IMG/VR virus record: IMGVR_UViG_3300036966_000119
Span: 64,001 to 128,000 of that record
Length of the DNA: 64,000 bases
From: a virus
Lineage: Duplodnaviria > Caudoviricetes
Strand: one strand, 5' to 3'
Part shown: piece by piece, positions 1 through 64,000 of the stretch
How positions within the stretch are numbered: the first letter of the stretch is position 1
Layout of the letters: every line of letters begins with the position of its first letter
Program-made: the position numbers and the translations under genes
Notes under the pieces: model-generated
The model's database searches: none
Told to the model about the DNA's origin: nothing
The model's input: only the letters and a program-made list of their open reading frames with translations

Positions 1-935
1 ACGAGGAATCCGATTGGTGAACGAGGATCCTTCATGATGAAATGCATTGCATCATGTGTATCCTTGAAGTCAGGTGTAACATCCTGAAGAGCTATGTCTC
101 TCATATTACAATTGAAAGGCAATCTGTTACGAACCATGTATGTTGTCGTATTTACGAGACAGCATTCAGTAACAAGATCTTCTGAGTTTTCATCCTTCTT
201 CTTAACGGTGTAATCAACTGATGGCTTTATGTAACCAATCAGCTGAAGAGCAGCAATTGTATTGAGTGTACATACAAACAGAAGGAATTCCTCGAGGAAT
301 GTTCCAAATGTAAGTCTGTAGGAACTATTCTCGATTATCATGGTTCTGCTCTTCTGGAGGACATCAGGAAGAGCCTTAACGATTTTCTTCATGTTTGCTG
401 CAAAATGTATATCATTCAGCTTCTTGATATCATCCTTTGCATACTCGATTCTCTTAACCATCTCTCCGTGTGAGTAGAGAGCAACTTCTCCGATATCATT
501 TTCACAAATATGTGCAAGATCCTGGAGAGTGCATTCCTTTGGGTTTACGTAATTATGTGCATCATCCAATACAGCAGAGGTTTCAAATGCAGGGCACTTA
601 TTATCCTCAATGAAACGCTTTACTGATGCAACTGTAAACAATTCAACATCAGCAATTCTGTCATGGAAGATTCCTTTCTCAAGTCCTTTAATAAGATTTG
701 ATACGTATGTTGACACATCATTCGGAGTAACGTATCTAAGCTTATAAGTACAGCTACAAACACCGTACTCGGATTTGAGAGCTTTACCAGTTGCAGCCTT
801 ATTAAGAGCTGTCAATGAATCCGCATATACGTCGATCAGTGCATCAAATGATTTATTGAAAGAATCACTGAAAGAAAACTTCTTTGATGATCCAGACGGC
901 GAATCCACTACTACAAGAGCTTTTTTAGTAGCCAT
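1..935 (-). CDS. Partial (runs off window start) hypothetical, probably virion/head protein (MATKKALVVVDSPSGSSKKF...)
   Basis: ATG at 935 after AAAAGGAG RBS. The portions I translated near the start codon and near position 1 are open. Not in the ORF track because its stop lies outside the window. Confidence 0.7.
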   Translation of the reverse strand, partial: MATKKALVVVDSPSGSSKKFSFSDSFNKSFDALIDVYADSLTALNKAATGKALKSEYGVCSCTYKLRYVTPNDVSTYVSNLIKGLEKGIFHDRIADVELFTVASVKRFIEDNKCPAFETSAVLDDAHNYVNPKECTLQDLAHICENDIGEVALYSHGEMVKRIEYAKDDIKKLNDIHFAANMKKIVKALPDVLQKSRTMIIENSSYRLTFGTFLEEFLLFVCTLNTIAALQLIGYIKPSVDYTVKKKDENSEDLVTECCLVNTTTYMVRNRLPFNCNMRDIALQDVTPDFKDTHDAMHFIMKDPRSPIGFL

Positions 936-986
936 GTCAAATCTCCTTTTCATTAAAATATTTTAACCCCTTTATTCTCAGGGAAT

Positions 987-998
987 TATCATTCCGTT
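987..998 (-). promoter_or_regulatory. Candidate late promoter AACG-N6-TA
   Basis: AACGGAATGATA on the minus strand ~50 nt upstream of the 935 start; the same pattern precedes other structural operons. Confidence 0.35.
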
Positions 999-1024
999 TA
1001 CGAACATTTTATATATTGCGATAA

Positions 1025-1132
1025 TTTTCTATGCTACCGGATTTAATGATATATAATTCCTATTATTTCACTTTTTCACATATATATTATTAATGTGAGA
1101 AAAGAAAGAATAGGTCTTTCAAATCTCTTTCC
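1025..1132 (+). promoter_or_regulatory. Repeated AT-rich (putative early) promoter plus 5' leader hairpin, copy A
   Basis: TTTTCTATGCTACCG...AATTCCTATTATTTCA-N8-CATATATATTATTAATGTGA, then GAAAGA-ATAGG-TCTTTC stem; near-identical to 32248-32358. Confidence 0.65.
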
Positions 1133-1153
1133 AAATTTAAAGGAGGAATTAGT

Positions 1154-1348
1154 ATGACAAATAAGAAATTAACTAAGAAGGTTGTAAGATGGGAGAAGAA
1201 GCACCCTAACCTCACAGCTGCATGCGTTTATGTAACAGCCGGATCTTTTGTTCTCAGAGTAGTTAGCTCAATCATAGGTGGCGCGGTAGCGGCTAAGACG
1301 ATAAAGGAAGTTCGCAATGGTGTTAACGAGTCATTGATGACCTCGTAA
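1154..1348 (+). CDS. Small basic/hydrophobic membrane peptide (EKKHP family), 64 aa
   Basis: AAGGAGG RBS; KKLTKKVVRWEKKHP followed by a hydrophobic segment; paralog at 32410-32652. Confidence 0.75.
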   Translation: MTNKKLTKKVVRWEKKHPNLTAACVYVTAGSFVLRVVSSIIGGAVAAKTIKEVRNGVNESLMTS

Positions 1349-1400
1349 ATGACGACGAAGATGTCGTTGACGTAAAAGTCGAGGAGAATTAAATAAAGAG

Positions 1401-1435
1401 AAATAACCCGCATAAGCGGGTTATTTTTTTTTTTT
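1401..1435 (+). terminator. Intrinsic terminator
   Basis: AAATAACCCGC-ATAA-GCGGGTTATTT followed by a long T tract. Confidence 0.85.
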
Positions 1436-1451
1436 GATTTTTCCATACTGG

Positions 1452-1463
1452 AACCGAAATCTA
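1452..1463 (+). promoter_or_regulatory. Candidate late promoter AACC-N6-TA
   Basis: AACCGAAATCTA between the terminator and the first gene of the head operon. Confidence 0.35.
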
Positions 1464-1498
1464 AAATACTTATAATAAGTATAATATAAAAGAAAGGA

Positions 1499-2251
1499 GT
1501 GTTGGTATTGAGAAATACACGTTGTCCTTTTTGTCCGAAGATATTTAATGACAAACATAGATTCTGTAGACACATACAACGAATGCACAATGATCAGGTA
1601 CCAGATGATTGTGAAGCATTAGAGTGGGCCTACTCATTACTCGTTGGAAAACCGACAGGTCGTTTATGTGTTCAATGTCATAAGAATCCGGTTCATTTCA
1701 ATAAAGAGACTCTCAAATATGAACGTTATTGTTCTGATGCTTGTAAGACAGCATATGCAAATGATTTCCATAATAAAAGAATGGTTGATAAGTATGGAGT
1801 ACCTCATTTGTTAAATAATGCGGATATGCAACGTAAGATGATTTTTAACCATGCTCAAGCAAGAGATTTTGTTTGGGATGATAAACATACATTCAGAATC
1901 ATTGGTTCATATGAAGAAGATTTCTTGAATCATTTAAAATCATTGGACTGGTCCCCAAATGATGTCATATGCCCATCACCAAATAATTATTGGTACAAAT
2001 GGAAGGATGGATCAACCCATCTCTATATACCAGACTTCTACATTCCATCTTTGTCATTGGAAGTAGAAATCAAAGAATCTGACAATACACATCCTCGAAT
2101 GGAACATTCTCGTGAAATCGAATATTTAAAGGATGCTCGTCTTAAGTACGAAACTCAGAAGACAGGTATTCATTATATAAAAATAGTCGATAAGAATTAT
2201 GAGGAATTCGATCGAGTATATGTTATGTCCGATAATAATAAACCTGAATAA
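1499..2251 (+). CDS. Zinc-finger plus PD-(D/E)XK (TnsA-like) endonuclease
   Basis: C2H2 motif CPFC..H..H, CVQC..YCSDAC, KYGV, and nuclease motif YIPDFY..EVEIK. Confidence 0.7.
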   Translation: MLVLRNTRCPFCPKIFNDKHRFCRHIQRMHNDQVPDDCEALEWAYSLLVGKPTGRLCVQCHKNPVHFNKETLKYERYCSDACKTAYANDFHNKRMVDKYGVPHLLNNADMQRKMIFNHAQARDFVWDDKHTFRIIGSYEEDFLNHLKSLDWSPNDVICPSPNNYWYKWKDGSTHLYIPDFYIPSLSLEVEIKESDNTHPRMEHSREIEYLKDARLKYETQKTGIHYIKIVDKNYEEFDRVYVMSDNNKPE

Positions 2252-2266
2252 AGGAGGTGTTTTATT

Positions 2267-3874
2267 TTGGATCTTACATTTATAAATGAATATGTTACTG
2301 AGTCAAATGAACTGGTATCGGATTCAATTGACATGATGTACGTTAAACAACAAGCAATCATGGAATTATCCGACGAACTTGATTTGTTGTCAAGGTATGA
2401 ATGTTTTCAGGAAGGTTATTCAAATCCTGCTTCTTCTCCGGAGCTTGATGTGTTTAAATTCGACAATAAGCATATCTTGAAAGCCATCAAATATTTCAAT
2501 AAAGCTTATGCAGAAATACCTTTCGACACAACAAACTTCGATGAAGTTAAAGCAAAACAAGAACGTGGCGAATTGAGTATCAAGGGTACGTTTGCTCCAG
2601 AAATAGAATACTCTCCTCAATTAATTCATCAGATAGAAACGATGTTCCGTAACCCAAATGGATATTTGGAGAAAGGTTTCCAGGAATTACAACAACAATT
2701 CGATTGTAAGTTTTCTATTTATATAAGTCAGAAGACAGGTACTGGAACAATCATTTCTAACTTTCCTACAAACCCGGGAAATCTAACGGTGTCTCGTTCT
2801 AAAGGATTCCAGCTTGGTGGTTTATCAATTACGATAAATCTCAACACGAAACAATTGTTGACAATGGTTCCTGCAAACAAAAAATTGTTTGGTCAATCAT
2901 TGACAGCTGTTTTGTTACATGAGATTTATCATAACATCGTACATATGATCGGCATTCGTAATAAAAAGCTTCATGATGAAATCAATACGACTGTTGCTAA
3001 TATGAAGAATGCTATTTCATTTGATTCAATAAAAGCACATGTATCTGCATTCATAAACAAATTCAAATCGTCATTTAATATAAATGATGCTGAGATGGAT
3101 GAAGAACGTGTTGCTCGAAGAATGTATGTATTATCTCAGATTCAAGATAACCCTGGTGCTGTAAAGAAGTTTGAAAACGATATAAAGAATAACGTTGATC
3201 AAACAAATACTGATGAAGAGATCGATAGATATATCAAAGGAATGAAACTTGTCAAGGATATGGTTATTATCAAAAGAGGAATGCGTGTTGTATCTGCAGC
3301 ATGTTGTATTCTTCTTGCTGGTCTGGGATTTGCATTTGGATCAACGGCTGCCATGGTTGGTGGTGTAGTTGGTATCGCAATCATGTCGTTATCGATGTTG
3401 AAGAAAAAGGTTCTTTCTTTGTTCGGTGTTTCTGTTCGTATTCAAGAAGAATACTTCTGTGATTTGTTCGCAAGTATGTACAAGCTACCAGTACATCTTT
3501 CATCATTCAATCGTCAGATAAAACTGAATCAGAAGAATGCAGAAAAGATGAGTGAAGTGAGACGCCTCGATCAAAAGATAAACAAGGGTCTCAAAGATCC
3601 ACATCCTTTGGATTTTGATCGTGAACTCACATCATACAAGGTAGCAAAACAAATTCTCAATTCAGGACAAAAACTCAAGAAAGCAGAAAGAGAATATCTA
3701 CAATACATTGTCAATCTGCATGAAGGTATTGAAGATATTAACAATCCTTATTCAAAGACTCAGTCAAAGAAACTTGATCCAGAAGCTGCACGTGATTTAC
3801 AACAGACACTCCGTGATTTTGTAAATAAGACCGGTGTAGCTGTTACGGAAAGTGGTGATGGATATGGCTCTTGA
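2267..3874 (+). CDS. Putative virion zincin metallopeptidase (M48-like motif spacing)
   Basis: LLHEIYH, EEYFCD, DPHP; hydrophobic hairpin VVSAACC..SLSML; N-terminal VTES/FQEG sites; GGAGGTG RBS with TTG start. Confidence 0.6.
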   Translation: MDLTFINEYVTESNELVSDSIDMMYVKQQAIMELSDELDLLSRYECFQEGYSNPASSPELDVFKFDNKHILKAIKYFNKAYAEIPFDTTNFDEVKAKQERGELSIKGTFAPEIEYSPQLIHQIETMFRNPNGYLEKGFQELQQQFDCKFSIYISQKTGTGTIISNFPTNPGNLTVSRSKGFQLGGLSITINLNTKQLLTMVPANKKLFGQSLTAVLLHEIYHNIVHMIGIRNKKLHDEINTTVANMKNAISFDSIKAHVSAFINKFKSSFNINDAEMDEERVARRMYVLSQIQDNPGAVKKFENDIKNNVDQTNTDEEIDRYIKGMKLVKDMVIIKRGMRVVSAACCILLAGLGFAFGSTAAMVGGVVGIAIMSLSMLKKKVLSLFGVSVRIQEEYFCDLFASMYKLPVHLSSFNRQIKLNQKNAEKMSEVRRLDQKINKGLKDPHPLDFDRELTSYKVAKQILNSGQKLKKAEREYLQYIVNLHEGIEDINNPYSKTQSKKLDPEAARDLQQTLRDFVNKTGVAVTESGDGYGS

Positions 3875-4343
3875 TACAAAAGGTATTACACTGGATGAGA
3901 TAAGAGGTAAATTCCCTCCATCATTCCAGACATTAAACTACGATGTCGTACTTGATTCAGATTCAATGTACAAACCAAGAGTTCTCTCTACGTTTGAATT
4001 GGGTGTGAACTCAATCTTGACATTGTTATTTATGAAACCAGGTCAGTATCCATCCATTCCTGATCTCGGTATAGACATAGAGTCTTATCTGTATGAATAT
4101 TCCGATGATCCAAAAATACCTGGTGAGATACGTAATAAGTTAATTGATCAATGTAACATCATCGATGTCATTGGTATCGACATTGATATTCGTTTTGATA
4201 AAACCGCAGAAGGATATGATGCATTGATAGTTGAATTAACTGGTACGGAGAGACTGGGTTATGGTAATGACTCGTCTCATATTATAATTGGTATATCGTA
4301 TGATAAACTCAATCGTTTATACGTACGAAAAGTTTCAATATAA
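3864..4343 (+). CDS. Baseplate wedge protein, T4 gp25/GPW-like
   Basis: ILTLLFMKPGQYPSIPDLGIDIESYLYE matches the gp25 signature; ~160 aa. Confidence 0.7.
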   Translation: MALDTKGITLDEIRGKFPPSFQTLNYDVVLDSDSMYKPRVLSTFELGVNSILTLLFMKPGQYPSIPDLGIDIESYLYEYSDDPKIPGEIRNKLIDQCNIIDVIGIDIDIRFDKTAEGYDALIVELTGTERLGYGNDSSHIIIGISYDKLNRLYVRKVSI

Positions 4344-4359
4344 AGGTAGGTGAAATGGA

Positions 4360-5106
4360 ATGGCTACTGTACCAGAAAAACGAAAACGTATTGAAGAAAC
4401 AATCTACAAGACACTTCTTCTTATGGATCCTACCGGTATAAATGCAAACAAATATCGGAAGATGTTTCAAACAATGAATGATCTCAAATTCTCACAATGG
4501 ATAGATGCTTTTCTTAATGATGAGAAAAGTAACTTCCGTCTTGACATAGAAGAATTTGGCGATGGTTCAAGAACACTTAAATTCGAAAATGTTGAGAAAG
4601 CTGCAGACTTCCTCAAGATAAAACTTTTCGAGTATGTATATCTTCCACATGTGTCTTCAAATCCGAACCGACCCATAAGGACCAAACAGCCGGTTTTGGT
4701 AGGATGGCTTAATATTAAACGAACTCAACAGCTCGCTTCAAAGAAAACAGGTCTGGCTTTAAGCGATGATAATCGTGACGATATGACAGGTGCTGCTAAG
4801 GGTGAATCCAAAGGTGGTACAACAACAGGTATCGAAAACGAAGTTCTTGCTGGTGTTGGTGGAGATATTATTCTATCTGAGATATCCGGTGCTCGTGGCG
4901 ATAATGTGAAAGAATATGATAATATGCTTTCAGCCATCGCGGAGAATGGTTCTGTTAAATTGTCTGATATAAAGACAAATACATACGATAAACCTACATT
5001 ACTCGCTGCTAATATGTATTTCATGGCTATGGGCATTAAAACAGATCTCATATCTGAATCGTATTACAGTGTCGAAAAGGTTAAGCGTATCGTCGATGGA
5101 ACCTAA
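4360..5106 (+). CDS. Multisubunit RNA polymerase beta-subunit C-terminal fragment (probably virion RNAP)
   Basis: PVLVGWLNIKRTQQLASKK..RDDMTGAAKGESKGGTTTGIENEVL..LSEISGARGD parallels RpoB PVTVGYMYxLKLxH..DK..GGQRFGEME..LQE..KSDD. Confidence 0.7.
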   Translation: MATVPEKRKRIEETIYKTLLLMDPTGINANKYRKMFQTMNDLKFSQWIDAFLNDEKSNFRLDIEEFGDGSRTLKFENVEKAADFLKIKLFEYVYLPHVSSNPNRPIRTKQPVLVGWLNIKRTQQLASKKTGLALSDDNRDDMTGAAKGESKGGTTTGIENEVLAGVGGDIILSEISGARGDNVKEYDNMLSAIAENGSVKLSDIKTNTYDKPTLLAANMYFMAMGIKTDLISESYYSVEKVKRIVDGT

Positions 5107-5139
5107 CCCAAATAATTAACGAAAAGGAGAATTAAAATT

Positions 5140-5676
5140 ATGAAGGTAAATATTACTGGTAAGGGTGTTATACCGGGAATCAATGTATTAGCTCCTGTGT
5201 ATAACAAAGACCTTGATAAGGCACAGATTATGAGAATTCTTAATTTCAGGGAATTCAGAGTATTCGGTGTTGGTGTTGGTCTTATAACACGCGCAAACAT
5301 CGATGCTGCTTTTGATGCATCTGTTGACAATGTTAAGAAGGCTGCAGAAGCAAAGAAGAATACAACAGAGACGAAGACAACCAAGAAGACAAAGAAGGCT
5401 ACAGAAGCAAAGCCTGTTGTCGAGGAACCCAAGGTTGAGGAACCGGTTGTTGAATCAATTCCTGTTGATGTTGTTGTAACTGAAACAGATTTCTCACCAG
5501 CTCCAGAGATACCTGAGGAAGAGCCAAATGTTGAAGTTCCTGTTGCAGAGGAAGAAGTCACTGAAACAGAAGAAGTACCTGAAGAGCTTCCTGAGATTAC
5601 TGAGGAAGAAGTTTCAGAGGAGAAGACAAACGACTTCAAATCTTCTAAGAAGAACAAGAAGAAGAACCGTAACTGA
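5140..5676 (+). CDS. Hypothetical protein with small N-terminal domain and Glu/Pro-rich tail
   Basis: AAAGGAG RBS; low-complexity EEP-rich C-terminus. Confidence 0.75.
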   Translation: MKVNITGKGVIPGINVLAPVYNKDLDKAQIMRILNFREFRVFGVGVGLITRANIDAAFDASVDNVKKAAEAKKNTTETKTTKKTKKATEAKPVVEEPKVEEPVVESIPVDVVVTETDFSPAPEIPEEEPNVEVPVAEEEVTETEEVPEELPEITEEEVSEEKTNDFKSSKKNKKKNRN

Positions 5677-5690
5677 TAGGAGGGATATTC

Positions 5691-6884
5691 ATGTTTTTCC
5701 TCCAGGAATCTTTTACCGAGGAGGAAGCAATGGTTTTTGTGGAAGCTGCATTGCATGAACCCGAAAACACTCCTCTCCGTACAACGATAATTGATCCAAT
5801 TATCGCAGTTCTTGAACACCCCAAAAGCAGAAAGGAATATATCAAGTATGGTAATGATTTTCTTGAGGCTAATTCCGAGATGTTGTCAAAAGAATTTCCT
5901 ACCAAACCTGTGTCATTCCCTCGTGCTTATGTTGATAATGTTTTTGCCATGTTCGGTTTCGAACAGAAAGCATTCAAAGAGAATCTCAAACAGATTCTCA
6001 AGTCTGTTAATGACAAAACATCATTCCAAACGATTGTTGCTAACCCAACAAATGTTATCCATTCAATCGTTTTAACATATGCTGATATGATTCAGCATCG
6101 CGAACTGAGAGATTCAGCCAGACAGCAAATGGGTCTTTCAGTGTACAACAATGTCTTCAATCATTTTTTCCATCCACCACATCCAATTGAATCTACCATG
6201 GCTTATGTTTATCTTAACCTTGATAATTCATGGAACCTGGTAAAATCTGAAAATGTTATAAACTGGATAGGCGGTACAATAGAAACAGCTTATGGTTTCT
6301 GGCGTACCAAAATGGATCTCAATATGTCGGCAACGGTTCTCGTCCAGTTCTTGAACCGTGTCAGAACGTCATTCCAACAGAACCTACGCTTGCTGGCGAA
6401 TCAGTATTATGATAACATGGATAAGGGTAACTTGATTGGTGATGACGTTAATTCATCAGATGAGTATCTTGAAACGAATAACACTATTAAGATTCGACAG
6501 AATCTCATAAGGAGAATCAATAGTGGAGACCAGTTGTACAAAGATAAGGGTAATCTGTATATCGGCATTGCACGTCTGAAGAACGTTAAGGTTGATTCGT
6601 TGTACAATTTTGCACAGCAAATTCAATCTGATGATATCGGTGTTATAATTGACACGATATTCTACGTATTCATTGTCAAGGAGAATAATACAATAGAAGA
6701 TGTGAATTCATCTAAGTTCATATCGAGAATTACAAATCTCCCAACGGCAATTGATCGTGCGATTGCCGGTAAACCGATTATCTCTACACTGTCTACCAAA
6801 TACAAGGTCGATCAGAGTATCGTTAAAGCATACATATGTCTGATCGCAACATATATCATGTATCGTATCAACGATGTTAAATAA
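5691..6884 (+). CDS. Putative virion structural protein
   Basis: 397-aa ORF in the head operon; GGAGG RBS; N-terminal FLQES motif. Confidence 0.65.
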   Translation: MFFLQESFTEEEAMVFVEAALHEPENTPLRTTIIDPIIAVLEHPKSRKEYIKYGNDFLEANSEMLSKEFPTKPVSFPRAYVDNVFAMFGFEQKAFKENLKQILKSVNDKTSFQTIVANPTNVIHSIVLTYADMIQHRELRDSARQQMGLSVYNNVFNHFFHPPHPIESTMAYVYLNLDNSWNLVKSENVINWIGGTIETAYGFWRTKMDLNMSATVLVQFLNRVRTSFQQNLRLLANQYYDNMDKGNLIGDDVNSSDEYLETNNTIKIRQNLIRRINSGDQLYKDKGNLYIGIARLKNVKVDSLYNFAQQIQSDDIGVIIDTIFYVFIVKENNTIEDVNSSKFISRITNLPTAIDRAIAGKPIISTLSTKYKVDQSIVKAYICLIATYIMYRINDVK

Positions 6885-6910
6885 AATCGGAAGAAGGTGC
6901 GGTTATACGA

Positions 6911-8422
6911 ATGAATATTTCACAGTTAGATGAGGTTATTCTTGAATCAGAATATGAAGTCTTGAATAATTTATTGGATGCCTATGATAAGGCATACACC
7001 ATTATTGAAAATTATCAGGGTGACGATCTCAACGCATTTTCAATATTCCAAGAATCATCAATAGTTCAAGAAGCATCTTGGAAAGAGACAGAAAAACAGA
7101 AACTCGATAAGCCAGAATTTAAATTCCGTCAAAATAATGAAAAGACTGGAAAAAAGGAAAATATCCTCAAGAGTTTTATGAAGTTGATTCCAAGATTAAT
7201 TGAGCATGTCCAGGATCTTCATAGAAGAAAAATGGAGATGAAGAAACTTAAGCTTGTAACAGAACAAGCTAAGAAAATTGGTGTAGATGTTTCGAAAATG
7301 TCGCCAGGTGAAACTGAGTTATTTTATACCCTTATAAATCAGAATGTCCCAGCATCCGAGTTAAAGGAGATTCTCAGAAAAGAAAACTTTAAACACGATG
7401 TCCGAATGTGGCTTACCAAACAAGGTCTCAAAGTTGGTGGTGGTGCGATTGTTATTGGTGGAACAGCGTATGCCCTCAACAATAAAAAAGAACTTATCGA
7501 ATCAAAGATCTCTGACTTTAAAGGAGAGATAATGAAAAAGTTTGATGAGACAGTTCTTAGTGAGATAAGAGAGGCTGGTTCTAAAGCAGCTGATACTATA
7601 TCAAAGGCAGCCGATAAAGCTGCCGAAAAGATAGCCGATGCGGCAAAACGTGTTCAAGAAGTAATGAGAAAAGCTATTGAATTCATAAAGAAATTATATG
7701 ATGGAATTCGTAAGTTTTTCAATATTAACTTATTGAAATATGACCAAGTAACAGATGATGGAATATTATGTAAGATCGATGTCAAAGCAGGTACATTGTA
7801 TGTCACAATAGATCTCGATATGTGGAGTAGTTGGATTGATTTTGCACGAGATTTCATTGTTCAAGCAGCTGCTCTTATTGGACGCAAATTCACTGATGGA
7901 AAATTGGAGAAGAATACCAATGCAGAAGGAAGAGCAGTTAGATCTGGTGCAATATATGATTTCCAAAAAGAACATGATAAATCAAATGTTGTTACTAAAT
8001 ATACAATACATCCCGACGCCGAATCAGCAATAAACAAGTTTACTGATAATATGAGAAAACTGGCTGATGACAAAACCAAGAAGAAAAACGCGTATTCACC
8101 AATTTCTTCATTCTCTGAGAAAGCTGAAGCTCTCTCTGAGAAATTGACGAAAATGTGTCAAGCAGCAAAATCTTTGTCGGCTGTATATGAATCCAGGTTA
8201 AAGGACGATACCCGTGATGATAGATGGGTCGATACGGAGAAGCTTGTATCTGAAAAAATAAGAGGTATTTTAGACACCCAGGTTACACTCACAAATGGCA
8301 TATCTGCAGTTAACGAATACATTACAACGGTCGCAGAAATGTCTGATAGTTTGAGTATTGTTGCATCTGGTAGTGAACCTCCTTCAGACACAAGTATCAC
8401 TGACAAAAAAGAAGACGAATAA
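6911..8422 (+). CDS. Inner-head/ejection protein family, paralog 1
   Basis: Propeptide ESEYEVL..YDKA..IFQES/IVQEA then KKENILK..IPRL, shared with the next two genes. Confidence 0.65.
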   Translation: MNISQLDEVILESEYEVLNNLLDAYDKAYTIIENYQGDDLNAFSIFQESSIVQEASWKETEKQKLDKPEFKFRQNNEKTGKKENILKSFMKLIPRLIEHVQDLHRRKMEMKKLKLVTEQAKKIGVDVSKMSPGETELFYTLINQNVPASELKEILRKENFKHDVRMWLTKQGLKVGGGAIVIGGTAYALNNKKELIESKISDFKGEIMKKFDETVLSEIREAGSKAADTISKAADKAAEKIADAAKRVQEVMRKAIEFIKKLYDGIRKFFNINLLKYDQVTDDGILCKIDVKAGTLYVTIDLDMWSSWIDFARDFIVQAAALIGRKFTDGKLEKNTNAEGRAVRSGAIYDFQKEHDKSNVVTKYTIHPDAESAINKFTDNMRKLADDKTKKKNAYSPISSFSEKAEALSEKLTKMCQAAKSLSAVYESRLKDDTRDDRWVDTEKLVSEKIRGILDTQVTLTNGISAVNEYITTVAEMSDSLSIVASGSEPPSDTSITDKKEDE

Positions 8423-8469
8423 ATAAACATCCGTTTTGTTTATTTATATATGAAAGGAAAGTGAATCTA

Positions 8470-9993
8470 ATGAACACAACTATACGTAATGAAGTCATTG
8501 CTTCTATTGACGCTATGAACGGAGTAGTTCAGGAATCAGAAATGGAAGTTCTCTGTTCTCTCGTGGATCAGATGGATAAAGCATCTGTAATTCTTGAGAG
8601 TTATAATGGTAATGAACTTGAAATGTTCGCTATATACCAAGAGGCTGATGGTGCCGTACAGTCAGGTGATCCTTCAGGTGAGGTAGATTCTGGTGCAAAG
8701 AAAGACAGTATCCTTATGAAGATACTGATGTTCATTCCAAATCTGCTCAAGAAGATCTGGGTATTTGTAAAACAAGCATGGAATGGTGAAATCGTTTCTG
8801 CTGCACAAGCAGCAGTTGACAAGGCTGAGGCTTTCCCAGATAAAGCAAAGTCTTTATTTGATAAGATAATGGGTAAGGATGAGTCATGGATCAAGGAACA
8901 CGCAGCAGAACTCGGTATTGCTGGAGGTACTACACTTGCAGCTGTTCTCAGCTTTGTTGGATTTATGAATAAAGATAAACTCACTGATATTGTCAAGGGT
9001 TGGCTTAAGTCAATTAAGTCATTCTTCTCAAAATTGTCTGATGATATTATCGACACAAGGATTATCTTCGAACTGACCGTTGGTAATAAGATCAAGACCA
9101 ATGTTGGTATTAAGAAGATATCCGAGGCATTTAAATCAGTACCTGAGTTTATCAAGAAAACTCGTGAATTCAACATATATAAGAAGACAGGCATCAATGT
9201 ATCTGTTATTGAGACAGAAGCAGCTGCTCTTGAAAATGATGTGAATAAATTCACAACCGCTGATATTATTTTACCAGAACCGATAGAGCTTGACGCTAAA
9301 GAAGTAATCAATGAGCTCAATGAATTCGGACAGGTGTTTGATAGCGTTAAGAATGATGGTACCGATATATCAGGCATAACATTGTCTGATGAAGCAAAAC
9401 AAAAACTTCTTGAAGCAGAGAAGAATGATGCTCTTCGTAGCAAACTGAATTCCGTGATCACTAAGTTCAACGGTGTTATGAAGAAAATAAGCGAATTCTT
9501 CGTAGGAACATATAATGCAGTCAAGAAGCTTCTTGGTAAAATCGCAGGCATATTCAAGAAAGAGGATGAGATTTCTGCTCAACTCAAGAGTGAATATAGT
9601 ACTTCTGATACAGAAGAAACTGGTGAAGCCAGCGGCGACGAACCTTCAACAGAAGATTTTGTATCACCAGATAAGGAATCATCTGAATCCACAGAATCTG
9701 AGCCGAAGAATGCATCAGGTGAAACTGGTCAGACCAATGTTGGTGAACCTTCTAAGGGTATGAGCTACACAGCTAATCAGGTTAAGACTTTCCTGAATAA
9801 CGTTGGTAAGAACGACGTTGAGGTTCCTGAGAAGCCAGAAGGAAATAAAATGATCCGTTACAAAGACGGCGATCCTCTTACTTTCGTTTACCATCCTGAT
9901 GATGGTCAGTATTACTATGAATCAGCTGAGGAAGATGTTAGCGACGACGATGACGTTGTAGTTGAATCTCATACAGGTTACTATTTCAAGTAA
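8470..9993 (+). CDS. Inner-head/ejection protein family, paralog 2
   Basis: ESEMEVL..MDKA..IYQEA then KKDSILMK..IPNL. Confidence 0.65.
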   Translation: MNTTIRNEVIASIDAMNGVVQESEMEVLCSLVDQMDKASVILESYNGNELEMFAIYQEADGAVQSGDPSGEVDSGAKKDSILMKILMFIPNLLKKIWVFVKQAWNGEIVSAAQAAVDKAEAFPDKAKSLFDKIMGKDESWIKEHAAELGIAGGTTLAAVLSFVGFMNKDKLTDIVKGWLKSIKSFFSKLSDDIIDTRIIFELTVGNKIKTNVGIKKISEAFKSVPEFIKKTREFNIYKKTGINVSVIETEAAALENDVNKFTTADIILPEPIELDAKEVINELNEFGQVFDSVKNDGTDISGITLSDEAKQKLLEAEKNDALRSKLNSVITKFNGVMKKISEFFVGTYNAVKKLLGKIAGIFKKEDEISAQLKSEYSTSDTEETGEASGDEPSTEDFVSPDKESSESTESEPKNASGETGQTNVGEPSKGMSYTANQVKTFLNNVGKNDVEVPEKPEGNKMIRYKDGDPLTFVYHPDDGQYYYESAEEDVSDDDDVVVESHTGYYFK

Positions 9994-10004
9994 TTAACGC
10001 AACT

Positions 10005-10038
10005 ATGGGGCGGCCCACAATGGGCCTGCCCTATTTTT
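10005..10038 (+). terminator. Intrinsic terminator
   Basis: GGGGCGGCCCA-CAA-TGGGCCTGCCCT followed by ATTTTT. Confidence 0.7.
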
Positions 10039-10057
10039 AATGAAAGGATTGAGATTA

Positions 10058-11143
10058 ATGAATACAAACATCAATGAGTTATTGACAAACATAGATGAAG
10101 CTACCGCTGATTCAGAGGCGTGCGTACTTGAGTCAATGCTTATGTCATATCTTAAAACATATGATATGCTGACAAATGAGGAAGGTCCCACTATTGTTCA
10201 GGAAGCCGTTGAAGCTGATGCTAAGTCTAAAAAGAAAGACAATGTTTTTGTGAAGATCCTTGATTCCATTATTGCTTTCTTTAAGAAAATGGCAAAAGCT
10301 GTTTCTTCTTTCTTCTCAAAAGCAAAGGAGACAATCGTTGAGCGTCTCAGAAAGTTTTCTAAACCAAATAATGCTCCAGAAGAAGTAACAAAAGAAGCTC
10401 AGGAAAAGGCAGATAAGATTTCTGATAAGAAATCTGAATCTTTGGATAAGTTTGTGAAACCTGAATTCGTTGAAGATGCCAAGGAATCTAAAGCTGAATC
10501 CAAGGAAGAGAAGAAGTCCAAGAAGACAGGTGTTGATGTTAAGGAAAGAAAGATCAAGACACGTATCAAATTCCAGAATTGGATACGTTGGATGACAGGT
10601 ATTAACACCGATCTTGATAACCTCATAAACAGTAAGATCAGAGTCGAGAAACTCAAATTCAAAGACAAGAACATCAGTCTTTATTATTTTTTCTCACACA
10701 AATACCCTGCATCGGATGTTGCTGATTATATCGAAGAAATAGTTAAACTTCTCAAGGAATTAAATCTCAAGTTTGACAAAGCCAGCACTAAGCTTGATGA
10801 GATTAGAAAATATTATTCTAATACTACAAAAGCAATCAATAATGCAAAGGATGTTTCGTGGGGATTCAAGAAAGACCCCGAAAGAATTAACATGGAACGT
10901 TCTATAAATGACGCAGCTAAAAACATCGGTACAGCGTTCGTTATTGTTCAGAATATGACAGCAGAGCTTGTTGAGGAGCTCGGCATCTATGGAATAATTC
11001 TTGATACAGTCGAGCCTGTTCTTTCTAAATACAAGGCTGAATCTGAAGCTAAGGCTGCTGCTGAAGAAGCAAAGAAAAAGGCTGATGCAAGAGAAGAAAG
11101 AACACAGCACGTCGAGGTTCATGTAAAGAAAGACGATGAATAA
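10058..11143 (+). CDS. Inner-head/ejection protein family, paralog 3
   Basis: DSEACVL..YLK..IVQEA then KKDNVFVKILD. Confidence 0.65.
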   Translation: MNTNINELLTNIDEATADSEACVLESMLMSYLKTYDMLTNEEGPTIVQEAVEADAKSKKKDNVFVKILDSIIAFFKKMAKAVSSFFSKAKETIVERLRKFSKPNNAPEEVTKEAQEKADKISDKKSESLDKFVKPEFVEDAKESKAESKEEKKSKKTGVDVKERKIKTRIKFQNWIRWMTGINTDLDNLINSKIRVEKLKFKDKNISLYYFFSHKYPASDVADYIEEIVKLLKELNLKFDKASTKLDEIRKYYSNTTKAINNAKDVSWGFKKDPERINMERSINDAAKNIGTAFVIVQNMTAELVEELGIYGIILDTVEPVLSKYKAESEAKAAAEEAKKKADAREERTQHVEVHVKKDDE

Positions 11144-11168
11144 AATATAATGAAAGGAAGATTTGTAT

Positions 11169-12017
11169 ATGCTTATACGTAAAAGCAATCAGACAAACAA
11201 GTACGAAACCGCTTGTTTTGTTCAGGAAGCTGCAGTTTCCTCTGAACTCGGTGCGAATGGTTATGAAATCAAGCGTTCGACTGAGGGTCTTCCGTATTGT
11301 GAATTCGAATCAACACTCATGACTTTCAATGAGTATAATCGTATGAGACGTCGTTATGATGCTCATAATATTGATACTGTCATTGCAACAGATGAACGTA
11401 TCAATGATTTACTCAGACGCCACCAGTGGCGTGGTGAATGGAATCATCCAAACCCGGACATCAAAGGCCAGCAGTATTCTGATATCAGAATGACAATACC
11501 AGAGCCTACAAGAACTTCACACTTCATCACACGTCCTCGTCTTGAGGGTGATAAGTATCGTGGTCACATCATAACACATCCTCGTACAGAGTGTGGTAGA
11601 GATGTTGCTTCTGAGATTATTGATATTGGTGCAGTTCCATGTTTCTCTGTTCGTCTGCTGGGAAATATGATTCCTAATGCACCAATTAATCAGCCTAATA
11701 TGAGAGTATCAAAAGTAATTACTTTCGACATGGTTGACTTCCCTTCACATGCAGGTGCTCAAGCAGATATCACTCCTTCTATACACCAGGAGTCTGCTAA
11801 TGTTGTATTCCTTAAGGAACTTGCAAACTACTGCTGTGAACAGGATGAAACAATGAAGGTTGTTTGTGAATCATTCCAGTTCTCTACGGATGAGATCATG
11901 GGTATTCAGAATGGTTCAATCGTTGTTGAACAGGCTGACTCATCCAGAGTACATATTCCTCTGAGAGGTGATATCCGTAAGGAGGCTCTTTCTATAATAA
12001 TGGAAGGTGGTTTCTGA
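11169..12017 (+). CDS. Prohead (head maturation) protease, T4 gp21/S77-like
   Basis: NRMRRRY, GEWNHP, TSHFI, FSVRLLG (catalytic Ser region), ITFDMVDFPSH; lies upstream of the capsid gene. Confidence 0.85.
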   Translation: MLIRKSNQTNKYETACFVQEAAVSSELGANGYEIKRSTEGLPYCEFESTLMTFNEYNRMRRRYDAHNIDTVIATDERINDLLRRHQWRGEWNHPNPDIKGQQYSDIRMTIPEPTRTSHFITRPRLEGDKYRGHIITHPRTECGRDVASEIIDIGAVPCFSVRLLGNMIPNAPINQPNMRVSKVITFDMVDFPSHAGAQADITPSIHQESANVVFLKELANYCCEQDETMKVVCESFQFSTDEIMGIQNGSIVVEQADSSRVHIPLRGDIRKEALSIIMEGGF

Positions 12018-12018
12018 T

Positions 12019-15000
12019 ATGGATGGAAATAATATCGTAATCAAACAATCATACTTTACAAACATTCAGACTGCCATAAACAGTCTGAATGAATTCTGTT
12101 CATCGGGTTTCAGGGTTAAGAACTTTCCTGTGTTAGATGGTGATTTCCAACTTGATCCAATGTTGGAAAGAATACTTTCTCGTCTTGATTCTGTTGATCC
12201 AACATGGCTTGAAGATGAAGGTAAGTTAAATGGTATCATTGAAATGATCAATGAGAACATTGCTAACATCGATCCTGTTGATGGAGTATATGAAACCATC
12301 GTCAGCTCAAATAATGAGATGATGATAAAAGCAATCGATGCTTATATCGGTTTCAAACTCCTTCAGGTTATTGCCGATAACTTCCAGGACTTCATAAGAT
12401 TTGTAAATGGTATCTATACATTTGAAATCTTCACAAAGCCCGATCAGTATTCTGACGTACTTGACAAGTTCGGTCAGTTCATACCACTCAATGAGATTCC
12501 TGAACTGGATCTTGAAGAAAAGATATTCGATGAAGGATTCTATGTTGATGGTGTATTCAAGAATGAACAGATCGAACTCCCTGAGTCTATGGATGTGGGA
12601 ACTGAAACAGAGCGTATCATCAATAGAGCTCCTCTTCAGGGTGTCGAGGTTTTTGTTGACGATTCCGTTCAGGAAGCTGCTGAAGTAAATTACTTCACAG
12701 AAACAAAACCAAAGCACATGAAGTACTCTACCAAGATGAAGAAATGGCTGGTATCCAATCAGTTTGAAAAAACTGTAAACGACCTGGTTGCGGGACTGCG
12801 TAAATGTGATTCGACGGATGATCTTACTGCTTTCTTCAAGAGTGATTTCTGGAGAAACATGCGAGACCTTAGTGATACAATCATACCGTACATTCTTGTC
12901 AAAGTATTTGACAATCCGAAAAAGTTTAATGGTAAATTCAATACCGAAAACTATTCAAAGTCATATGCTTCTATTATTAAACAGAATAATGGAGCAAAGC
13001 GTTTCCAGAACTACGATATCTTTACAACATTCAAATCAGACAAGGAAGGAACAATCAAATTCATTGAAGACTTCCTTAAGTTGAATCTTGTAAATGATCC
13101 TGATGCTTCTATTTCCAATAATACATTACTGACCCTCTTCAATATATTCGACTCAAGAATCTATCTTGATATCGTTTATAACTACGCTCCTGATTCTGTC
13201 AAGAAGGAAAAAACCGAGGATCAGTTTGTCAAGGAAGTTAGAGGTAAGATAAATAAGAATTCTCGTACGGCTAAAACATACACCAATGACCAGGGTGCTC
13301 AAGACCCATCTCCTGATGATAAGGTTGATGACTCAAAGACTGTTTCTGAGTATGTTGTAAATGAATTAAACAAGCTTGGTGATATGTCTATATCTGATAT
13401 GATGGCATGTGAACAGTTCTCTCACATTGTTGAATGTGATATTGATACTCTTGGTGACAAGATGTATAATGCTGGACTGTCACCATTCCTTGTTGAAGAA
13501 TACATCGGTGAATCATTCTATGATATCGATTCTCAAGTATATGATGTATTCGAAGAAGCAAGCATGAAGGTAAAGCGTGATGCCTTCCAACAGGGTGTAT
13601 GCTCTTTGATGGCTAACATGGAAGAAATTGTCAAGATGGATAAAGAACATCGTTGGAATGCAAATACTCTTGGCTCTCGTTACAAGACAACATTCAATCC
13701 GGTTGCAATTTTCTTGTTACCAATATTCACAAGTGTAACTGCTTCATCTGAAGAGCATACGAATATCAAACAGGTCTATCATTCAACCAACAAGGCTCTC
13801 AAGGGCAAACGCGGTTCTTTCACATCAGAACAATTACAAACACTCCAGAGACTCCATGATCTTACAGGTGATCTTTGGGGAACTGTTAAAATGTTCTGGA
13901 CAAATCCTCGTAACTGGTTCAAAATGTTGAATGTCATGAAGAATGATAAGACCCAGAAGCGCACAAAGGAAATGGCTGATATTGCTCGTGAGATTGTTGC
14001 TCTGAAACCAAAGCTCAGTTTCATCATTGACAATGATGACTTTGTTAATGAATACTGGTATGACGGTTCTGCTGAATACGTATTTCAGGAAGCAACAACT
14101 GAGAAGAATCGTGAACGTCTCCGTACTGCTGTAAATCTCGTGATGAGAGACATGCAAAAGATTTCTGATCTTGCTAAAAAGAAACAGTGGACAAACAACG
14201 CTTGTATCTCTATCTTTAAAGATGAGACTAAGGGCAATGTTAAAGAAGCACTTAAGTATGCCAACAGAGGTGCAACTGGTTCATGTGGTAAGTTCCAGGA
14301 TCAGGAGGTAAACGTTCTTAAGAGTTTTGGAGAAAAACTCTCTGAACTCTTGAAGACTGTAAAGTCTATTAACATCAATCCTCTTATTGGAAAGAATGTT
14401 AAAGAAGCCGGTAATGTTCACAAGGTTGCAACTCTTGCAAATGACATTCTCGGAATGAAGGGTGAACTTGATTTCATCAATTCAGAAGTAGTAAGAGATT
14501 CAGATGGTCCTGCTGTACCAACAGAGCATGATATCAAGTCTGAATCATTCGAATATAATATCGATACATTTAAAATGATCATGGAACAGGAGACCGGTGG
14601 TATTCCTGAGTACATGAAAACTCGTTTTAAGATGACCGATAAGGTTGGCGCTACTGTTACTCCTACTGCATTGCCTGAAGGAGTTCCACAGAATCCAGTT
14701 CCTGAGATTACTGATTCTATCGATGCTAAGCTTGATGCTGGCGGTGATAGTCTTGGTGATATGATTGGTGCAGGTTTTGAGAATAATCCTAACAAGGATA
14801 AGGCTGAAGGAAAGATCGTTGTAAATGTTACAAACAACTACACGAACTCTTTCAACCGTGACTCAAATAATACCACAACCAATACAACAACCAACGATGA
14901 TCATTCAACTGGTAAGACAACCAACACAACAAATTCAAATTCAAACAATAAGTCCAATTCAGACAATGATAATTCTCACGACAATCAGACCGATTCTTCA

Positions 15001-15792
15001 TCCAATAAGTCTGTTAAAAAGACGGATGTAAAGAAGTCAAAAACTGATAATAGTGACCGCAGTCATTCCACTTCGACCAAGGGCTCTAACAATAATAATA
15101 ATAGCAACGATTCTGCTGATCTTAAGGATTCACCAACTTTCAAAGATGGTGAACAGAAACTGTCTTCTGGCAAAACAGTTCAGGAGATGTTTATGTTCTT
15201 AGAATCCGAAGAGCCCCAATCAACAGGAAACACTGCTACACGTCCTAAAGAGGACTTATTAACAAAAGCAATGGACCATGACCGTAAGACGCTTGCTACT
15301 CAACAGAAAGCGAAACACGGTGTACAGAAAATTGCAAATACCGGTAAAGCTGTCCTGAAACCCGTTACCAGAACAAAGCAATGGCTGACTAAGGTAGTCG
15401 ATTCTCTTATTAAGAGAGATGAAGACAAGGTTAAAGCGGCACTTATCGAGAACAGAAGCTACCGTTCAGCAGTATACAAAGCATCAAGACTTGCTATCAA
15501 GTTAGGCTTGATCAGTGTGGCTTTCTCAATTCAACCATATCTCGGATTAACCGTTGCTGGAATAGAAGGTCTTAAGCTTGCAGATCGCAATAGACTTAAG
15601 AAGGAAGTTCAACAGGAAATGGAATCTGAACTTGAGGTTATTGATGAAAAGATCAAAGATCTTAATTCAATGAACACACCTGAAGCAAGGAAAGAAAAAT
15701 ACGAGCTTATGCGTATGAAGAAGAAGATAGAAGAGCAAATGCTTTCTACTCCGAAGAGGAAAGTTGCATCATCATACTGGGACGCTTATTAA
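12019..15792 (+). CDS. Large putative inner-head protein
   Basis: Several VQEA/FEEA/FQEA/FLES motifs, an N/S/T-rich low-complexity tract, and a C-terminal hydrophobic segment plus coiled coil. Confidence 0.65.
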   Translation: MDGNNIVIKQSYFTNIQTAINSLNEFCSSGFRVKNFPVLDGDFQLDPMLERILSRLDSVDPTWLEDEGKLNGIIEMINENIANIDPVDGVYETIVSSNNEMMIKAIDAYIGFKLLQVIADNFQDFIRFVNGIYTFEIFTKPDQYSDVLDKFGQFIPLNEIPELDLEEKIFDEGFYVDGVFKNEQIELPESMDVGTETERIINRAPLQGVEVFVDDSVQEAAEVNYFTETKPKHMKYSTKMKKWLVSNQFEKTVNDLVAGLRKCDSTDDLTAFFKSDFWRNMRDLSDTIIPYILVKVFDNPKKFNGKFNTENYSKSYASIIKQNNGAKRFQNYDIFTTFKSDKEGTIKFIEDFLKLNLVNDPDASISNNTLLTLFNIFDSRIYLDIVYNYAPDSVKKEKTEDQFVKEVRGKINKNSRTAKTYTNDQGAQDPSPDDKVDDSKTVSEYVVNELNKLGDMSISDMMACEQFSHIVECDIDTLGDKMYNAGLSPFLVEEYIGESFYDIDSQVYDVFEEASMKVKRDAFQQGVCSLMANMEEIVKMDKEHRWNANTLGSRYKTTFNPVAIFLLPIFTSVTASSEEHTNIKQVYHSTNKALKGKRGSFTSEQLQTLQRLHDLTGDLWGTVKMFWTNPRNWFKMLNVMKNDKTQKRTKEMADIAREIVALKPKLSFIIDNDDFVNEYWYDGSAEYVFQEATTEKNRERLRTAVNLVMRDMQKISDLAKKKQWTNNACISIFKDETKGNVKEALKYANRGATGSCGKFQDQEVNVLKSFGEKLSELLKTVKSININPLIGKNVKEAGNVHKVATLANDILGMKGELDFINSEVVRDSDGPAVPTEHDIKSESFEYNIDTFKMIMEQETGGIPEYMKTRFKMTDKVGATVTPTALPEGVPQNPVPEITDSIDAKLDAGGDSLGDMIGAGFENNPNKDKAEGKIVVNVTNNYTNSFNRDSNNTTTNTTTNDDHSTGKTTNTTNSNSNNKSNSDNDNSHDNQTDSSSNKSVKKTDVKKSKTDNSDRSHSTSTKGSNNNNNSNDSADLKDSPTFKDGEQKLSSGKTVQEMFMFLESEEPQSTGNTATRPKEDLLTKAMDHDRKTLATQQKAKHGVQKIANTGKAVLKPVTRTKQWLTKVVDSLIKRDEDKVKAALIENRSYRSAVYKASRLAIKLGLISVAFSIQPYLGLTVAGIEGLKLADRNRLKKEVQQEMESELEVIDEKIKDLNSMNTPEARKEKYELMRMKKKIEEQMLSTPKRKVASSYWDAY

Positions 15793-15811
15793 TTAGGAAG
15801 GAGGGATAACA

Positions 15812-16444
15812 ATGTCAACTAATGACATGATGAGAGATAACTCTAAAAGTTTATTTTTTACAGTCATGGAGGCTGAAGGAGATGAACTTCAACCATTTGA
15901 TGGTGGAAATGCTCAAGTAGCGGATACACCAGCAGAAGACATTGCCCCTCCTGCTACTGATACAAGTGGCGGTGGTGATGATCTCGGAGATCCCCCTCCG
16001 TTAAATGAAGACGATGGTGGTATGGATATGCCAGCATTCGGCGAAGAAGACGCTGGTGGAGATGACATAGGTGGTGGCGATTCAAGCAGCAACGAAGATG
16101 AAGAAGCTGATAAACAAGATACAAAGCTTTCTGATAAAGCGAATAACATTCTCAATGAGCAGCTATACAAAAAGATGGTTGCACGCAATAGCGAAATTGA
16201 GGAGATACTTGCAAGTCTGAAAGATCTCGTTCCTTTGCTTCCATATGACGTTGTCAAAAGCAATGATGAATCAGTTAACCATCTGAAGAATGCTCTTACC
16301 AAAGGGCAAAAATATGTTATCAATGATTTCGTAGATTCTGGTTACGGAGAGAATCAACTCTTCTATCAGAAGCTGGATAGCTTATACACCCTTCTACTGA
16401 ATCGAATTGATACAAATCTTAAAAAGATTAAGGATAAGCAATGA
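15812..16444 (+). CDS. Acidic head-assembly/scaffold-like protein
   Basis: D/G-rich N-terminal half and helical C-terminal half; immediately upstream of the capsid gene. Confidence 0.55.
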   Translation: MSTNDMMRDNSKSLFFTVMEAEGDELQPFDGGNAQVADTPAEDIAPPATDTSGGGDDLGDPPPLNEDDGGMDMPAFGEEDAGGDDIGGGDSSSNEDEEADKQDTKLSDKANNILNEQLYKKMVARNSEIEEILASLKDLVPLLPYDVVKSNDESVNHLKNALTKGQKYVINDFVDSGYGENQLFYQKLDSLYTLLLNRIDTNLKKIKDKQ

Positions 16445-16508
16445 TTGCAAAGTGTTCCACTAATGTGATTCACTTTCAAAATTTAAAACTAAAAGGAGTG
16501 TTTTATTC

Positions 16509-18719
16509 ATGGCTTACAGCAGATCAATGACAGTCGGTCATCACGACAGTTGGTTCCAAGAGCAGATGAACATGATTAACAACTCATCTGAGCAGGAACT
16601 TGACACTCTTCGTGATACGTTCGACAATAACTTCAAAGACACAGTAAATCAGCTTGCTCATACATACAACGGCACCAACGTAATGAAGGATGCTAAGAAG
16701 ATGATGGACAGCCCTGAGATCATGACAGAGTACAAAACTCTTATGCTTGATCCTATCACAACAGAACTTCGTGAGGCTGCAGAGCAGACAAATGATCCTG
16801 GTGAAAAGGTTCATCTTGAGTCAGTTGCAGAGCAGCTTGAGAACGCTTGGGATTCTTCAGTACAGAGCTTCCTGGTACAGGAGTCTTATAATACTTCTAC
16901 ATACCTTCCTCTGTCAACACTTGACTTCCCTGCACTCATAAAGCAGTATATCAGATTCCTTGGTAAAGACATTATACCTGTACAGACTGCTTCTTCTACA
17001 AACATTGAGCAGCGTATCTTCATCAAGTATCTCGTTAACAACCAGACAGGTGAAGAGTACGAAGTACCTAAGGTATACTGGCAGAAAGAACCCGACGGCA
17101 CACCTACATGGAAGAAGTTGTGGAATGCTGGTAAGGGTATCCGCATAAACGATAAGAAACCTATTTTACTTTCTGAAATAGCTACTGCTACAAATAAGAA
17201 ATACGATATGTTCAATCACCTGCTTCAAGATGATGGTACACCGTATCCTGCTCCTGGTAATCCTGGCGCATTCGAGAAGACACTGAGAACACGTCTCTCA
17301 TATGACTTCAACATCCAATATGTATGTATCGATGATTCAGCTGACAAGTGGACTCAGGTAAACATCACTGGTTCTGGTACTACAGAAGATCCTTATGTAC
17401 CTGCATTCGCAGCTAATACATATTATGCTGCAAAGGGCGACACAACTCATATCGCTGATAATACAGGCTGGGGTATAACAGTTAAGTCTGTATGGACTAA
17501 GACTCCTGGCATACCTGGTGCTGTTAAGAAGATTAAGCTTCCTGGCGCTGGTATCGCAATCGAGATCCAGAACGGCGGTACATTCATCAACGGTGGTATC
17601 ACAGAGGACATCAATCTCCCTGTTGTTGATCCTGATACAAACCTTCCTACAGGCGAGACAGTTAATATCTCTGATATGCTCTCTGGTCGTGTAGACTTCG
17701 TTAAGGGTACACTTACTGCTTCTTCTTGCGGTGTTATCACAGGTCTCTATGTTTCAGGTCACATCTCAAACGAGACAAACCTCAGAACAATCGGATTCCG
17801 TGAGTATCCTGAAATAAGAAAGTTCGCTATCTCTGATGGTTGCAGATTCCAGCTTCCATTCACAGTTGAAGACTTTGCTGAGGCTAATGCTTCACTCAAC
17901 TTCAATCTCTACAGCAGACTCGTACAGGAGCTCGTTGTTAACCAAGAGATGTTCGAAGACGAGAGCATTCTTGAATACCTCGACGAAGAATTCAACAAGT
18001 ACAACGGCTACGATTCAGATGTATGGGCTCTCGAGTCATATACACATACTGAGTATGCTGATCTTGATCCTAAGGCTACAGTTCCTAACTTCGCAGGCGA
18101 TCCTTGGGAATTCAGAACCAATATGGTTCACAATGCTATCAACAGCGTTATCTACGAGCTCTGCGATCGTGGTAAGCTTGAGAATCTTGGATTCGTTATC
18201 TACGCAAATCCGAAGGCTTGCCGTCTCCTCAATAAGTTCGTAACATGGACTGTTAAGAAGTCAACAGAAATCGGTGGTGTTCAGATGAACCACTCATTCG
18301 GTATCCTTACAGATTCCGATCTCCCGATCCGTGTTGTAGCTTCTAACCGTGTTGATGCTTACACACTTATTCCTGCATACCAGAGCGGCGCTGGCGAGAA
18401 CGATCTCTCAAGAGAGTACTTCTTCAAGATTGTGGCTTACCCAATGGATAAGTTCCACATCTCTTACAAGCACCTCAGATTCGCTCGTCACCTCACAAAC
18501 TCACCTGAGAATGCTGGTTACGCTGATATCAACAATCCTGGCGGTCAGGCTGTTCTTATCACAACATCTGCTCAGTACAAGACAATCTCTATCCAGGGTA
18601 TCCAGGGTCGTGTTATCTGCAAGAACACAGTTCTTGTTCCTGATAATAAGGCTGGTCTTGTTGCTGCTTCACAGCTCGTTCAGGGCGGTGCAGGTGCTCA
18701 GGGTACAAACGGCGGCTGA
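16509..18719 (+). CDS. Major capsid protein precursor
   Basis: 736 aa with strongly biased codons; helical propeptide ending FLVQE-S, then LPLSTLDFPALIKQY..KDIIPVQT (gp23-like); follows the protease; strong terminator downstream. Confidence 0.8.
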   Translation: MAYSRSMTVGHHDSWFQEQMNMINNSSEQELDTLRDTFDNNFKDTVNQLAHTYNGTNVMKDAKKMMDSPEIMTEYKTLMLDPITTELREAAEQTNDPGEKVHLESVAEQLENAWDSSVQSFLVQESYNTSTYLPLSTLDFPALIKQYIRFLGKDIIPVQTASSTNIEQRIFIKYLVNNQTGEEYEVPKVYWQKEPDGTPTWKKLWNAGKGIRINDKKPILLSEIATATNKKYDMFNHLLQDDGTPYPAPGNPGAFEKTLRTRLSYDFNIQYVCIDDSADKWTQVNITGSGTTEDPYVPAFAANTYYAAKGDTTHIADNTGWGITVKSVWTKTPGIPGAVKKIKLPGAGIAIEIQNGGTFINGGITEDINLPVVDPDTNLPTGETVNISDMLSGRVDFVKGTLTASSCGVITGLYVSGHISNETNLRTIGFREYPEIRKFAISDGCRFQLPFTVEDFAEANASLNFNLYSRLVQELVVNQEMFEDESILEYLDEEFNKYNGYDSDVWALESYTHTEYADLDPKATVPNFAGDPWEFRTNMVHNAINSVIYELCDRGKLENLGFVIYANPKACRLLNKFVTWTVKKSTEIGGVQMNHSFGILTDSDLPIRVVASNRVDAYTLIPAYQSGAGENDLSREYFFKIVAYPMDKFHISYKHLRFARHLTNSPENAGYADINNPGGQAVLITTSAQYKTISIQGIQGRVICKNTVLVPDNKAGLVAASQLVQGGAGAQGTNGG

Positions 18720-18761
18720 TAATTAAATTAAAAGCTATAGGATGTAATAATTCCTGAGTAG

Positions 18762-18815
18762 AATAAAATGGTATAGTAGATGGGGGCAATTGCCCCCATC
18801 GAAATACTATTTTAT
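18762..18815. terminator. Bidirectional terminator
   Basis: GATGGGGGCAATTGCCCCCATC palindrome with AT-rich extended arms between convergent genes. Confidence 0.85.
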
Positions 18816-18816
18816 T

Positions 18817-19380
18817 TTATAATTCAGATTTCTTTCCTTCCATGACATTCAACGAAAAGTTTTCAATCATTGCTAAACATAATTTGACAGTGTACTCTTG
18901 ATCGACATCAGGATATGTTCTTATCGTATTTTCGATAATATGATTTGTTGATTGTTTATTAGGTATCTTCATTCCTTGGGATAACAATACCTCAATATTT
19001 ATATTCTCGAGAATTGTTTCTCTCATCATCTTTGAGATATTTGGAGTTGGCATAACTGGATTATTTGAAACTGCTCTAAGTTCATTAAGAGCTTGCTTGG
19101 TAGAGGATGCAACCTCCTTGATATCTTGTTTGGCTTGGTCAGTACTGCTGGATAACGATCCTATGTTACCATTGATAACTGATAAAGCACGTTTAATATC
19201 ATCATGTGAGTTATCGTATTTCTCATCTTTTTTAATAAGAACGAACATCATACGAGATAATTCATTCATTCTGTTTTGCATCTTTATGAGCATTGAAAAT
19301 AGAACAAAGATGAATGTTAATACAATGAATGCTATTGTACTAAGTACAATGTAATCGAGTGTGGTTAAGTTTTCAAACAT
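18817..19380 (-). CDS. Membrane-anchored coiled-coil protein
   Basis: N-terminal TM helix YIVLSTIAFIVLTFIFVLFSMLI; AGGAGG RBS. Confidence 0.7.
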   Translation of the reverse strand: MFENLTTLDYIVLSTIAFIVLTFIFVLFSMLIKMQNRMNELSRMMFVLIKKDEKYDNSHDDIKRALSVINGNIGSLSSSTDQAKQDIKEVASSTKQALNELRAVSNNPVMPTPNISKMMRETILENINIEVLLSQGMKIPNKQSTNHIIENTIRTYPDVDQEYTVKLCLAMIENFSLNVMEGKKSEL

Positions 19381-19429
19381 AGGTAAAACCTCCTAAAATA
19401 AAATTTAATAAAGAACGGATGTGTTTATA

Positions 19430-20734
19430 ATGAATAGTACCCAGCTTGATATTGTTAAAGCTCTCATTGAGAAAAAGAAATATGACGTCATAACTGAGTA
19501 TGCTCATGTGTGTCATCCTGAAAAGGGTGTTATAGTTGTTAATGAGTATGCTGGAAATGGTGTACGTGTCTACAAAGACAACAAGGGACAGACAAGAGTG
19601 TTATGTCCGAAGGATATCTCAGTAGTACAGGAAGGTCATGTTGCTCAGGCTATTGCAAATGGTACCATCTTTGATGATGCTGATGAAGTAGATAATAATG
19701 CAACAATGATCGAAAGAACATCTATACCATATGATGCAATGGTTAATGCTGGTAAGGATACACCAAAGCAGCTTAAACCAATGATTGCAATAGTAATCGG
19801 TAAGATGGATGATAACGGCTCCTTCAGTGTATCTGATGCTGATCGCGAAAATGGTGTTAACTTCGTACGTGATCTCTGTGATAAGGAAAAGTGTCCTGAA
19901 ACAAATGATGTTGTAGATCATTATCTTGATAAGGATAAGGATTCATTCTATTCTCCTGAGATGGGTAAAAGTCTTACTGAACTTGATAACGAAGTAGACG
20001 ATATCGTATCCACAAGTCCTGAGGATGTTGTATCTGATAATGATACTGTTGATTCATATGATGATTACAACATGGAAGAAATCGAATCTGATCCGGTTCC
20101 TGAAGATGCTAACGAAGAATCCGATGAGGATGAGTGTGTTGACGGAAAGGAATGCTCTGACGATGATGAAGGGTCTGAAGAAGAAACCGAAACAGATGAT
20201 GATACTTACGATGATGAAAACGGTTATGATGCTGAACCTGAACCGGATCCCGATGATTATGATAACGATACTGTTGAAGAGTGTGGTGACACCGAAACAG
20301 TAGAAGAGAGTTGTGGTACAAAGAGTTGTACTGTTAAAGAAAATCCCGATAAACAGGAATTCACATTACCAAAAACTACAGAAACTGACAAACCTGGTAC
20401 GATCGTTCAACAGGAAGGTTTCTTAACAAAGAAACCCAAGAAGCTCAAACCCATCGGTAGAGATGTCGTAGCATACATAACCGTCGAAATGAATGATATA
20501 CATTCAGCAAATGATCAGGCTATGTTAGCTGGATATACATGTTCTAAGATAGAACTCGTAGACTTCTATATTACATGTCTTGATTCTCAGGACGCTCGTT
20601 ACATCGTACCACACAACAAACAGTATCTTGTTCAGATGAAGACTGATCTTGAAAGATTACTTGCTCAGATACTGAAGATACGTCCTATCAACAGAACTGA
20701 ACAGATATGGCGTGTTAATTATCCTACAACATAA
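19430..20734 (+). CDS. Putative head protein with very acidic central tract
   Basis: D/E-rich region; VVQEG and VQQEG motifs. Confidence 0.65.
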   Translation: MNSTQLDIVKALIEKKKYDVITEYAHVCHPEKGVIVVNEYAGNGVRVYKDNKGQTRVLCPKDISVVQEGHVAQAIANGTIFDDADEVDNNATMIERTSIPYDAMVNAGKDTPKQLKPMIAIVIGKMDDNGSFSVSDADRENGVNFVRDLCDKEKCPETNDVVDHYLDKDKDSFYSPEMGKSLTELDNEVDDIVSTSPEDVVSDNDTVDSYDDYNMEEIESDPVPEDANEESDEDECVDGKECSDDDEGSEEETETDDDTYDDENGYDAEPEPDPDDYDNDTVEECGDTETVEESCGTKSCTVKENPDKQEFTLPKTTETDKPGTIVQQEGFLTKKPKKLKPIGRDVVAYITVEMNDIHSANDQAMLAGYTCSKIELVDFYITCLDSQDARYIVPHNKQYLVQMKTDLERLLAQILKIRPINRTEQIWRVNYPTT

Positions 20735-20752
20735 TGAAGGAGGGGTGGAATA

Positions 20753-21328
20753 ATGATTTCAGCTAATGATTTAGAAACACGTAAATGTGTCGCTAATAAC
20801 AAAAACTTATTTGAAGATGTTTCAAAGAGCTATGTAAATGCAAAGGAAATATATCGTACTCAGTATAGCGTATTAAACTATGACATGATCCTCGATCAGA
20901 TGATAGAGTTCGTTGACGGTTATAAGCAGTATGCTGACTCCGATAAACATGATTATGATGGAAAGGTTCTTCGCATCTCTCAGAAGTTCTATGATAATAT
21001 GTTTACAGATAAAAAGTATCGTAAGATTATTAATCTTGAACAATACAAAGAGATGAACACATCATATCTTAAGAAGACGAAGACACTTCAAACAATCATC
21101 GAAACATATCTCAAGGACAAAACTATATCTGCTGAGATGGATTCATTGATTCGTCTTACAAATAATCAGTATAAAAAGCTGGCCAAGGTTTGCAGAGATG
21201 ACATGAAGATATATCTTTGGTTAACTACTTCCGGTTCCAAGTTCTTTGCATATCATCTTGATGAAGGAACACGCTCTCAATATGCAAATAAGAAAGCACC
21301 TGTTATGCATAAGCATGTTCCTAAATAA
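20753..21328 (+). CDS. Hypothetical protein
   Basis: 191-aa ORF with AAGGAGG RBS. Confidence 0.7.
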   Translation: MISANDLETRKCVANNKNLFEDVSKSYVNAKEIYRTQYSVLNYDMILDQMIEFVDGYKQYADSDKHDYDGKVLRISQKFYDNMFTDKKYRKIINLEQYKEMNTSYLKKTKTLQTIIETYLKDKTISAEMDSLIRLTNNQYKKLAKVCRDDMKIYLWLTTSGSKFFAYHLDEGTRSQYANKKAPVMHKHVPK

Positions 21329-21349
21329 TCGATACTTGGAGGTGATGTT

Positions 21350-22111
21350 ATGAATATAACAGATGTTGTTAATGACATCAAATTCTCACAAGGTCTGAAT
21401 GAGATTGCTTTACCATATAAAACACCAGTTGAAAATGTTATCCAAGAGATATTAAAGATAACTGTACGTGAATGGTCTGAATTGAAACCATACATTCGTG
21501 AATGTGAAACTTCAAAAGAGTTATTGTACTCACCAAGTGAATTCCTCAAGAAGAATGATATCTACATTCTACCATCTGATTTGACAATAACACGTGTCAA
21601 AACTGCATGGGCTGTACCGTGTTCGTCACAGTACCAAACACAGGAAGCAATGACAAACACTTTTACAGTTGGAACACCGTTTGTTGGCTTTGGTTCTTAC
21701 TATCCACAGGATATTACTAATGCCACAATGACTGGTGCTGCAATAAACAAGTATGCCGGTGTAACTTCACAACAGCCTACTTCAAGATATTTGGGAAATA
21801 ACAGAATCAAATTCTTTAATTTCCCTGACAGGTGTGCAATAAAGATAACTGCAAAATGTTATCATGAACCATCATTGGAAACAATTCCGGACACACAATA
21901 TTTGTCATTCGTTGAGTTGGCAACGCTTGATGTACAACGTACACTGTACAACAATCTCAAGAATATGGAAAACGTTGGTTCTGCTTTTAAAGACATACAA
22001 ACCAAAATAGGTGAATGGTCTGGTGCAGAACAAGCTCAAAAAGATTGGCTTAAGAATGCCAAGGAACGTTTCCATATTGATGACGTTGCTGAGTTAGTGC
22101 AATTCTTTTAA
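21350..22111 (+). CDS. Putative neck/head-tail adaptor protein (T4 gp13-like)
   Basis: Size, position and a neck-like layout (N-terminal helices, YILP, beta-rich core, C-terminal helix). The family call is tentative. Confidence 0.45.
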   Translation: MNITDVVNDIKFSQGLNEIALPYKTPVENVIQEILKITVREWSELKPYIRECETSKELLYSPSEFLKKNDIYILPSDLTITRVKTAWAVPCSSQYQTQEAMTNTFTVGTPFVGFGSYYPQDITNATMTGAAINKYAGVTSQQPTSRYLGNNRIKFFNFPDRCAIKITAKCYHEPSLETIPDTQYLSFVELATLDVQRTLYNNLKNMENVGSAFKDIQTKIGEWSGAEQAQKDWLKNAKERFHIDDVAELVQFF

Positions 22112-22118
22112 TACGTGG

Positions 22119-22146
22119 GAATGGGCACGTAATGTGCCCATTCTTC
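22119..22146 (+). terminator. Hairpin terminator
   Basis: GAATGGGCAC-GTAAT-GTGCCCATTC-TT. Confidence 0.65.
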
Positions 22147-22190
22147 TTAATATATAATCTATTATGATTACCAAAGGAGGTGGGTGTTGA

Positions 22191-25100
22191 ATGAATAGAT
22201 TAGTTTCACGTAGTTTGGAAATACTCGGACAGGCTACAAAAGAAATAGGTCAGGATTATACTTCTAATTTGACTTCATTTGTCAATGATGCAAAGAACGT
22301 TAAAGATTCTATAGTAAAATCTACTACTGATGCTTCTGATACTTTTGCTAAACTTAAGACTACTAATATTACTAAGAAAATATCTGACTGGTTCTATCAA
22401 GAAGAGAATTCTTCTGATGCTTCTGGCGATGAATTCGATCCTGGATTCAAAATAGATTCAAGTGAAGACGAGGCTACTTTGGATGGTGATAAGAAACCAA
22501 CCGTCTTGAGCACTGATTCTATGTCTGGCATTATAGAGAAGCAGTCTGGTATGATGGTCAAGATAGGCCGCAGACAAACTGAACAATCTATAGCCAACAC
22601 AGCCGAAGTCATTTCTGTTCTCAACAGTAGAACTTCAGAAATGATAACATCGATGAATAATATCAATAAGAGTCTTATTGGTATTAGTGACAAACTCGAT
22701 AAACTTATTAAAATTCAAACCGTTGAAATTGAAGAAAATAAGACTGAAGATAAATCCGGTATATATGACTCATCAGGAAATCTTTCATTGATGAGAATCT
22801 TTGAACAAGCTAAACAGAATATGTCAAACAATTCTGTTGTATCTACTGCTCAAATGATGGGTCAAATGATAACCGGTGGTGGTGGACCTGTAGACGTAGC
22901 CAAGTTCCTTATGGGATTTGGTTTAGGTAAACCATTAAACGCCCTTGGTGGTGAATCAATCGATTCATTGGGTAAGAAATTCAATGAAATGACTGGTGCA
23001 AGCATTCAGATTGGTTTAAATGAGGCTATAAAGTCTGGTCCATTCAAAGCATTATTCGGTAACATTGCACAGTTTGAAGGCGATAAAGACTATGGTACAA
23101 TAGCTGCTAATAATTATACCACCAAGAAAGCAATGTTTGATGGAATGACACGTATGTCCATTGTGAATATCATTCCTGAATATCTTGCTAAAATTAACCA
23201 GGCTCTTTCCGGCGAAACATGGCATGTTGATCCACGAGGCAGACTGGTAAAGAGACCTGTTGAAAATAAATTCAATGAAGTAACACGTAACGCATTTGCT
23301 TCATCTGGTATATCATCATCTGCACAGAATAAGATTCTTGCTACTGGACAAAGAAAGTTCGGTGATAAGATATCTGCAAATGATATAAATGAAGCTGGCA
23401 GAGCTTTGTGTGGTGCCATCGTAATGTTTAAACATTACAACGGTAACAGTGAAGGATCTTTCTCTGTATCTGATCTTAAGAAAGATATGTCACAGTACAT
23501 ATTCTCTGCAGTAAATACGTTGTGTAATACACCCGGTAGAAATGATCCTGAATACTGGTATTCTGTTTGTCAGATGATCGTTTCTCAACTTGCATCTGGA
23601 TTAATGGATGCGTCACAGTTCGTTCGTAATGTCAATACATCTCTTGATAATATGAAGAGGTCTGCTATTGAGGTTGCTAAGTCTGGTAAACCAGAGGCAC
23701 TCCAAGCAGGCAGACTCACCAATGACATTATGATTGAACAATGGATTGCAACACATCAAGATGCAAACAAAAACAATCAACAAACATCAACACAGACACA
23801 ACCAACTCCGACACCAACGCCAACGGATGGAAATGCAAAGGTTGAAAGAGTTGATAAATATTACATTGATGGAAAGCATACAACAGGTGATTTCATTCGT
23901 GGTATCTTCGGTATACTCAACAGAGGTATCAATGTAAAGGTTCTTGACAGGAACGATACCTCATGGAAATTCGAAGATTATGACCTTGAACGTCAGACGG
24001 TTAAACAAGAGATTATTGATAGTAAAGCAGCTGAGCTGTTTGGTCAGTGGGTTGCTGGTGGCAAAGACAATAAGATCGGTGATGTTATCCGTGATGGTAT
24101 CAAGGACAGTCTGGAATCAATGAAGAATGGCGGTACCGTTGGTCAAGCTGCTGGTGCTGCTGTACAAGGAGCACAACAAGGATTATTATCAAATATGATG
24201 AGTATGATGGATGCTGCTTCCTTGAGAGATCTGACATCTAAATTCATCAATGGTGACTATAAGGGATTCTTCAAAGAAGGTGGTAAGGGACGTGAAATGT
24301 TCAATACCGCCAAATCTAAAGTTTCAGACATATTCGGAAGAACACGTGAACAAGTAACAGGTGCTCTCGGAGCATCATCATTAACTCTTGATAGACGTGT
24401 GACTGGTGCTGCATTAAGAGCCAGGGATGCAGTCATCGGTGAAGATGGTCTTGTAGATAGAGGAAAAGGTTTACTTGGTAGAGCATCTGATGCTCTCAAT
24501 AGCAATCCTTTGTTCCAAAGAATAAAAGGTACCGCAGAGCGTGCTGCTAATAATATACAATATAACAGAGACAACATGGCTCTCAGTTCAGCCAGAGGAA
24601 GTCTCGATAATCTTGATACTGATGCTATCGAAAACTTCGAAGATAGAATGTCTGCAGAAGCAGCATTGATGTATTATAAACGCGGAGAATACGATGAAGC
24701 TCGTATAGAAGCAAATAAGATTAGCAATGAGCGTCTTATAAAATACATCGATGAACGTATCAAGAAAATAAAAGACATTACCGAAAAGCGTGAAAAGGGT
24801 CAAACTGCTCTTGAGAATGGTGAAACACCTGACATAGGTGCAACATTACAAACAGCTCCAGAGTCTGCTACTGATGGTGCGGATGCAGAAAAGAAGAATC
24901 CTGTTGTTAAGGTTCTCAAGAAAGGTTTCTCTCTCATAGGTAAATGGTTTAAGAAATCTGCTGAACTCATTCAGAATGGTTCCATAGATATAATCTTTGG
25001 TCTTAAGACTCTCGGCAGTGGACTCAAACAAACTTTCTCTATACTCGGTAATAGCTTAAAGAAAACACTCAAACCTGTAAAGGATGCTATCGCTAAAGTC

Positions 25101-28100
25101 GGTAAGACAATCAAGGGTGCTGTAACTGGGGCATTCTCTAAGATGGGTGATCTGTTCAGTAAACTTAAGCCACGTAGAGATGGTGAATCTGAATCCGGTG
25201 AAGGTAATGAAGAACAAAAGAGATCCCTTGGCGAACGTCTTGGTGATAAGATAAGAAATAGTGGTACTTTCGGTGCAAGCTTCATGACAGGTTTTGATGA
25301 GGCTCGTGCTGCAAAGAAGAAATTATCTGAAGCACAAGAAAGAGCTTCTTCATTCGTAAACCGTTCTGTTGGTGATATCATGGATGTCATCACAGGTAAG
25401 AAAGTCATGGAGAACTCTCCGTTCAATCAGTTGCTCGATGTCCTCAAAGGATTCAGAAGTGATGTCAATGGCAATCACGAAGAAGAAATGAAGGCACAGC
25501 AAGATGGCGATGAAGATGCTAAAAATAATACTGAGGGTGGTGAAGAAGGCGAAGGTGGTGTCCACAATTTACGTGGTGCTATTGATGCTGTAACCGGAGC
25601 CGATGGTGGTGCCGGTGGCATGAAGGGTCTTGTTGAAGGTATCGGTAAATCACTCGGTGGTATAACACAAATCTTGATGGGTATTGGTGAAGCTGCACTC
25701 GGTGTTATTATGGGAATGGAAGGCTTCAAGTCTCTCATGAACATAGGTACCGAACTTCTTCAGGATATTCTTGAGCCTATTGATAAGATATTCAAGACAC
25801 TCAAGAAGACAATCGATTCAATACTCAAACCTTTGAAGGACGGTTTACATGACATAATTGAAACACTGGTCAATGTTGTAACATCAATCGTTGATATATT
25901 GAAGCCAATAATCGGCATGGTTAAACAATTACTCGATGTCGTTGTTGGTGTAATACTTGAAGTAATACAGAAGGTATCTGATGTATTGAATACAGTCGTA
26001 GATCTTTTAGCATCAGTTGTTGAAAGTATCGTTGACTTACTCGTTCCATTGTTAGAAGCAATTTCTGATATAATAAACATGTTATTGGAAATCGTTGTAC
26101 CTATTCTGGATGCAGTAAGTAGTGCTGTAAATGCGGTTATATCAATACTTAATCCTATACTTGATCTCATCAGTGTTATTCTTGATGCTGTTCTTGTTCC
26201 TATACTGCTCATACTCGATATAATCCAACCAGTAATTGAAGGCATTGGATATACAATGAAGATTGTATCTGGTGTTCTCCAGCTTGGCATGGGTATCATA
26301 ATCGGTATACTCGGTTCATTGCTCAAGGGTATGGGTCTCATAGTAAGTGCTGTTGGTGCTATACCGATGGTACCTGATTCAGTAGGTGAACTCGGCGATC
26401 AAATAGAGTCTACAGCTGATGGAATGCTCGATTCTTCCAAGGACCTTATTTCTGGTGGTATTGAACAGATGAAGGAGGGCCTTAATGGCATCGTATCTCT
26501 TGCAAAGGGACTTGTCAAGACCATTACTGGAGATGAAGAGGAAGACGTTCAACAGGAAGAACCAGAAGAATCAGATACATCCGATGTTAAGCTCAATACA
26601 ACAGACTTCGGTGCTGGTGATGTAAATTCAAATACAATAAACAACTCATGGTCATATACATATGGATCTGGTAATACAAGCACAACTATGAATCAGCATT
26701 CATATGGTGGATACATGAATATGTCAGAACGTGGATGCGGTCCTGTCGTTCTGGCAGACGCATATAACCGTCGAAATGGCGGTAGAATGAATCCTGCTAC
26801 ATTGGCGGCTTCTATGATGGGTAGTGGAACATATGACCCAAGACGTGGTACATCAGTTGGATCAATGATCGATACTGGTAATGCTATAGGTATGGGTATG
26901 CGTATGGGTGGAGTTACACAACAATCACTCAAACAAGCTTCACCATCTAATCCAATAACTGTTCTTGGTTCTGGTACTGGATTCGGTACTAAGGCTGGAA
27001 ATAATCACTATGTCAACGTAATAGGCACTGACAAGAATGGTGGTGCTTATGTTGCTAATCCGATGACTGGTCGTGTTGAACGTCAGTCTGCTACAAATCT
27101 TGCTCTCAATTCTAAACTTGGACTCTATGGTTCAGGTGATAATGAATACGAGCAGTACGGTTTCTCCGATGAATTGACAGATTCATTTACTGCACTCAAG
27201 GAGCTCACTGCACAGCTTACAGGAATATTCCAAGGTCCTTCAAAGGAAGATGAAATTGCTGAACAGCGTGCAATGCAAAAGGATGCTGAAAGTGCTAAGA
27301 CAATCAGTAATAATCTTACTGAAGAAGAATACTCTGCTCTTGAACAGGAAGCTCGTACTAAGCTTGAGACAGACAATCCTAAACGTGATGGTGAATCGGA
27401 TGAAGATTATCAGAAGCGTATCGAAAAGCTCTGGACTACGAAGGGTAACTCAATCATAGTTGAACTTGGCGGTCAACAGTATGCAGATAAGGTTTCTGAA
27501 AGAACTGCTCTCACATTATCTGGTGCTGAATCAATGCAAGAAGCACATAGTAGTATGCTTGAAGGAATGCATGCTGCATCAGGCGCAAATCTTAAAGCAA
27601 CATCCGGAGACGGTGCTGTTGCTGTTATGGCACCATATGATCCAATAAGATATACAGAACCAAACATCGATACATCCACCTCTCCGGCATCGGGTGCATC
27701 ACCTGTACATGACTTCTTCTCTGCAACATCTGGTTCAGAAGCATATTCAACAAATGGATTATGGTTCGAAAAATCAGATGTACCTGTATCAAAAGAAGGT
27801 GTTGGTTCAAAGGGTAACAATCATGAAGGTATTGGTATTCGTTTCGTAAAGGATGATCCAGAAATTCATGCTATCACAAATGGTACCGTAACATATATGA
27901 GTACTGGTGGTAAGTATGGTGGACAGGATCCTAACGGTGGTCTTGGTAACCATGTTAAGTGGCGTGACGATGCTGGTATGTATCACTGGTATTTACATCT
28001 TAATGATATTGATAAGAATATCAAGGAGGGTTCGAATATCGAAGCAGGTCAGCTTATAGGACATGCTGGTTCAACTGGTGCTACAGGATATGACAACGAA

Positions 28101-30449
28101 GATATTCAGGTTCTCAGATATATACTCACTAAAAATGGACCCGCGGGTTCAACTGGTGATGAAGGTTATGTAAACCCATTGACATACTGGAAGTTTGAAG
28201 AAGGCGGTGTTAACGCAGGACCATACAAGAAGACTGACGCAATGAGTGGTAGCTTCTGGAGCGACGTCTATGCTAATAAAATCACAAATTCAGGTTACCA
28301 TAATCAGGCACAAAAGGCTGGTCTTACTGGTGCACAAGAAGCAATGGTTGCTGCAATTGCAATTCATGAGGACTCAGCACAGAAAATAACCGGTGAAAAA
28401 TCACTGACAACAGTTACTGCTGACTATAATGGTCAAACGGCTTTTGGTATCATGAACTGGATACCAGATCCTCCGAATAGATATGTTGGTGCAACTGAAA
28501 CCAAATATGGTACAACACTTGCACAACAATTACCAGAAATGCGCAAAATGTATTTCGATAAAAATCCAACACATGATAGAGCAAGAGTTGTTAACTATAA
28601 TGATTACGCAGCTGCAATGCAAACAGTACTTGGTCATGCACCAACTATCAAACAAGGTGAACCATGGGGTCCTCTTGCAGAAACAGATATAGCTGAATCA
28701 ATGGGTCACTATGTCGCAAATGCTTTGATTCCTGCTGGATGGAATACTGTCGCAGGTCTTGGCAAACATATGGGAACTGCTGTTGATGTATATAACTGGA
28801 TGGTTGATAAAGGCTGGATAAAGGTTGGTGGTGGATCTAACTCTGAAAATGAGGGTGATGAAAATAAAATCACTGGTAGATTCGTATCAACTATTTCAAA
28901 CAGAGTAGCTGGTGGTGGATCAGATGATCTTGTTAATGCCATGGCACAAGCTTTCGTTGGTTATGTAAGCAAGAATCCTTCTGGTACATACGTAAACGGT
29001 GATATCGGTTCTGTAACCGCACCCGATGGTTACGTTTGGAATAATTTCAGACCTGACTGTTCAGGATTTACTGCGGCTGCAATGAAAAAACTGGGCTACA
29101 CTTTCCATGGATCTGAAAATGATACAACCGGACCATTAACATATGATTTTAATGAACAGCGATCAAAATATGGCGTGAAAGTTATTCGTGATGCAAATGG
29201 TAATGAAACTAATGATTGGGAATTAATTCCTTATGATAAGAATTCATTGGTTCCAGGAGACATTCTGTTCACAAACGGTGTTTCTTCATCATGGCCATGT
29301 TCACATACAGACATGTTCATTGGTATGGGTAGTGATGGCGATATCCGTGCTCTCGACGGTGGTAGTACAGGAACTATTCTTGCATCAGCTAAAGCTGGTA
29401 GAAAAATAGTCGAAGACGGTGTTGTTGAACCTGATATGATGAACTATGAATGTATGAGTAGCAATGATGCTGCATCATCTGGTATAGTTCTTCACTACAA
29501 GGGTGGTACAAGTGTGGCAAACACATCTGATGTTGGTCAACATCGTGGTGGATTTACAAATGCCGGTATACAAACAAATATCTATTCTGGTGCAGGACCG
29601 TTCTTACCTGAATCAAATAAATCGAATAAAAATACTGTCATGGGTCCCGTTTCTAAGCCAACGATGAAAGTCTCAGGTGCAGGACCGTTCTTACCTGAAT
29701 CAAATAAATCGAATAAAAATACTGTCATGGGTCCCGTTTCTAAGCCAACGATGAAAGTCTCAGGTGCAGGACCGTTCTTACCTGAATCAAATAAATCGAA
29801 TAAAAATACTGTCATGGGTCCCGTTTCTAAGCCAACGATGAAAGTCTCATATGATCCACTTGATCCAAATTCCTGGACTAAAATTCCAGCAACAGAGCGT
29901 GGTCCATATTATCAACAGCTCATCGATTATAACAAGCAGGCTAATAAGAAATCCACAGGTTATGCTGGTACATGGGGTAATGCTATTGATGATAATGGAT
30001 ATACTCCTGATACATTAAACTATTGGAGGAGCTCATTCTCTGACTGGAATAAATCACACATAAGCAATGACTTCCCTGACCAGCTTTCAGAATTGAAGAA
30101 GGTTCTTGGTAAGGGTGACGTAGGCGATTTTGATCTCTCATCATACATTCCTCCAGTGGATATGTCTAAGTTTGACCAGTATGATGTAGGTGAAAATAGT
30201 CCTATTCAGCAATATTTCCAGAAGTATGAGGTCGTTGCAGACACATCAAGTAAGATGGATATGTTAGAAAAAATGAGTAAGATGACATTCAATGTACGTG
30301 CAGAACGTGTAGAAGAATTGTTAGAAGAACTCATTGAAAAGGTTTCTGGTGATAAACCAGAACCATCCTCAAACAATACAGACGGATATGATCCGAACTT
30401 ATTCAGAAATGATATACCGGAACAAGTATCCCGTTTAGCTCGAGGATAA
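22191..30449 (+). CDS. Tape-measure-like tail protein with C39-like peptidase, degenerate M23, lysozyme-like and NlpC/P60-type domains (2752 aa)
   Basis: Amphipathic TMP-type repeats at ~25760-26340; ERGCGP..NHYV..VANP; HEGIG..GGLGNHV..YLHL; AAIAIHEDS..AFGIMNW; PDCSGF..PGDILF..HTDMFIG. Confidence 0.8.
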   Translation: MNRLVSRSLEILGQATKEIGQDYTSNLTSFVNDAKNVKDSIVKSTTDASDTFAKLKTTNITKKISDWFYQEENSSDASGDEFDPGFKIDSSEDEATLDGDKKPTVLSTDSMSGIIEKQSGMMVKIGRRQTEQSIANTAEVISVLNSRTSEMITSMNNINKSLIGISDKLDKLIKIQTVEIEENKTEDKSGIYDSSGNLSLMRIFEQAKQNMSNNSVVSTAQMMGQMITGGGGPVDVAKFLMGFGLGKPLNALGGESIDSLGKKFNEMTGASIQIGLNEAIKSGPFKALFGNIAQFEGDKDYGTIAANNYTTKKAMFDGMTRMSIVNIIPEYLAKINQALSGETWHVDPRGRLVKRPVENKFNEVTRNAFASSGISSSAQNKILATGQRKFGDKISANDINEAGRALCGAIVMFKHYNGNSEGSFSVSDLKKDMSQYIFSAVNTLCNTPGRNDPEYWYSVCQMIVSQLASGLMDASQFVRNVNTSLDNMKRSAIEVAKSGKPEALQAGRLTNDIMIEQWIATHQDANKNNQQTSTQTQPTPTPTPTDGNAKVERVDKYYIDGKHTTGDFIRGIFGILNRGINVKVLDRNDTSWKFEDYDLERQTVKQEIIDSKAAELFGQWVAGGKDNKIGDVIRDGIKDSLESMKNGGTVGQAAGAAVQGAQQGLLSNMMSMMDAASLRDLTSKFINGDYKGFFKEGGKGREMFNTAKSKVSDIFGRTREQVTGALGASSLTLDRRVTGAALRARDAVIGEDGLVDRGKGLLGRASDALNSNPLFQRIKGTAERAANNIQYNRDNMALSSARGSLDNLDTDAIENFEDRMSAEAALMYYKRGEYDEARIEANKISNERLIKYIDERIKKIKDITEKREKGQTALENGETPDIGATLQTAPESATDGADAEKKNPVVKVLKKGFSLIGKWFKKSAELIQNGSIDIIFGLKTLGSGLKQTFSILGNSLKKTLKPVKDAIAKVGKTIKGAVTGAFSKMGDLFSKLKPRRDGESESGEGNEEQKRSLGERLGDKIRNSGTFGASFMTGFDEARAAKKKLSEAQERASSFVNRSVGDIMDVITGKKVMENSPFNQLLDVLKGFRSDVNGNHEEEMKAQQDGDEDAKNNTEGGEEGEGGVHNLRGAIDAVTGADGGAGGMKGLVEGIGKSLGGITQILMGIGEAALGVIMGMEGFKSLMNIGTELLQDILEPIDKIFKTLKKTIDSILKPLKDGLHDIIETLVNVVTSIVDILKPIIGMVKQLLDVVVGVILEVIQKVSDVLNTVVDLLASVVESIVDLLVPLLEAISDIINMLLEIVVPILDAVSSAVNAVISILNPILDLISVILDAVLVPILLILDIIQPVIEGIGYTMKIVSGVLQLGMGIIIGILGSLLKGMGLIVSAVGAIPMVPDSVGELGDQIESTADGMLDSSKDLISGGIEQMKEGLNGIVSLAKGLVKTITGDEEEDVQQEEPEESDTSDVKLNTTDFGAGDVNSNTINNSWSYTYGSGNTSTTMNQHSYGGYMNMSERGCGPVVLADAYNRRNGGRMNPATLAASMMGSGTYDPRRGTSVGSMIDTGNAIGMGMRMGGVTQQSLKQASPSNPITVLGSGTGFGTKAGNNHYVNVIGTDKNGGAYVANPMTGRVERQSATNLALNSKLGLYGSGDNEYEQYGFSDELTDSFTALKELTAQLTGIFQGPSKEDEIAEQRAMQKDAESAKTISNNLTEEEYSALEQEARTKLETDNPKRDGESDEDYQKRIEKLWTTKGNSIIVELGGQQYADKVSERTALTLSGAESMQEAHSSMLEGMHAASGANLKATSGDGAVAVMAPYDPIRYTEPNIDTSTSPASGASPVHDFFSATSGSEAYSTNGLWFEKSDVPVSKEGVGSKGNNHEGIGIRFVKDDPEIHAITNGTVTYMSTGGKYGGQDPNGGLGNHVKWRDDAGMYHWYLHLNDIDKNIKEGSNIEAGQLIGHAGSTGATGYDNEDIQVLRYILTKNGPAGSTGDEGYVNPLTYWKFEEGGVNAGPYKKTDAMSGSFWSDVYANKITNSGYHNQAQKAGLTGAQEAMVAAIAIHEDSAQKITGEKSLTTVTADYNGQTAFGIMNWIPDPPNRYVGATETKYGTTLAQQLPEMRKMYFDKNPTHDRARVVNYNDYAAAMQTVLGHAPTIKQGEPWGPLAETDIAESMGHYVANALIPAGWNTVAGLGKHMGTAVDVYNWMVDKGWIKVGGGSNSENEGDENKITGRFVSTISNRVAGGGSDDLVNAMAQAFVGYVSKNPSGTYVNGDIGSVTAPDGYVWNNFRPDCSGFTAAAMKKLGYTFHGSENDTTGPLTYDFNEQRSKYGVKVIRDANGNETNDWELIPYDKNSLVPGDILFTNGVSSSWPCSHTDMFIGMGSDGDIRALDGGSTGTILASAKAGRKIVEDGVVEPDMMNYECMSSNDAASSGIVLHYKGGTSVANTSDVGQHRGGFTNAGIQTNIYSGAGPFLPESNKSNKNTVMGPVSKPTMKVSGAGPFLPESNKSNKNTVMGPVSKPTMKVSGAGPFLPESNKSNKNTVMGPVSKPTMKVSYDPLDPNSWTKIPATERGPYYQQLIDYNKQANKKSTGYAGTWGNAIDDNGYTPDTLNYWRSSFSDWNKSHISNDFPDQLSELKKVLGKGDVGDFDLSSYIPPVDMSKFDQYDVGENSPIQQYFQKYEVVADTSSKMDMLEKMSKMTFNVRAERVEELLEELIEKVSGDKPEPSSNNTDGYDPNLFRNDIPEQVSRLARG
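29589..29849 (+). repeat. Perfect in-frame tandem repeat, 3 x 87 bp (GAGPFLPESNKSNKNTVMGPVSKPTMKVS)
   Basis: Identical units start at 29589, 29676 and 29763. Confidence 0.95.
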
Positions 30450-30464
30450 AAAATAATTTGATAT

Positions 30465-30493
30465 TATATTGGGGGCATTGCGCCCCCAATATA
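30465..30493. terminator. Bidirectional terminator
   Basis: TATATTGGGGGC-ATTGC-GCCCCCAATATA between convergent genes. Confidence 0.85.
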
Positions 30494-30494
30494 T

Positions 30495-30894
30495 TTATTT
30501 TGTTTCTTTATCATTTTCATCATCAAAAATATGGTAATCAATAAGCTTCTGAATTGCAGAAACATACTTGAGAATCCTTTCTTTTGATAAAAGTCTGTTT
30601 GTGTTCTGAAGGATCTCATACTCTTCAACAGTAAGGAGTGCCTTCATTGCCTTGAGCTGGTCATCATCTTCCAGAGGTCTGATGAAACCATTGATACCAG
30701 GAATATATAAATCCTTGGCAGTAACAAGTTTTGGTGGTCTAACAACATTTGTTGCTGCTTTGATTTCCTCAACCTTTTCCTTAAGCTTTTTCAGAGAACT
30801 CTTCCTTTTTGAGTTCTTCAACCTTTGTTGTTGGTGTTGTATCCTTTGTTTCAACACCGGTTGTCTTACCAAAGTATTCTGATAATTTAGACAT
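30495..30894 (-). pseudogene. Hypothetical gene split by a +1 frameshift (MSKLSEYFGK...FSEK / LKEKVEEIK...KETK)
   Basis: AAGGAGG RBS and ATG at 30894. The frame stops at TCT GAA AAA GCT TAA (~30781); removing one A joins it to the downstream frame ending at 30495. Confidence 0.55.
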
Positions 30895-30926
30895 ATTAAT
30901 TTTCCTCCTTGTTTCAATAAATGTGC

Positions 30927-30965
30927 CATGTGTATCAGCCGGGGACGAACCCCGGCTAACACATG
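30927..30965 (-). terminator. Hairpin after the HU-like gene
   Basis: AGCCGGGG-ACGAA-CCCCGGCT with outer CATGTGT/ACACATG arms. Confidence 0.65.
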
Positions 30966-30999
30966 GGTGTGAATGTTGGATATCAAAAGTGTTTGTAGA

Positions 31000-31428
31000 T
31001 TACTTCTTGAACATGTCTCTTCTGATCTTGAGCTTGGGTTCCTCATGAGCCTTGATAGTGCTCTTCCACTTCTGACCAGCGTTAGGACCGATTGTCTGAA
31101 CACCCTCAGAAGTTTTCTCAGGTACCTGAACAACCTTGATTGTAGCAGGTGCTGTGTTGTTGTCGGGTGCAGGAAGATCGAAAGCTCTCTGCTCATCATG
31201 CATGAAGCCTGAGATGAGTTCAGGAATCTGTGTAACTGTATTAGTTACATCAACCTCTGCGATCTTTTCGTCCATTATACCGATCTCGTCCTTTGAAGGG
31301 TAGCCACACTTTGCTACGAACTTCTTACAGTCAGTAACGAAAGCCTTCTGGAAGTTTGTAGCTGGTGCTGCTGTGCTGTTGCTGTAATTAGCAAGAGCAG
31401 CGAATGCAAACTGTTTGTTGGTTGCCAT
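31000..31428 (-). CDS. Probable HU/IHF-like DNA-binding protein (divergent)
   Basis: C-terminal ATIKVVQVPEKTSEG..GQKWKSTIKAHEEPKLK resembles the HU beta-arm; biased codons; AAGGAGG RBS. Confidence 0.45.
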   Translation of the reverse strand: MATNKQFAFAALANYSNSTAAPATNFQKAFVTDCKKFVAKCGYPSKDEIGIMDEKIAEVDVTNTVTQIPELISGFMHDEQRAFDLPAPDNNTAPATIKVVQVPEKTSEGVQTIGPNAGQKWKSTIKAHEEPKLKIRRDMFKK

Positions 31429-31494
31429 TGTAAATTCCTCCTTGAATATGTATGTTGGTTTTGTTTAACACAAGAGACTTTCTATCTCTTGTAA

Positions 31495-31530
31495 CCTACG
31501 TAATTATATGTGTATCTGAAATATAAAAAT
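31495..31530 (-). promoter_or_regulatory. AT-rich promoter variant upstream of the HU-like gene
   Basis: TATTTCAGATACACATATAATTA followed by an ACAAGAGA..TCTCTTTGT leader hairpin. Confidence 0.4.
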
Positions 31531-31724
31531 TAGCCGATATTTATCAATCCATCAGATACCCCGATTGTTGCTGTTAATGATGCTTCTGAAAGAAATTGTC
31601 CTGTCTGTCTGTCTTTGACCATGAAACCTTTGTTGATATATTGTAATATCTGGGATTCAGTTGCTGTTGGTAATTCACCTATTTTCTTTCCATCATTACT
31701 AAATATTTCAATCGAATAAGTCAT
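31530..31724 (-). CDS. Small hypothetical protein
   Basis: 64 aa with GGGAGTG RBS. Confidence 0.65.
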   Translation of the reverse strand: MTYSIEIFSNDGKKIGELPTATESQILQYINKGFMVKDRQTGQFLSEASLTATIGVSDGLINIG

Positions 31725-31782
31725 CTAAACTTCACTCCCTTCGTTTTAATGCCTTCTCTTCTGTTTACATATTTCTCTTTCT

Positions 31783-32190
31783 TTAATATCTGTATATGTC
31801 TATAGCTTGTTTAATCCATTCATGTGTAAAACAGTAGTAGTTTTCAATGGGGTGATCACTTACAGACACAACATTTATTGGTGGTAACGTATCATAATAA
31901 ATATAGCGATGTTCTTCGATATATCTATCGATACATTCCATCATTTCAACCGCATCCAAATAGTCATCATTTAAAATATATTGTTTGTCATATGGGTATG
32001 TCATAATACTTATGTCATATATCTCGGACGTATGTTTTGACATAATGTATTCTTGTTTGATTCTTTTCATTAACCCAGGAAGGGTATTATCAGGTATATT
32101 TACCTTTTTGAAAAGTATCTTTTCATGATAAGAAATATAATAGTAGATACACATATTAGCCAACAACGCTAATACATTGTTATCATCCAT
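31783..32190 (-). CDS. Hypothetical protein
   Basis: AAAGGAGG RBS before ATG at 32190; very AT-rich. Confidence 0.6.
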   Translation of the reverse strand: MDDNNVLALLANMCIYYYISYHEKILFKKVNIPDNTLPGLMKRIKQEYIMSKHTSEIYDISIMTYPYDKQYILNDDYLDAVEMMECIDRYIEEHRYIYYDTLPPINVVSVSDHPIENYYCFTHEWIKQAIDIYRY

Positions 32191-32247
32191 GATAATCCCC
32201 CTCCTTTCTAATAGAATCATATATGTATATGTATTCTATAATCGTTG

Positions 32248-32358
32248 TTTTTCTATGCTACCGATAAAAGGTATGTAAATTCCTATTATTTCATATTTCT
32301 ACATATATATTATTAATGTGAAGAAGAAAAGAAAGTGAGCTTTCACCTCTTATCTTCT
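32248..32358 (+). promoter_or_regulatory. Repeated AT-rich (putative early) promoter plus 5' leader hairpin, copy B
   Basis: TTTTCTATGCTACCG...AATTCCTATTATTTCA-N8-CATATATATTATTAATGTGA, then GAAAG-TGAG-CTTTC stem. Confidence 0.65.
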
Positions 32359-32409
32359 GATATAAATTACCGCAAGTGGCACGAAGCGGTTTATGTGCTG
32401 GAGAATACC

Positions 32410-32652
32410 ATGAATAAGAAGATTAATAAGGCAACAAAGAAGTTCACAAAGAAGATCGTAAAGATGGAGAAGAAGCATCCTGTCGCAACAACCGCAATCA
32501 TTATCGCTGATGGCGCAGCAACAGCAACTGGTATCGTGATGGGTGGTATCTATGCATGGAGAAATAGGAATGTTCTTAAGAACCTCCGTAACAATCAGAC
32601 ACCAGAGCCACAGGTTTCTCCTACTGGAGATCCTAATGCAGCAACAGTATAA
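32410..32652 (+). CDS. Small basic/hydrophobic membrane peptide (EKKHP family), 80 aa
   Basis: GGAG RBS and ATG at 32410; KKFTKKIVKMEKKHP plus a hydrophobic segment; paralog of 1154-1348. Confidence 0.75.
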   Translation: MNKKINKATKKFTKKIVKMEKKHPVATTAIIIADGAATATGIVMGGIYAWRNRNVLKNLRNNQTPEPQVSPTGDPNAATV

Positions 32653-32660
32653 GCAATAAA

Positions 32661-32700
32661 ATTGAGGGGCCCATTTCTGGGCCCCAATATATTTTTTTTT
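32661..32700. terminator. Bidirectional terminator
   Basis: GGGGCCCA-TTTC-TGGGCCCC plus T tract, between convergent genes. Confidence 0.85.
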
Positions 32701-32704
32701 ATTT

Positions 32705-33712
32705 TTAGAAATCGTAGTCATCATCTTTGGTATCATCTTTTGTTGGAGTAGAATCAACTGTTGAAGATGACTTAGGAAGTTTATCATCCTTGGGTTTAGA
32801 AGATGCTTTCTTTGCATCAGAAGCATCACCCTTTGATCTCAGATCATAATGATCGATCTGTGCTTTAAGATTGTTCATCTTAATATTGTACTTCTCGATC
32901 ATCTTAGCGTAATTATGTTCAATACGCTTTTTACGCTGTGTCTCAGGAATCTTCTTATAGTCATCATAAGCTTTCTTAGCAACCTCATATTCCTTAGAGA
33001 TCTGAACATACTTCTCAACCTTCTTGTCATATGATCTTGAGAGTACTGCACTGATCATAGATACAGGATTGAGAGATGCAGCTCCACGGAAGATATCGTT
33101 GATTACTTTGAATACACCCTCTATTGTTCCAACAACTACATCTGCTGCAGCACCGAGTGCCTTGAGAGTAGCAGCTTCCTGAACCGGAGTTGCTTTCTTA
33201 TGAGCCTTGAGGATAAGGTCATCAAGCTTCTTATCGATATCTTTGTTATAGCGTTTTATCCATAACATTGTGTCAGACTTTCTTGAAACTTTATCAGGCT
33301 TATAAACGAATCCCTTATCAGTTGCCTCGGTTGAAGCTATAATACGGGCAAGTTCACCAACAAGAAGTCTGTAACCGAAGGTATACGCAGCAGTGAAGAC
33401 AATGTTTTTGTCATCAGGCTTAGCGACATATTCGGCAGTCATCTTTTTGAATGTAGGTCTGTGAAGAACGTTAAACATTTCCTTGATGTATTTAACATCT
33501 TCAGCAGGGAGACCCTTGATTGTTGATAACTGAGCAACCTGGTATTCGATGTTATCATAATTTGGTGATTTAGTTATATCACCTTTGCTCTTGTATTCAT
33601 CAGAGCTTTTATTTGAATATATATCAGAAAGCTGACCGAGTATGGTTTCTATGTAAGCATCACTAATGCTTTCCTCGGTAGCCTCGGGTTTCTTTTTCTT
33701 ATCAAAAAGCAT
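32705..33712 (-). CDS. Putative virion structural protein
   Basis: 335 aa; GGAGGTG RBS; internal PVQEA motif; C-terminal coiled coil. Confidence 0.65.
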   Translation of the reverse strand: MLFDKKKKPEATEESISDAYIETILGQLSDIYSNKSSDEYKSKGDITKSPNYDNIEYQVAQLSTIKGLPAEDVKYIKEMFNVLHRPTFKKMTAEYVAKPDDKNIVFTAAYTFGYRLLVGELARIIASTEATDKGFVYKPDKVSRKSDTMLWIKRYNKDIDKKLDDLILKAHKKATPVQEAATLKALGAAADVVVGTIEGVFKVINDIFRGAASLNPVSMISAVLSRSYDKKVEKYVQISKEYEVAKKAYDDYKKIPETQRKKRIEHNYAKMIEKYNIKMNNLKAQIDHYDLRSKGDASDAKKASSKPKDDKLPKSSSTVDSTPTKDDTKDDDYDF

Positions 33713-33727
33713 TCTGTTTCACCTCCA

Positions 33728-35908
33728 TTAACCTAAAAGCTTGAACATGTCTCTTGTCTTTGTACCAGAAGTATCAAGAGTAGCAAGCTGTTTCTGTACT
33801 GATGCAAGAGAATGTACATCGAAGTCGTTGTTCTGGTCAGGAAGAAGTATCTTGATAGACTCAGCATCGATGTCAACGATGATCAATGAAATGAGGAAGA
33901 GTTCTCCACAGAACTTTCTTGCATTAGAAGCCTTAAGGAGATCGATCTCTGTCTGGTTCTTAATGTTATCAACATCCTGCTGTGACATGATTATTGAAGC
34001 ATTAGGAATCATACCGTTCTTGAGTTTACCCTTACCCTGCTTGTCACGGATAAATGCTGCAAAGATTGACTTACCCTGAACAACTGCTGAAGCGGGAGCG
34101 TCACCCTTCATATGAGCAAGTTCATACAGACGACGATACCATTTTCTGTTAGGATCACGAGAGTCTGCAGCAGTCTGTTTCTTTTCATCGATACGGAATA
34201 TAAGATCCTTCAGGAACTTAAGCTCTCCAGCACGCCACTTAACCTTACGAGAAAGCTTGTCCATTTCCTTAAGAGGATATCTTGCAACCTCAGGAAGAAT
34301 CGAAGAAGGAACAACACGCATATGTGTTTTAACACCGACGATGTAGTTTATTGGCTGAAGTGAATCATCCTTGTTGAGCATGTTAACAGTAACATTCATC
34401 AACAGAGGTTTCATTGTGTTGAGCTTCTGACACTTAGAGTCATCAACATACTGAGGTGCTTTAGCCATAGCCTTTGCATTAACCTCAGTCTTTCTGATAG
34501 CTCTGTCTGTATTGAGATTGTCAACACGATCCTTGAGAATCTGATTATTCAACTTCTCATTCTGTATACGTGTACCAAGAGTACCTACATTATATACAGC
34601 ATTAGCACCAGCATTAACAGCACCAAGAACGTCAGAAGCAGTCCTTGCACCAGTACTGATTGCTTCAGCACCCCTGTAATATGGTGATATTGCTTTCTGA
34701 GCATTTCTTTCATCAACAGTTGCTCTTGCAAGAGCTGAACGTTTCTGGGCATCAAGTAATTCAGTGTCACCTTTAGCAACTTCTGCACGACGATGTGCAG
34801 CTATAGCGTCAGTATATGTTGGAGCATTAGGAATATCACCTATATCAAGATTGGTCTTAGCAGCACTTGCATTTGATGATGCAGCCGAAGCATTCAGTTG
34901 ATCAATTTGAGCATTAAGTCTCTGATTTTCCCGGTTAGCATTATCAACGGTCTGTTCAACAGCACGCATTGTCGCAAACATACTATTTCTGAAACCAGGA
35001 TTTCTTGAATCGAGATCATTTACCATCTGTCTTAAAGCAGTATTTCTTTGATCTCTAAATTCATCAATTGTCATTGATCCACATACGTTTCTGACATGAT
35101 CCATTTGTGCTGCATCAGATTGAGATGTGTTTCTATTTATTTCATAATTTGATATAGTTGGTATGTGATAATATACCAAGGTGTTATCAAGGTTTTCAAT
35201 AGCTGCTTGAATCTGAGCTTGTGTTAAGTGTTGACCATTGAGCCATTCTTCGATTTCATATGCTGTACCAAATTGAATGTGTGCTGGGTCAATTATATTA
35301 AATTCCGCATTATCTCGACCAGGATCCCATGAAACACGAACACCGTGTGCGTTGATAATCGGATATGGATACAATGTCAACATGTCGCGGTTTGTAACAC
35401 GTGCTTCCTGGAAGAAATGATCGAACTCAGAAAGTGGTTGATGATCAACTGCTTCGTTGATAAGACGTGCATCAGCATCTTCAATTGAAAGCATATTGAA
35501 TTCGAACTGAGTACCGTCTTCCTGGTATACAGCATGGCATGCATCATGCTGATATGTTGTATCAGTGTATTCGAGATACTTGTTTGTATTGGTCTTGAAG
35601 TCAGCAAACTGAAGACCATTCTTAACAGATGAAGCATCTATCACGGGATTTAATGATATAGCCATCTGGAGATATGCTGCATATATCTGCTCAAGGAGAG
35701 ATGTTGTAGCAGTTGCATAATCCAGTGGAATGCTATTGGAAATAAATACAGGGAACTCAAATACGTTTCCCTGGGCTGATTTTACTATTGAACCTTTACG
35801 CTGACCTGGCTGGAATTTCGACGTAGCAGTATCGACACGGTTTATCAGATCTACCGCATCATTTCCAGCAGAAGCGAAACGGCTCAAAACATCATCATTT
35901 TTTGCCAT
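33728..35908 (-). CDS. Putative virion structural (head) protein
   Basis: 726 aa; AAGGAGG RBS; FFQEA motif; coiled-coil centre. Confidence 0.65.
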   Translation of the reverse strand: MAKNDDVLSRFASAGNDAVDLINRVDTATSKFQPGQRKGSIVKSAQGNVFEFPVFISNSIPLDYATATTSLLEQIYAAYLQMAISLNPVIDASSVKNGLQFADFKTNTNKYLEYTDTTYQHDACHAVYQEDGTQFEFNMLSIEDADARLINEAVDHQPLSEFDHFFQEARVTNRDMLTLYPYPIINAHGVRVSWDPGRDNAEFNIIDPAHIQFGTAYEIEEWLNGQHLTQAQIQAAIENLDNTLVYYHIPTISNYEINRNTSQSDAAQMDHVRNVCGSMTIDEFRDQRNTALRQMVNDLDSRNPGFRNSMFATMRAVEQTVDNANRENQRLNAQIDQLNASAASSNASAAKTNLDIGDIPNAPTYTDAIAAHRRAEVAKGDTELLDAQKRSALARATVDERNAQKAISPYYRGAEAISTGARTASDVLGAVNAGANAVYNVGTLGTRIQNEKLNNQILKDRVDNLNTDRAIRKTEVNAKAMAKAPQYVDDSKCQKLNTMKPLLMNVTVNMLNKDDSLQPINYIVGVKTHMRVVPSSILPEVARYPLKEMDKLSRKVKWRAGELKFLKDLIFRIDEKKQTAADSRDPNRKWYRRLYELAHMKGDAPASAVVQGKSIFAAFIRDKQGKGKLKNGMIPNASIIMSQQDVDNIKNQTEIDLLKASNARKFCGELFLISLIIVDIDAESIKILLPDQNNDFDVHSLASVQKQLATLDTSGTKTRDMFKLLG

Positions 35909-35944
35909 ATTATAGCCTCCTTGTAATTTATTTTAGTATTAGAA

Positions 35945-36118
35945 TTAATCATCAAGTCGCATTACCTTAGCAACTGATGGTGGTACAGAATCCATATAAG
36001 TAATTGTAACCTCGTATCTCGGAGTACGAGAATAATACTTATTCGTATGGGATTCAATTATCAAGCAGTCGTTGCTCATGATACCCACATGTCCTCTTTT
36101 TTCATTCGGCTGAAGCAT
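35945..36118 (-). pseudogene. rusA: Orphan duplicate of the rusA 3' end (57 codons)
   Basis: Translates MLQPNEKRGHVGIMSNDCLIIESHTNKYYSRTPRYEVTITYMDSVPPSVAKVMRLDD*, paralleling the C-terminus of 37334-37903, with two long identical nucleotide blocks. Confidence 0.85.
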
Positions 36119-36176
36119 AATATTATTCGTTATTAAACATATATTATTTTATAAATAATATAAAGGAGAAATAATC

Positions 36177-37322
36177 ATGAATAATATTTTTGTTTATTAT
36201 GACGAAACAAATACACATCTTGTTTCATCAAATGGTATTGTACAAAACACTTTTGGTGATACAATAGAACCATATAAATCATCATCTAACATATTATATT
36301 CCCCATATACATTTGATGGTGGTATTACCCGACTCAAACGATTAGACATAATCATTGCATTAACTTTCAATCCTATTCCCGATGAATTGATTGGTCTACC
36401 ATTAACAGTTAAACATATCGATGGTAATCCAATTAATGTTTGTTCGGAAAATCTTGAATGGACTGAAGATATCGAAGAATGGAGGACGTCCCGTAAATTG
36501 AAAGGATATAAGATATCGTCATGGGGAAGAATAATGTCACCATATAATGAAATAATAAAAGGAACAAACAAAAATGGATATATAGCATTGACTATAAATG
36601 AAAGACCCGGTTCTGGCGATAAACGTGTAACGTATTTATTACATCGACTTGTTGCATCACTATTTATCGGTGATATAACTGATAAAGATGTCAACCATAT
36701 TGATGGTATTAGAAATAATCCAAGAGTGGATAATTTAGAAATAATTTCTCGTTGTGAAAATAATATTCACGCAATCAACATAGGAATGCATTCAAATAAG
36801 ATAAACGCCGAAACCGGTTTATTGATAGATGATTTATTATTCAAATATGAAGGATCACCAATTAAGGTTGTAAATCACATGAAATCATTAGGGTTTGATA
36901 ATATAACAGAAACCATTGTTGGTCATAGAAAGAAAAAATTAATAAAAAATGGATATAATTTTAAAGTAAAATATAGATTAAAACTAAATGACCCATTTCT
37001 TATGAAATTAATAATTGATTTACTTATCAAATATGACGGAAACGTACAAACTGTGTATTCTATTATAAACGAAAAATACCCAGATATTACAGATAAAAAT
37101 ATTAAGACTGTTAAAGCTAATTTATCACACAATGGTATTCATTTTAAGAATGGAATACATAATAGAAAAATTTCCGAAGAAGTTCGTAATCAATTATTGC
37201 GTTTATTAGAAATAAATAATTGGTCTGTTTCGGAGACCTATAAATATATTTCTAATTTTAAAGAGTTTGATCGTGTTTCTGTCTATGATTTAAAGTATCT
37301 GAAAAGGAAATATGGGGTATAA
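36177..37322 (+). mobile_element. Free-standing NUMOD4/HNH homing endonuclease gene
   Basis: EEWR..GYKISSWGRI (NUMOD4), LHRLVASLF, VNHIDGIRNNPRVDNLE..ENNIHA, plus a degenerate first HNH. AT-rich and opposite in orientation to its neighbours. Confidence 0.85.
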
Positions 37323-37334
37323 AATATACCCCAT
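37312..37334. terminator. Hairpin between convergent HNH and rusA genes
   Basis: ATGGGGTATA-AAA-TATACCCCAT. Confidence 0.7.
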
Positions 37335-37903
37335 TAATCCAATCGCATAGTCTTCTTGACGTTATCTGGTAATTCTTCCATATAAGTAATTGTAACCTCG
37401 TATCTCGGAGTACGAGAATAATATTTTTTTACATCAAGATCTGTTACAAGACAATCATCTCGTAATATACCCACATGTCCTCTTTTTTCATTCGGCATCA
37501 TTTGATCCATTACGGCTTTTGCAAAGTTATCAACATCTCCCGTATTACCCCATGGGCGAATAACTTTCATTTCAGCAAGTATTTGTTGTGTCTTTGTAAA
37601 AGACTTTGGTGTCTGACAAAATATGTCCACTTTTATTTTACAAGGAGTGGTTATAAACAATCCCTTCAATTTGGGTAGAACATTTCGATTGAAAAAAGAT
37701 TGATTCTTTGCAGCACCGGGTACATAGACCCGGTATCCACAAAGACGAGGACGGTGTGAAGGAACAGGTACCATTGGTATTATGAATGATACCTTGTTCC
37801 ATCTGATTCCAGAAAACACACCAAGTATGTCAGAGACTTTTGCTTGAACAGAATTAGTTGCATCGTTGAGCATTGCTTCAACGTTCTTCTGATTCATGTC
37901 CAT
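37334..37903 (-). CDS. rusA: RusA-family Holliday junction resolvase
   Basis: PVPSHRPR, GDVDNFAKAVMD, GILRDDCLV..KKYYS..PRYEVTI. Confidence 0.85.
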   Translation of the reverse strand: MDMNQKNVEAMLNDATNSVQAKVSDILGVFSGIRWNKVSFIIPMVPVPSHRPRLCGYRVYVPGAAKNQSFFNRNVLPKLKGLFITTPCKIKVDIFCQTPKSFTKTQQILAEMKVIRPWGNTGDVDNFAKAVMDQMMPNEKRGHVGILRDDCLVTDLDVKKYYSRTPRYEVTITYMEELPDNVKKTMRLD

Positions 37904-37918
37904 TATGATTTCTCCTTA

Positions 37919-39235
37919 TTAGTTAGCATATATTCTGTATGAAATGAGAACTTTCCAGTTTTCCTGAAGAGGTATAGAGTTGAAAGTATAATATGTTATC
38001 AACTTTATTCTCTGTGCTTCATCAGTTGTAAGTGAAGTGAATTCTTCTCCACTGAGATAGTCTTCAAACTTATCTGTGAAATACTGGAACTTGTGATTCT
38101 GGTTATAGTATGCCTGAACACCGATGTTTGTTGGTTCCTGGGTGTCAGGGTCTACTTTACATAACTGCTCCTGGAGAGTCTGGTAATCAAGTGATCCAGG
38201 TGTTGCAGAAGATAATGCATGAACAAAGTCAACAAAAGCATCAATGTTTGTCTGCTTGCCGTATATATCGTTCTCCATAAGAACAGTGTATATGTCACCA
38301 GCTAATGCGATAACTTCTTCATCAGCAGTTGATTCACGATCATCATCAAAGATGAGAGTGATGAATCTCTTCATCAATGTATCGTGTAATGTTTCAACTG
38401 TAGAACGCTGTCCTGGTACTGTATCGAATGCAACGAGACCAAGTTCGTTTATTACCGCAGACTGAGTATTTCCTTCCTGTCTGAAAAATCCAAGACAATC
38501 CTGGTTCTTAACATCAATGGACATTTCAACTTGAGCATACGTCTCGATTCTGTTTGTCTTAGGAGTTGTCTGTGTAGGACCAAGATCATTTTGAGTTACA
38601 GGATCAAGGTAATCCCATCGCTGACCATCTCTCCACCAGTTGTGGTAGATGTGTGCACGTTCATCAAATTTCTTGATGTAGTATGTCTTTGTATTAGCAC
38701 TATCACGCTGAACACCGAGATACTTTCCTGCAATAGATGGGTCCAGAGGATCATCAACAGTCTTCTGCTGGAAAGGTATTGGGTTTCTCAAGCAGACATA
38801 TGAATAGTCTGTGTTCTTTGTTGTGATAGCATCTTCACCAGCGCCACCATTACCAACAAGGAATCCCTGGATAAAATGTGTTGCCGGTATATCTTCAGTA
38901 ATAGGAAGATATCCTTTTGCATGATCTTCACTCTGGGGATTTCTACCGATACGAAGTCTGCTGTCTTCGTTCAAGTCAGGAACTACAACAGATGTATCCT
39001 TACCGATTACTTCGTATTTTATATTAGGATCATGAATAGAATCAAGATGTAATCCAAACATCTTCATCAAAATCCACTGATAGCCTGATATGGGGATTAT
39101 ATTGTCATCCTCATACCAAAACTTCTTTTCTTTTGTCTCAGTGTTTTCAAGTTCGATTTTTACATGACCTCTGAGGCCATGCTTAACATGACTATTATCA
39201 ACAAAAGAGAGTTTATCATTAAGCTCAACGTTCAT
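37919..39235 (-). CDS. Putative baseplate/tail-fibre attachment protein
   Basis: GLRGHVKI..DNII..G, VGNGG, INELGL, ISYRIY motifs typical of myophage fibre-attachment folds; context. Confidence 0.55.
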   Translation of the reverse strand: MNVELNDKLSFVDNSHVKHGLRGHVKIELENTETKEKKFWYEDDNIIPISGYQWILMKMFGLHLDSIHDPNIKYEVIGKDTSVVVPDLNEDSRLRIGRNPQSEDHAKGYLPITEDIPATHFIQGFLVGNGGAGEDAITTKNTDYSYVCLRNPIPFQQKTVDDPLDPSIAGKYLGVQRDSANTKTYYIKKFDERAHIYHNWWRDGQRWDYLDPVTQNDLGPTQTTPKTNRIETYAQVEMSIDVKNQDCLGFFRQEGNTQSAVINELGLVAFDTVPGQRSTVETLHDTLMKRFITLIFDDDRESTADEEVIALAGDIYTVLMENDIYGKQTNIDAFVDFVHALSSATPGSLDYQTLQEQLCKVDPDTQEPTNIGVQAYYNQNHKFQYFTDKFEDYLSGEEFTSLTTDEAQRIKLITYYTFNSIPLQENWKVLISYRIYAN

Positions 39236-39252
39236 TAAAACTCAATCCTTTC

Positions 39253-39984
39253 TTACATATATTCTCCGTTCATAGGATTATAGACACCTGGATAGTCTTC
39301 ACCGACAGTGTATCTTTCAACATCATCAGAATATATACATTTCAATGTCATATCATTTACCATATAATCACTTAAAGATGGATCGACATCTTTCATGTAT
39401 CGTATTCCTTTTATGACGAACATAACTCTGGTCTTCATATTACTGAGATTATTACGATCAAAATTCTCAACCGCAATAGTTGAACTACCATAAGTGACAG
39501 TTCTGAAATTCGGATTTTCAACCAGTTGGATCATTTCTCCAACAGCCGGTCTGAAAGATGTTAATGCATATCTGTTATAATAACAAGGAGCATTTATCTC
39601 ATTACACATTGCATCAACGTTTTTGGTTGTTGTTGTATAATCGATAGATGTTGCATTACGACGCGATCTCCAGAATAATCCAAATGTGAATATTAATTGA
39701 CAAATATTTCTGTCAATGTCAGGAAATGGTGTCAATGTTTCTGATGGATTAGATACCTTGATAGCAGTTCCACCATAAACAGTATAACCATCTACTTGAG
39801 AACCGCCACCTGTTCCATCCTCGCCATTTAAATCATTAACATATATACCGTTTTCACCTGGTGTTTCACTATTGTCAACCACAATATTTCCGTTGTCTTC
39901 ATATTTAACACCAACTTTTTTTGTATCTTGATTTACACCAAGACCATCACCAAGATCCAGATTGATCTTAATTGATTTACTCAT
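39253..39984 (-). CDS. Short tail-fibre/spike-like protein, MSKSIKI paralog
   Basis: N-terminus MSKSIKINLDL..NIVV..NGIY then a Gly-rich linker; shared with two neighbours. Confidence 0.6.
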   Translation of the reverse strand: MSKSIKINLDLGDGLGVNQDTKKVGVKYEDNGNIVVDNSETPGENGIYVNDLNGEDGTGGGSQVDGYTVYGGTAIKVSNPSETLTPFPDIDRNICQLIFTFGLFWRSRRNATSIDYTTTTKNVDAMCNEINAPCYYNRYALTSFRPAVGEMIQLVENPNFRTVTYGSSTIAVENFDRNNLSNMKTRVMFVIKGIRYMKDVDPSLSDYMVNDMTLKCIYSDDVERYTVGEDYPGVYNPMNGEYM

Positions 39985-40385
39985 CCTATCCACTCTCCTC
40001 TCTTTTTATATATCATAAAAGAGGCGACAGATATTTCGGGTACTAACGTACGGTCTTCAACAACACTCATTACTGGACCATCGTTATCCATGACGAATCT
40101 ATCAAAACCATCATACTTCTGATGTCTGGAAACTGTTGAATTACATCCTATTTTAGATAGACTGGTTGATTCAGTTGCACTTGTAGGACCAAGAGCATTT
40201 CCTGGTGTATTCATAGTACCACCAGAACCACCTTCTCCATCAGGAGCTTTGGTTCCAACGAGCTTTCCGTCAACGATAGAAAGACCATTATTTTCTTTTG
40301 ATGAAATTCTCAATTTCAGTTTATTGTTGTTTGACTCAAGTGTGGAATTATCAGTCTTGATTTTCATTTTTATTGAACGAGACAT
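39981..40385 (-). CDS. Short tail-fibre/spike-like protein, MSKSIKI paralog
   Basis: MSRSIKMKIK..LRISSKENNGLSIVDGKL then a Gly-rich linker. Confidence 0.6.
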   Translation of the reverse strand: MSRSIKMKIKTDNSTLESNNNKLKLRISSKENNGLSIVDGKLVGTKAPDGEGGSGGTMNTPGNALGPTSATESTSLSKIGCNSTVSRHQKYDGFDRFVMDNDGPVMSVVEDRTLVPEISVASFMIYKKRGEWIG

Positions 40386-40399
40386 GAATACACCTCCTA

Positions 40400-40888
40400 T
40401 CAGTTGACATTGTTATATTCATCGGATATACTTGCAACCATTTCCGATACACCGATTACATTATTTCCATCTGTTTGTGTAATAACATAATACTCCCATG
40501 CTTCATTCTCTGTATTATGGACACGGAACATATCACCTGGATAAAGGATATCAACACTACGTTTATCTGTTAATTCAGAACCGTCTGCTGTATTAGAAGT
40601 ATAAATACGATGAATTATTTTTGGTGCAACAAGTCGTCTTGGTACTGGATCGGTTGAATCCGGAAATGCTTCTCCTGATTTAAGACCTGTTTGTGTTGCT
40701 CTATATCCATCAGGAAACCCGGTTCCTGTAGAACCGGGCTCACCTGGGATTGCTTGAGCATACAGACCATCTGCTTCAACGACGAGTGCGTTTTCCGAAC
40801 GTTGGGATATCTTTACTCCAACCGAATTATCATCATTGAATTTCAAAGTATTGTCGAGATCCAATGTTATTTTTATTGATTTACTCAT
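40400..40888 (-). CDS. Short tail-fibre/spike-like protein, MSKSIKI paralog
   Basis: MSKSIKITLDL..VKISQRSENALVVEADGLY then GEPGSTG. Confidence 0.6.
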   Translation of the reverse strand: MSKSIKITLDLDNTLKFNDDNSVGVKISQRSENALVVEADGLYAQAIPGEPGSTGTGFPDGYRATQTGLKSGEAFPDSTDPVPRRLVAPKIIHRIYTSNTADGSELTDKRSVDILYPGDMFRVHNTENEAWEYYVITQTDGNNVIGVSEMVASISDEYNNVN

Positions 40889-40908
40889 GGAACCACCTCG
40901 TTTGTAAC

Positions 40909-43900
40909 TTATTCAGTGAAACATAAACCTGGTCCAAGTTCAATTGTTGTATCTTCCGAACCATCAAACTCAAATAAATGATTTGGAATATCATTGAGAT
41001 ATCCCTTGAAGGTGAGTTTATGTTTCAAAGGAACAAAGTTTGGAGAAATCGTTAAATTACCATCTTTGTCAATGCATAAATCACCGTTATCCTTTAATTC
41101 ACCTTTCAGCTGAATACCGAGGATATTACCCTTGAATATTCTCAAACCATGAGTACCGACCGTAGTTGTATCGCAACCATCGTGTTTACTTCGTTCAACA
41201 GCGCTGTAGCTATCCGTGTCATTTATACGAATACAAAGATATCCTCCAGCATTAAATCTGAGACCGCCGTTCTTACAACTGTCATCCATAGCATAACCAG
41301 AACTTTTGTCTGCGATTTTTATTCCCAATTCATCACGGTAGTCATTTGCCGCAATAGCACGGATATCTGTTTCATCATTATAAACATATTCGTTATTGGT
41401 AGTCAAACCCTTGTATTCATTGTAACGAACTTTTACACCAGGCTCATAGTAGAATGATGCTAATTCAACGATAGGGTCTCCATCCGGACTAACGTAAATG
41501 CTGTGTTCGTCTAAGAGATACTTGAACCAAGATTCCTCCGTTGTGAGACCATCATATGCTCCGGTCGAAGACTTGGCAAAAAATGAAAGTACTGCTGATG
41601 CATCTCTCATATCAGGAACGCCACCATCTCGCAAAGCGTCAGCTCTTGCGATCAATGTGTCAGTTAATTCAAGATCCGCTATTATAGGATTACGCATCAT
41701 GTAATTATGACCTTCACGTATTACTCTGACATTGGTTCCCTCTATATAAAGATTTCCAATTATATATATTTCTCCCTCCTCAGTAGGAAGTAATGCAGTG
41801 CATTCAGGATCTGAGAAATAGTTTCCTTCCTTGTAATACGCAGTATGTTTATTTTTTGTCCATAATGTTTGTATAAGTGTCGCGTCACGAGCATCAATTA
41901 TACCATCATTAGTCACATCAGGAATACGTCTGTCAGTGACTGATTCAATGTATCTACTTGCCTTTACAAGATATCTACCGACAACATCCTGATCTTGTTC
42001 AACAAGAACAATTGTTCTATGTCTACCAATAAGATCCTGTCCGGTTCTTATTGAATCAAGGGCTAAGTCATATGACAATTGTGAACCATGAATTGAGAAA
42101 TAGTAGGTAAAACCGGGTGTTTCAAGATTCGATGAGAATATGTAGTATCTCTTTCCAGCAATATATACATGGTCTTCATCAAATTTTGTTGGGTCACCAC
42201 TATACTCTATTTCAAGATCCATTATACTCGACCATTGCTTTTCTTTATACAAATTCGGTATATTTATTTTACGGCCAAGGAATTCTTCGTCTATAAACAA
42301 ATGCGTTTCCAGGCATGAGTCTGTTGGATTTGGTATATCACTACTATGAACATGACTCGGTTTGTAAAATTTATAAGGTTTGATGCCTAAGACGTTATGA
42401 TCATAATCGAATAATATGGTAGAAGAACCATCATAGAAATATTCATTTATGTGGGTCGAATATATAGATAAACCTGACAGACCTCTCGCAGTATTTACAG
42501 CAAGCAAACCATGTTCTGGATATGTTATACCACCATCAACAAAATGGAGTCCACCTTCATTCCATGTTGTCTGGTTGCCATATTCAGGCTGGTATTTTAT
42601 ACCTTTAGCAATATTAATACCAAGGGAATTTGTTGGATTATCGGAATCATCAGTAACATTGTAAAGAGCTTTTGTCTTATCAATGCGAACATTTACTTTT
42701 CCTTCATTATAGTAATCGGTCCTGGTTTGTTTAACACTGTAAGAGTTATCGGAACTACCTATTTCGAGGAAGTCACCGACATTAACAGATAAACCACCTG
42801 AATGGTTTGTAATTGTTGATGCAGATGGATTACCTAACCAGGATGAATCTACATTGATTGTATCCTCATCAACACGTAAACCCGAAAGGTTTGTAGCATA
42901 CTTGTGGTCAACAGTATCCGTATAGATTCCCTTGACAAGATTTATACCAAGGAAGCTTGGATTCTCATGTCTAACCGGATGATATGGTGATTTATCTTGA
43001 GGATTTGGTTCTACATAACCTGATGAATATGCAGGAGGCCAGTTGCTTATTGTCAAACGATTTCCGTCATTGAAAACTTTCTTTGGTATTACGCAAAGAG
43101 AATAGTTTGGCAATATAAACATTGAACCTTTCTCATTACAACTACCATCAGTATCTGTTCTGTATATATCACCAGACAAGCCTGTTGGTAATATAGTTTT
43201 GAATGAACGTTTTGGAACATTGTTTCTTGTTTGATGGATTGTAGCAGTATCGTATGGTGAAAAAGCATTTATACCACTTAAAGGAACATCACCGTTGTCT
43301 CCCCACATTGACTCTTGATTCTTATCCTCAAGAATCTCAGAGTGCAATAAATCAACTGATAAAGCTTCAGATCCGATATCAGATGATGCAGTGTGGATAC
43401 TTTCATATTTAAGACCCTTGAAGAGAGGCTGTCTCATTGTGTAAAAATCAATGATATAATCCGTATCAGGATTCTCAGCAGTTGGTGCTTGTGTTACCAT
43501 TCCTATTGCAGGTTTACGAATCATCAACATAGGATTCATACCTATTGTCAATGTTCTACAAGTACCAGTTCCAACGGGATCTTGAAGATATAATTCATCA
43601 TTAAAGTTACAAATGATGATATCACCTTTTTCAAACGATTGTTTGATAAAATTAGTTCCACCAAACTGTGTATCTGGTGAAGGATACACGACAGGTCTGC
43701 GGTCTATTCTAAATGTGACTTCATGTACGGCAGCAGGCATACCTCCGGAATAGTATAATAATGCACCTGAATCTGAAGGATCTCCTGAACCATATACACC
43801 GTCAAACCAATATAATGTTGGCTTGATCTTGCTCTTATCAATGTATAATCCTGATTCAGATTTATTATCACTGAGATCATTATATACCTTAAGAGCATCT

Positions 43901-44502
43901 TCATACTTCCAGATGTTTACACCTATACGTCCTGATTCAGCATATTGTCTACCATTAACATTCTCATTGTAGATGATTGTGTTATCAGCAGAACCAACTG
44001 TATCAAGAGCTTTTTGAGCATGTTGAAGTCTGTTGTTGTCATAATAAATATATCCTATGTAACCACGTTTATCATTTTGATATCCATGTCTTGCATAGAA
44101 TGGTTTATTAGCGTAGATCTCATCATTGTTCCATACTGTGTTTATGGTTTCATCAAGTTCCTGTAAGGATTCAAACATCTCAATTCGTTTGTATCCCATC
44201 TCTTGCATTATTCTTGAAATCACCCATTCTTTTATGTCGGCAAATGAAACATTATCAACATTACCAAGACCTATAGTGGCAGAATCTATTATAACAACAC
44301 CGGTCATGCCATTAACACTATTGACAATACGTGACAGTTTATTGTTTATAGCGTTCCATATTCTTTCAATGGTTTTCTCCAGTGTTGCACCAGTCGTAGG
44401 ATCGTCAATAGACTTTGTATTTGATTTTGGATTTATATCGGTGAGGACCAACTCATTACCAACGACTTCTTCTTGTTTGAGTTGAACACGATCTTCGGCC
44501 AT
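40909..44502 (-). CDS. Tail-fibre-like protein with an internal Ruminococcus-type dockerin
   Basis: Fibre motifs VNSVNGMTGVV..IGLGNVDN and GL-x-F/GxLxI shaft repeats, C-terminal FDGSEDTTI. Dockerin halves PDVTNDGIIDARDATLI and RADALRDGGVPDMRDASAVLSFFAKSSTG. Confidence 0.75.
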   Translation of the reverse strand: MAEDRVQLKQEEVVGNELVLTDINPKSNTKSIDDPTTGATLEKTIERIWNAINNKLSRIVNSVNGMTGVVIIDSATIGLGNVDNVSFADIKEWVISRIMQEMGYKRIEMFESLQELDETINTVWNNDEIYANKPFYARHGYQNDKRGYIGYIYYDNNRLQHAQKALDTVGSADNTIIYNENVNGRQYAESGRIGVNIWKYEDALKVYNDLSDNKSESGLYIDKSKIKPTLYWFDGVYGSGDPSDSGALLYYSGGMPAAVHEVTFRIDRRPVVYPSPDTQFGGTNFIKQSFEKGDIIICNFNDELYLQDPVGTGTCRTLTIGMNPMLMIRKPAIGMVTQAPTAENPDTDYIIDFYTMRQPLFKGLKYESIHTASSDIGSEALSVDLLHSEILEDKNQESMWGDNGDVPLSGINAFSPYDTATIHQTRNNVPKRSFKTILPTGLSGDIYRTDTDGSCNEKGSMFILPNYSLCVIPKKVFNDGNRLTISNWPPAYSSGYVEPNPQDKSPYHPVRHENPSFLGINLVKGIYTDTVDHKYATNLSGLRVDEDTINVDSSWLGNPSASTITNHSGGLSVNVGDFLEIGSSDNSYSVKQTRTDYYNEGKVNVRIDKTKALYNVTDDSDNPTNSLGINIAKGIKYQPEYGNQTTWNEGGLHFVDGGITYPEHGLLAVNTARGLSGLSIYSTHINEYFYDGSSTILFDYDHNVLGIKPYKFYKPSHVHSSDIPNPTDSCLETHLFIDEEFLGRKINIPNLYKEKQWSSIMDLEIEYSGDPTKFDEDHVYIAGKRYYIFSSNLETPGFTYYFSIHGSQLSYDLALDSIRTGQDLIGRHRTIVLVEQDQDVVGRYLVKASRYIESVTDRRIPDVTNDGIIDARDATLIQTLWTKNKHTAYYKEGNYFSDPECTALLPTEEGEIYIIGNLYIEGTNVRVIREGHNYMMRNPIIADLELTDTLIARADALRDGGVPDMRDASAVLSFFAKSSTGAYDGLTTEESWFKYLLDEHSIYVSPDGDPIVELASFYYEPGVKVRYNEYKGLTTNNEYVYNDETDIRAIAANDYRDELGIKIADKSSGYAMDDSCKNGGLRFNAGGYLCIRINDTDSYSAVERSKHDGCDTTTVGTHGLRIFKGNILGIQLKGELKDNGDLCIDKDGNLTISPNFVPLKHKLTFKGYLNDIPNHLFEFDGSEDTTIELGPGLCFTE

Positions 44503-44564
44503 AAATGTCATCTCCTTCTTAAATATTGATTTAGTTTTTATGGAAAGTCAATGATTCCCGACCA

Positions 44565-44614
44565 AACCATAATGTATGTTTTAACCTTATTTTGGTAGAA
44601 CTTACCTCGAGGTT
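44565..44614. promoter_or_regulatory. Candidate divergent late promoters AACC-N6-TA
   Basis: + strand AACCATAATGTA (44565-44576) and - strand AACCTCGAGGTA (44614-44603) between divergent structural operons. Confidence 0.35.
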
Positions 44615-44656
44615 TCTATACATATTTAAATACATCAATAACAGGAGGTTTTAAAA

Positions 44657-47600
44657 ATGGCTGATGAGATTCTGCTTAATAACTATTCTGATGATAGTCA
44701 GATAAAAAAGTTCATGCGAGATGAGTTAGCGCCAAGAGTCTTTCATGACATTCCATTGAATGTTCTCAATACAGGTTTCTTCTCTCTCGTCAGTGAGTAT
44801 ATCTCACAGATAACCGAACAGCTTGGTTTTACATCTTCATTCTATTTCAATGAAGCATTCATAACCAAAGCAGTTTTGCCAGATTCTATATATGCTGAAG
44901 CTGCTATATTTAATCTGGGTTATTCATTCGCAACACCTGCATCAACAAACTTTCTGCTTGAGTTAAAGATAGAAGATATCTATAATAACTCAGTATTCAA
45001 TGCAGACAATGGTTTGTATGAATTCGTGCTTGATAAGAACACAAAGTTCAATCTTCCTGAAGGATTCGTATATTCTCTTGATTATGATATATTAATTCAA
45101 TACAAGGATATTGCAACATCAAGTATGGATGCATCTATACCGGCATGGAACATCCAATACATCAACAGAAACGAAGCAAATATGTGTGCAACAAATAAAA
45201 ACGTTTACATCACATATCGTGTTACTGATGTTTGGTTATGTTTATTAATCCAAGCAAACGAATATGAGCGTGAAGTTCATACTGTTGTAAATAATACAAC
45301 AACCGGTATACCAAATGAAGACACAGTAATCATGTGTCAGAATCATATTGCTGGATTTGATATCAAGTATATCGACAGCAAGGGAAATGCGCAGTATCTT
45401 CAGAGAGACCATATCCTTACTATACATGATACTATTGAGGATAATGCTCCATATGTTAACTATATCATGGACAACCCACAGACTATCCGTTTCATGTGGC
45501 AGTTAAGTGGTTCACGTTTCTTCGTTCCTGAAATGAACTCTTCATTTGAAATAACCATATACACATGTCATGGTAAATCAGCTAATGCTCCTAACTACAA
45601 GAATGATCAACAGCCACAGGTCATCACCGCAGCAAATACATATTCGAATAATGCAAATGTTATGAAAGCGGCATTTGTAATATCCGGATGTGTTGGTGGT
45701 GCTGATATTGGTACTGTTGAAACTACTCGTAGAGAAACCATTGAAGCATATAATACAGCAAATGTATTATCAACTGATCATGATCTTGATGAATGGTTTA
45801 AGACATTCTACTTCAAGAATATCCTTTATCCGTTCTTCTTTAAGAGACGTGATGATCCGTGGGGTAGAATATGGAGTGGTTATATGGCATTATCCGATAA
45901 TGATGATTATGTCTATAGGACCAATACTCTTCATGCTCATATACCATATGAAGTGCTGTATAATAACAATGATAACACTGTATCAAGCAATGAAATTATA
46001 ATTCCTCCTGGATGGATATGGGTATATATTGATGATACTACAAATCACAAGCATCTTTATACTGTTACTCCATATACCAAGGCAGATGGAAAAACAATTG
46101 AGACTGTAAATACATTGGCTTCAATTACAGATAAATTCGTATTTGCAAATCCTTTTGGTATGAGAATACAAAAGGATCCATTTGCTATAGGATACTTCAA
46201 TCCTTGGGTAAATGAATACGTCACTGCAACGAAAATAACAAGAGCCACATCTGCTGTTGTTGATAACAACAAGGAAGATATATCTTACATATATCATGCT
46301 TCTCCAATCATCACTAATATCAAGAGAACATATAAAGATGACCATTACACATTCACATCATATATTCTTCCTAATATACCTGGAATGAATAATGGTAAAA
46401 AGTTAGTTGAATATGTTCGTGCAAACGCTGTTGCTCCATACTTTGATCCTCAAACATGGAACTACATGAAACAGCCACTTGATGTATACGCTGAATCAAT
46501 TCCTCTTATGATACTCACTGAAGAAGATGGATACATTCCATTTGATCCAGAGAACACATATCTGTGTGTTGAACAGAAAGACCGCATCGATGATGATAAA
46601 TGGCGTTTCGGTAGAGTGTGGATTGAAGAAAAAATCTCAGCAGATGAAAAACGCCATATCGACATCAGACCATCCGCAGATAAGATGTATTTGTACGGTA
46701 CAAATGATATATGGGGAACTAATGGTGCATGTGCTCCATATTCAGTTGCTGTTTCTGGTGATACTGATATCGACATATTCCCATCACTTACATCAGAGGA
46801 TTTAATAACATTCGGCCGTATTCCTACTCAGAATTATTATGAGATGAGATTGGCTGAAACAGCACCTCGTGGTACAATAACGAAAATAGTTGTTGGAGAA
46901 GCAACTAAGACCGAATTGACAAAGTACGGCGAATCACAGCTTGTCAAGATAGGTAAGAGTTATTCAGCAGCAATATACATCAACGTATATTACGCCGTTA
47001 AAGATGATGAGACTCATACTATTACTGAAAAACAAGTAACATATACGATCTCGAATGCGGCGAATGTATACATGCCATACATGTGGAGTACAGAGCAAAG
47101 TGAACCAGGTAAATATGTATTCGAAATGGATCAGCTTGGTTCTACATCAATTATTCTGTATGCTGATATGAAACCATCTCCTGAAAGTGGCGCTATTGCA
47201 TATTACAGAATGCCTTTCAATTTATTACCTAAGAACGAACCCATGTTATATGTTCATTCAGAACAGCTCCCTCTTGCCCTGAATAACTTGCGTGTTATTA
47301 TGCATGCAATCGTAAATGGTTCAGAAACAGGACGTGTTGAAATGCAGCCTGTATCATTAGAATCTGATGGTTCTTATAAGTTTGAGACAACACTTTATCC
47401 GTTAACAGAGTTGCTTGATATTGATAACAGAATCAATATGGCTTCAATGAATAACGGTGGTGGTTCTTGGCAGGCTGTAAATGGTGAAGTTGTATCTGTT
47501 GATGCTTCTGATCCACAGTTCAAGATCACAATACTTGTTAGATCTGATGACGCCAACAGAGATTCCGAAATTGAAAAGGGCGATTCCTACACAGGATTCA

Positions 47601-48877
47601 GAGTTACGGATGAATATATGTTAGACGACGTAGATCTAATCCAGGAACTCAAAGAAATGAGAAGTGTTGTCGAATTCGGAGAAGATTCAGTTCCATCCGA
47701 AGAACAGATCAATCTGTACAAACGTATGTTGGCATATTCTGAATATAATGCGTCAGATCCATACAATATGTATTATCTGACACTATATGCATACAACATG
47801 ATTATGGGTGTTGAGATGCCTGACTCACCGTTCTCAGAATTCAGACAGGCTTGTTCTGATGATAGACCAACATTCCGTAGCTTCTTCACTGAATATGGAA
47901 TGATCATGAGTGAATATGGTATTCCTGAATGGTTTGCTGAACTCGATGATGTATTAACAACAATCATCAATCATGAAGAGCTTCCTCCAAACATTGTACC
48001 AATCACAGATCCATCGGCTCCGACATGGGTTCCGAACAAGTTCTATATGAAAAATGATATGGGTAAGTATATCCTGTTAACAGAAGAACCAGCTAACTGG
48101 GTAAACAACTATCTCAACTACTACGTTGACACAAATGAAGTTCTTGATTGGTATCTTATATACAATACATTCAGTGAATATCAAAATAATGTCAATAAGG
48201 CATTTGAACCAGTAAACATCAATGGTGGTATGACTGTACAGCTCGTACCATTTGTTGAATACTCATTAATGTTATCAGACAGATTTGAGAACTTTGTATC
48301 ATCATTCACTCAGATACATAAGGCTATTGAACCTGTCATATTCAAACGTCTTGAAGGAAACAACTACCTTGATTGCAAACTCATTGCAACATACGGTAGA
48401 CCACATTCGTATTCTTCTGATTTGAATGTAAATCTGAATCCTGATGATGAACGTGCTTACTGGCCTGATCTGAATATACAGATTGAATTTGATGTCAAAC
48501 TGTATAACCAGGCATTGGCAACAAATACAATCAATGAACTCAGATTGATTGTTAAGTCATACTTCAATAGACTTACATCCGTACATACACCAGTTGATGC
48601 AATATCAATGGATAACAATATCTACATTTCTCATGTAATTCAACAGATGGAAGCACATGACAATGTTGCATGGATGAAATTCAAAGGATGGTATACTAAT
48701 GAAAAGGGTCGTGCTGATGGTAACTATATGGATGCCAACACACAGGCAATTGTTCAGAAGTGGAAATCGTTTGAAGATATGCTCAAGGACAGAGAAGGAA
48801 AATCCGAACTTGAGAGATATACTCCTGAGATGTTTGTAATGGAAGACGATAATATCGTAATCAATATAATCAAGTAA
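44657..48877 (+). CDS. Baseplate wedge protein (T4 gp6-like)
   Basis: NEAFITKAVLPDSIY..A..LGY..ATPA, IYTCHG..AN, GGAD..E..R, LSTDHDL: gp6/baseplate-J-type motifs; 1406 aa. Confidence 0.75.
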   Translation: MADEILLNNYSDDSQIKKFMRDELAPRVFHDIPLNVLNTGFFSLVSEYISQITEQLGFTSSFYFNEAFITKAVLPDSIYAEAAIFNLGYSFATPASTNFLLELKIEDIYNNSVFNADNGLYEFVLDKNTKFNLPEGFVYSLDYDILIQYKDIATSSMDASIPAWNIQYINRNEANMCATNKNVYITYRVTDVWLCLLIQANEYEREVHTVVNNTTTGIPNEDTVIMCQNHIAGFDIKYIDSKGNAQYLQRDHILTIHDTIEDNAPYVNYIMDNPQTIRFMWQLSGSRFFVPEMNSSFEITIYTCHGKSANAPNYKNDQQPQVITAANTYSNNANVMKAAFVISGCVGGADIGTVETTRRETIEAYNTANVLSTDHDLDEWFKTFYFKNILYPFFFKRRDDPWGRIWSGYMALSDNDDYVYRTNTLHAHIPYEVLYNNNDNTVSSNEIIIPPGWIWVYIDDTTNHKHLYTVTPYTKADGKTIETVNTLASITDKFVFANPFGMRIQKDPFAIGYFNPWVNEYVTATKITRATSAVVDNNKEDISYIYHASPIITNIKRTYKDDHYTFTSYILPNIPGMNNGKKLVEYVRANAVAPYFDPQTWNYMKQPLDVYAESIPLMILTEEDGYIPFDPENTYLCVEQKDRIDDDKWRFGRVWIEEKISADEKRHIDIRPSADKMYLYGTNDIWGTNGACAPYSVAVSGDTDIDIFPSLTSEDLITFGRIPTQNYYEMRLAETAPRGTITKIVVGEATKTELTKYGESQLVKIGKSYSAAIYINVYYAVKDDETHTITEKQVTYTISNAANVYMPYMWSTEQSEPGKYVFEMDQLGSTSIILYADMKPSPESGAIAYYRMPFNLLPKNEPMLYVHSEQLPLALNNLRVIMHAIVNGSETGRVEMQPVSLESDGSYKFETTLYPLTELLDIDNRINMASMNNGGGSWQAVNGEVVSVDASDPQFKITILVRSDDANRDSEIEKGDSYTGFRVTDEYMLDDVDLIQELKEMRSVVEFGEDSVPSEEQINLYKRMLAYSEYNASDPYNMYYLTLYAYNMIMGVEMPDSPFSEFRQACSDDRPTFRSFFTEYGMIMSEYGIPEWFAELDDVLTTIINHEELPPNIVPITDPSAPTWVPNKFYMKNDMGKYILLTEEPANWVNNYLNYYVDTNEVLDWYLIYNTFSEYQNNVNKAFEPVNINGGMTVQLVPFVEYSLMLSDRFENFVSSFTQIHKAIEPVIFKRLEGNNYLDCKLIATYGRPHSYSSDLNVNLNPDDERAYWPDLNIQIEFDVKLYNQALATNTINELRLIVKSYFNRLTSVHTPVDAISMDNNIYISHVIQQMEAHDNVAWMKFKGWYTNEKGRADGNYMDANTQAIVQKWKSFEDMLKDREGKSELERYTPEMFVMEDDNIVINIIK

Positions 48878-48886
48878 TTATGAATT

Positions 48887-48914
48887 TATTACGGGGGCAA
48901 TTGCCCCCGTAATA
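48887..48914. terminator. Bidirectional terminator
   Basis: TATTACGGGGGCAATTGCCCCCGTAATA perfect palindrome between convergent genes. Confidence 0.85.
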
Positions 48915-48941
48915 TCTTCTATTTGTTCAACTGTCATTTTA

Positions 48942-49472
48942 TTAAGAATTTGATATAGTCGCTTTAACAGAAGTAACTCCACTCAAACGCAATATCGGTT
49001 CTGGTGTTTGACGCTTATGTTGGGTTGGTAATATATCGATAGAGATGGGATTTGCGACATCGAATCTACATATTCCAAATGTAAATTCATTTTTGGTATT
49101 GATGTGATCGTTTTCATATGCTTCAATAACAATATCGTTATCAATATCTAATCGGCATAATCCAAGTGTCATAGGTTGATCCATGGGATTCTCCGCTTCT
49201 ATCATATATGTCTGAATACCCCATGTCATATCAACATCAAATCTACACATACCCATTGTAAAAACATCTGATATATCCGTTTCTTCAGTAGTCATGGAAT
49301 CAACCGATGCTTTTACCGATGATATGCCCATTAGATGTAATGCGGGATTTACATAATACGGAGGGGTATATTCCCCGGAAACGTATACACCATAAACGGG
49401 GACAACTACGTCATCCCCGTGTATATTATGTGTCTTCTTTAATACTTCTTTAGAACGAAATACATTAGCCAT
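48942..49472 (-). CDS. Tail-fibre-associated hypothetical protein with three [FM]T[MLF]G[MLI]CR[FL]D repeats
   Basis: 176 aa; FTMGMCRFDV, MTLGLCRLDI, FTFGICRFDV. Confidence 0.65.
   Translation of the reverse strand: MANVFRSKEVLKKTHNIHGDDVVVPVYGVYVSGEYTPPYYVNPALHLMGISSVKASVDSMTTEETDISDVFTMGMCRFDVDMTWGIQTYMIEAENPMDQPMTLGLCRLDIDNDIVIEAYENDHINTKNEFTFGICRFDVANPISIDILPTQHKRQTPEPILRLSGVTSVKATISNS
49381..49472 (-). repeat. ~92-bp direct repeat, copy 1 (5' end of the 176-aa gene)
   Basis: About 90% identical to 52648-52739. Confidence 0.9.
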
Positions 49473-49487
49473 GTTATTTCACCCCAA

Positions 49488-52400
49488 TCAAGTATCACCA
49501 TTGATGATACGATTAAGATCATTTGTGACCTTCCATTCAATTGATGTACCCCAGAATCTGACAGGATTGTTCTTGGCATTGATAGTATTCGTAACACCAA
49601 TAGCTTTCATGGTAGTAAATGCTTCAATTGGTACATAGTAGATCTTATTGGAGTCTTCTGACCTGGATGAATATTGAGCAACAATAAGAACACCATCTTT
49701 GTATAGAATTTGCATTCCCGTAGAAGCGTAGCCGTAAATATGATAACTACCTGGGCAAAGTCTTTGTTGATATTGTGCATGCCAACGTGGACCATTATCC
49801 AATACTTCTCCAAGGTTTATACCTTGAACCCATCGATCATGTTTTGCAATCATCATTAATGATTTATTATTCTTACACATCTTTATCTGCACATCTCTCA
49901 GATTGGTATGCCAGCTCTTGTAACTATCATTCGGATTATCTTCAAACTGGTATGATGTGGTTGGGTCTTCAGCTTTTATGAAGAATGACTTATAATTATA
50001 ACCCCATCTACCGAATACCAAAGCATCATCGGTACCGATAATATCCTTTACACGCCATGCTTCTGTATATGTATACCATTGCTCTGTATTGGCCTTAAAG
50101 TCTTCTGTCAACTGCTGTAAGACATCATTTTTTATGTCATACATAAATACAGTTGAAACATTACCAGTTGTGAGTGCCTGAATGTAAACGAAATCTTTCC
50201 AACCAAATATACAACGAATTGTATATGTAGCTTGGTCGATAACGAATGTGCTATACAGTGAACAGTTGTCTGACATATCCAGTACCTTGAATACATAGTG
50301 TCCTGTCGAAGATTCATCGACGTCTTGGTATACACAGTATGGAGATTTATTAAGACCATACAGATGTGAACAACCAGCAATATGAGTCTGAGTCTCATTG
50401 TAGATATCAACAACAATACCCTCTGTACTTACATTACTATTTAAGACTTTTTGTACACATAAATATCCATCATCAACAAATGTAATCATGTTTACATTAC
50501 TTGATGAATCCGGGATTGGAGTGTCCCATATAAGAGATATATCAGATGAAGTTGGTGTATCATTGTAATCACCAACAGTCCATATTCTGAAGTAATTAGT
50601 TTGAGACCAATAACCAGATGTATTTTGCACAGCATTACCAGATGGATTACTGTATGGAGATGAACCACGGCACATTGTTCCTATGATACGATCACCATTT
50701 TTGGTTTTCCAACGATATATAGGATGCATCATTGTTTCATTATCAAACATCAATGGATACGATGCTTTCAATGTCTTGTTCTCAAGATCATAGTATACGA
50801 GATCGAAGTTAGTCATAAAATATTCATGTGTATCATCAGCAATAGACATAGCAAATGTATTTGAATAGTCTACCGATAGGTTACCAATAACATCCAGATT
50901 CTTTGGATCAACATTCATAGGACAACCATTAGCTGTTAATTCAAAAGGTTCTATATCAGGAATAACTCGATGAACTTTTCTGACTGTTCTATCATATACT
51001 GGATGCAAGATTCCGTTTCCGTTATCACTGGTAACATTTCCAGAGACGATGATGTAGTACCGCTTTGTTCTTAGAGCTTGTGGGACGTTAGAAAGGTTCG
51101 CAATCATTGTCCATTGGGAAGTATCCCAATATGCATCGGTCGCAGCAATAGTAATACCGGAATTATCAAATGCCAGTATTGGATAATTTGTGAATGCATT
51201 TACAAACACCCATGCGGTTATATCGATACCATTATAATTTATTGGTAACTTGAACCTGTTTGTCCAATGATTTTCATGGTATTTTGTACTTGTCGGATTA
51301 ACAAGATTTATTGGAACATCCCATTTCTTTGTATTGTAATTATACATCGTCAAAGAAGTTATGTCTATCTGCGAACATGGTAACGGACTAACGTAACGAC
51401 GATAATATTTGTCGCTATTTTTGCCGATGGACCAATCTATATCAAGGAGATTGTTATTGTTAATATCTACTCGTGTAGAATTATACGAATCTGGAAACGC
51501 ATCAGAAGGTTGATTGGTTGCTATGTTAATTGATTCAATGTTTCTTATTGAATCATATTGTGACCCAGCAGGTATATCATTATATGAGAATATTTCATAA
51601 CCTTCAAATTCTTTCGAATATGATGATGAAACAAGATTTCTATGATCGTTCGACCAAGTAAATGATTTACCGTAGAAAAATCCATGACAATACATGTATG
51701 GATCATCAATGAACATACTATGATCAACATCAGTCGATGCTTCACGTTTAATACTTCTACCAGAATCAGCAACCGTTCTGTCAGTTAGAACCGGCTTTAT
51801 TCTGATCCAGTCCCATGTACCAAGAGCTGGAATTTCTTGATTTCTCAATAAAGTAATATACAAATCATTTACAGAAAGATCCTTGTATAAACATGATGGT
51901 GTCATTAGTATATAAAGACCATTTGTATATGCATTATCTATGAGATCACTGCTTAATGTGAATATAAGATATGGTGTTATTGTCAAACGAGTATTCGGTT
52001 TCTTCTGAATTTTTGACAATTGACCTTGATCATCATAAACACGAGCATGAGTTCTCATGGAGAGATTAGACGCTGTTGAATCGGATGTACATAAACCAAA
52101 TTCGGTTATATCATACAACTGATTATTTCCATCTGTGTAATCCCAAATGAATCTGTTGGGAACATATGCTTGTGAAATAATATGGTTGGTTGAATCATAT
52201 TCAACATTCTTCCAACCCTTCTCTGACGAGCTCATGTTAGCATCGCTGGTTTTAATACCTAAAGCGGATATATAACCAGGCATTTTATTATTGGATGGAT
52301 CTATGGTATCTGGATCTGTAACAGCATAACCATTTCCAAGAGCCATTTTGTATCTAGATAATATATTGTCGTTGTTTGAGTATTCTGCTAAGATGTCTAC

Positions 52401-52553
52401 CATACCGTCATTGGTTGCATAGTTCTTACCAATCTTAACATCTATAATATTTCCGTCCATATCAGTTAATTCACATAAATAAAGATTTGAGAATTTCTTT
52501 ATTGGATTATTTGAAATGAACGTTTTGATCTTATCAGGGAGAGTATTACTCAT
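49488..52553 (-). CDS. Large tail/receptor-binding protein, paralog B
   Basis: DMDGNIIDVKIGKNYATNDG, ITEFGL, THARVYDDQG..IQKKP, ATDAYWD shared with 52741-55563; beta-propeller-like C-terminal half. Confidence 0.65.
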   Translation of the reverse strand: MSNTLPDKIKTFISNNPIKKFSNLYLCELTDMDGNIIDVKIGKNYATNDGMVDILAEYSNNDNILSRYKMALGNGYAVTDPDTIDPSNNKMPGYISALGIKTSDANMSSSEKGWKNVEYDSTNHIISQAYVPNRFIWDYTDGNNQLYDITEFGLCTSDSTASNLSMRTHARVYDDQGQLSKIQKKPNTRLTITPYLIFTLSSDLIDNAYTNGLYILMTPSCLYKDLSVNDLYITLLRNQEIPALGTWDWIRIKPVLTDRTVADSGRSIKREASTDVDHSMFIDDPYMYCHGFFYGKSFTWSNDHRNLVSSSYSKEFEGYEIFSYNDIPAGSQYDSIRNIESINIATNQPSDAFPDSYNSTRVDINNNNLLDIDWSIGKNSDKYYRRYVSPLPCSQIDITSLTMYNYNTKKWDVPINLVNPTSTKYHENHWTNRFKLPINYNGIDITAWVFVNAFTNYPILAFDNSGITIAATDAYWDTSQWTMIANLSNVPQALRTKRYYIIVSGNVTSDNGNGILHPVYDRTVRKVHRVIPDIEPFELTANGCPMNVDPKNLDVIGNLSVDYSNTFAMSIADDTHEYFMTNFDLVYYDLENKTLKASYPLMFDNETMMHPIYRWKTKNGDRIIGTMCRGSSPYSNPSGNAVQNTSGYWSQTNYFRIWTVGDYNDTPTSSDISLIWDTPIPDSSSNVNMITFVDDGYLCVQKVLNSNVSTEGIVVDIYNETQTHIAGCSHLYGLNKSPYCVYQDVDESSTGHYVFKVLDMSDNCSLYSTFVIDQATYTIRCIFGWKDFVYIQALTTGNVSTVFMYDIKNDVLQQLTEDFKANTEQWYTYTEAWRVKDIIGTDDALVFGRWGYNYKSFFIKAEDPTTSYQFEDNPNDSYKSWHTNLRDVQIKMCKNNKSLMMIAKHDRWVQGINLGEVLDNGPRWHAQYQQRLCPGSYHIYGYASTGMQILYKDGVLIVAQYSSRSEDSNKIYYVPIEAFTTMKAIGVTNTINAKNNPVRFWGTSIEWKVTNDLNRIINGDT

Positions 52554-52571
52554 ACTTATCACCTCTTTATT

Positions 52572-52739
52572 TTATTTAACAATCACGTGATTGTTGCTTT
52601 TACTGTTTCTATTGTACGTATCCAGGCTGTGTATGGCACGAATGTGAACGCATACACCATAAACGGGGACAATGTTGTTGTCCCCGTGTGTATTATGTGT
52701 CTTCTTTAATACTTCTTTAGAACGAAATACATTAGCCAT
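52572..52739 (-). pseudogene. Truncated duplicate of the 176-aa gene (first ~31 codons; repeat copy 2 at 52648-52739)
   Basis: MANVFRSKEVLKKTHNTHGDNNIVPVYGVCV, then unrelated sequence and a stop. Confidence 0.75.
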
Positions 52740-52740
52740 A

Positions 52741-55563
52741 TCACCAACTCCATCCGATGATAGTACCATTACCATCGGTTTGAGCCAATGGTTTTCCGGG
52801 TGGTATTCCTCTTGAGTTAGCAGTTCCGTCTCCGTATGAAGGTCTGTTGGTATAACGTAATAACCACTGCTTATTTGTAATATTTTTAATAGTAGTCATC
52901 GCAGTAGGTGTATCAGTCTTACCAACAATCTTTATCGGCATCCAGTTTGGTATAGGAGATTTAATCCACAGAGTCTGTGGACTTGTACCTGTAGCCTGTT
53001 CACACCATATGAAATTTTCACCATATGGAATGATTGCATTCAACGATTCCTGGAGGTAATAATGCTTCATGATTGTTGATGTTCTCAAATATTGACCAAA
53101 GTCTATTACTTGTATCTGAGCACCTACATTATTACCAGAAACATGATATCCTCTACAGATTGAAAGAACTATAGCACCACGAGTTGTATCACCTGATGTT
53201 GATTTGTATGTATATCTCAAATCGTAATTAACACGTGTTCCGAGATACTCATTATCAACATCAAAATCATTTAGACCCTGTGGCATTGTTGGATTATCCA
53301 TACGAATATAATGTGCTTTCTTAATATTACCCTTACCATATTCAGAGAATTTATATACGATGAATACATCATCAACAGATGTAAATCTTACATCACTGAG
53401 GCCAGAGTTGTATGGGATGTTATTTGTAAACGCTTCAGGAGTTCTACTTGAACCAGATGCAACGTTAACAACGAATGCATATGTTGAACCGTTTGTACAC
53501 CATACATAGTCTGAAACGCCATCAGAATGACCAAACATGAATGGTATATTTGATATTGTTGATGGGAATGGAATTGGTGAACCATCAACCGCACCAGTTG
53601 TGACATCATAGATGTACACCTTCTTGTCAGATGTACCAGCAGGAACATAAGCTACCTTATTAGTACCCCAAATACAACAAGACATCTTCCAGTCATGTTT
53701 ATGAGATACAAAGTTAGCACCACGTATATCAATGATAACACATTCTTCAACACCCGACTTAACTGATTGCATACAGATAATACCGGTACCGGATTCAGTT
53801 CTATAACATTCACTGTATGAATTAACAGTACCTGTGAATGGAAGTGTTTCTTCTGATGATGTTATAGTTGTTGGATCTTGACGACTTGTATCGGTTGCAA
53901 ATACTTTATTATTCACTGAATTGAACGTAATCAACCATTTTCCATATGTCATTGATTCAGTATTGGACGAGTCTCCTACTGTGTATACATACATAGATTC
54001 AGGGAAGTAAACTTTGTTTCCACGTAAGAACCATTTGTATGCATAGTTATCACAAGTATTTGCGATACCATATACGGTACCAAGACCACCATATGAAACG
54101 AATCCATTATCATCAGGAGTAGAACCGCCTGGTTCTAACAACTGGAATACGTCTGACTGACGTGTGAACTTTAAGTCGTTTGCTTTGACATTTGTTGATG
54201 TTATCCAGAAACGTTTCTGAGATGCTCCCTTAGAGGCAATATCATTGAAGTTATCAATGAATATCCATGTATCGAAATCCCAATAACTGTCGGTTGCATA
54301 TACTGACAATGAACCAACTGAGATTGAGAGTATGGGATCATCAGGACGTATATTCTGATAGAGATACGCAGTAATGATCTCTCTACCATTCCAGTAGTAT
54401 ATCGGAAGACCACATGTACTCTGTGCAGGTGTATCAGAATATAATCTATTATTTGGATTATAGACACTCATCTGAACATTCCATCCATCAGTCTTCCAGT
54501 CATACAGATAACCATTAGCTGTATTGAAATGTGTTATCGGAGGCCACTGATGTTTGTTGTAGTTAGCCGTATTTTCAGGAACCATACCAAACTTCTCAGA
54601 GAATCCAAGATGTTTGTAAGGTGTCTTTGACTGAAGATTGATAACATTCACTGCTTCAGGTGATGATAAGAATGCTGGTTCAAGAATACACATACCTGGT
54701 GTGTAATACAAGAAACCATCAATGTATCCTGAGTCATCTCCAGCACCATCGTACAATACAAATGAATTACAAATAGATGAATTTGTAAATACGTTTTCTT
54801 GTGTATTGTCGATTGTATGATAACCATCAGAATATGCATATGTCTGACGGTTGAATACTTTGTCATCACGTTTGTATGTGTATATGTTTGATTCAAACAT
54901 TCTGTGATACATGATTTGGTTGGTAGTAATCATAGTATATACATCATTAGCCCAACCGTTCTGAATCAGATGTTCATAGAATGATAAACACATATAAACT
55001 GTGATTATGAGTTTTTCATCCTGTTTCTTGACAATACTCGTACGAGTACCATCATCAGAATATATACGTGAATGTGTCCACAGATTATTCCATGCAGTAC
55101 CAATACCGTATTCTTCGATACGAGTATCTCCAGGGAAGTTATCGATATTCAAAGGATATTCGCATACCATGAATCTTGATATCAATGTAATTAAACCGTC
55201 ACCAGGCTCTGTTCCTGCGGCATAATACATTGGATATGCATAGTCCTTTGACGTGTCTGTGTTTGTAGCAGCAAGACCATTGAAGCAAACATTCTCAAGC
55301 TGTGTATCTTCTATTGTAACAGGAGTTGTACCCGAACCAACATAAAGCTTTACAGTACTTGATGCTTCAAATGCATTACCAAACTGATATACTGCTGAGA
55401 AACCAGTATTAGTCATTACATTCATACCATACTTCTCATCAGTAATATTTCCGTCTTTATCTACAGAGGTGAACACATAAATGTTTGATACTCCAGGATG
55501 GATCTTTTGTGAGTTCTTAACGAATTTCATTGCACGCATAAATATTTCGTCACGTTGGCTCAT
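52741..55563 (-). CDS. Large tail/receptor-binding protein, paralog A
   Basis: DKDGNITDEKYGMNVMTNTG, IEEYGIG, THSRIYSDDG..IVKKQ, ATDSYWD; GGAGGAGG RBS. Confidence 0.65.
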   Translation of the reverse strand: MSQRDEIFMRAMKFVKNSQKIHPGVSNIYVFTSVDKDGNITDEKYGMNVMTNTGFSAVYQFGNAFEASSTVKLYVGSGTTPVTIEDTQLENVCFNGLAATNTDTSKDYAYPMYYAAGTEPGDGLITLISRFMVCEYPLNIDNFPGDTRIEEYGIGTAWNNLWTHSRIYSDDGTRTSIVKKQDEKLIITVYMCLSFYEHLIQNGWANDVYTMITTNQIMYHRMFESNIYTYKRDDKVFNRQTYAYSDGYHTIDNTQENVFTNSSICNSFVLYDGAGDDSGYIDGFLYYTPGMCILEPAFLSSPEAVNVINLQSKTPYKHLGFSEKFGMVPENTANYNKHQWPPITHFNTANGYLYDWKTDGWNVQMSVYNPNNRLYSDTPAQSTCGLPIYYWNGREIITAYLYQNIRPDDPILSISVGSLSVYATDSYWDFDTWIFIDNFNDIASKGASQKRFWITSTNVKANDLKFTRQSDVFQLLEPGGSTPDDNGFVSYGGLGTVYGIANTCDNYAYKWFLRGNKVYFPESMYVYTVGDSSNTESMTYGKWLITFNSVNNKVFATDTSRQDPTTITSSEETLPFTGTVNSYSECYRTESGTGIICMQSVKSGVEECVIIDIRGANFVSHKHDWKMSCCIWGTNKVAYVPAGTSDKKVYIYDVTTGAVDGSPIPFPSTISNIPFMFGHSDGVSDYVWCTNGSTYAFVVNVASGSSRTPEAFTNNIPYNSGLSDVRFTSVDDVFIVYKFSEYGKGNIKKAHYIRMDNPTMPQGLNDFDVDNEYLGTRVNYDLRYTYKSTSGDTTRGAIVLSICRGYHVSGNNVGAQIQVIDFGQYLRTSTIMKHYYLQESLNAIIPYGENFIWCEQATGTSPQTLWIKSPIPNWMPIKIVGKTDTPTAMTTIKNITNKQWLLRYTNRPSYGDGTANSRGIPPGKPLAQTDGNGTIIGWSW

Positions 55564-58500
55564 CTTCATCCTCCTCCTCTTTATTTGTAACAAGTCTAAC
55601 CGATATTATCTTATCATATTCCGTTTTATCAACATCGAATTTTGTTATATGCTCTGCATCAGAATATGGGATTAACGGATAGGTTATATCACCGACATGT
55701 ACGACCATATATGAATCACGGAATTCAACAAATCTTTCATCATATGTAAATCTTTCTTCATACTCTGCATTTGTTATAATAACAAACTGATCGTATTTGT
55801 AACCCAGATTATATTTAGCATAATCAGTGAAGTTAGCAACATACAATTTGAAGTTAGCAGCAAAGAAAAATCCTTTAAATGTGAAAGGTCTATAGAGATT
55901 GCTACTGGAGTCCCAATAGTTCATTGTTAGACCCATTGCAGTAACAGTAAATCTATCGGATTTAATGTCATATATGTATAATGTCGGTGAGTTTGTAATT
56001 GTTATGTACAATGCACCATTCTCACAGTCTATTGTACGTGGAATAAGTGATTGATATGGTGTTGGTACAGTTCGCATTGCAAATGGTGTGCCATCGTCAA
56101 CTGTCGCAGCCATTGTATCTTCATTAATAATGTAGATGTAGTTCTGCTGAGTTATATAGAATTTACCATCAGCATAACAGCAACAGTTTCGTGCTTTTAA
56201 TGTCCATTGACCAAATGTATCTTTAAAAGAATACCATGTATCTGTTGACATATCATATACCCAAGCAGTTTGTGAATTACCGTTGTACAGCGTTAATATA
56301 AAACGTTTACCAACGGCAAAATCTGCACATATCTCATTCATTGAAGGTGAACGATGTTGGGTCCATCTTTGACGTATGGTATCATAGAAATAGAATCCAT
56401 GATTATAGTTGATAACAAATGTATGGTCATCAAGCCAAACCATCTTACCATAAGCAGTAAAGTTTTCGTCTGAACCAGGACTCAATGGCTGAATAGTATC
56501 ATCATTTGGCTCCACAGGAACTCTCCAAATTGTTTTACCGAAGCTTTGATTAGATGCTGCGATATATAAATAATCGTCATCAGCAAGTAATCCTCCATAG
56601 TATACACTGGAACCACCCATAGATGATTTTGGTATATCTTTCACTATTGATATCTGGTTTGTGAGTAAGTTTAACTTTGTGAATCTAACGATTCTATTGT
56701 TGCATAATGTAGCACAATAGATCATTCTGTTATGTTCACAACATACACCTGACTCAATAGAAGTAATTGCTTCTTGACCAGCATCGATGTAACCACCGAT
56801 ATATGATCTATTGTTAGATGGAACCTTTGTGGATGAACCGACAGGAAGAAGATCAATATGTTCTATCGTCTTTTCTTTCTTTTCATGTTCATGATAAGAT
56901 ATCTCACCTTGAGTTTGTGCAGTTATCGAATACAACTTTGGTTCGAAGTTTGGTATATCGTTCAACTTTGCTTTTATCGTAAATTCGATACGAGCATTTT
57001 CAGCAACACCCTTACGAACACCTGATACTTCAAAGTCGGTTGTTTCTGTATCGATATCAGCATCGATTATTATTTTCTTTAACAAGTTTGGTGTGTATTC
57101 AACAACATTGATTTCTTGTTCTTTTGGAAGAACTTTGAATATCACATTAGTGAATCCTGTACTTTGTGGGTCATATACATAAACTGTATAATTATTCAAT
57201 AAACCAGCATCGGAATAAAATCTTGATGCACCGTATTGAATGAAATCCTCTTCAGTCGGATCTCCGTCAGATAAGAAAGTCCATGTTTCGGTTGTCTTAT
57301 CAAAATACTTAAGACCCTCGTCATCTTTACACATAAAGCTCATGTAGTTTACGGAGGAAACAAGTATCTCTGCTTTGGCGATACCATAATAATGGTTTAC
57401 ATCGTTTGCAGCCATGTATGTATCTGACAAGTAGTATTCTGATCCTAATGCATAACCAGTGGGTTTATACGATTCTGCAGTGAGAACATATCCAGAACCG
57501 CCACATCCTCCTGCATCATCATCAGCATGAGAGTCAGGAATGCATCCAGAACCACCGAACCAACCAGAACCTCCAGCACCACCGAAACCGTTGTTTTCAG
57601 CAACACCGGAACCACCATATCCAAATCCACCACCAACACGTGTGTTATTAGGTGATTCAGTTTGTGTACCAGGTCCTGGAACGGTACCAACTATTGAATT
57701 GCTCCAAAGACCATTCGTACCACCACCAGCACCGCCGAAACGATTACCGGATTTTTCAGCAGAACCATGTCCTCCAGCACCACCGGCGACAATAAGTCTG
57801 TGATTCAGAGTGTCTTGTACTATACGAATATCGGTAGCACCACCACCGAATGTTGAACGATAGTCATTTGGATCACCTGCAGCACCACCACCATTGAATG
57901 CAAGTGCTGGATTTATTAACAGTGCTTGATCGTAGTCATATGAGTATCTGATACCGGATCCACCAACTCTTACGAATATTGGCGTACCCCCCTCAAGAAT
58001 CAATGATCCCTCAGAATAACCACCACGAGCGACGTTGGATATTGTGTAACGAGTACCACCATCACCACCGGTACATTTAAATGTATATTCACCAACAGGA
58101 AGTTCGATGTTCTCCATCCAACCTACTAATGGGAATATGAGTTTGTCTCCAGCTTCAATTGTAAGTGTTTCTTTACAGATAATGATTCCAGCTTGTTCAG
58201 CAGTACCACCCATCATACAGATGTCTGTAAATAATACATCTGGATCGACTACATAGTCTTGTGGTTTATATGATGAAGATGTTACAACATAACCAGAACC
58301 ACCACCACCAGCGGTAGTGTTTCTTTCTTGGGTTCGTTCAGTGGAATAACCACCAAACCAACCTCCGCCTCCACCACCAGAACCTTCGGCATTATATGAC
58401 ATAATGGTTGTCTTATCAGGTGGAGTCATTCCAACACCGAATGAATATCCGGATGTTTGATCAGCACACATATCGTAGTATTGGTCGGTATCGTAACAAC

Positions 58501-60028
58501 CTACAGCACCACCAAGTGCACCACCACCTACACCGAAGTGAGATGGGAGATAGGTGGTTGAGTATGTGTAGTAACTACCACCACCTCCACCGCCAGCGAC
58601 AATGATACGTGACCACAGATCAATGTCAATAATCTTTGTTTCATTGTATATCGTTTTTGTCTGAACGGGGTCTCCGACGGTGAAATCATTACCAGTACCT
58701 TTTCCATGAATCTCATCATTTACAAGATCATACAATCCGTTTACAACAGTTGATTCATAATACTTCAGACCAACGCTCGTTATATCTGACACGGATATTG
58801 TACTGTCGTTTGCTCTTCTGATTACAAATCTGAAATAATGTGCTTGTGAAGGTATTTCAATTTTACTTTCACTTGATACCCATCCATCGTGATATGATAA
58901 AAATTGCTGATCAGAATCGTAAAAAATATAAAGCACTTCCAGATTAGTCGATGCTGTACCAGATACTGAGATATATTTATGAGCTGGATCGATCTGGATA
59001 TATGTCTGAGATCTAATTCGTATTGATTCAACAGATGAATCATCATTATCTTCACCCAGAGGTTGTGTCGTCGAATTTATTGAACCTTGTGAAAGTTGAA
59101 CATTTGAAACATCTATCTCAGTTCCAGTATTAACAAATGGAACGAAGAATCTCTTCAAGCCTGATGGATCAGATAGCTTCAAATACCTGACTGAAACTTT
59201 ACTGTTTTCTTTTACAGTACCATTGTAGTTTGCTGCAAACAGATAGATGTTGCACCCACTTGAAAAAGTCTTCGGCGATACAGAATAATCATCACCATTA
59301 ACGGTCAATACGTTATTAGCAAAAGACATCGTTGTATCTTCATCTTGACTCATGTGGGCTGGTATACCGGCATTACCATATGCGAAAACACCGGATATGG
59401 GTGTATAACTACTATTGCCCAAAGTTGTAAGATAATAGCTGTCACGCAACCATGAGCTTGAATTTGAATTCGAAGCAAATATTGTACCATAATTACTACT
59501 GCCAATATTACTATGTGGGGTAAATCTCATTTCAAAGGAAATATCATTTGAACCAATAACACCAGTGTCAAGGTACTGTGTTCCATCAGAACGAATATAT
59601 TCAACTTCAGTAAGCCAGTCTGGTACTTGATGCTGTACTGTGATTTCTCTACCACCTTCATTTGTCAAACGTACATCAGAAGCACCACCGCCACCACATC
59701 CATTTTTATATGATGAACTATATGACTTACCACCATCAGCACCACCGTTCCAACCTCCGGCACCAATAACACTTGTTGTGCCGACACCTCCATCACCACC
59801 AACGGCAGCATAGAAAGTTTTATCAGTTTGAAGGTCTAAGATACCATAAGATGTTCCACCGATTGGTGCTGGTGGTTTATTACTATCAGGGAAAGTACCA
59901 CCTTTGGCACCTTTACATATGAAGAGATACTTTCCGGGTGTTAATGAGAATTCTTCAACGTCACCTGTATATGAAAACGTCTTGTGTGGTTTCCATAATC
60001 TGTTTTTATAAACATACACGTCACCCAT
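55550..60028 (-). CDS. Glycine-rich (ALK/LTK Gly_rich-like) adhesin/tail-fibre protein with lectin-like inserts
   Basis: Two Gly-rich domains (GGGASDVR..RIIVAGGGGG..GGGGGGWFGG; GGGATDIR..RLIVAGGAGG), a VEYIRSDGTQYLDTG ConA-like module and a C-terminal propeller-like region. Confidence 0.75.
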   Translation of the reverse strand: MGDVYVYKNRLWKPHKTFSYTGDVEEFSLTPGKYLFICKGAKGGTFPDSNKPPAPIGGTSYGILDLQTDKTFYAAVGGDGGVGTTSVIGAGGWNGGADGGKSYSSSYKNGCGGGGASDVRLTNEGGREITVQHQVPDWLTEVEYIRSDGTQYLDTGVIGSNDISFEMRFTPHSNIGSSNYGTIFASNSNSSSWLRDSYYLTTLGNSSYTPISGVFAYGNAGIPAHMSQDEDTTMSFANNVLTVNGDDYSVSPKTFSSGCNIYLFAANYNGTVKENSKVSVRYLKLSDPSGLKRFFVPFVNTGTEIDVSNVQLSQGSINSTTQPLGEDNDDSSVESIRIRSQTYIQIDPAHKYISVSGTASTNLEVLYIFYDSDQQFLSYHDGWVSSESKIEIPSQAHYFRFVIRRANDSTISVSDITSVGLKYYESTVVNGLYDLVNDEIHGKGTGNDFTVGDPVQTKTIYNETKIIDIDLWSRIIVAGGGGGGSYYTYSTTYLPSHFGVGGGALGGAVGCYDTDQYYDMCADQTSGYSFGVGMTPPDKTTIMSYNAEGSGGGGGGWFGGYSTERTQERNTTAGGGGSGYVVTSSSYKPQDYVVDPDVLFTDICMMGGTAEQAGIIICKETLTIEAGDKLIFPLVGWMENIELPVGEYTFKCTGGDGGTRYTISNVARGGYSEGSLILEGGTPIFVRVGGSGIRYSYDYDQALLINPALAFNGGGAAGDPNDYRSTFGGGATDIRIVQDTLNHRLIVAGGAGGHGSAEKSGNRFGGAGGGTNGLWSNSIVGTVPGPGTQTESPNNTRVGGGFGYGGSGVAENNGFGGAGGSGWFGGSGCIPDSHADDDAGGCGGSGYVLTAESYKPTGYALGSEYYLSDTYMAANDVNHYYGIAKAEILVSSVNYMSFMCKDDEGLKYFDKTTETWTFLSDGDPTEEDFIQYGASRFYSDAGLLNNYTVYVYDPQSTGFTNVIFKVLPKEQEINVVEYTPNLLKKIIIDADIDTETTDFEVSGVRKGVAENARIEFTIKAKLNDIPNFEPKLYSITAQTQGEISYHEHEKKEKTIEHIDLLPVGSSTKVPSNNRSYIGGYIDAGQEAITSIESGVCCEHNRMIYCATLCNNRIVRFTKLNLLTNQISIVKDIPKSSMGGSSVYYGGLLADDDYLYIAASNQSFGKTIWRVPVEPNDDTIQPLSPGSDENFTAYGKMVWLDDHTFVINYNHGFYFYDTIRQRWTQHRSPSMNEICADFAVGKRFILTLYNGNSQTAWVYDMSTDTWYSFKDTFGQWTLKARNCCCYADGKFYITQQNYIYIINEDTMAATVDDGTPFAMRTVPTPYQSLIPRTIDCENGALYITITNSPTLYIYDIKSDRFTVTAMGLTMNYWDSSSNLYRPFTFKGFFFAANFKLYVANFTDYAKYNLGYKYDQFVIITNAEYEERFTYDERFVEFRDSYMVVHVGDITYPLIPYSDAEHITKFDVDKTEYDKIISVRLVTNKEEEDEDEPT

Positions 60029-60057
60029 TGTATCACCTCCTTTTACAAAAATAAAAA

Positions 60058-60477
60058 TTACTCTGATTCAATAGGTCTATAAGGTGTATCACTTGGTGAA
60101 TAGATTGCAACAAGAACATCCTCAGGCAGCTGATCGAGTTCTGCTTGTGAAGGAAGGTGATCGAAGGTAACAATCTGAGATTCGAAACCTACTATCTTCA
60201 ACTTACCTGTCGATTTGTCAGTAGCAAGATCAACGGAGGTGTAGTTTTCGATAACACGATAAACTGTTTCTTCATTAGGATCTACGACAAGAACATTTCT
60301 TGTATATTCTTTTCCTTCCTGGTAATCTTCAATAGAAGCATTACCACTTCCACCACCACCTATTTCGAGAAGTTCAAGCTTGTTAGCAAGTCTTTTAATG
60401 ATTGCTGCTTGTTCTTCTATGATTCTATTAAGACGGACGAATACTTCATCCATCGGTTCATTATTCATTGATGGCAT
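60058..60477 (-). CDS. Small coiled-coil protein with a possible CBM5/12-like module
   Basis: Coiled coil, GGGGSG linker, then IEDYQEGKEY..VLVV..VYRVIENYTS. Confidence 0.55.
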   Translation of the reverse strand: MPSMNNEPMDEVFVRLNRIIEEQAAIIKRLANKLELLEIGGGGSGNASIEDYQEGKEYTRNVLVVDPNEETVYRVIENYTSVDLATDKSTGKLKIVGFESQIVTFDHLPSQAELDQLPEDVLVAIYSPSDTPYRPIESE

Positions 60478-60499
60478 TTGAATATCTCCTTTCTTTCAT

Positions 60500-60703
60500 T
60501 TATGATTGCTCTTCAAGCCAATGATCAACTCTGGCTTCTATACGTTTGAGATCAGTATTTATTGATCCTTCGTTGTTTATAACTCCATCAAGAATTACTT
60601 CGAACTTAGCAACAACATAAGCCCAAGGTATTAATGCAACAGAGTCATTATCAGGAAGATCAAATACAACTGGTTGTTTTGCATCACGTGCCATAGAATA
60701 CAT
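60500..60703 (-). CDS. Small hypothetical protein
   Basis: 67 aa with AAAGGAG RBS; first gene of the fibre operon. Confidence 0.6.
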   Translation of the reverse strand: MYSMARDAKQPVVFDLPDNDSVALIPWAYVVAKFEVILDGVINNEGSINTDLKRIEARVDHWLEEQS

Positions 60704-60723
60704 CTCCTTTCATATATCACGTT

Positions 60724-60735
60724 TATGAAAGCGTT
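60724..60735 (-). promoter_or_regulatory. Candidate late promoter AACG-N6-TA
   Basis: AACGCTTTCATA between the terminator and the fibre operon. Confidence 0.35.
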
Positions 60736-60751
60736 CGATACTATTTATATA

Positions 60752-60788
60752 CAAAAAAAAAGAATTATAAGGGGGCATGTACGCCCCC
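60752..60788 (-). terminator. Intrinsic terminator
   Basis: GGGGGC-GTACAT-GCCCCC followed by a T-rich tract on the minus strand. Confidence 0.75.
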
Positions 60789-60906
60789 AAATATTCTTTT
60801 CCTGATATAACGAATACCTACCTTGCTACCGGTAGTTTGCTTCATGTATAGCCGCTTGCCAACGCGGTCTTCTACAATCGGTTATCGTGAATGGGTTTAT
60901 ACGAGT

Positions 60907-61851
60907 TTAGTTTTCAGCTACTACATTCTCGTATCTCTTATAGTTTTTGACAGTCTTTATTTTGCTGCCAATTCGTTCTGTATAGTATGAGCATCTGTGC
61001 ACATTACTCATTATATACTCAGAACGAAGTACGCCGTAATTGTTGATCACAGCTCGTGGGTATATTTTATTGACCTCACCAACGGTCATGTTTGGATCGA
61101 TATGTATCATGCATTCTTTGCATTTTCTGACGCCATAACGATCCACTCTACATTTTGCACATGTCATGCATGGATTAAATTCAACATAGTCATGTGCTTT
61201 TTTTAAAACTATTCCACCATCGAGCATTTCTGTCGATTCCTGGAGCAGAACATATTGTGCTTCAAGCTTCTCCAGGTTAGAAGCGTTTGTGTTATAGTAT
61301 AGCTGTTCTTTAGCAGAGTCCAGCTTCTCTTCTATTGATTTCACTCTTCTGAACTCATAAAGAGTAACAGTTAGAGCTTCCTCAAAGAAGGCTTTCAGAC
61401 CTCTATAGCGGCCCAGTGAAAACCACATATTCCTTGTGGAATTCTTAGTTATAGAAGCCCCGATGGATATCTTCTGCACTTCTAACTGGCATACACACCA
61501 GTCATATACAAAACGCAGAAATTCTTTAGGTCCATAACTATCTACGAAGCAACAGTTACGGAAATCGTCTCCCTCGGCCTGTGTCAGATTGTTGTAGCTT
61601 TTTATGAGAGCCTTCAGAACAATTTTTCCTGAGAGGCCGAGAGACTTAAGTTTATTATATATATCGATGAGCTTGTCTTCACCAACTTCAAAGAAGATTG
61701 GTGTTATAATTTTCGCTTCATCGCCTTGTACCAGCTTGATTGCTGGCGTGTGTCTTGGGCTTTCATCAAAGATGAATCCCACAGCTTTGGCAAATGCCTT
61801 AGCTTTTTCTAATTCTTTCATTCTACTACTGTTTTTAATTGTCATCATCAT
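60907..61851 (-). CDS. Hypothetical protein with C-terminal Cys cluster
   Basis: 314 aa; PCMTCAKC..KC..C; AAGGAGG RBS; preceded by promoter copy C. Confidence 0.7.
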   Translation of the reverse strand: MMMTIKNSSRMKELEKAKAFAKAVGFIFDESPRHTPAIKLVQGDEAKIITPIFFEVGEDKLIDIYNKLKSLGLSGKIVLKALIKSYNNLTQAEGDDFRNCCFVDSYGPKEFLRFVYDWCVCQLEVQKISIGASITKNSTRNMWFSLGRYRGLKAFFEEALTVTLYEFRRVKSIEEKLDSAKEQLYYNTNASNLEKLEAQYVLLQESTEMLDGGIVLKKAHDYVEFNPCMTCAKCRVDRYGVRKCKECMIHIDPNMTVGEVNKIYPRAVINNYGVLRSEYIMSNVHRCSYYTERIGSKIKTVKNYKRYENVVAEN

Positions 61852-61889
61852 CGCGATGACCTCCTTCTCTTTAAATATATATTACTAAT

Positions 61890-61972
61890 ATGAGCAAAGT
61901 GAATTGAAACGAGTTTCTTTTCGTTTTACCCATATAAATAATATATATATCTTGAAGGAGAAATAGTAGAAC
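61890..61972 (-). promoter_or_regulatory. Repeated AT-rich (putative early) promoter plus leader hairpin, copy C
   Basis: TTCTACTATTTC-N9-ATATATATATTATTTATATG, then GAAAAGAAAC-TC-GTTTCA. Confidence 0.55.
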
Positions 61973-61980
61973 GAAAGAGT

Positions 61981-62009
61981 GGGGTAAGGGTCTCAAACTT
62001 CCTTACCCC
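61981..62009 (-). terminator. Hairpin terminator
   Basis: GGGGTAAGG-N11-CCTTACCCC. Confidence 0.65.
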
Positions 62010-62048
62010 GGAAGTGATCATAACCATCGTCCATTGTAAATATCTTCA

Positions 62049-62174
62049 TCATCCATCGTAATCATCATCGTCATCATCGTCGATATAGTTATCACATGAC
62101 AATGATGTTACAAGAATACCTATAAGAATTGAGAGTATAGTTATAACTCCCCCTATTAACCATTTATTTTTCAT
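62049..62174 (-). CDS. 41-aa single-pass membrane peptide with poly-Asp tail
   Basis: MKNKWLIGGVITILSILIGILVTSLSCDNYIDDDDDDDYDG; ATGA overlap with the upstream stop; below the ORF-track cutoff. Confidence 0.55.
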   Translation of the reverse strand: MKNKWLIGGVITILSILIGILVTSLSCDNYIDDDDDDDYDG

Positions 62175-62443
62175 ACCAGTACCGTCCTTTCTGTATCGTT
62201 TATTTCTTTAGAGAGAAAGTCTCGTAAAGCTTCTGTAAATGCTTTGTCAAACTTTTCTCTGTAGGGCTTTGTGTTTTCAGAAACCCACATGGCTTCCGAT
62301 TCGTTTAATTCTATTTTATATGTGACACCGCCATATATGTTATATATGACGGTCCACTTGTCTGAATTACTGACTCTCGTTAAGTCTTTGAAAGTGTTCT
62401 GTAAGTCGAGTGTCGTCGTTTTGTAAACATCCATTATCTTCAT
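62171..62443 (-). CDS. Small hypothetical protein
   Basis: GGAGG RBS before ATG at 62443; overlaps the tail of the AAA gene. Confidence 0.55.
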   Translation of the reverse strand: MKIMDVYKTTTLDLQNTFKDLTRVSNSDKWTVIYNIYGGVTYKIELNESEAMWVSENTKPYREKFDKAFTEALRDFLSKEINDTERTVLV

Positions 62444-63617
62444 CTTTATACGCCTCCACGAGCTCATCAAGGGTCTTTCCAACCATTACGTCCAACTGAA
62501 GTTGTGCAAAGGTTGTTCCCTCTTTTATTTTTATATCTCCGTCGTATGTTTTTCCATAATGATGCATACAGAATTCATCAAATGTTTCTTTACATACTCC
62601 ATCGATCTCTATCTTCAAGTCGATTCTTCCGGGGCGTATTAAAGCCGGATCCAACTTGTCGATATGATTTGTTGTGAACACATAGATGGCGTTCGTTGGT
62701 GCATTGATACCGTCGAGAGAATTCAGTAATGATGCGAATCCGCCACCAGGTCTTTTGTTTTTGTCCTTGTCTTCTTCGGCTTCATCAGCTTTCATGAAAA
62801 TCGAAGTTCTGGCTTTCTCCTTAAAGCCACAATCGATGTCTTCGATAATGATGGTTCTATAAGAATCCTCTGTCATTGTGTCAGAGGGAATTTCTCTTCC
62901 TAACATAGTAGAGAATGACAGAACATCATCACCATAGATGAAATTTGTTACAGAATGGGTGTATTTTGATATGGCCTGAGCTATGCTGGATTTACCTGTA
63001 CCAGCAGGACCATATAGCAGAATACCGAAATGATATGGTATTCCATTCTGCTTGTACCAATCTCTGCGTTCGATAAATTTATCGATAGAATCAGTAATCA
63101 GTTTCTTCTTTGATGACTCAATAAATATGTCATCAAATGTCCTCATCTTGTGAGTCATTGACATTGATGCGAAGTTCTCCCTATCCTTGTGAAGATAACT
63201 CCACTTATCCCAATCTTTCTTTGATTCGATAACTCCCTTGTGGGTTATCTTCTCAATGAATAACTTGAGATTGGAGACATTGTTTTTTGTGTTGATGGTC
63301 CTCAGATAGTGTTTCTTTTCTCTATCGGAGTACATCCATATCGGAGTCCCATGATACAGAGTAAAGCATTCACCTCTAATGTCTACCGATAGGTCTGTTG
63401 TAAATTCGAATTTCAGATTGCCTGCTATTTCGGATGACTGAGTTGCACCCACTTTTTCTGGGATGTTTTTGAATATGTGTTTCAACACCGGTTGTGCCTT
63501 ATAGGCAATATCATCAATGCAGATAACGTAGGATGTCTGGTCCTTGATAAGTTTACCAAGTTTACCAAGTTTACCAGACAACTGCATGATGAATGGATTG
63601 ATTGGCATATGTTTCAT
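62367..63617 (-). CDS. BCS1-like AAA+ ATPase
   Basis: WYKQNGIPYHFGILLYGPAGTGKSS (Walker A), IIIEDIDC (Walker B), LLNSLDG, FTTNHIDKLDPALIRPGRID. Confidence 0.85.
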   Translation of the reverse strand: MKHMPINPFIMQLSGKLGKLGKLIKDQTSYVICIDDIAYKAQPVLKHIFKNIPEKVGATQSSEIAGNLKFEFTTDLSVDIRGECFTLYHGTPIWMYSDREKKHYLRTINTKNNVSNLKLFIEKITHKGVIESKKDWDKWSYLHKDRENFASMSMTHKMRTFDDIFIESSKKKLITDSIDKFIERRDWYKQNGIPYHFGILLYGPAGTGKSSIAQAISKYTHSVTNFIYGDDVLSFSTMLGREIPSDTMTEDSYRTIIIEDIDCGFKEKARTSIFMKADEAEEDKDKNKRPGGGFASLLNSLDGINAPTNAIYVFTTNHIDKLDPALIRPGRIDLKIEIDGVCKETFDEFCMHHYGKTYDGDIKIKEGTTFAQLQLDVMVGKTLDELVEAYKDEDNGCLQNDDTRLTEHFQRLNESQ

Positions 63618-63682
63618 TAAATGAATCCTCCTTAAATGTATTCATGTAAATAATATGTGTATGAATTTTTAAAATAATAAAA

Positions 63683-63701
63683 CCGGGGCATGAAGCCCCG
63701 G
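63683..63701 (-). terminator. Intrinsic terminator
   Basis: CCGGGGC-TTCAT-GCCCCGG followed by TTTTATT on the minus strand. Confidence 0.75.
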
Positions 63702-63705
63702 AATA

Positions 63706-64000
63706 TTATGTAATTATGTGATTCTTTAATTCATCCTTGATTTTCTTTTCGTATTTTCTATAGAGCTCACCAAGAGTCTGGCATCCGGAGGGATATAACC
63801 AGAAAATGGCAACAGTTGATGAAATCATTGATGCCATTGGTCTGACAACTGTATTTGAAGGAATGAATATTATATTATCAAGGTCTTCAACTTTTGTGTC
63901 TGAGAATTTCAATAAATCAACATATCTCTCTTCGTTTATAACAAGATCAATGAAGTTATAAACAGTCTTTGGTTTAAAAGATACTTGTCTTTGATCACCA
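63706..64000 (-). CDS. Partial hypothetical protein (starts beyond window end)
   Basis: The frame of the 68-aa ORF stays open to the window edge (..GDQRQVSFKPKTVYNFIDLV..). Confidence 0.6.
   Translation of the reverse strand, partial: GDQRQVSFKPKTVYNFIDLVINEERYVDLLKFSDTKVEDLDNIIFIPSNTVVRPMASMISSTVAIFWLYPSGCQTLGELYRKYEKKIKDELKNHIIT

Follow-up and report, generated by a model that had tools for sequence, protein, structure and literature searches.

Morons of lambdoid phages, as Juhala and Hendrix are said to have described them in 2000, are promoter-gene-terminator units inserted between conserved genes, and classical morons are expressed from the prophage by the host RNA polymerase (RNAP). 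Small early phage membrane proteins include Imm and Sp of T4 and the lactococcal Sie proteins. In T4-like phages, a repeated module composed of an early promoter and a stem-loop (PeSL) is found upstream of orphan genes, and closely related phages come to differ by insertions, deletions and replacements through recombination between PeSLs (Arbiol et al. 2010, PMC2839356; Comeau et al. 2014, PMC4122927). For phage AR9, the early promoter used by the virion RNAP was defined by dRNA-seq and primer extension as AAATATATATTAT-(6N)-G+1, and its use is chloramphenicol-independent (Lavysh et al. 2017, PMC5312081). A text search returned no paper tying PeSLs to RNAP-encoding jumbo phages.

The window analyzed here, a stretch of 64,000 nucleotides, corresponds to bases 64001-128000 of an IMG/VR record of 172,576 bp (36.8% G+C; referred to below as the contig), which represents a jumbo phage genome that is ~64% complete. 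The contig encodes the β subunit of a phage-type multisubunit RNAP (PF00562 above the cut-off; phrog_3295, E 5.5e-68), with best isolate matches, at ~27% identity, in the Bacillus jumbo phages PBS1 and AR9 and in Staphylococcus jumbo phages; the β′ domain PF00623 was not detected in the contig, which is only 64% complete. Megablast of the locus against isolate phages gave no match. An earlier note on this DNA had singled out two cassettes, A and B, as copies of one self-contained, moron-like and early-expressed unit that encodes a small membrane peptide and has possibly spread by recombination at its conserved upstream block. Our analysis makes it likely that A and B are two instances of a general regulatory cassette, which is shared by AR9-like jumbo phages of one clade found in rumen/gut metagenomes, is composed of an extended early promoter, a leader, a Shine-Dalgarno sequence, a small gene and a terminator, and is shuffled by recombination.

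Architecture of the two cassettes and their predicted early promoter

Copies A (window positions 1025-1437) and B (32249-32700) were read directly and then aligned. Three plus-strand stretches are identical in both: the 15-mer TTTTCTATGCTACCG (1025-1039 and 32249-32263), the 16-mer AATTCCTATTATTTCA (1055-1070 and 32278-32293) and the 20-mer CATATATATTATTAATGTGA (1079-1098 and 32302-32321), for which shuffled sequences lead one to expect 0.07 matches. The 15-mer is a distal upstream box (box1, with the core TATGCTACCG) located 40 nt upstream of the promoter core in copy A and 39 nt upstream of it in copy B, whereas the 16-mer forms a proximal upstream element (box2, CTATTATTT), which is also kept in an orthologue of copy B. 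The conserved block is followed in both copies by a purine-rich stem-loop leader, a Shine-Dalgarno sequence, one short ORF and an intrinsic terminator. Copy A has its 5′-terminal stem-loop at 1097-1127, a Shine-Dalgarno sequence AAGGAGG at 1140-1146 (read directly, with the ATG 7 nt further), a 64-aa ORF at 1154-1348 and a predicted terminator at about 1395-1437. The leader of copy B (32320-32391) comprises a 5′-terminal stem-loop (32320-32358) and a second hairpin (~32369-32390); it precedes an 80-aa ORF (32410-32652) and a bidirectional terminator (about 32666-32700) that also ends a converging 334-aa gene. The single architecture claimed for the two copies was thus found in full, from the three exact repeats and the leader hairpin to the paralogous ORFs and the terminators, and the alignments agree with the claim that conservation of the upstream DNA exceeds that of the hydrophobic part of the ORF.

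Cassette A is placed between a divergent 828-aa gene and a gene for a C2H2/DUF7487 endonuclease-like protein; the left flank on the side of the 828-aa gene (987-998, minus strand), outside the cassette, is kept in the relatives L033, L034 and L037. Cassette B lies between a 145-aa gene and the 334-aa gene. Between its box1 and the divergent 145-aa gene there is a conserved AT-rich stretch, ATATATGTATA-N-GTATTCT (32217-32243), which is kept in the orthologous region of the relative G002 and could serve as the promoter for this minus-strand gene.

The 11-mer ATATATATTAT, a 6-nt spacer and a G occupy positions 1080-1097 and 32303-32320, with predicted transcription starts at G1097 and G32320. This arrangement equals the experimentally defined early virion-RNAP consensus of AR9 (PMC5312081), the first two A's of the consensus reading CA, and it agrees with the proposal of early expression. 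A scan of the contig with the promoter core found further copies. Perfect cores number seven and are located at contig positions 47079-, 47163+, 54540+, 65080+ (copy A), 96303+ (copy B), 125948- and 134024+ (the sign marks the strand); ~8 intergenic cores have one mismatch. Start site, timing and polymerase are predictions drawn from the match of the block to the AR9 consensus, and the RNAP β subunit of this phage is only 27% identical to that of AR9. The core has remained letter-perfect despite this low identity of the polymerase subunit, and the upstream boxes that the clade has added offer a testable handle on promoter recognition by virion RNAPs.

The block might instead be a promoter for the host sigma-A factor (sigma-70 type), in which case the cassettes would be ordinary host-transcribed early genes such as those behind the PeSLs of T4-type phages, which use sigma-70 promoters. 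The block is AT-rich, and TATTAT or TATTAA hexamers within it could serve as a -10 element. However, a sigma-70 consensus scan found no -35/-10 hexamer pair at the block of either copy, the conservation takes the form of an unbroken 11-mer with a G fixed 6 nt downstream, as in the virion-RNAP promoters of AR9, and the phage encodes at least the β subunit of a multisubunit RNAP. We therefore regard a sigma-A promoter as very unlikely and continue with the reading as an AR9-type early promoter.

The upstream block had also been taken as a mark of the peptide cassettes. It is present at both of them, but it also precedes many unrelated genes in the contig and in the relatives. The cores at contig positions 47163, 54540 and 134024 are followed by the same GAGAAAAG... 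leader and by unrelated ORFs of 100, 67 and 142 aa, respectively, and the stretch from the promoter through the leader to the ribosome-binding site is identical between copy A and position 47163. In total, the composite of early promoter and stem-loop precedes small unannotated ORFs at least seven times in the contig and dozens of times in the relatives. Since the same core and leader precede unrelated ORFs, the block behaves as a general expression module that is not specific to the peptides, and the sequence comparison indicates that this clade uses it generally as its extended early promoter with leader.

Two divergent arrangements of such cores were also observed. At contig positions 47079-47180 (locus L004, outside the window), a divergent pair of perfect early promoters encloses two tandem TATGCTACCG boxes. 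Within the window, a divergent pair of early-type cores at 61874-61948 (61875+, with one mismatch, and 61948-, perfect), both with structured leaders, lies between minus-strand genes.

Upstream boxes and the 5′ leader

The TATGCTACCG box occurs exactly five times in the contig, always on the plus strand, and a sixth copy with one mismatch is found at contig position 133992. In five of these six copies, a perfect early core follows on the same strand within 60 nt, and two of the five are in tandem (47109/47126). The combination of the box with a downstream core was found at 22 loci in a scan of IMG/VR, four of them identical and unrelated and the others from relatives of the phage. The canonical layout in the relatives is TTTTC-TATGCTACCG-g-cTATTATTT-N-TTCTAC-core, which stands ahead of many different genes; a sequence resembling ATTATTT-N-TTCTAC precedes the core in many promoters of the relatives. 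The frequency of the box was determined in 38 non-redundant cores from six related records, picked by the core alone, with up to two mismatches allowed in the box. The box, TATGCTRCNG, was present at 17 of the 38 cores. Three classes of gap separated the box from the core (21-22, 30 and 39-41 nt), and the boxes were often in tandem, 17 nt apart. At contig position 54540 the cassette of this genome is without box1, and its orthologue in the relative L027 has it.

Comparison of the B promoter with its orthologue in G002, where the flanking protein is 75% identical, revealed no change in box1, the AATTCCTATTATTT element or the core, and diverged spacers between them. Such a pattern argues for a function of the boxes and against mere recent copying. 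The AR9 genome is without the box (three one-mismatch matches, versus four in the control), and a text search of the literature for the box sequence returned primer matches only. We read the TATGCTACCG boxes and CTATTATTT as putative clade-specific upstream promoter elements or factor-binding elements, although the boxes could be conserved for some reason besides promoter function.

A rival reading is that the box is a second, independent middle or late promoter, so that the genes would be expressed continuously, like those AR9 genes that have an early and a late promoter. The box consists of a T-rich part followed by TATG, and the non-virion RNAP of phiKZ starts at the G of TATG; moreover, continuously expressed AR9 genes carry two promoters (PMC5312081 and its discussion). 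This alternative seems highly improbable to us, because the 10-mer of the box is found almost only upstream of early cores and not before structural genes, and because the relatives of this phage are AR9-like, whereas the late motif of AR9, AACA-N6-TA/G, is not matched by the box. The reading as upstream elements of the early promoter is therefore preferred.

The leaders of both copies were predicted to fold, with -8.7 kcal/mol for copy A (1097-1127) and -20.9 kcal/mol for copy B (32320-32358) and z-scores of about -2.5 to -2.9; across the class of leaders, the z-scores are mostly -2 to -4. In all leaders of this class, pairing of the stem begins with the predicted +1 G. The leaders follow the pattern GAGA-AAA-inner stem-loop-inner stem-NNN-UCUC, which copy A exemplifies (GAGA-AAA-GAAAGA-loop-UCUUUC-AAA-UCUC), or the pattern GAAGA...UCUUC. 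The inner stems vary yet remain paired (GAAAGA/UCUUUC, GAAUAAG/CUUAUUC, GAAAUAG/CUAUUUC and GAAAG/CUUUC, in at least 12 leaders). RNAalifold analysis of eight leaders retained all nine base pairs, two of them through compensatory changes, and the first leader stem of copy B is retained with compensating changes in the G002 orthologue. A stem-loop at the extreme 5′ end shields mRNA from 5′-end-dependent decay in Firmicutes and in Escherichia coli, and by analogy the leader stem-loop probably protects the cassette mRNA in the same way.

The cassette peptides

The peptides of copies A and B are paralogous (~34% identity, blastp E ~1e-5 among six-frame ORFs of the contig) and are the sole two copies in the contig. 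The lengths of 64-80 aa given earlier for the ORFs are correct as read in the window, but the 64 aa of copy A represent a frameshifted allele in which a 79-aa protein is truncated. In comparison to all relatives, which encode 79-85 aa, copy A has lost one G at 1330/1331. Another frame still reads through the lost acidic tail of copy A as far as the TAA at 1390-1392. Either a genuine pseudogenizing mutation or an error in the assembly could account for the frameshift.

Word-based searches of 5.8 billion proteins identified nine B-type and eight A-type clusters, all of them metagenomic. A profile search of 1.84 billion representatives gave nine matches only, which are short unnamed proteins or of low complexity; they include four diverged members of the family (P0021 and P0023-P0025), in which the N-terminal motif is conserved. 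The search with the EKKHP-family profile thus revealed a narrow but real family with additional, more diverged members. In viral contigs, peptide B and the family alignment gave pattern matches, none of which was confirmed by tblastn, for which the peptides are too short. With a cut-off of E 0.01, neither Pfam nor PHROGs yielded a family for the peptides, peptide B had no tblastn match among isolate phages, and the best ESM Atlas score for the peptide, 0.83, is under the level counted as evidence. The statement in the earlier note that no known family was recognized for the peptides agrees with the null results from Pfam, PHROGs and isolate phages, and by sequence similarity the family is a new and small one of metagenomic members.

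The members share the N-terminal motif KK-x-x-KK-x-TKK-V-x-K-x-E-(K/R)-KHP-x-x-T, with a net charge of +6 to +9. The motif is followed by an apolar Gly/Ala-rich stretch of ~20 residues (Kyte-Doolittle 19-residue mean 1.6-1.9), by basic residues and by a variable tail (A type, acidic; B type, Pro/Gln-rich). An AlphaFold2 model built on a 14-sequence alignment (pLDDT 57) contains a helix at residues 3-22, a break at the His-Pro, a helix at residues 24-61 and a disordered tail. These features predict a single passage through the membrane, with the N-terminus inside and the C-terminus outside, which fits a bitopic protein but does not prove it. Given the moderate hydrophobicity, the conserved Asp or Arg in the segment and the low confidence of the AlphaFold2 model, insertion into the membrane is not certain.

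The peptides might alternatively be small basic regulators that bind nucleic acids or ribosomes, with a hydrophobic segment that serves for oligomerization. Strong conservation is confined to the polybasic N-terminus (net +6 to +9), conserved charges are found in the hydrophobic helix, whose score is near the Kyte-Doolittle threshold, and the member from G003 has a segment with Lys and Pro in this place. On the other hand, every member keeps an unbroken apolar stretch of ~20 residues with basic flanks, a polybasic flank at the N-terminus normally signals a positive-inside topology, and several other cassette cargos are plainly hydrophobic membrane peptides. We consider soluble regulators unlikely and retain the prediction of a single membrane-spanning helix. 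Concerning function, we can offer only a tentative guess of an envelope-directed early role, such as superinfection exclusion; the membrane roles suggested in the earlier note (superinfection exclusion, anti-defence or an early-infection compartment) are guesses of the same kind. The peptides form a small, fast-evolving family of predicted early membrane peptides and are candidate host-takeover or exclusion factors in rumen/gut jumbo phages.

Other early cassettes (contig 54540-54815, L027:7318 and L015:1471) encode very hydrophobic peptides of 64-81 aa that are unrelated to the EKKHP family. Small membrane peptides seem to be a common cargo of early cassettes.

The apolar helix carries an Asp (ADGAAT) in all B-type members and an Arg (F/L-R-V-V) in all A-type members, and both paralogues are present in this genome. 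Pairing of the A-type Arg with the B-type Asp within the membrane was considered as a general rule, and was weakened by the G002 orthologue, which is without a charged residue at this place. A broader proposal would have the TATGCTACCG boxes and CTATTATTT bind an injected or very early factor, or a polymerase subunit, define an immediate-early subclass of virion-RNAP promoters and double as recombination handles, with the two peptides (intramembrane Arg in A, Asp in B) acting jointly at the membrane at the site of genome entry. Taken as a whole this is improbable, but if true, it would give the multisubunit virion polymerases of jumbo phages their first described upstream regulatory element.

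Cassette turnover in relatives and comparison with known systems

Relatives of the phage have empty, filled and differently filled alleles at both sites. Site A is empty in L034 and L035 (72% protein identity, flanking genes 124 bp apart) and in L037 (55%, 97 bp). In L033, which belongs to the same sub-clade as L034, it holds tandem boxes, the same core, a GAGAAAAG leader, an unrelated 109-aa ORF and a terminator. Site B is empty in L030 (flanking genes 83 bp apart), is occupied in G002 (L077) by an orthologue of the family whose peptide is 41% identical, versus 75% for the neighboring gene, and in L029 contains two unrelated cassettes of 130-140 aa in tandem. The relatives that carry empty alleles are only 55-72% identical at the protein level, and the change may therefore have been a gain or a loss.

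The tandem cassettes of L029 (L029:5020-6400) encode proteins that are paralogous to each other, and they are parted by a duplicated 3′-end fragment of the neighboring 349-aa gene. The arrangement of these sequences suggests that the duplicated fragment is the footprint of a tandem cassette duplication.

A mosaic cassette is found at site A of L008 and L018, which are 96% identical to the genome analyzed here over 9-11 kb. It has A-type upstream DNA, then the leader, the second hairpin and the first 24 codons of the B type, and is again of the A type from EKKHP onwards. The breakpoints lie at the shared promoter core and at the EKKHP codons, indicating that recombination between dispersed copies has happened, as had been suspected for the conserved upstream block. 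Among the sequence comparisons made here, this mosaic allele provides the strongest evidence of cassette recombination.

The indel that distinguishes L033 from L034 is bounded by a short direct repeat, TTTCTAY, the left copy of which is the 5′ half of box1. The empty allele of L034 retains TTCTAT, and the filled allele of L033 reads TTTTCTAT at its left end and TTCTAC at its right end, so the microhomology at the junction is short, 6-7 bp. The position of this junction in the 5′ half of the box raises the possibility that the box is mainly a recombination or insertion site, similar to attC or to a homing target, and not a transcription element. In agreement with this, the five promoter-associated copies in the contig share the orientation of the promoter, the box often comes directly after a terminator, at cassette borders, and AR9 has the same core yet is without the box. 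The discrete distances from the core (21-22, 30 and 39-41 nt) and the tandem copies, however, fit a promoter or factor-binding element better; the box is retained before orthologous, stably placed genes, and no significant copy of the box occurs at the right end of cassette A (contig 65381-65480, up to five mismatches). We accordingly hold an insertion site to be unlikely and prefer an upstream element of the promoter. A degenerate second box1 at the right end of cassette A was rejected, as the stretch at 65381-65480 gave no match at up to five mismatches and matches with six mismatches are common. No attC-like inverted repeat was seen, and each cassette carries its own promoter, unlike integron-type cassettes.

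Directly after cassette A, at 1499-2251 on the plus strand, the window contains a gene for a 250-aa C2H2-zinc-finger/DUF7487 endonuclease-like protein (phrog_15137, 2.3e-38). This gene was considered as a mobile element that brought cassette A, and the idea was rejected, since the gene has the same position in all relatives. It is kept in relatives with an empty site too, and therefore looks like a resident gene and not like a mobile homing element.

A working model of the cassette can be proposed from these results. The virion-packaged multisubunit RNAP would read an extended early promoter, composed of ATATATATTAT-N6-G(+1), CTATTATTT and one or two TATGCTACCG boxes. The first bases of the 5′ leader would form a stem-loop, a probable guard against 5′-end-dependent mRNA decay, followed by a strong Shine-Dalgarno sequence and one small accessory gene, and the intrinsic terminator would insulate the cassette from its neighbors. 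The cargo of A and B would be paralogous peptides with a polybasic amphipathic N-terminal helix up to E(K/R)KHP, one Gly/Ala-rich transmembrane helix and a polar tail, made within minutes of DNA injection. The regulatory block of 70-110 bp is repeated around the genome and thus supplies homology for recombination, by which cassettes may be inserted, deleted, replaced and hybridized.

The comparison with morons is supported by the sequences of this genome and of the relatives: the cassettes are self-contained units at gene-block boundaries, with a promoter, a leader, a ribosome-binding site, an ORF and a terminator. Like morons, they are autonomous transcription units between genes that are adjacent in relatives (L034/L035, L037 and L030). 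They differ from morons in that they are found in a virulent-type jumbo phage and have an early promoter of the phage-polymerase type. The peptides resemble T4 Imm and Sp and lactococcal Sie in their size of less than 100 aa, in having a single or few transmembrane helices and in early expression (both predicted here); no sequence similarity to these proteins was detected with Pfam, PHROGs and tblastn against isolate phages. With the early promoters of AR9/PBS1 the cassettes have in common the core ATATATATTAT, the 6-nt spacer and the G start, often before isolated early genes that lie between genes of opposite orientation. AR9 differs in that it is without the TATGCTACCG box; the GAGAAAAG... 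leader hairpin and CTATTATTT are likewise features of the present clade.

The closest analogue of the cassettes is the PeSL of T4-like phages. In both systems a short, repeated, strong early promoter with a stem-loop and a Shine-Dalgarno sequence stands ahead of small orphan genes, motif-bounded insertions, deletions and replacements occur, and recombination between the copies shuffles the genes. The promoter is of the AR9 virion-RNAP type here and of the sigma-70 type in PeSLs, and the stem is part of the transcribed leader from +1 onwards, whereas the stem of PeSLs lies in or around the promoter and acts as a terminator or attenuator. The present cassettes additionally have a separate 3′ terminator and extra upstream TATGCTACCG boxes, and they are dispersed at block boundaries instead of being packed in hyperplastic regions. 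Because sigma-70 hexamers are missing and the stem begins at +1 in the leader, we classify the cassettes as an analogue of PeSLs and not as members of this group. The cassette phenomenon described earlier is therefore real, but with such a close published analogue it is not without precedent. Its concrete empty, filled, swapped and chimeric alleles are a material for studying the gain of early accessory genes in such phages, and the upstream boxes that this clade has added to a virion-RNAP promoter are worth following up alongside the mosaic and the empty and filled alleles. Promoter-mediated modular shuffling, known for the sigma-70-dependent T4-like phages, is extended by these cassettes to uncultured AR9-like jumbo phages that probably bring an RNAP of their own.
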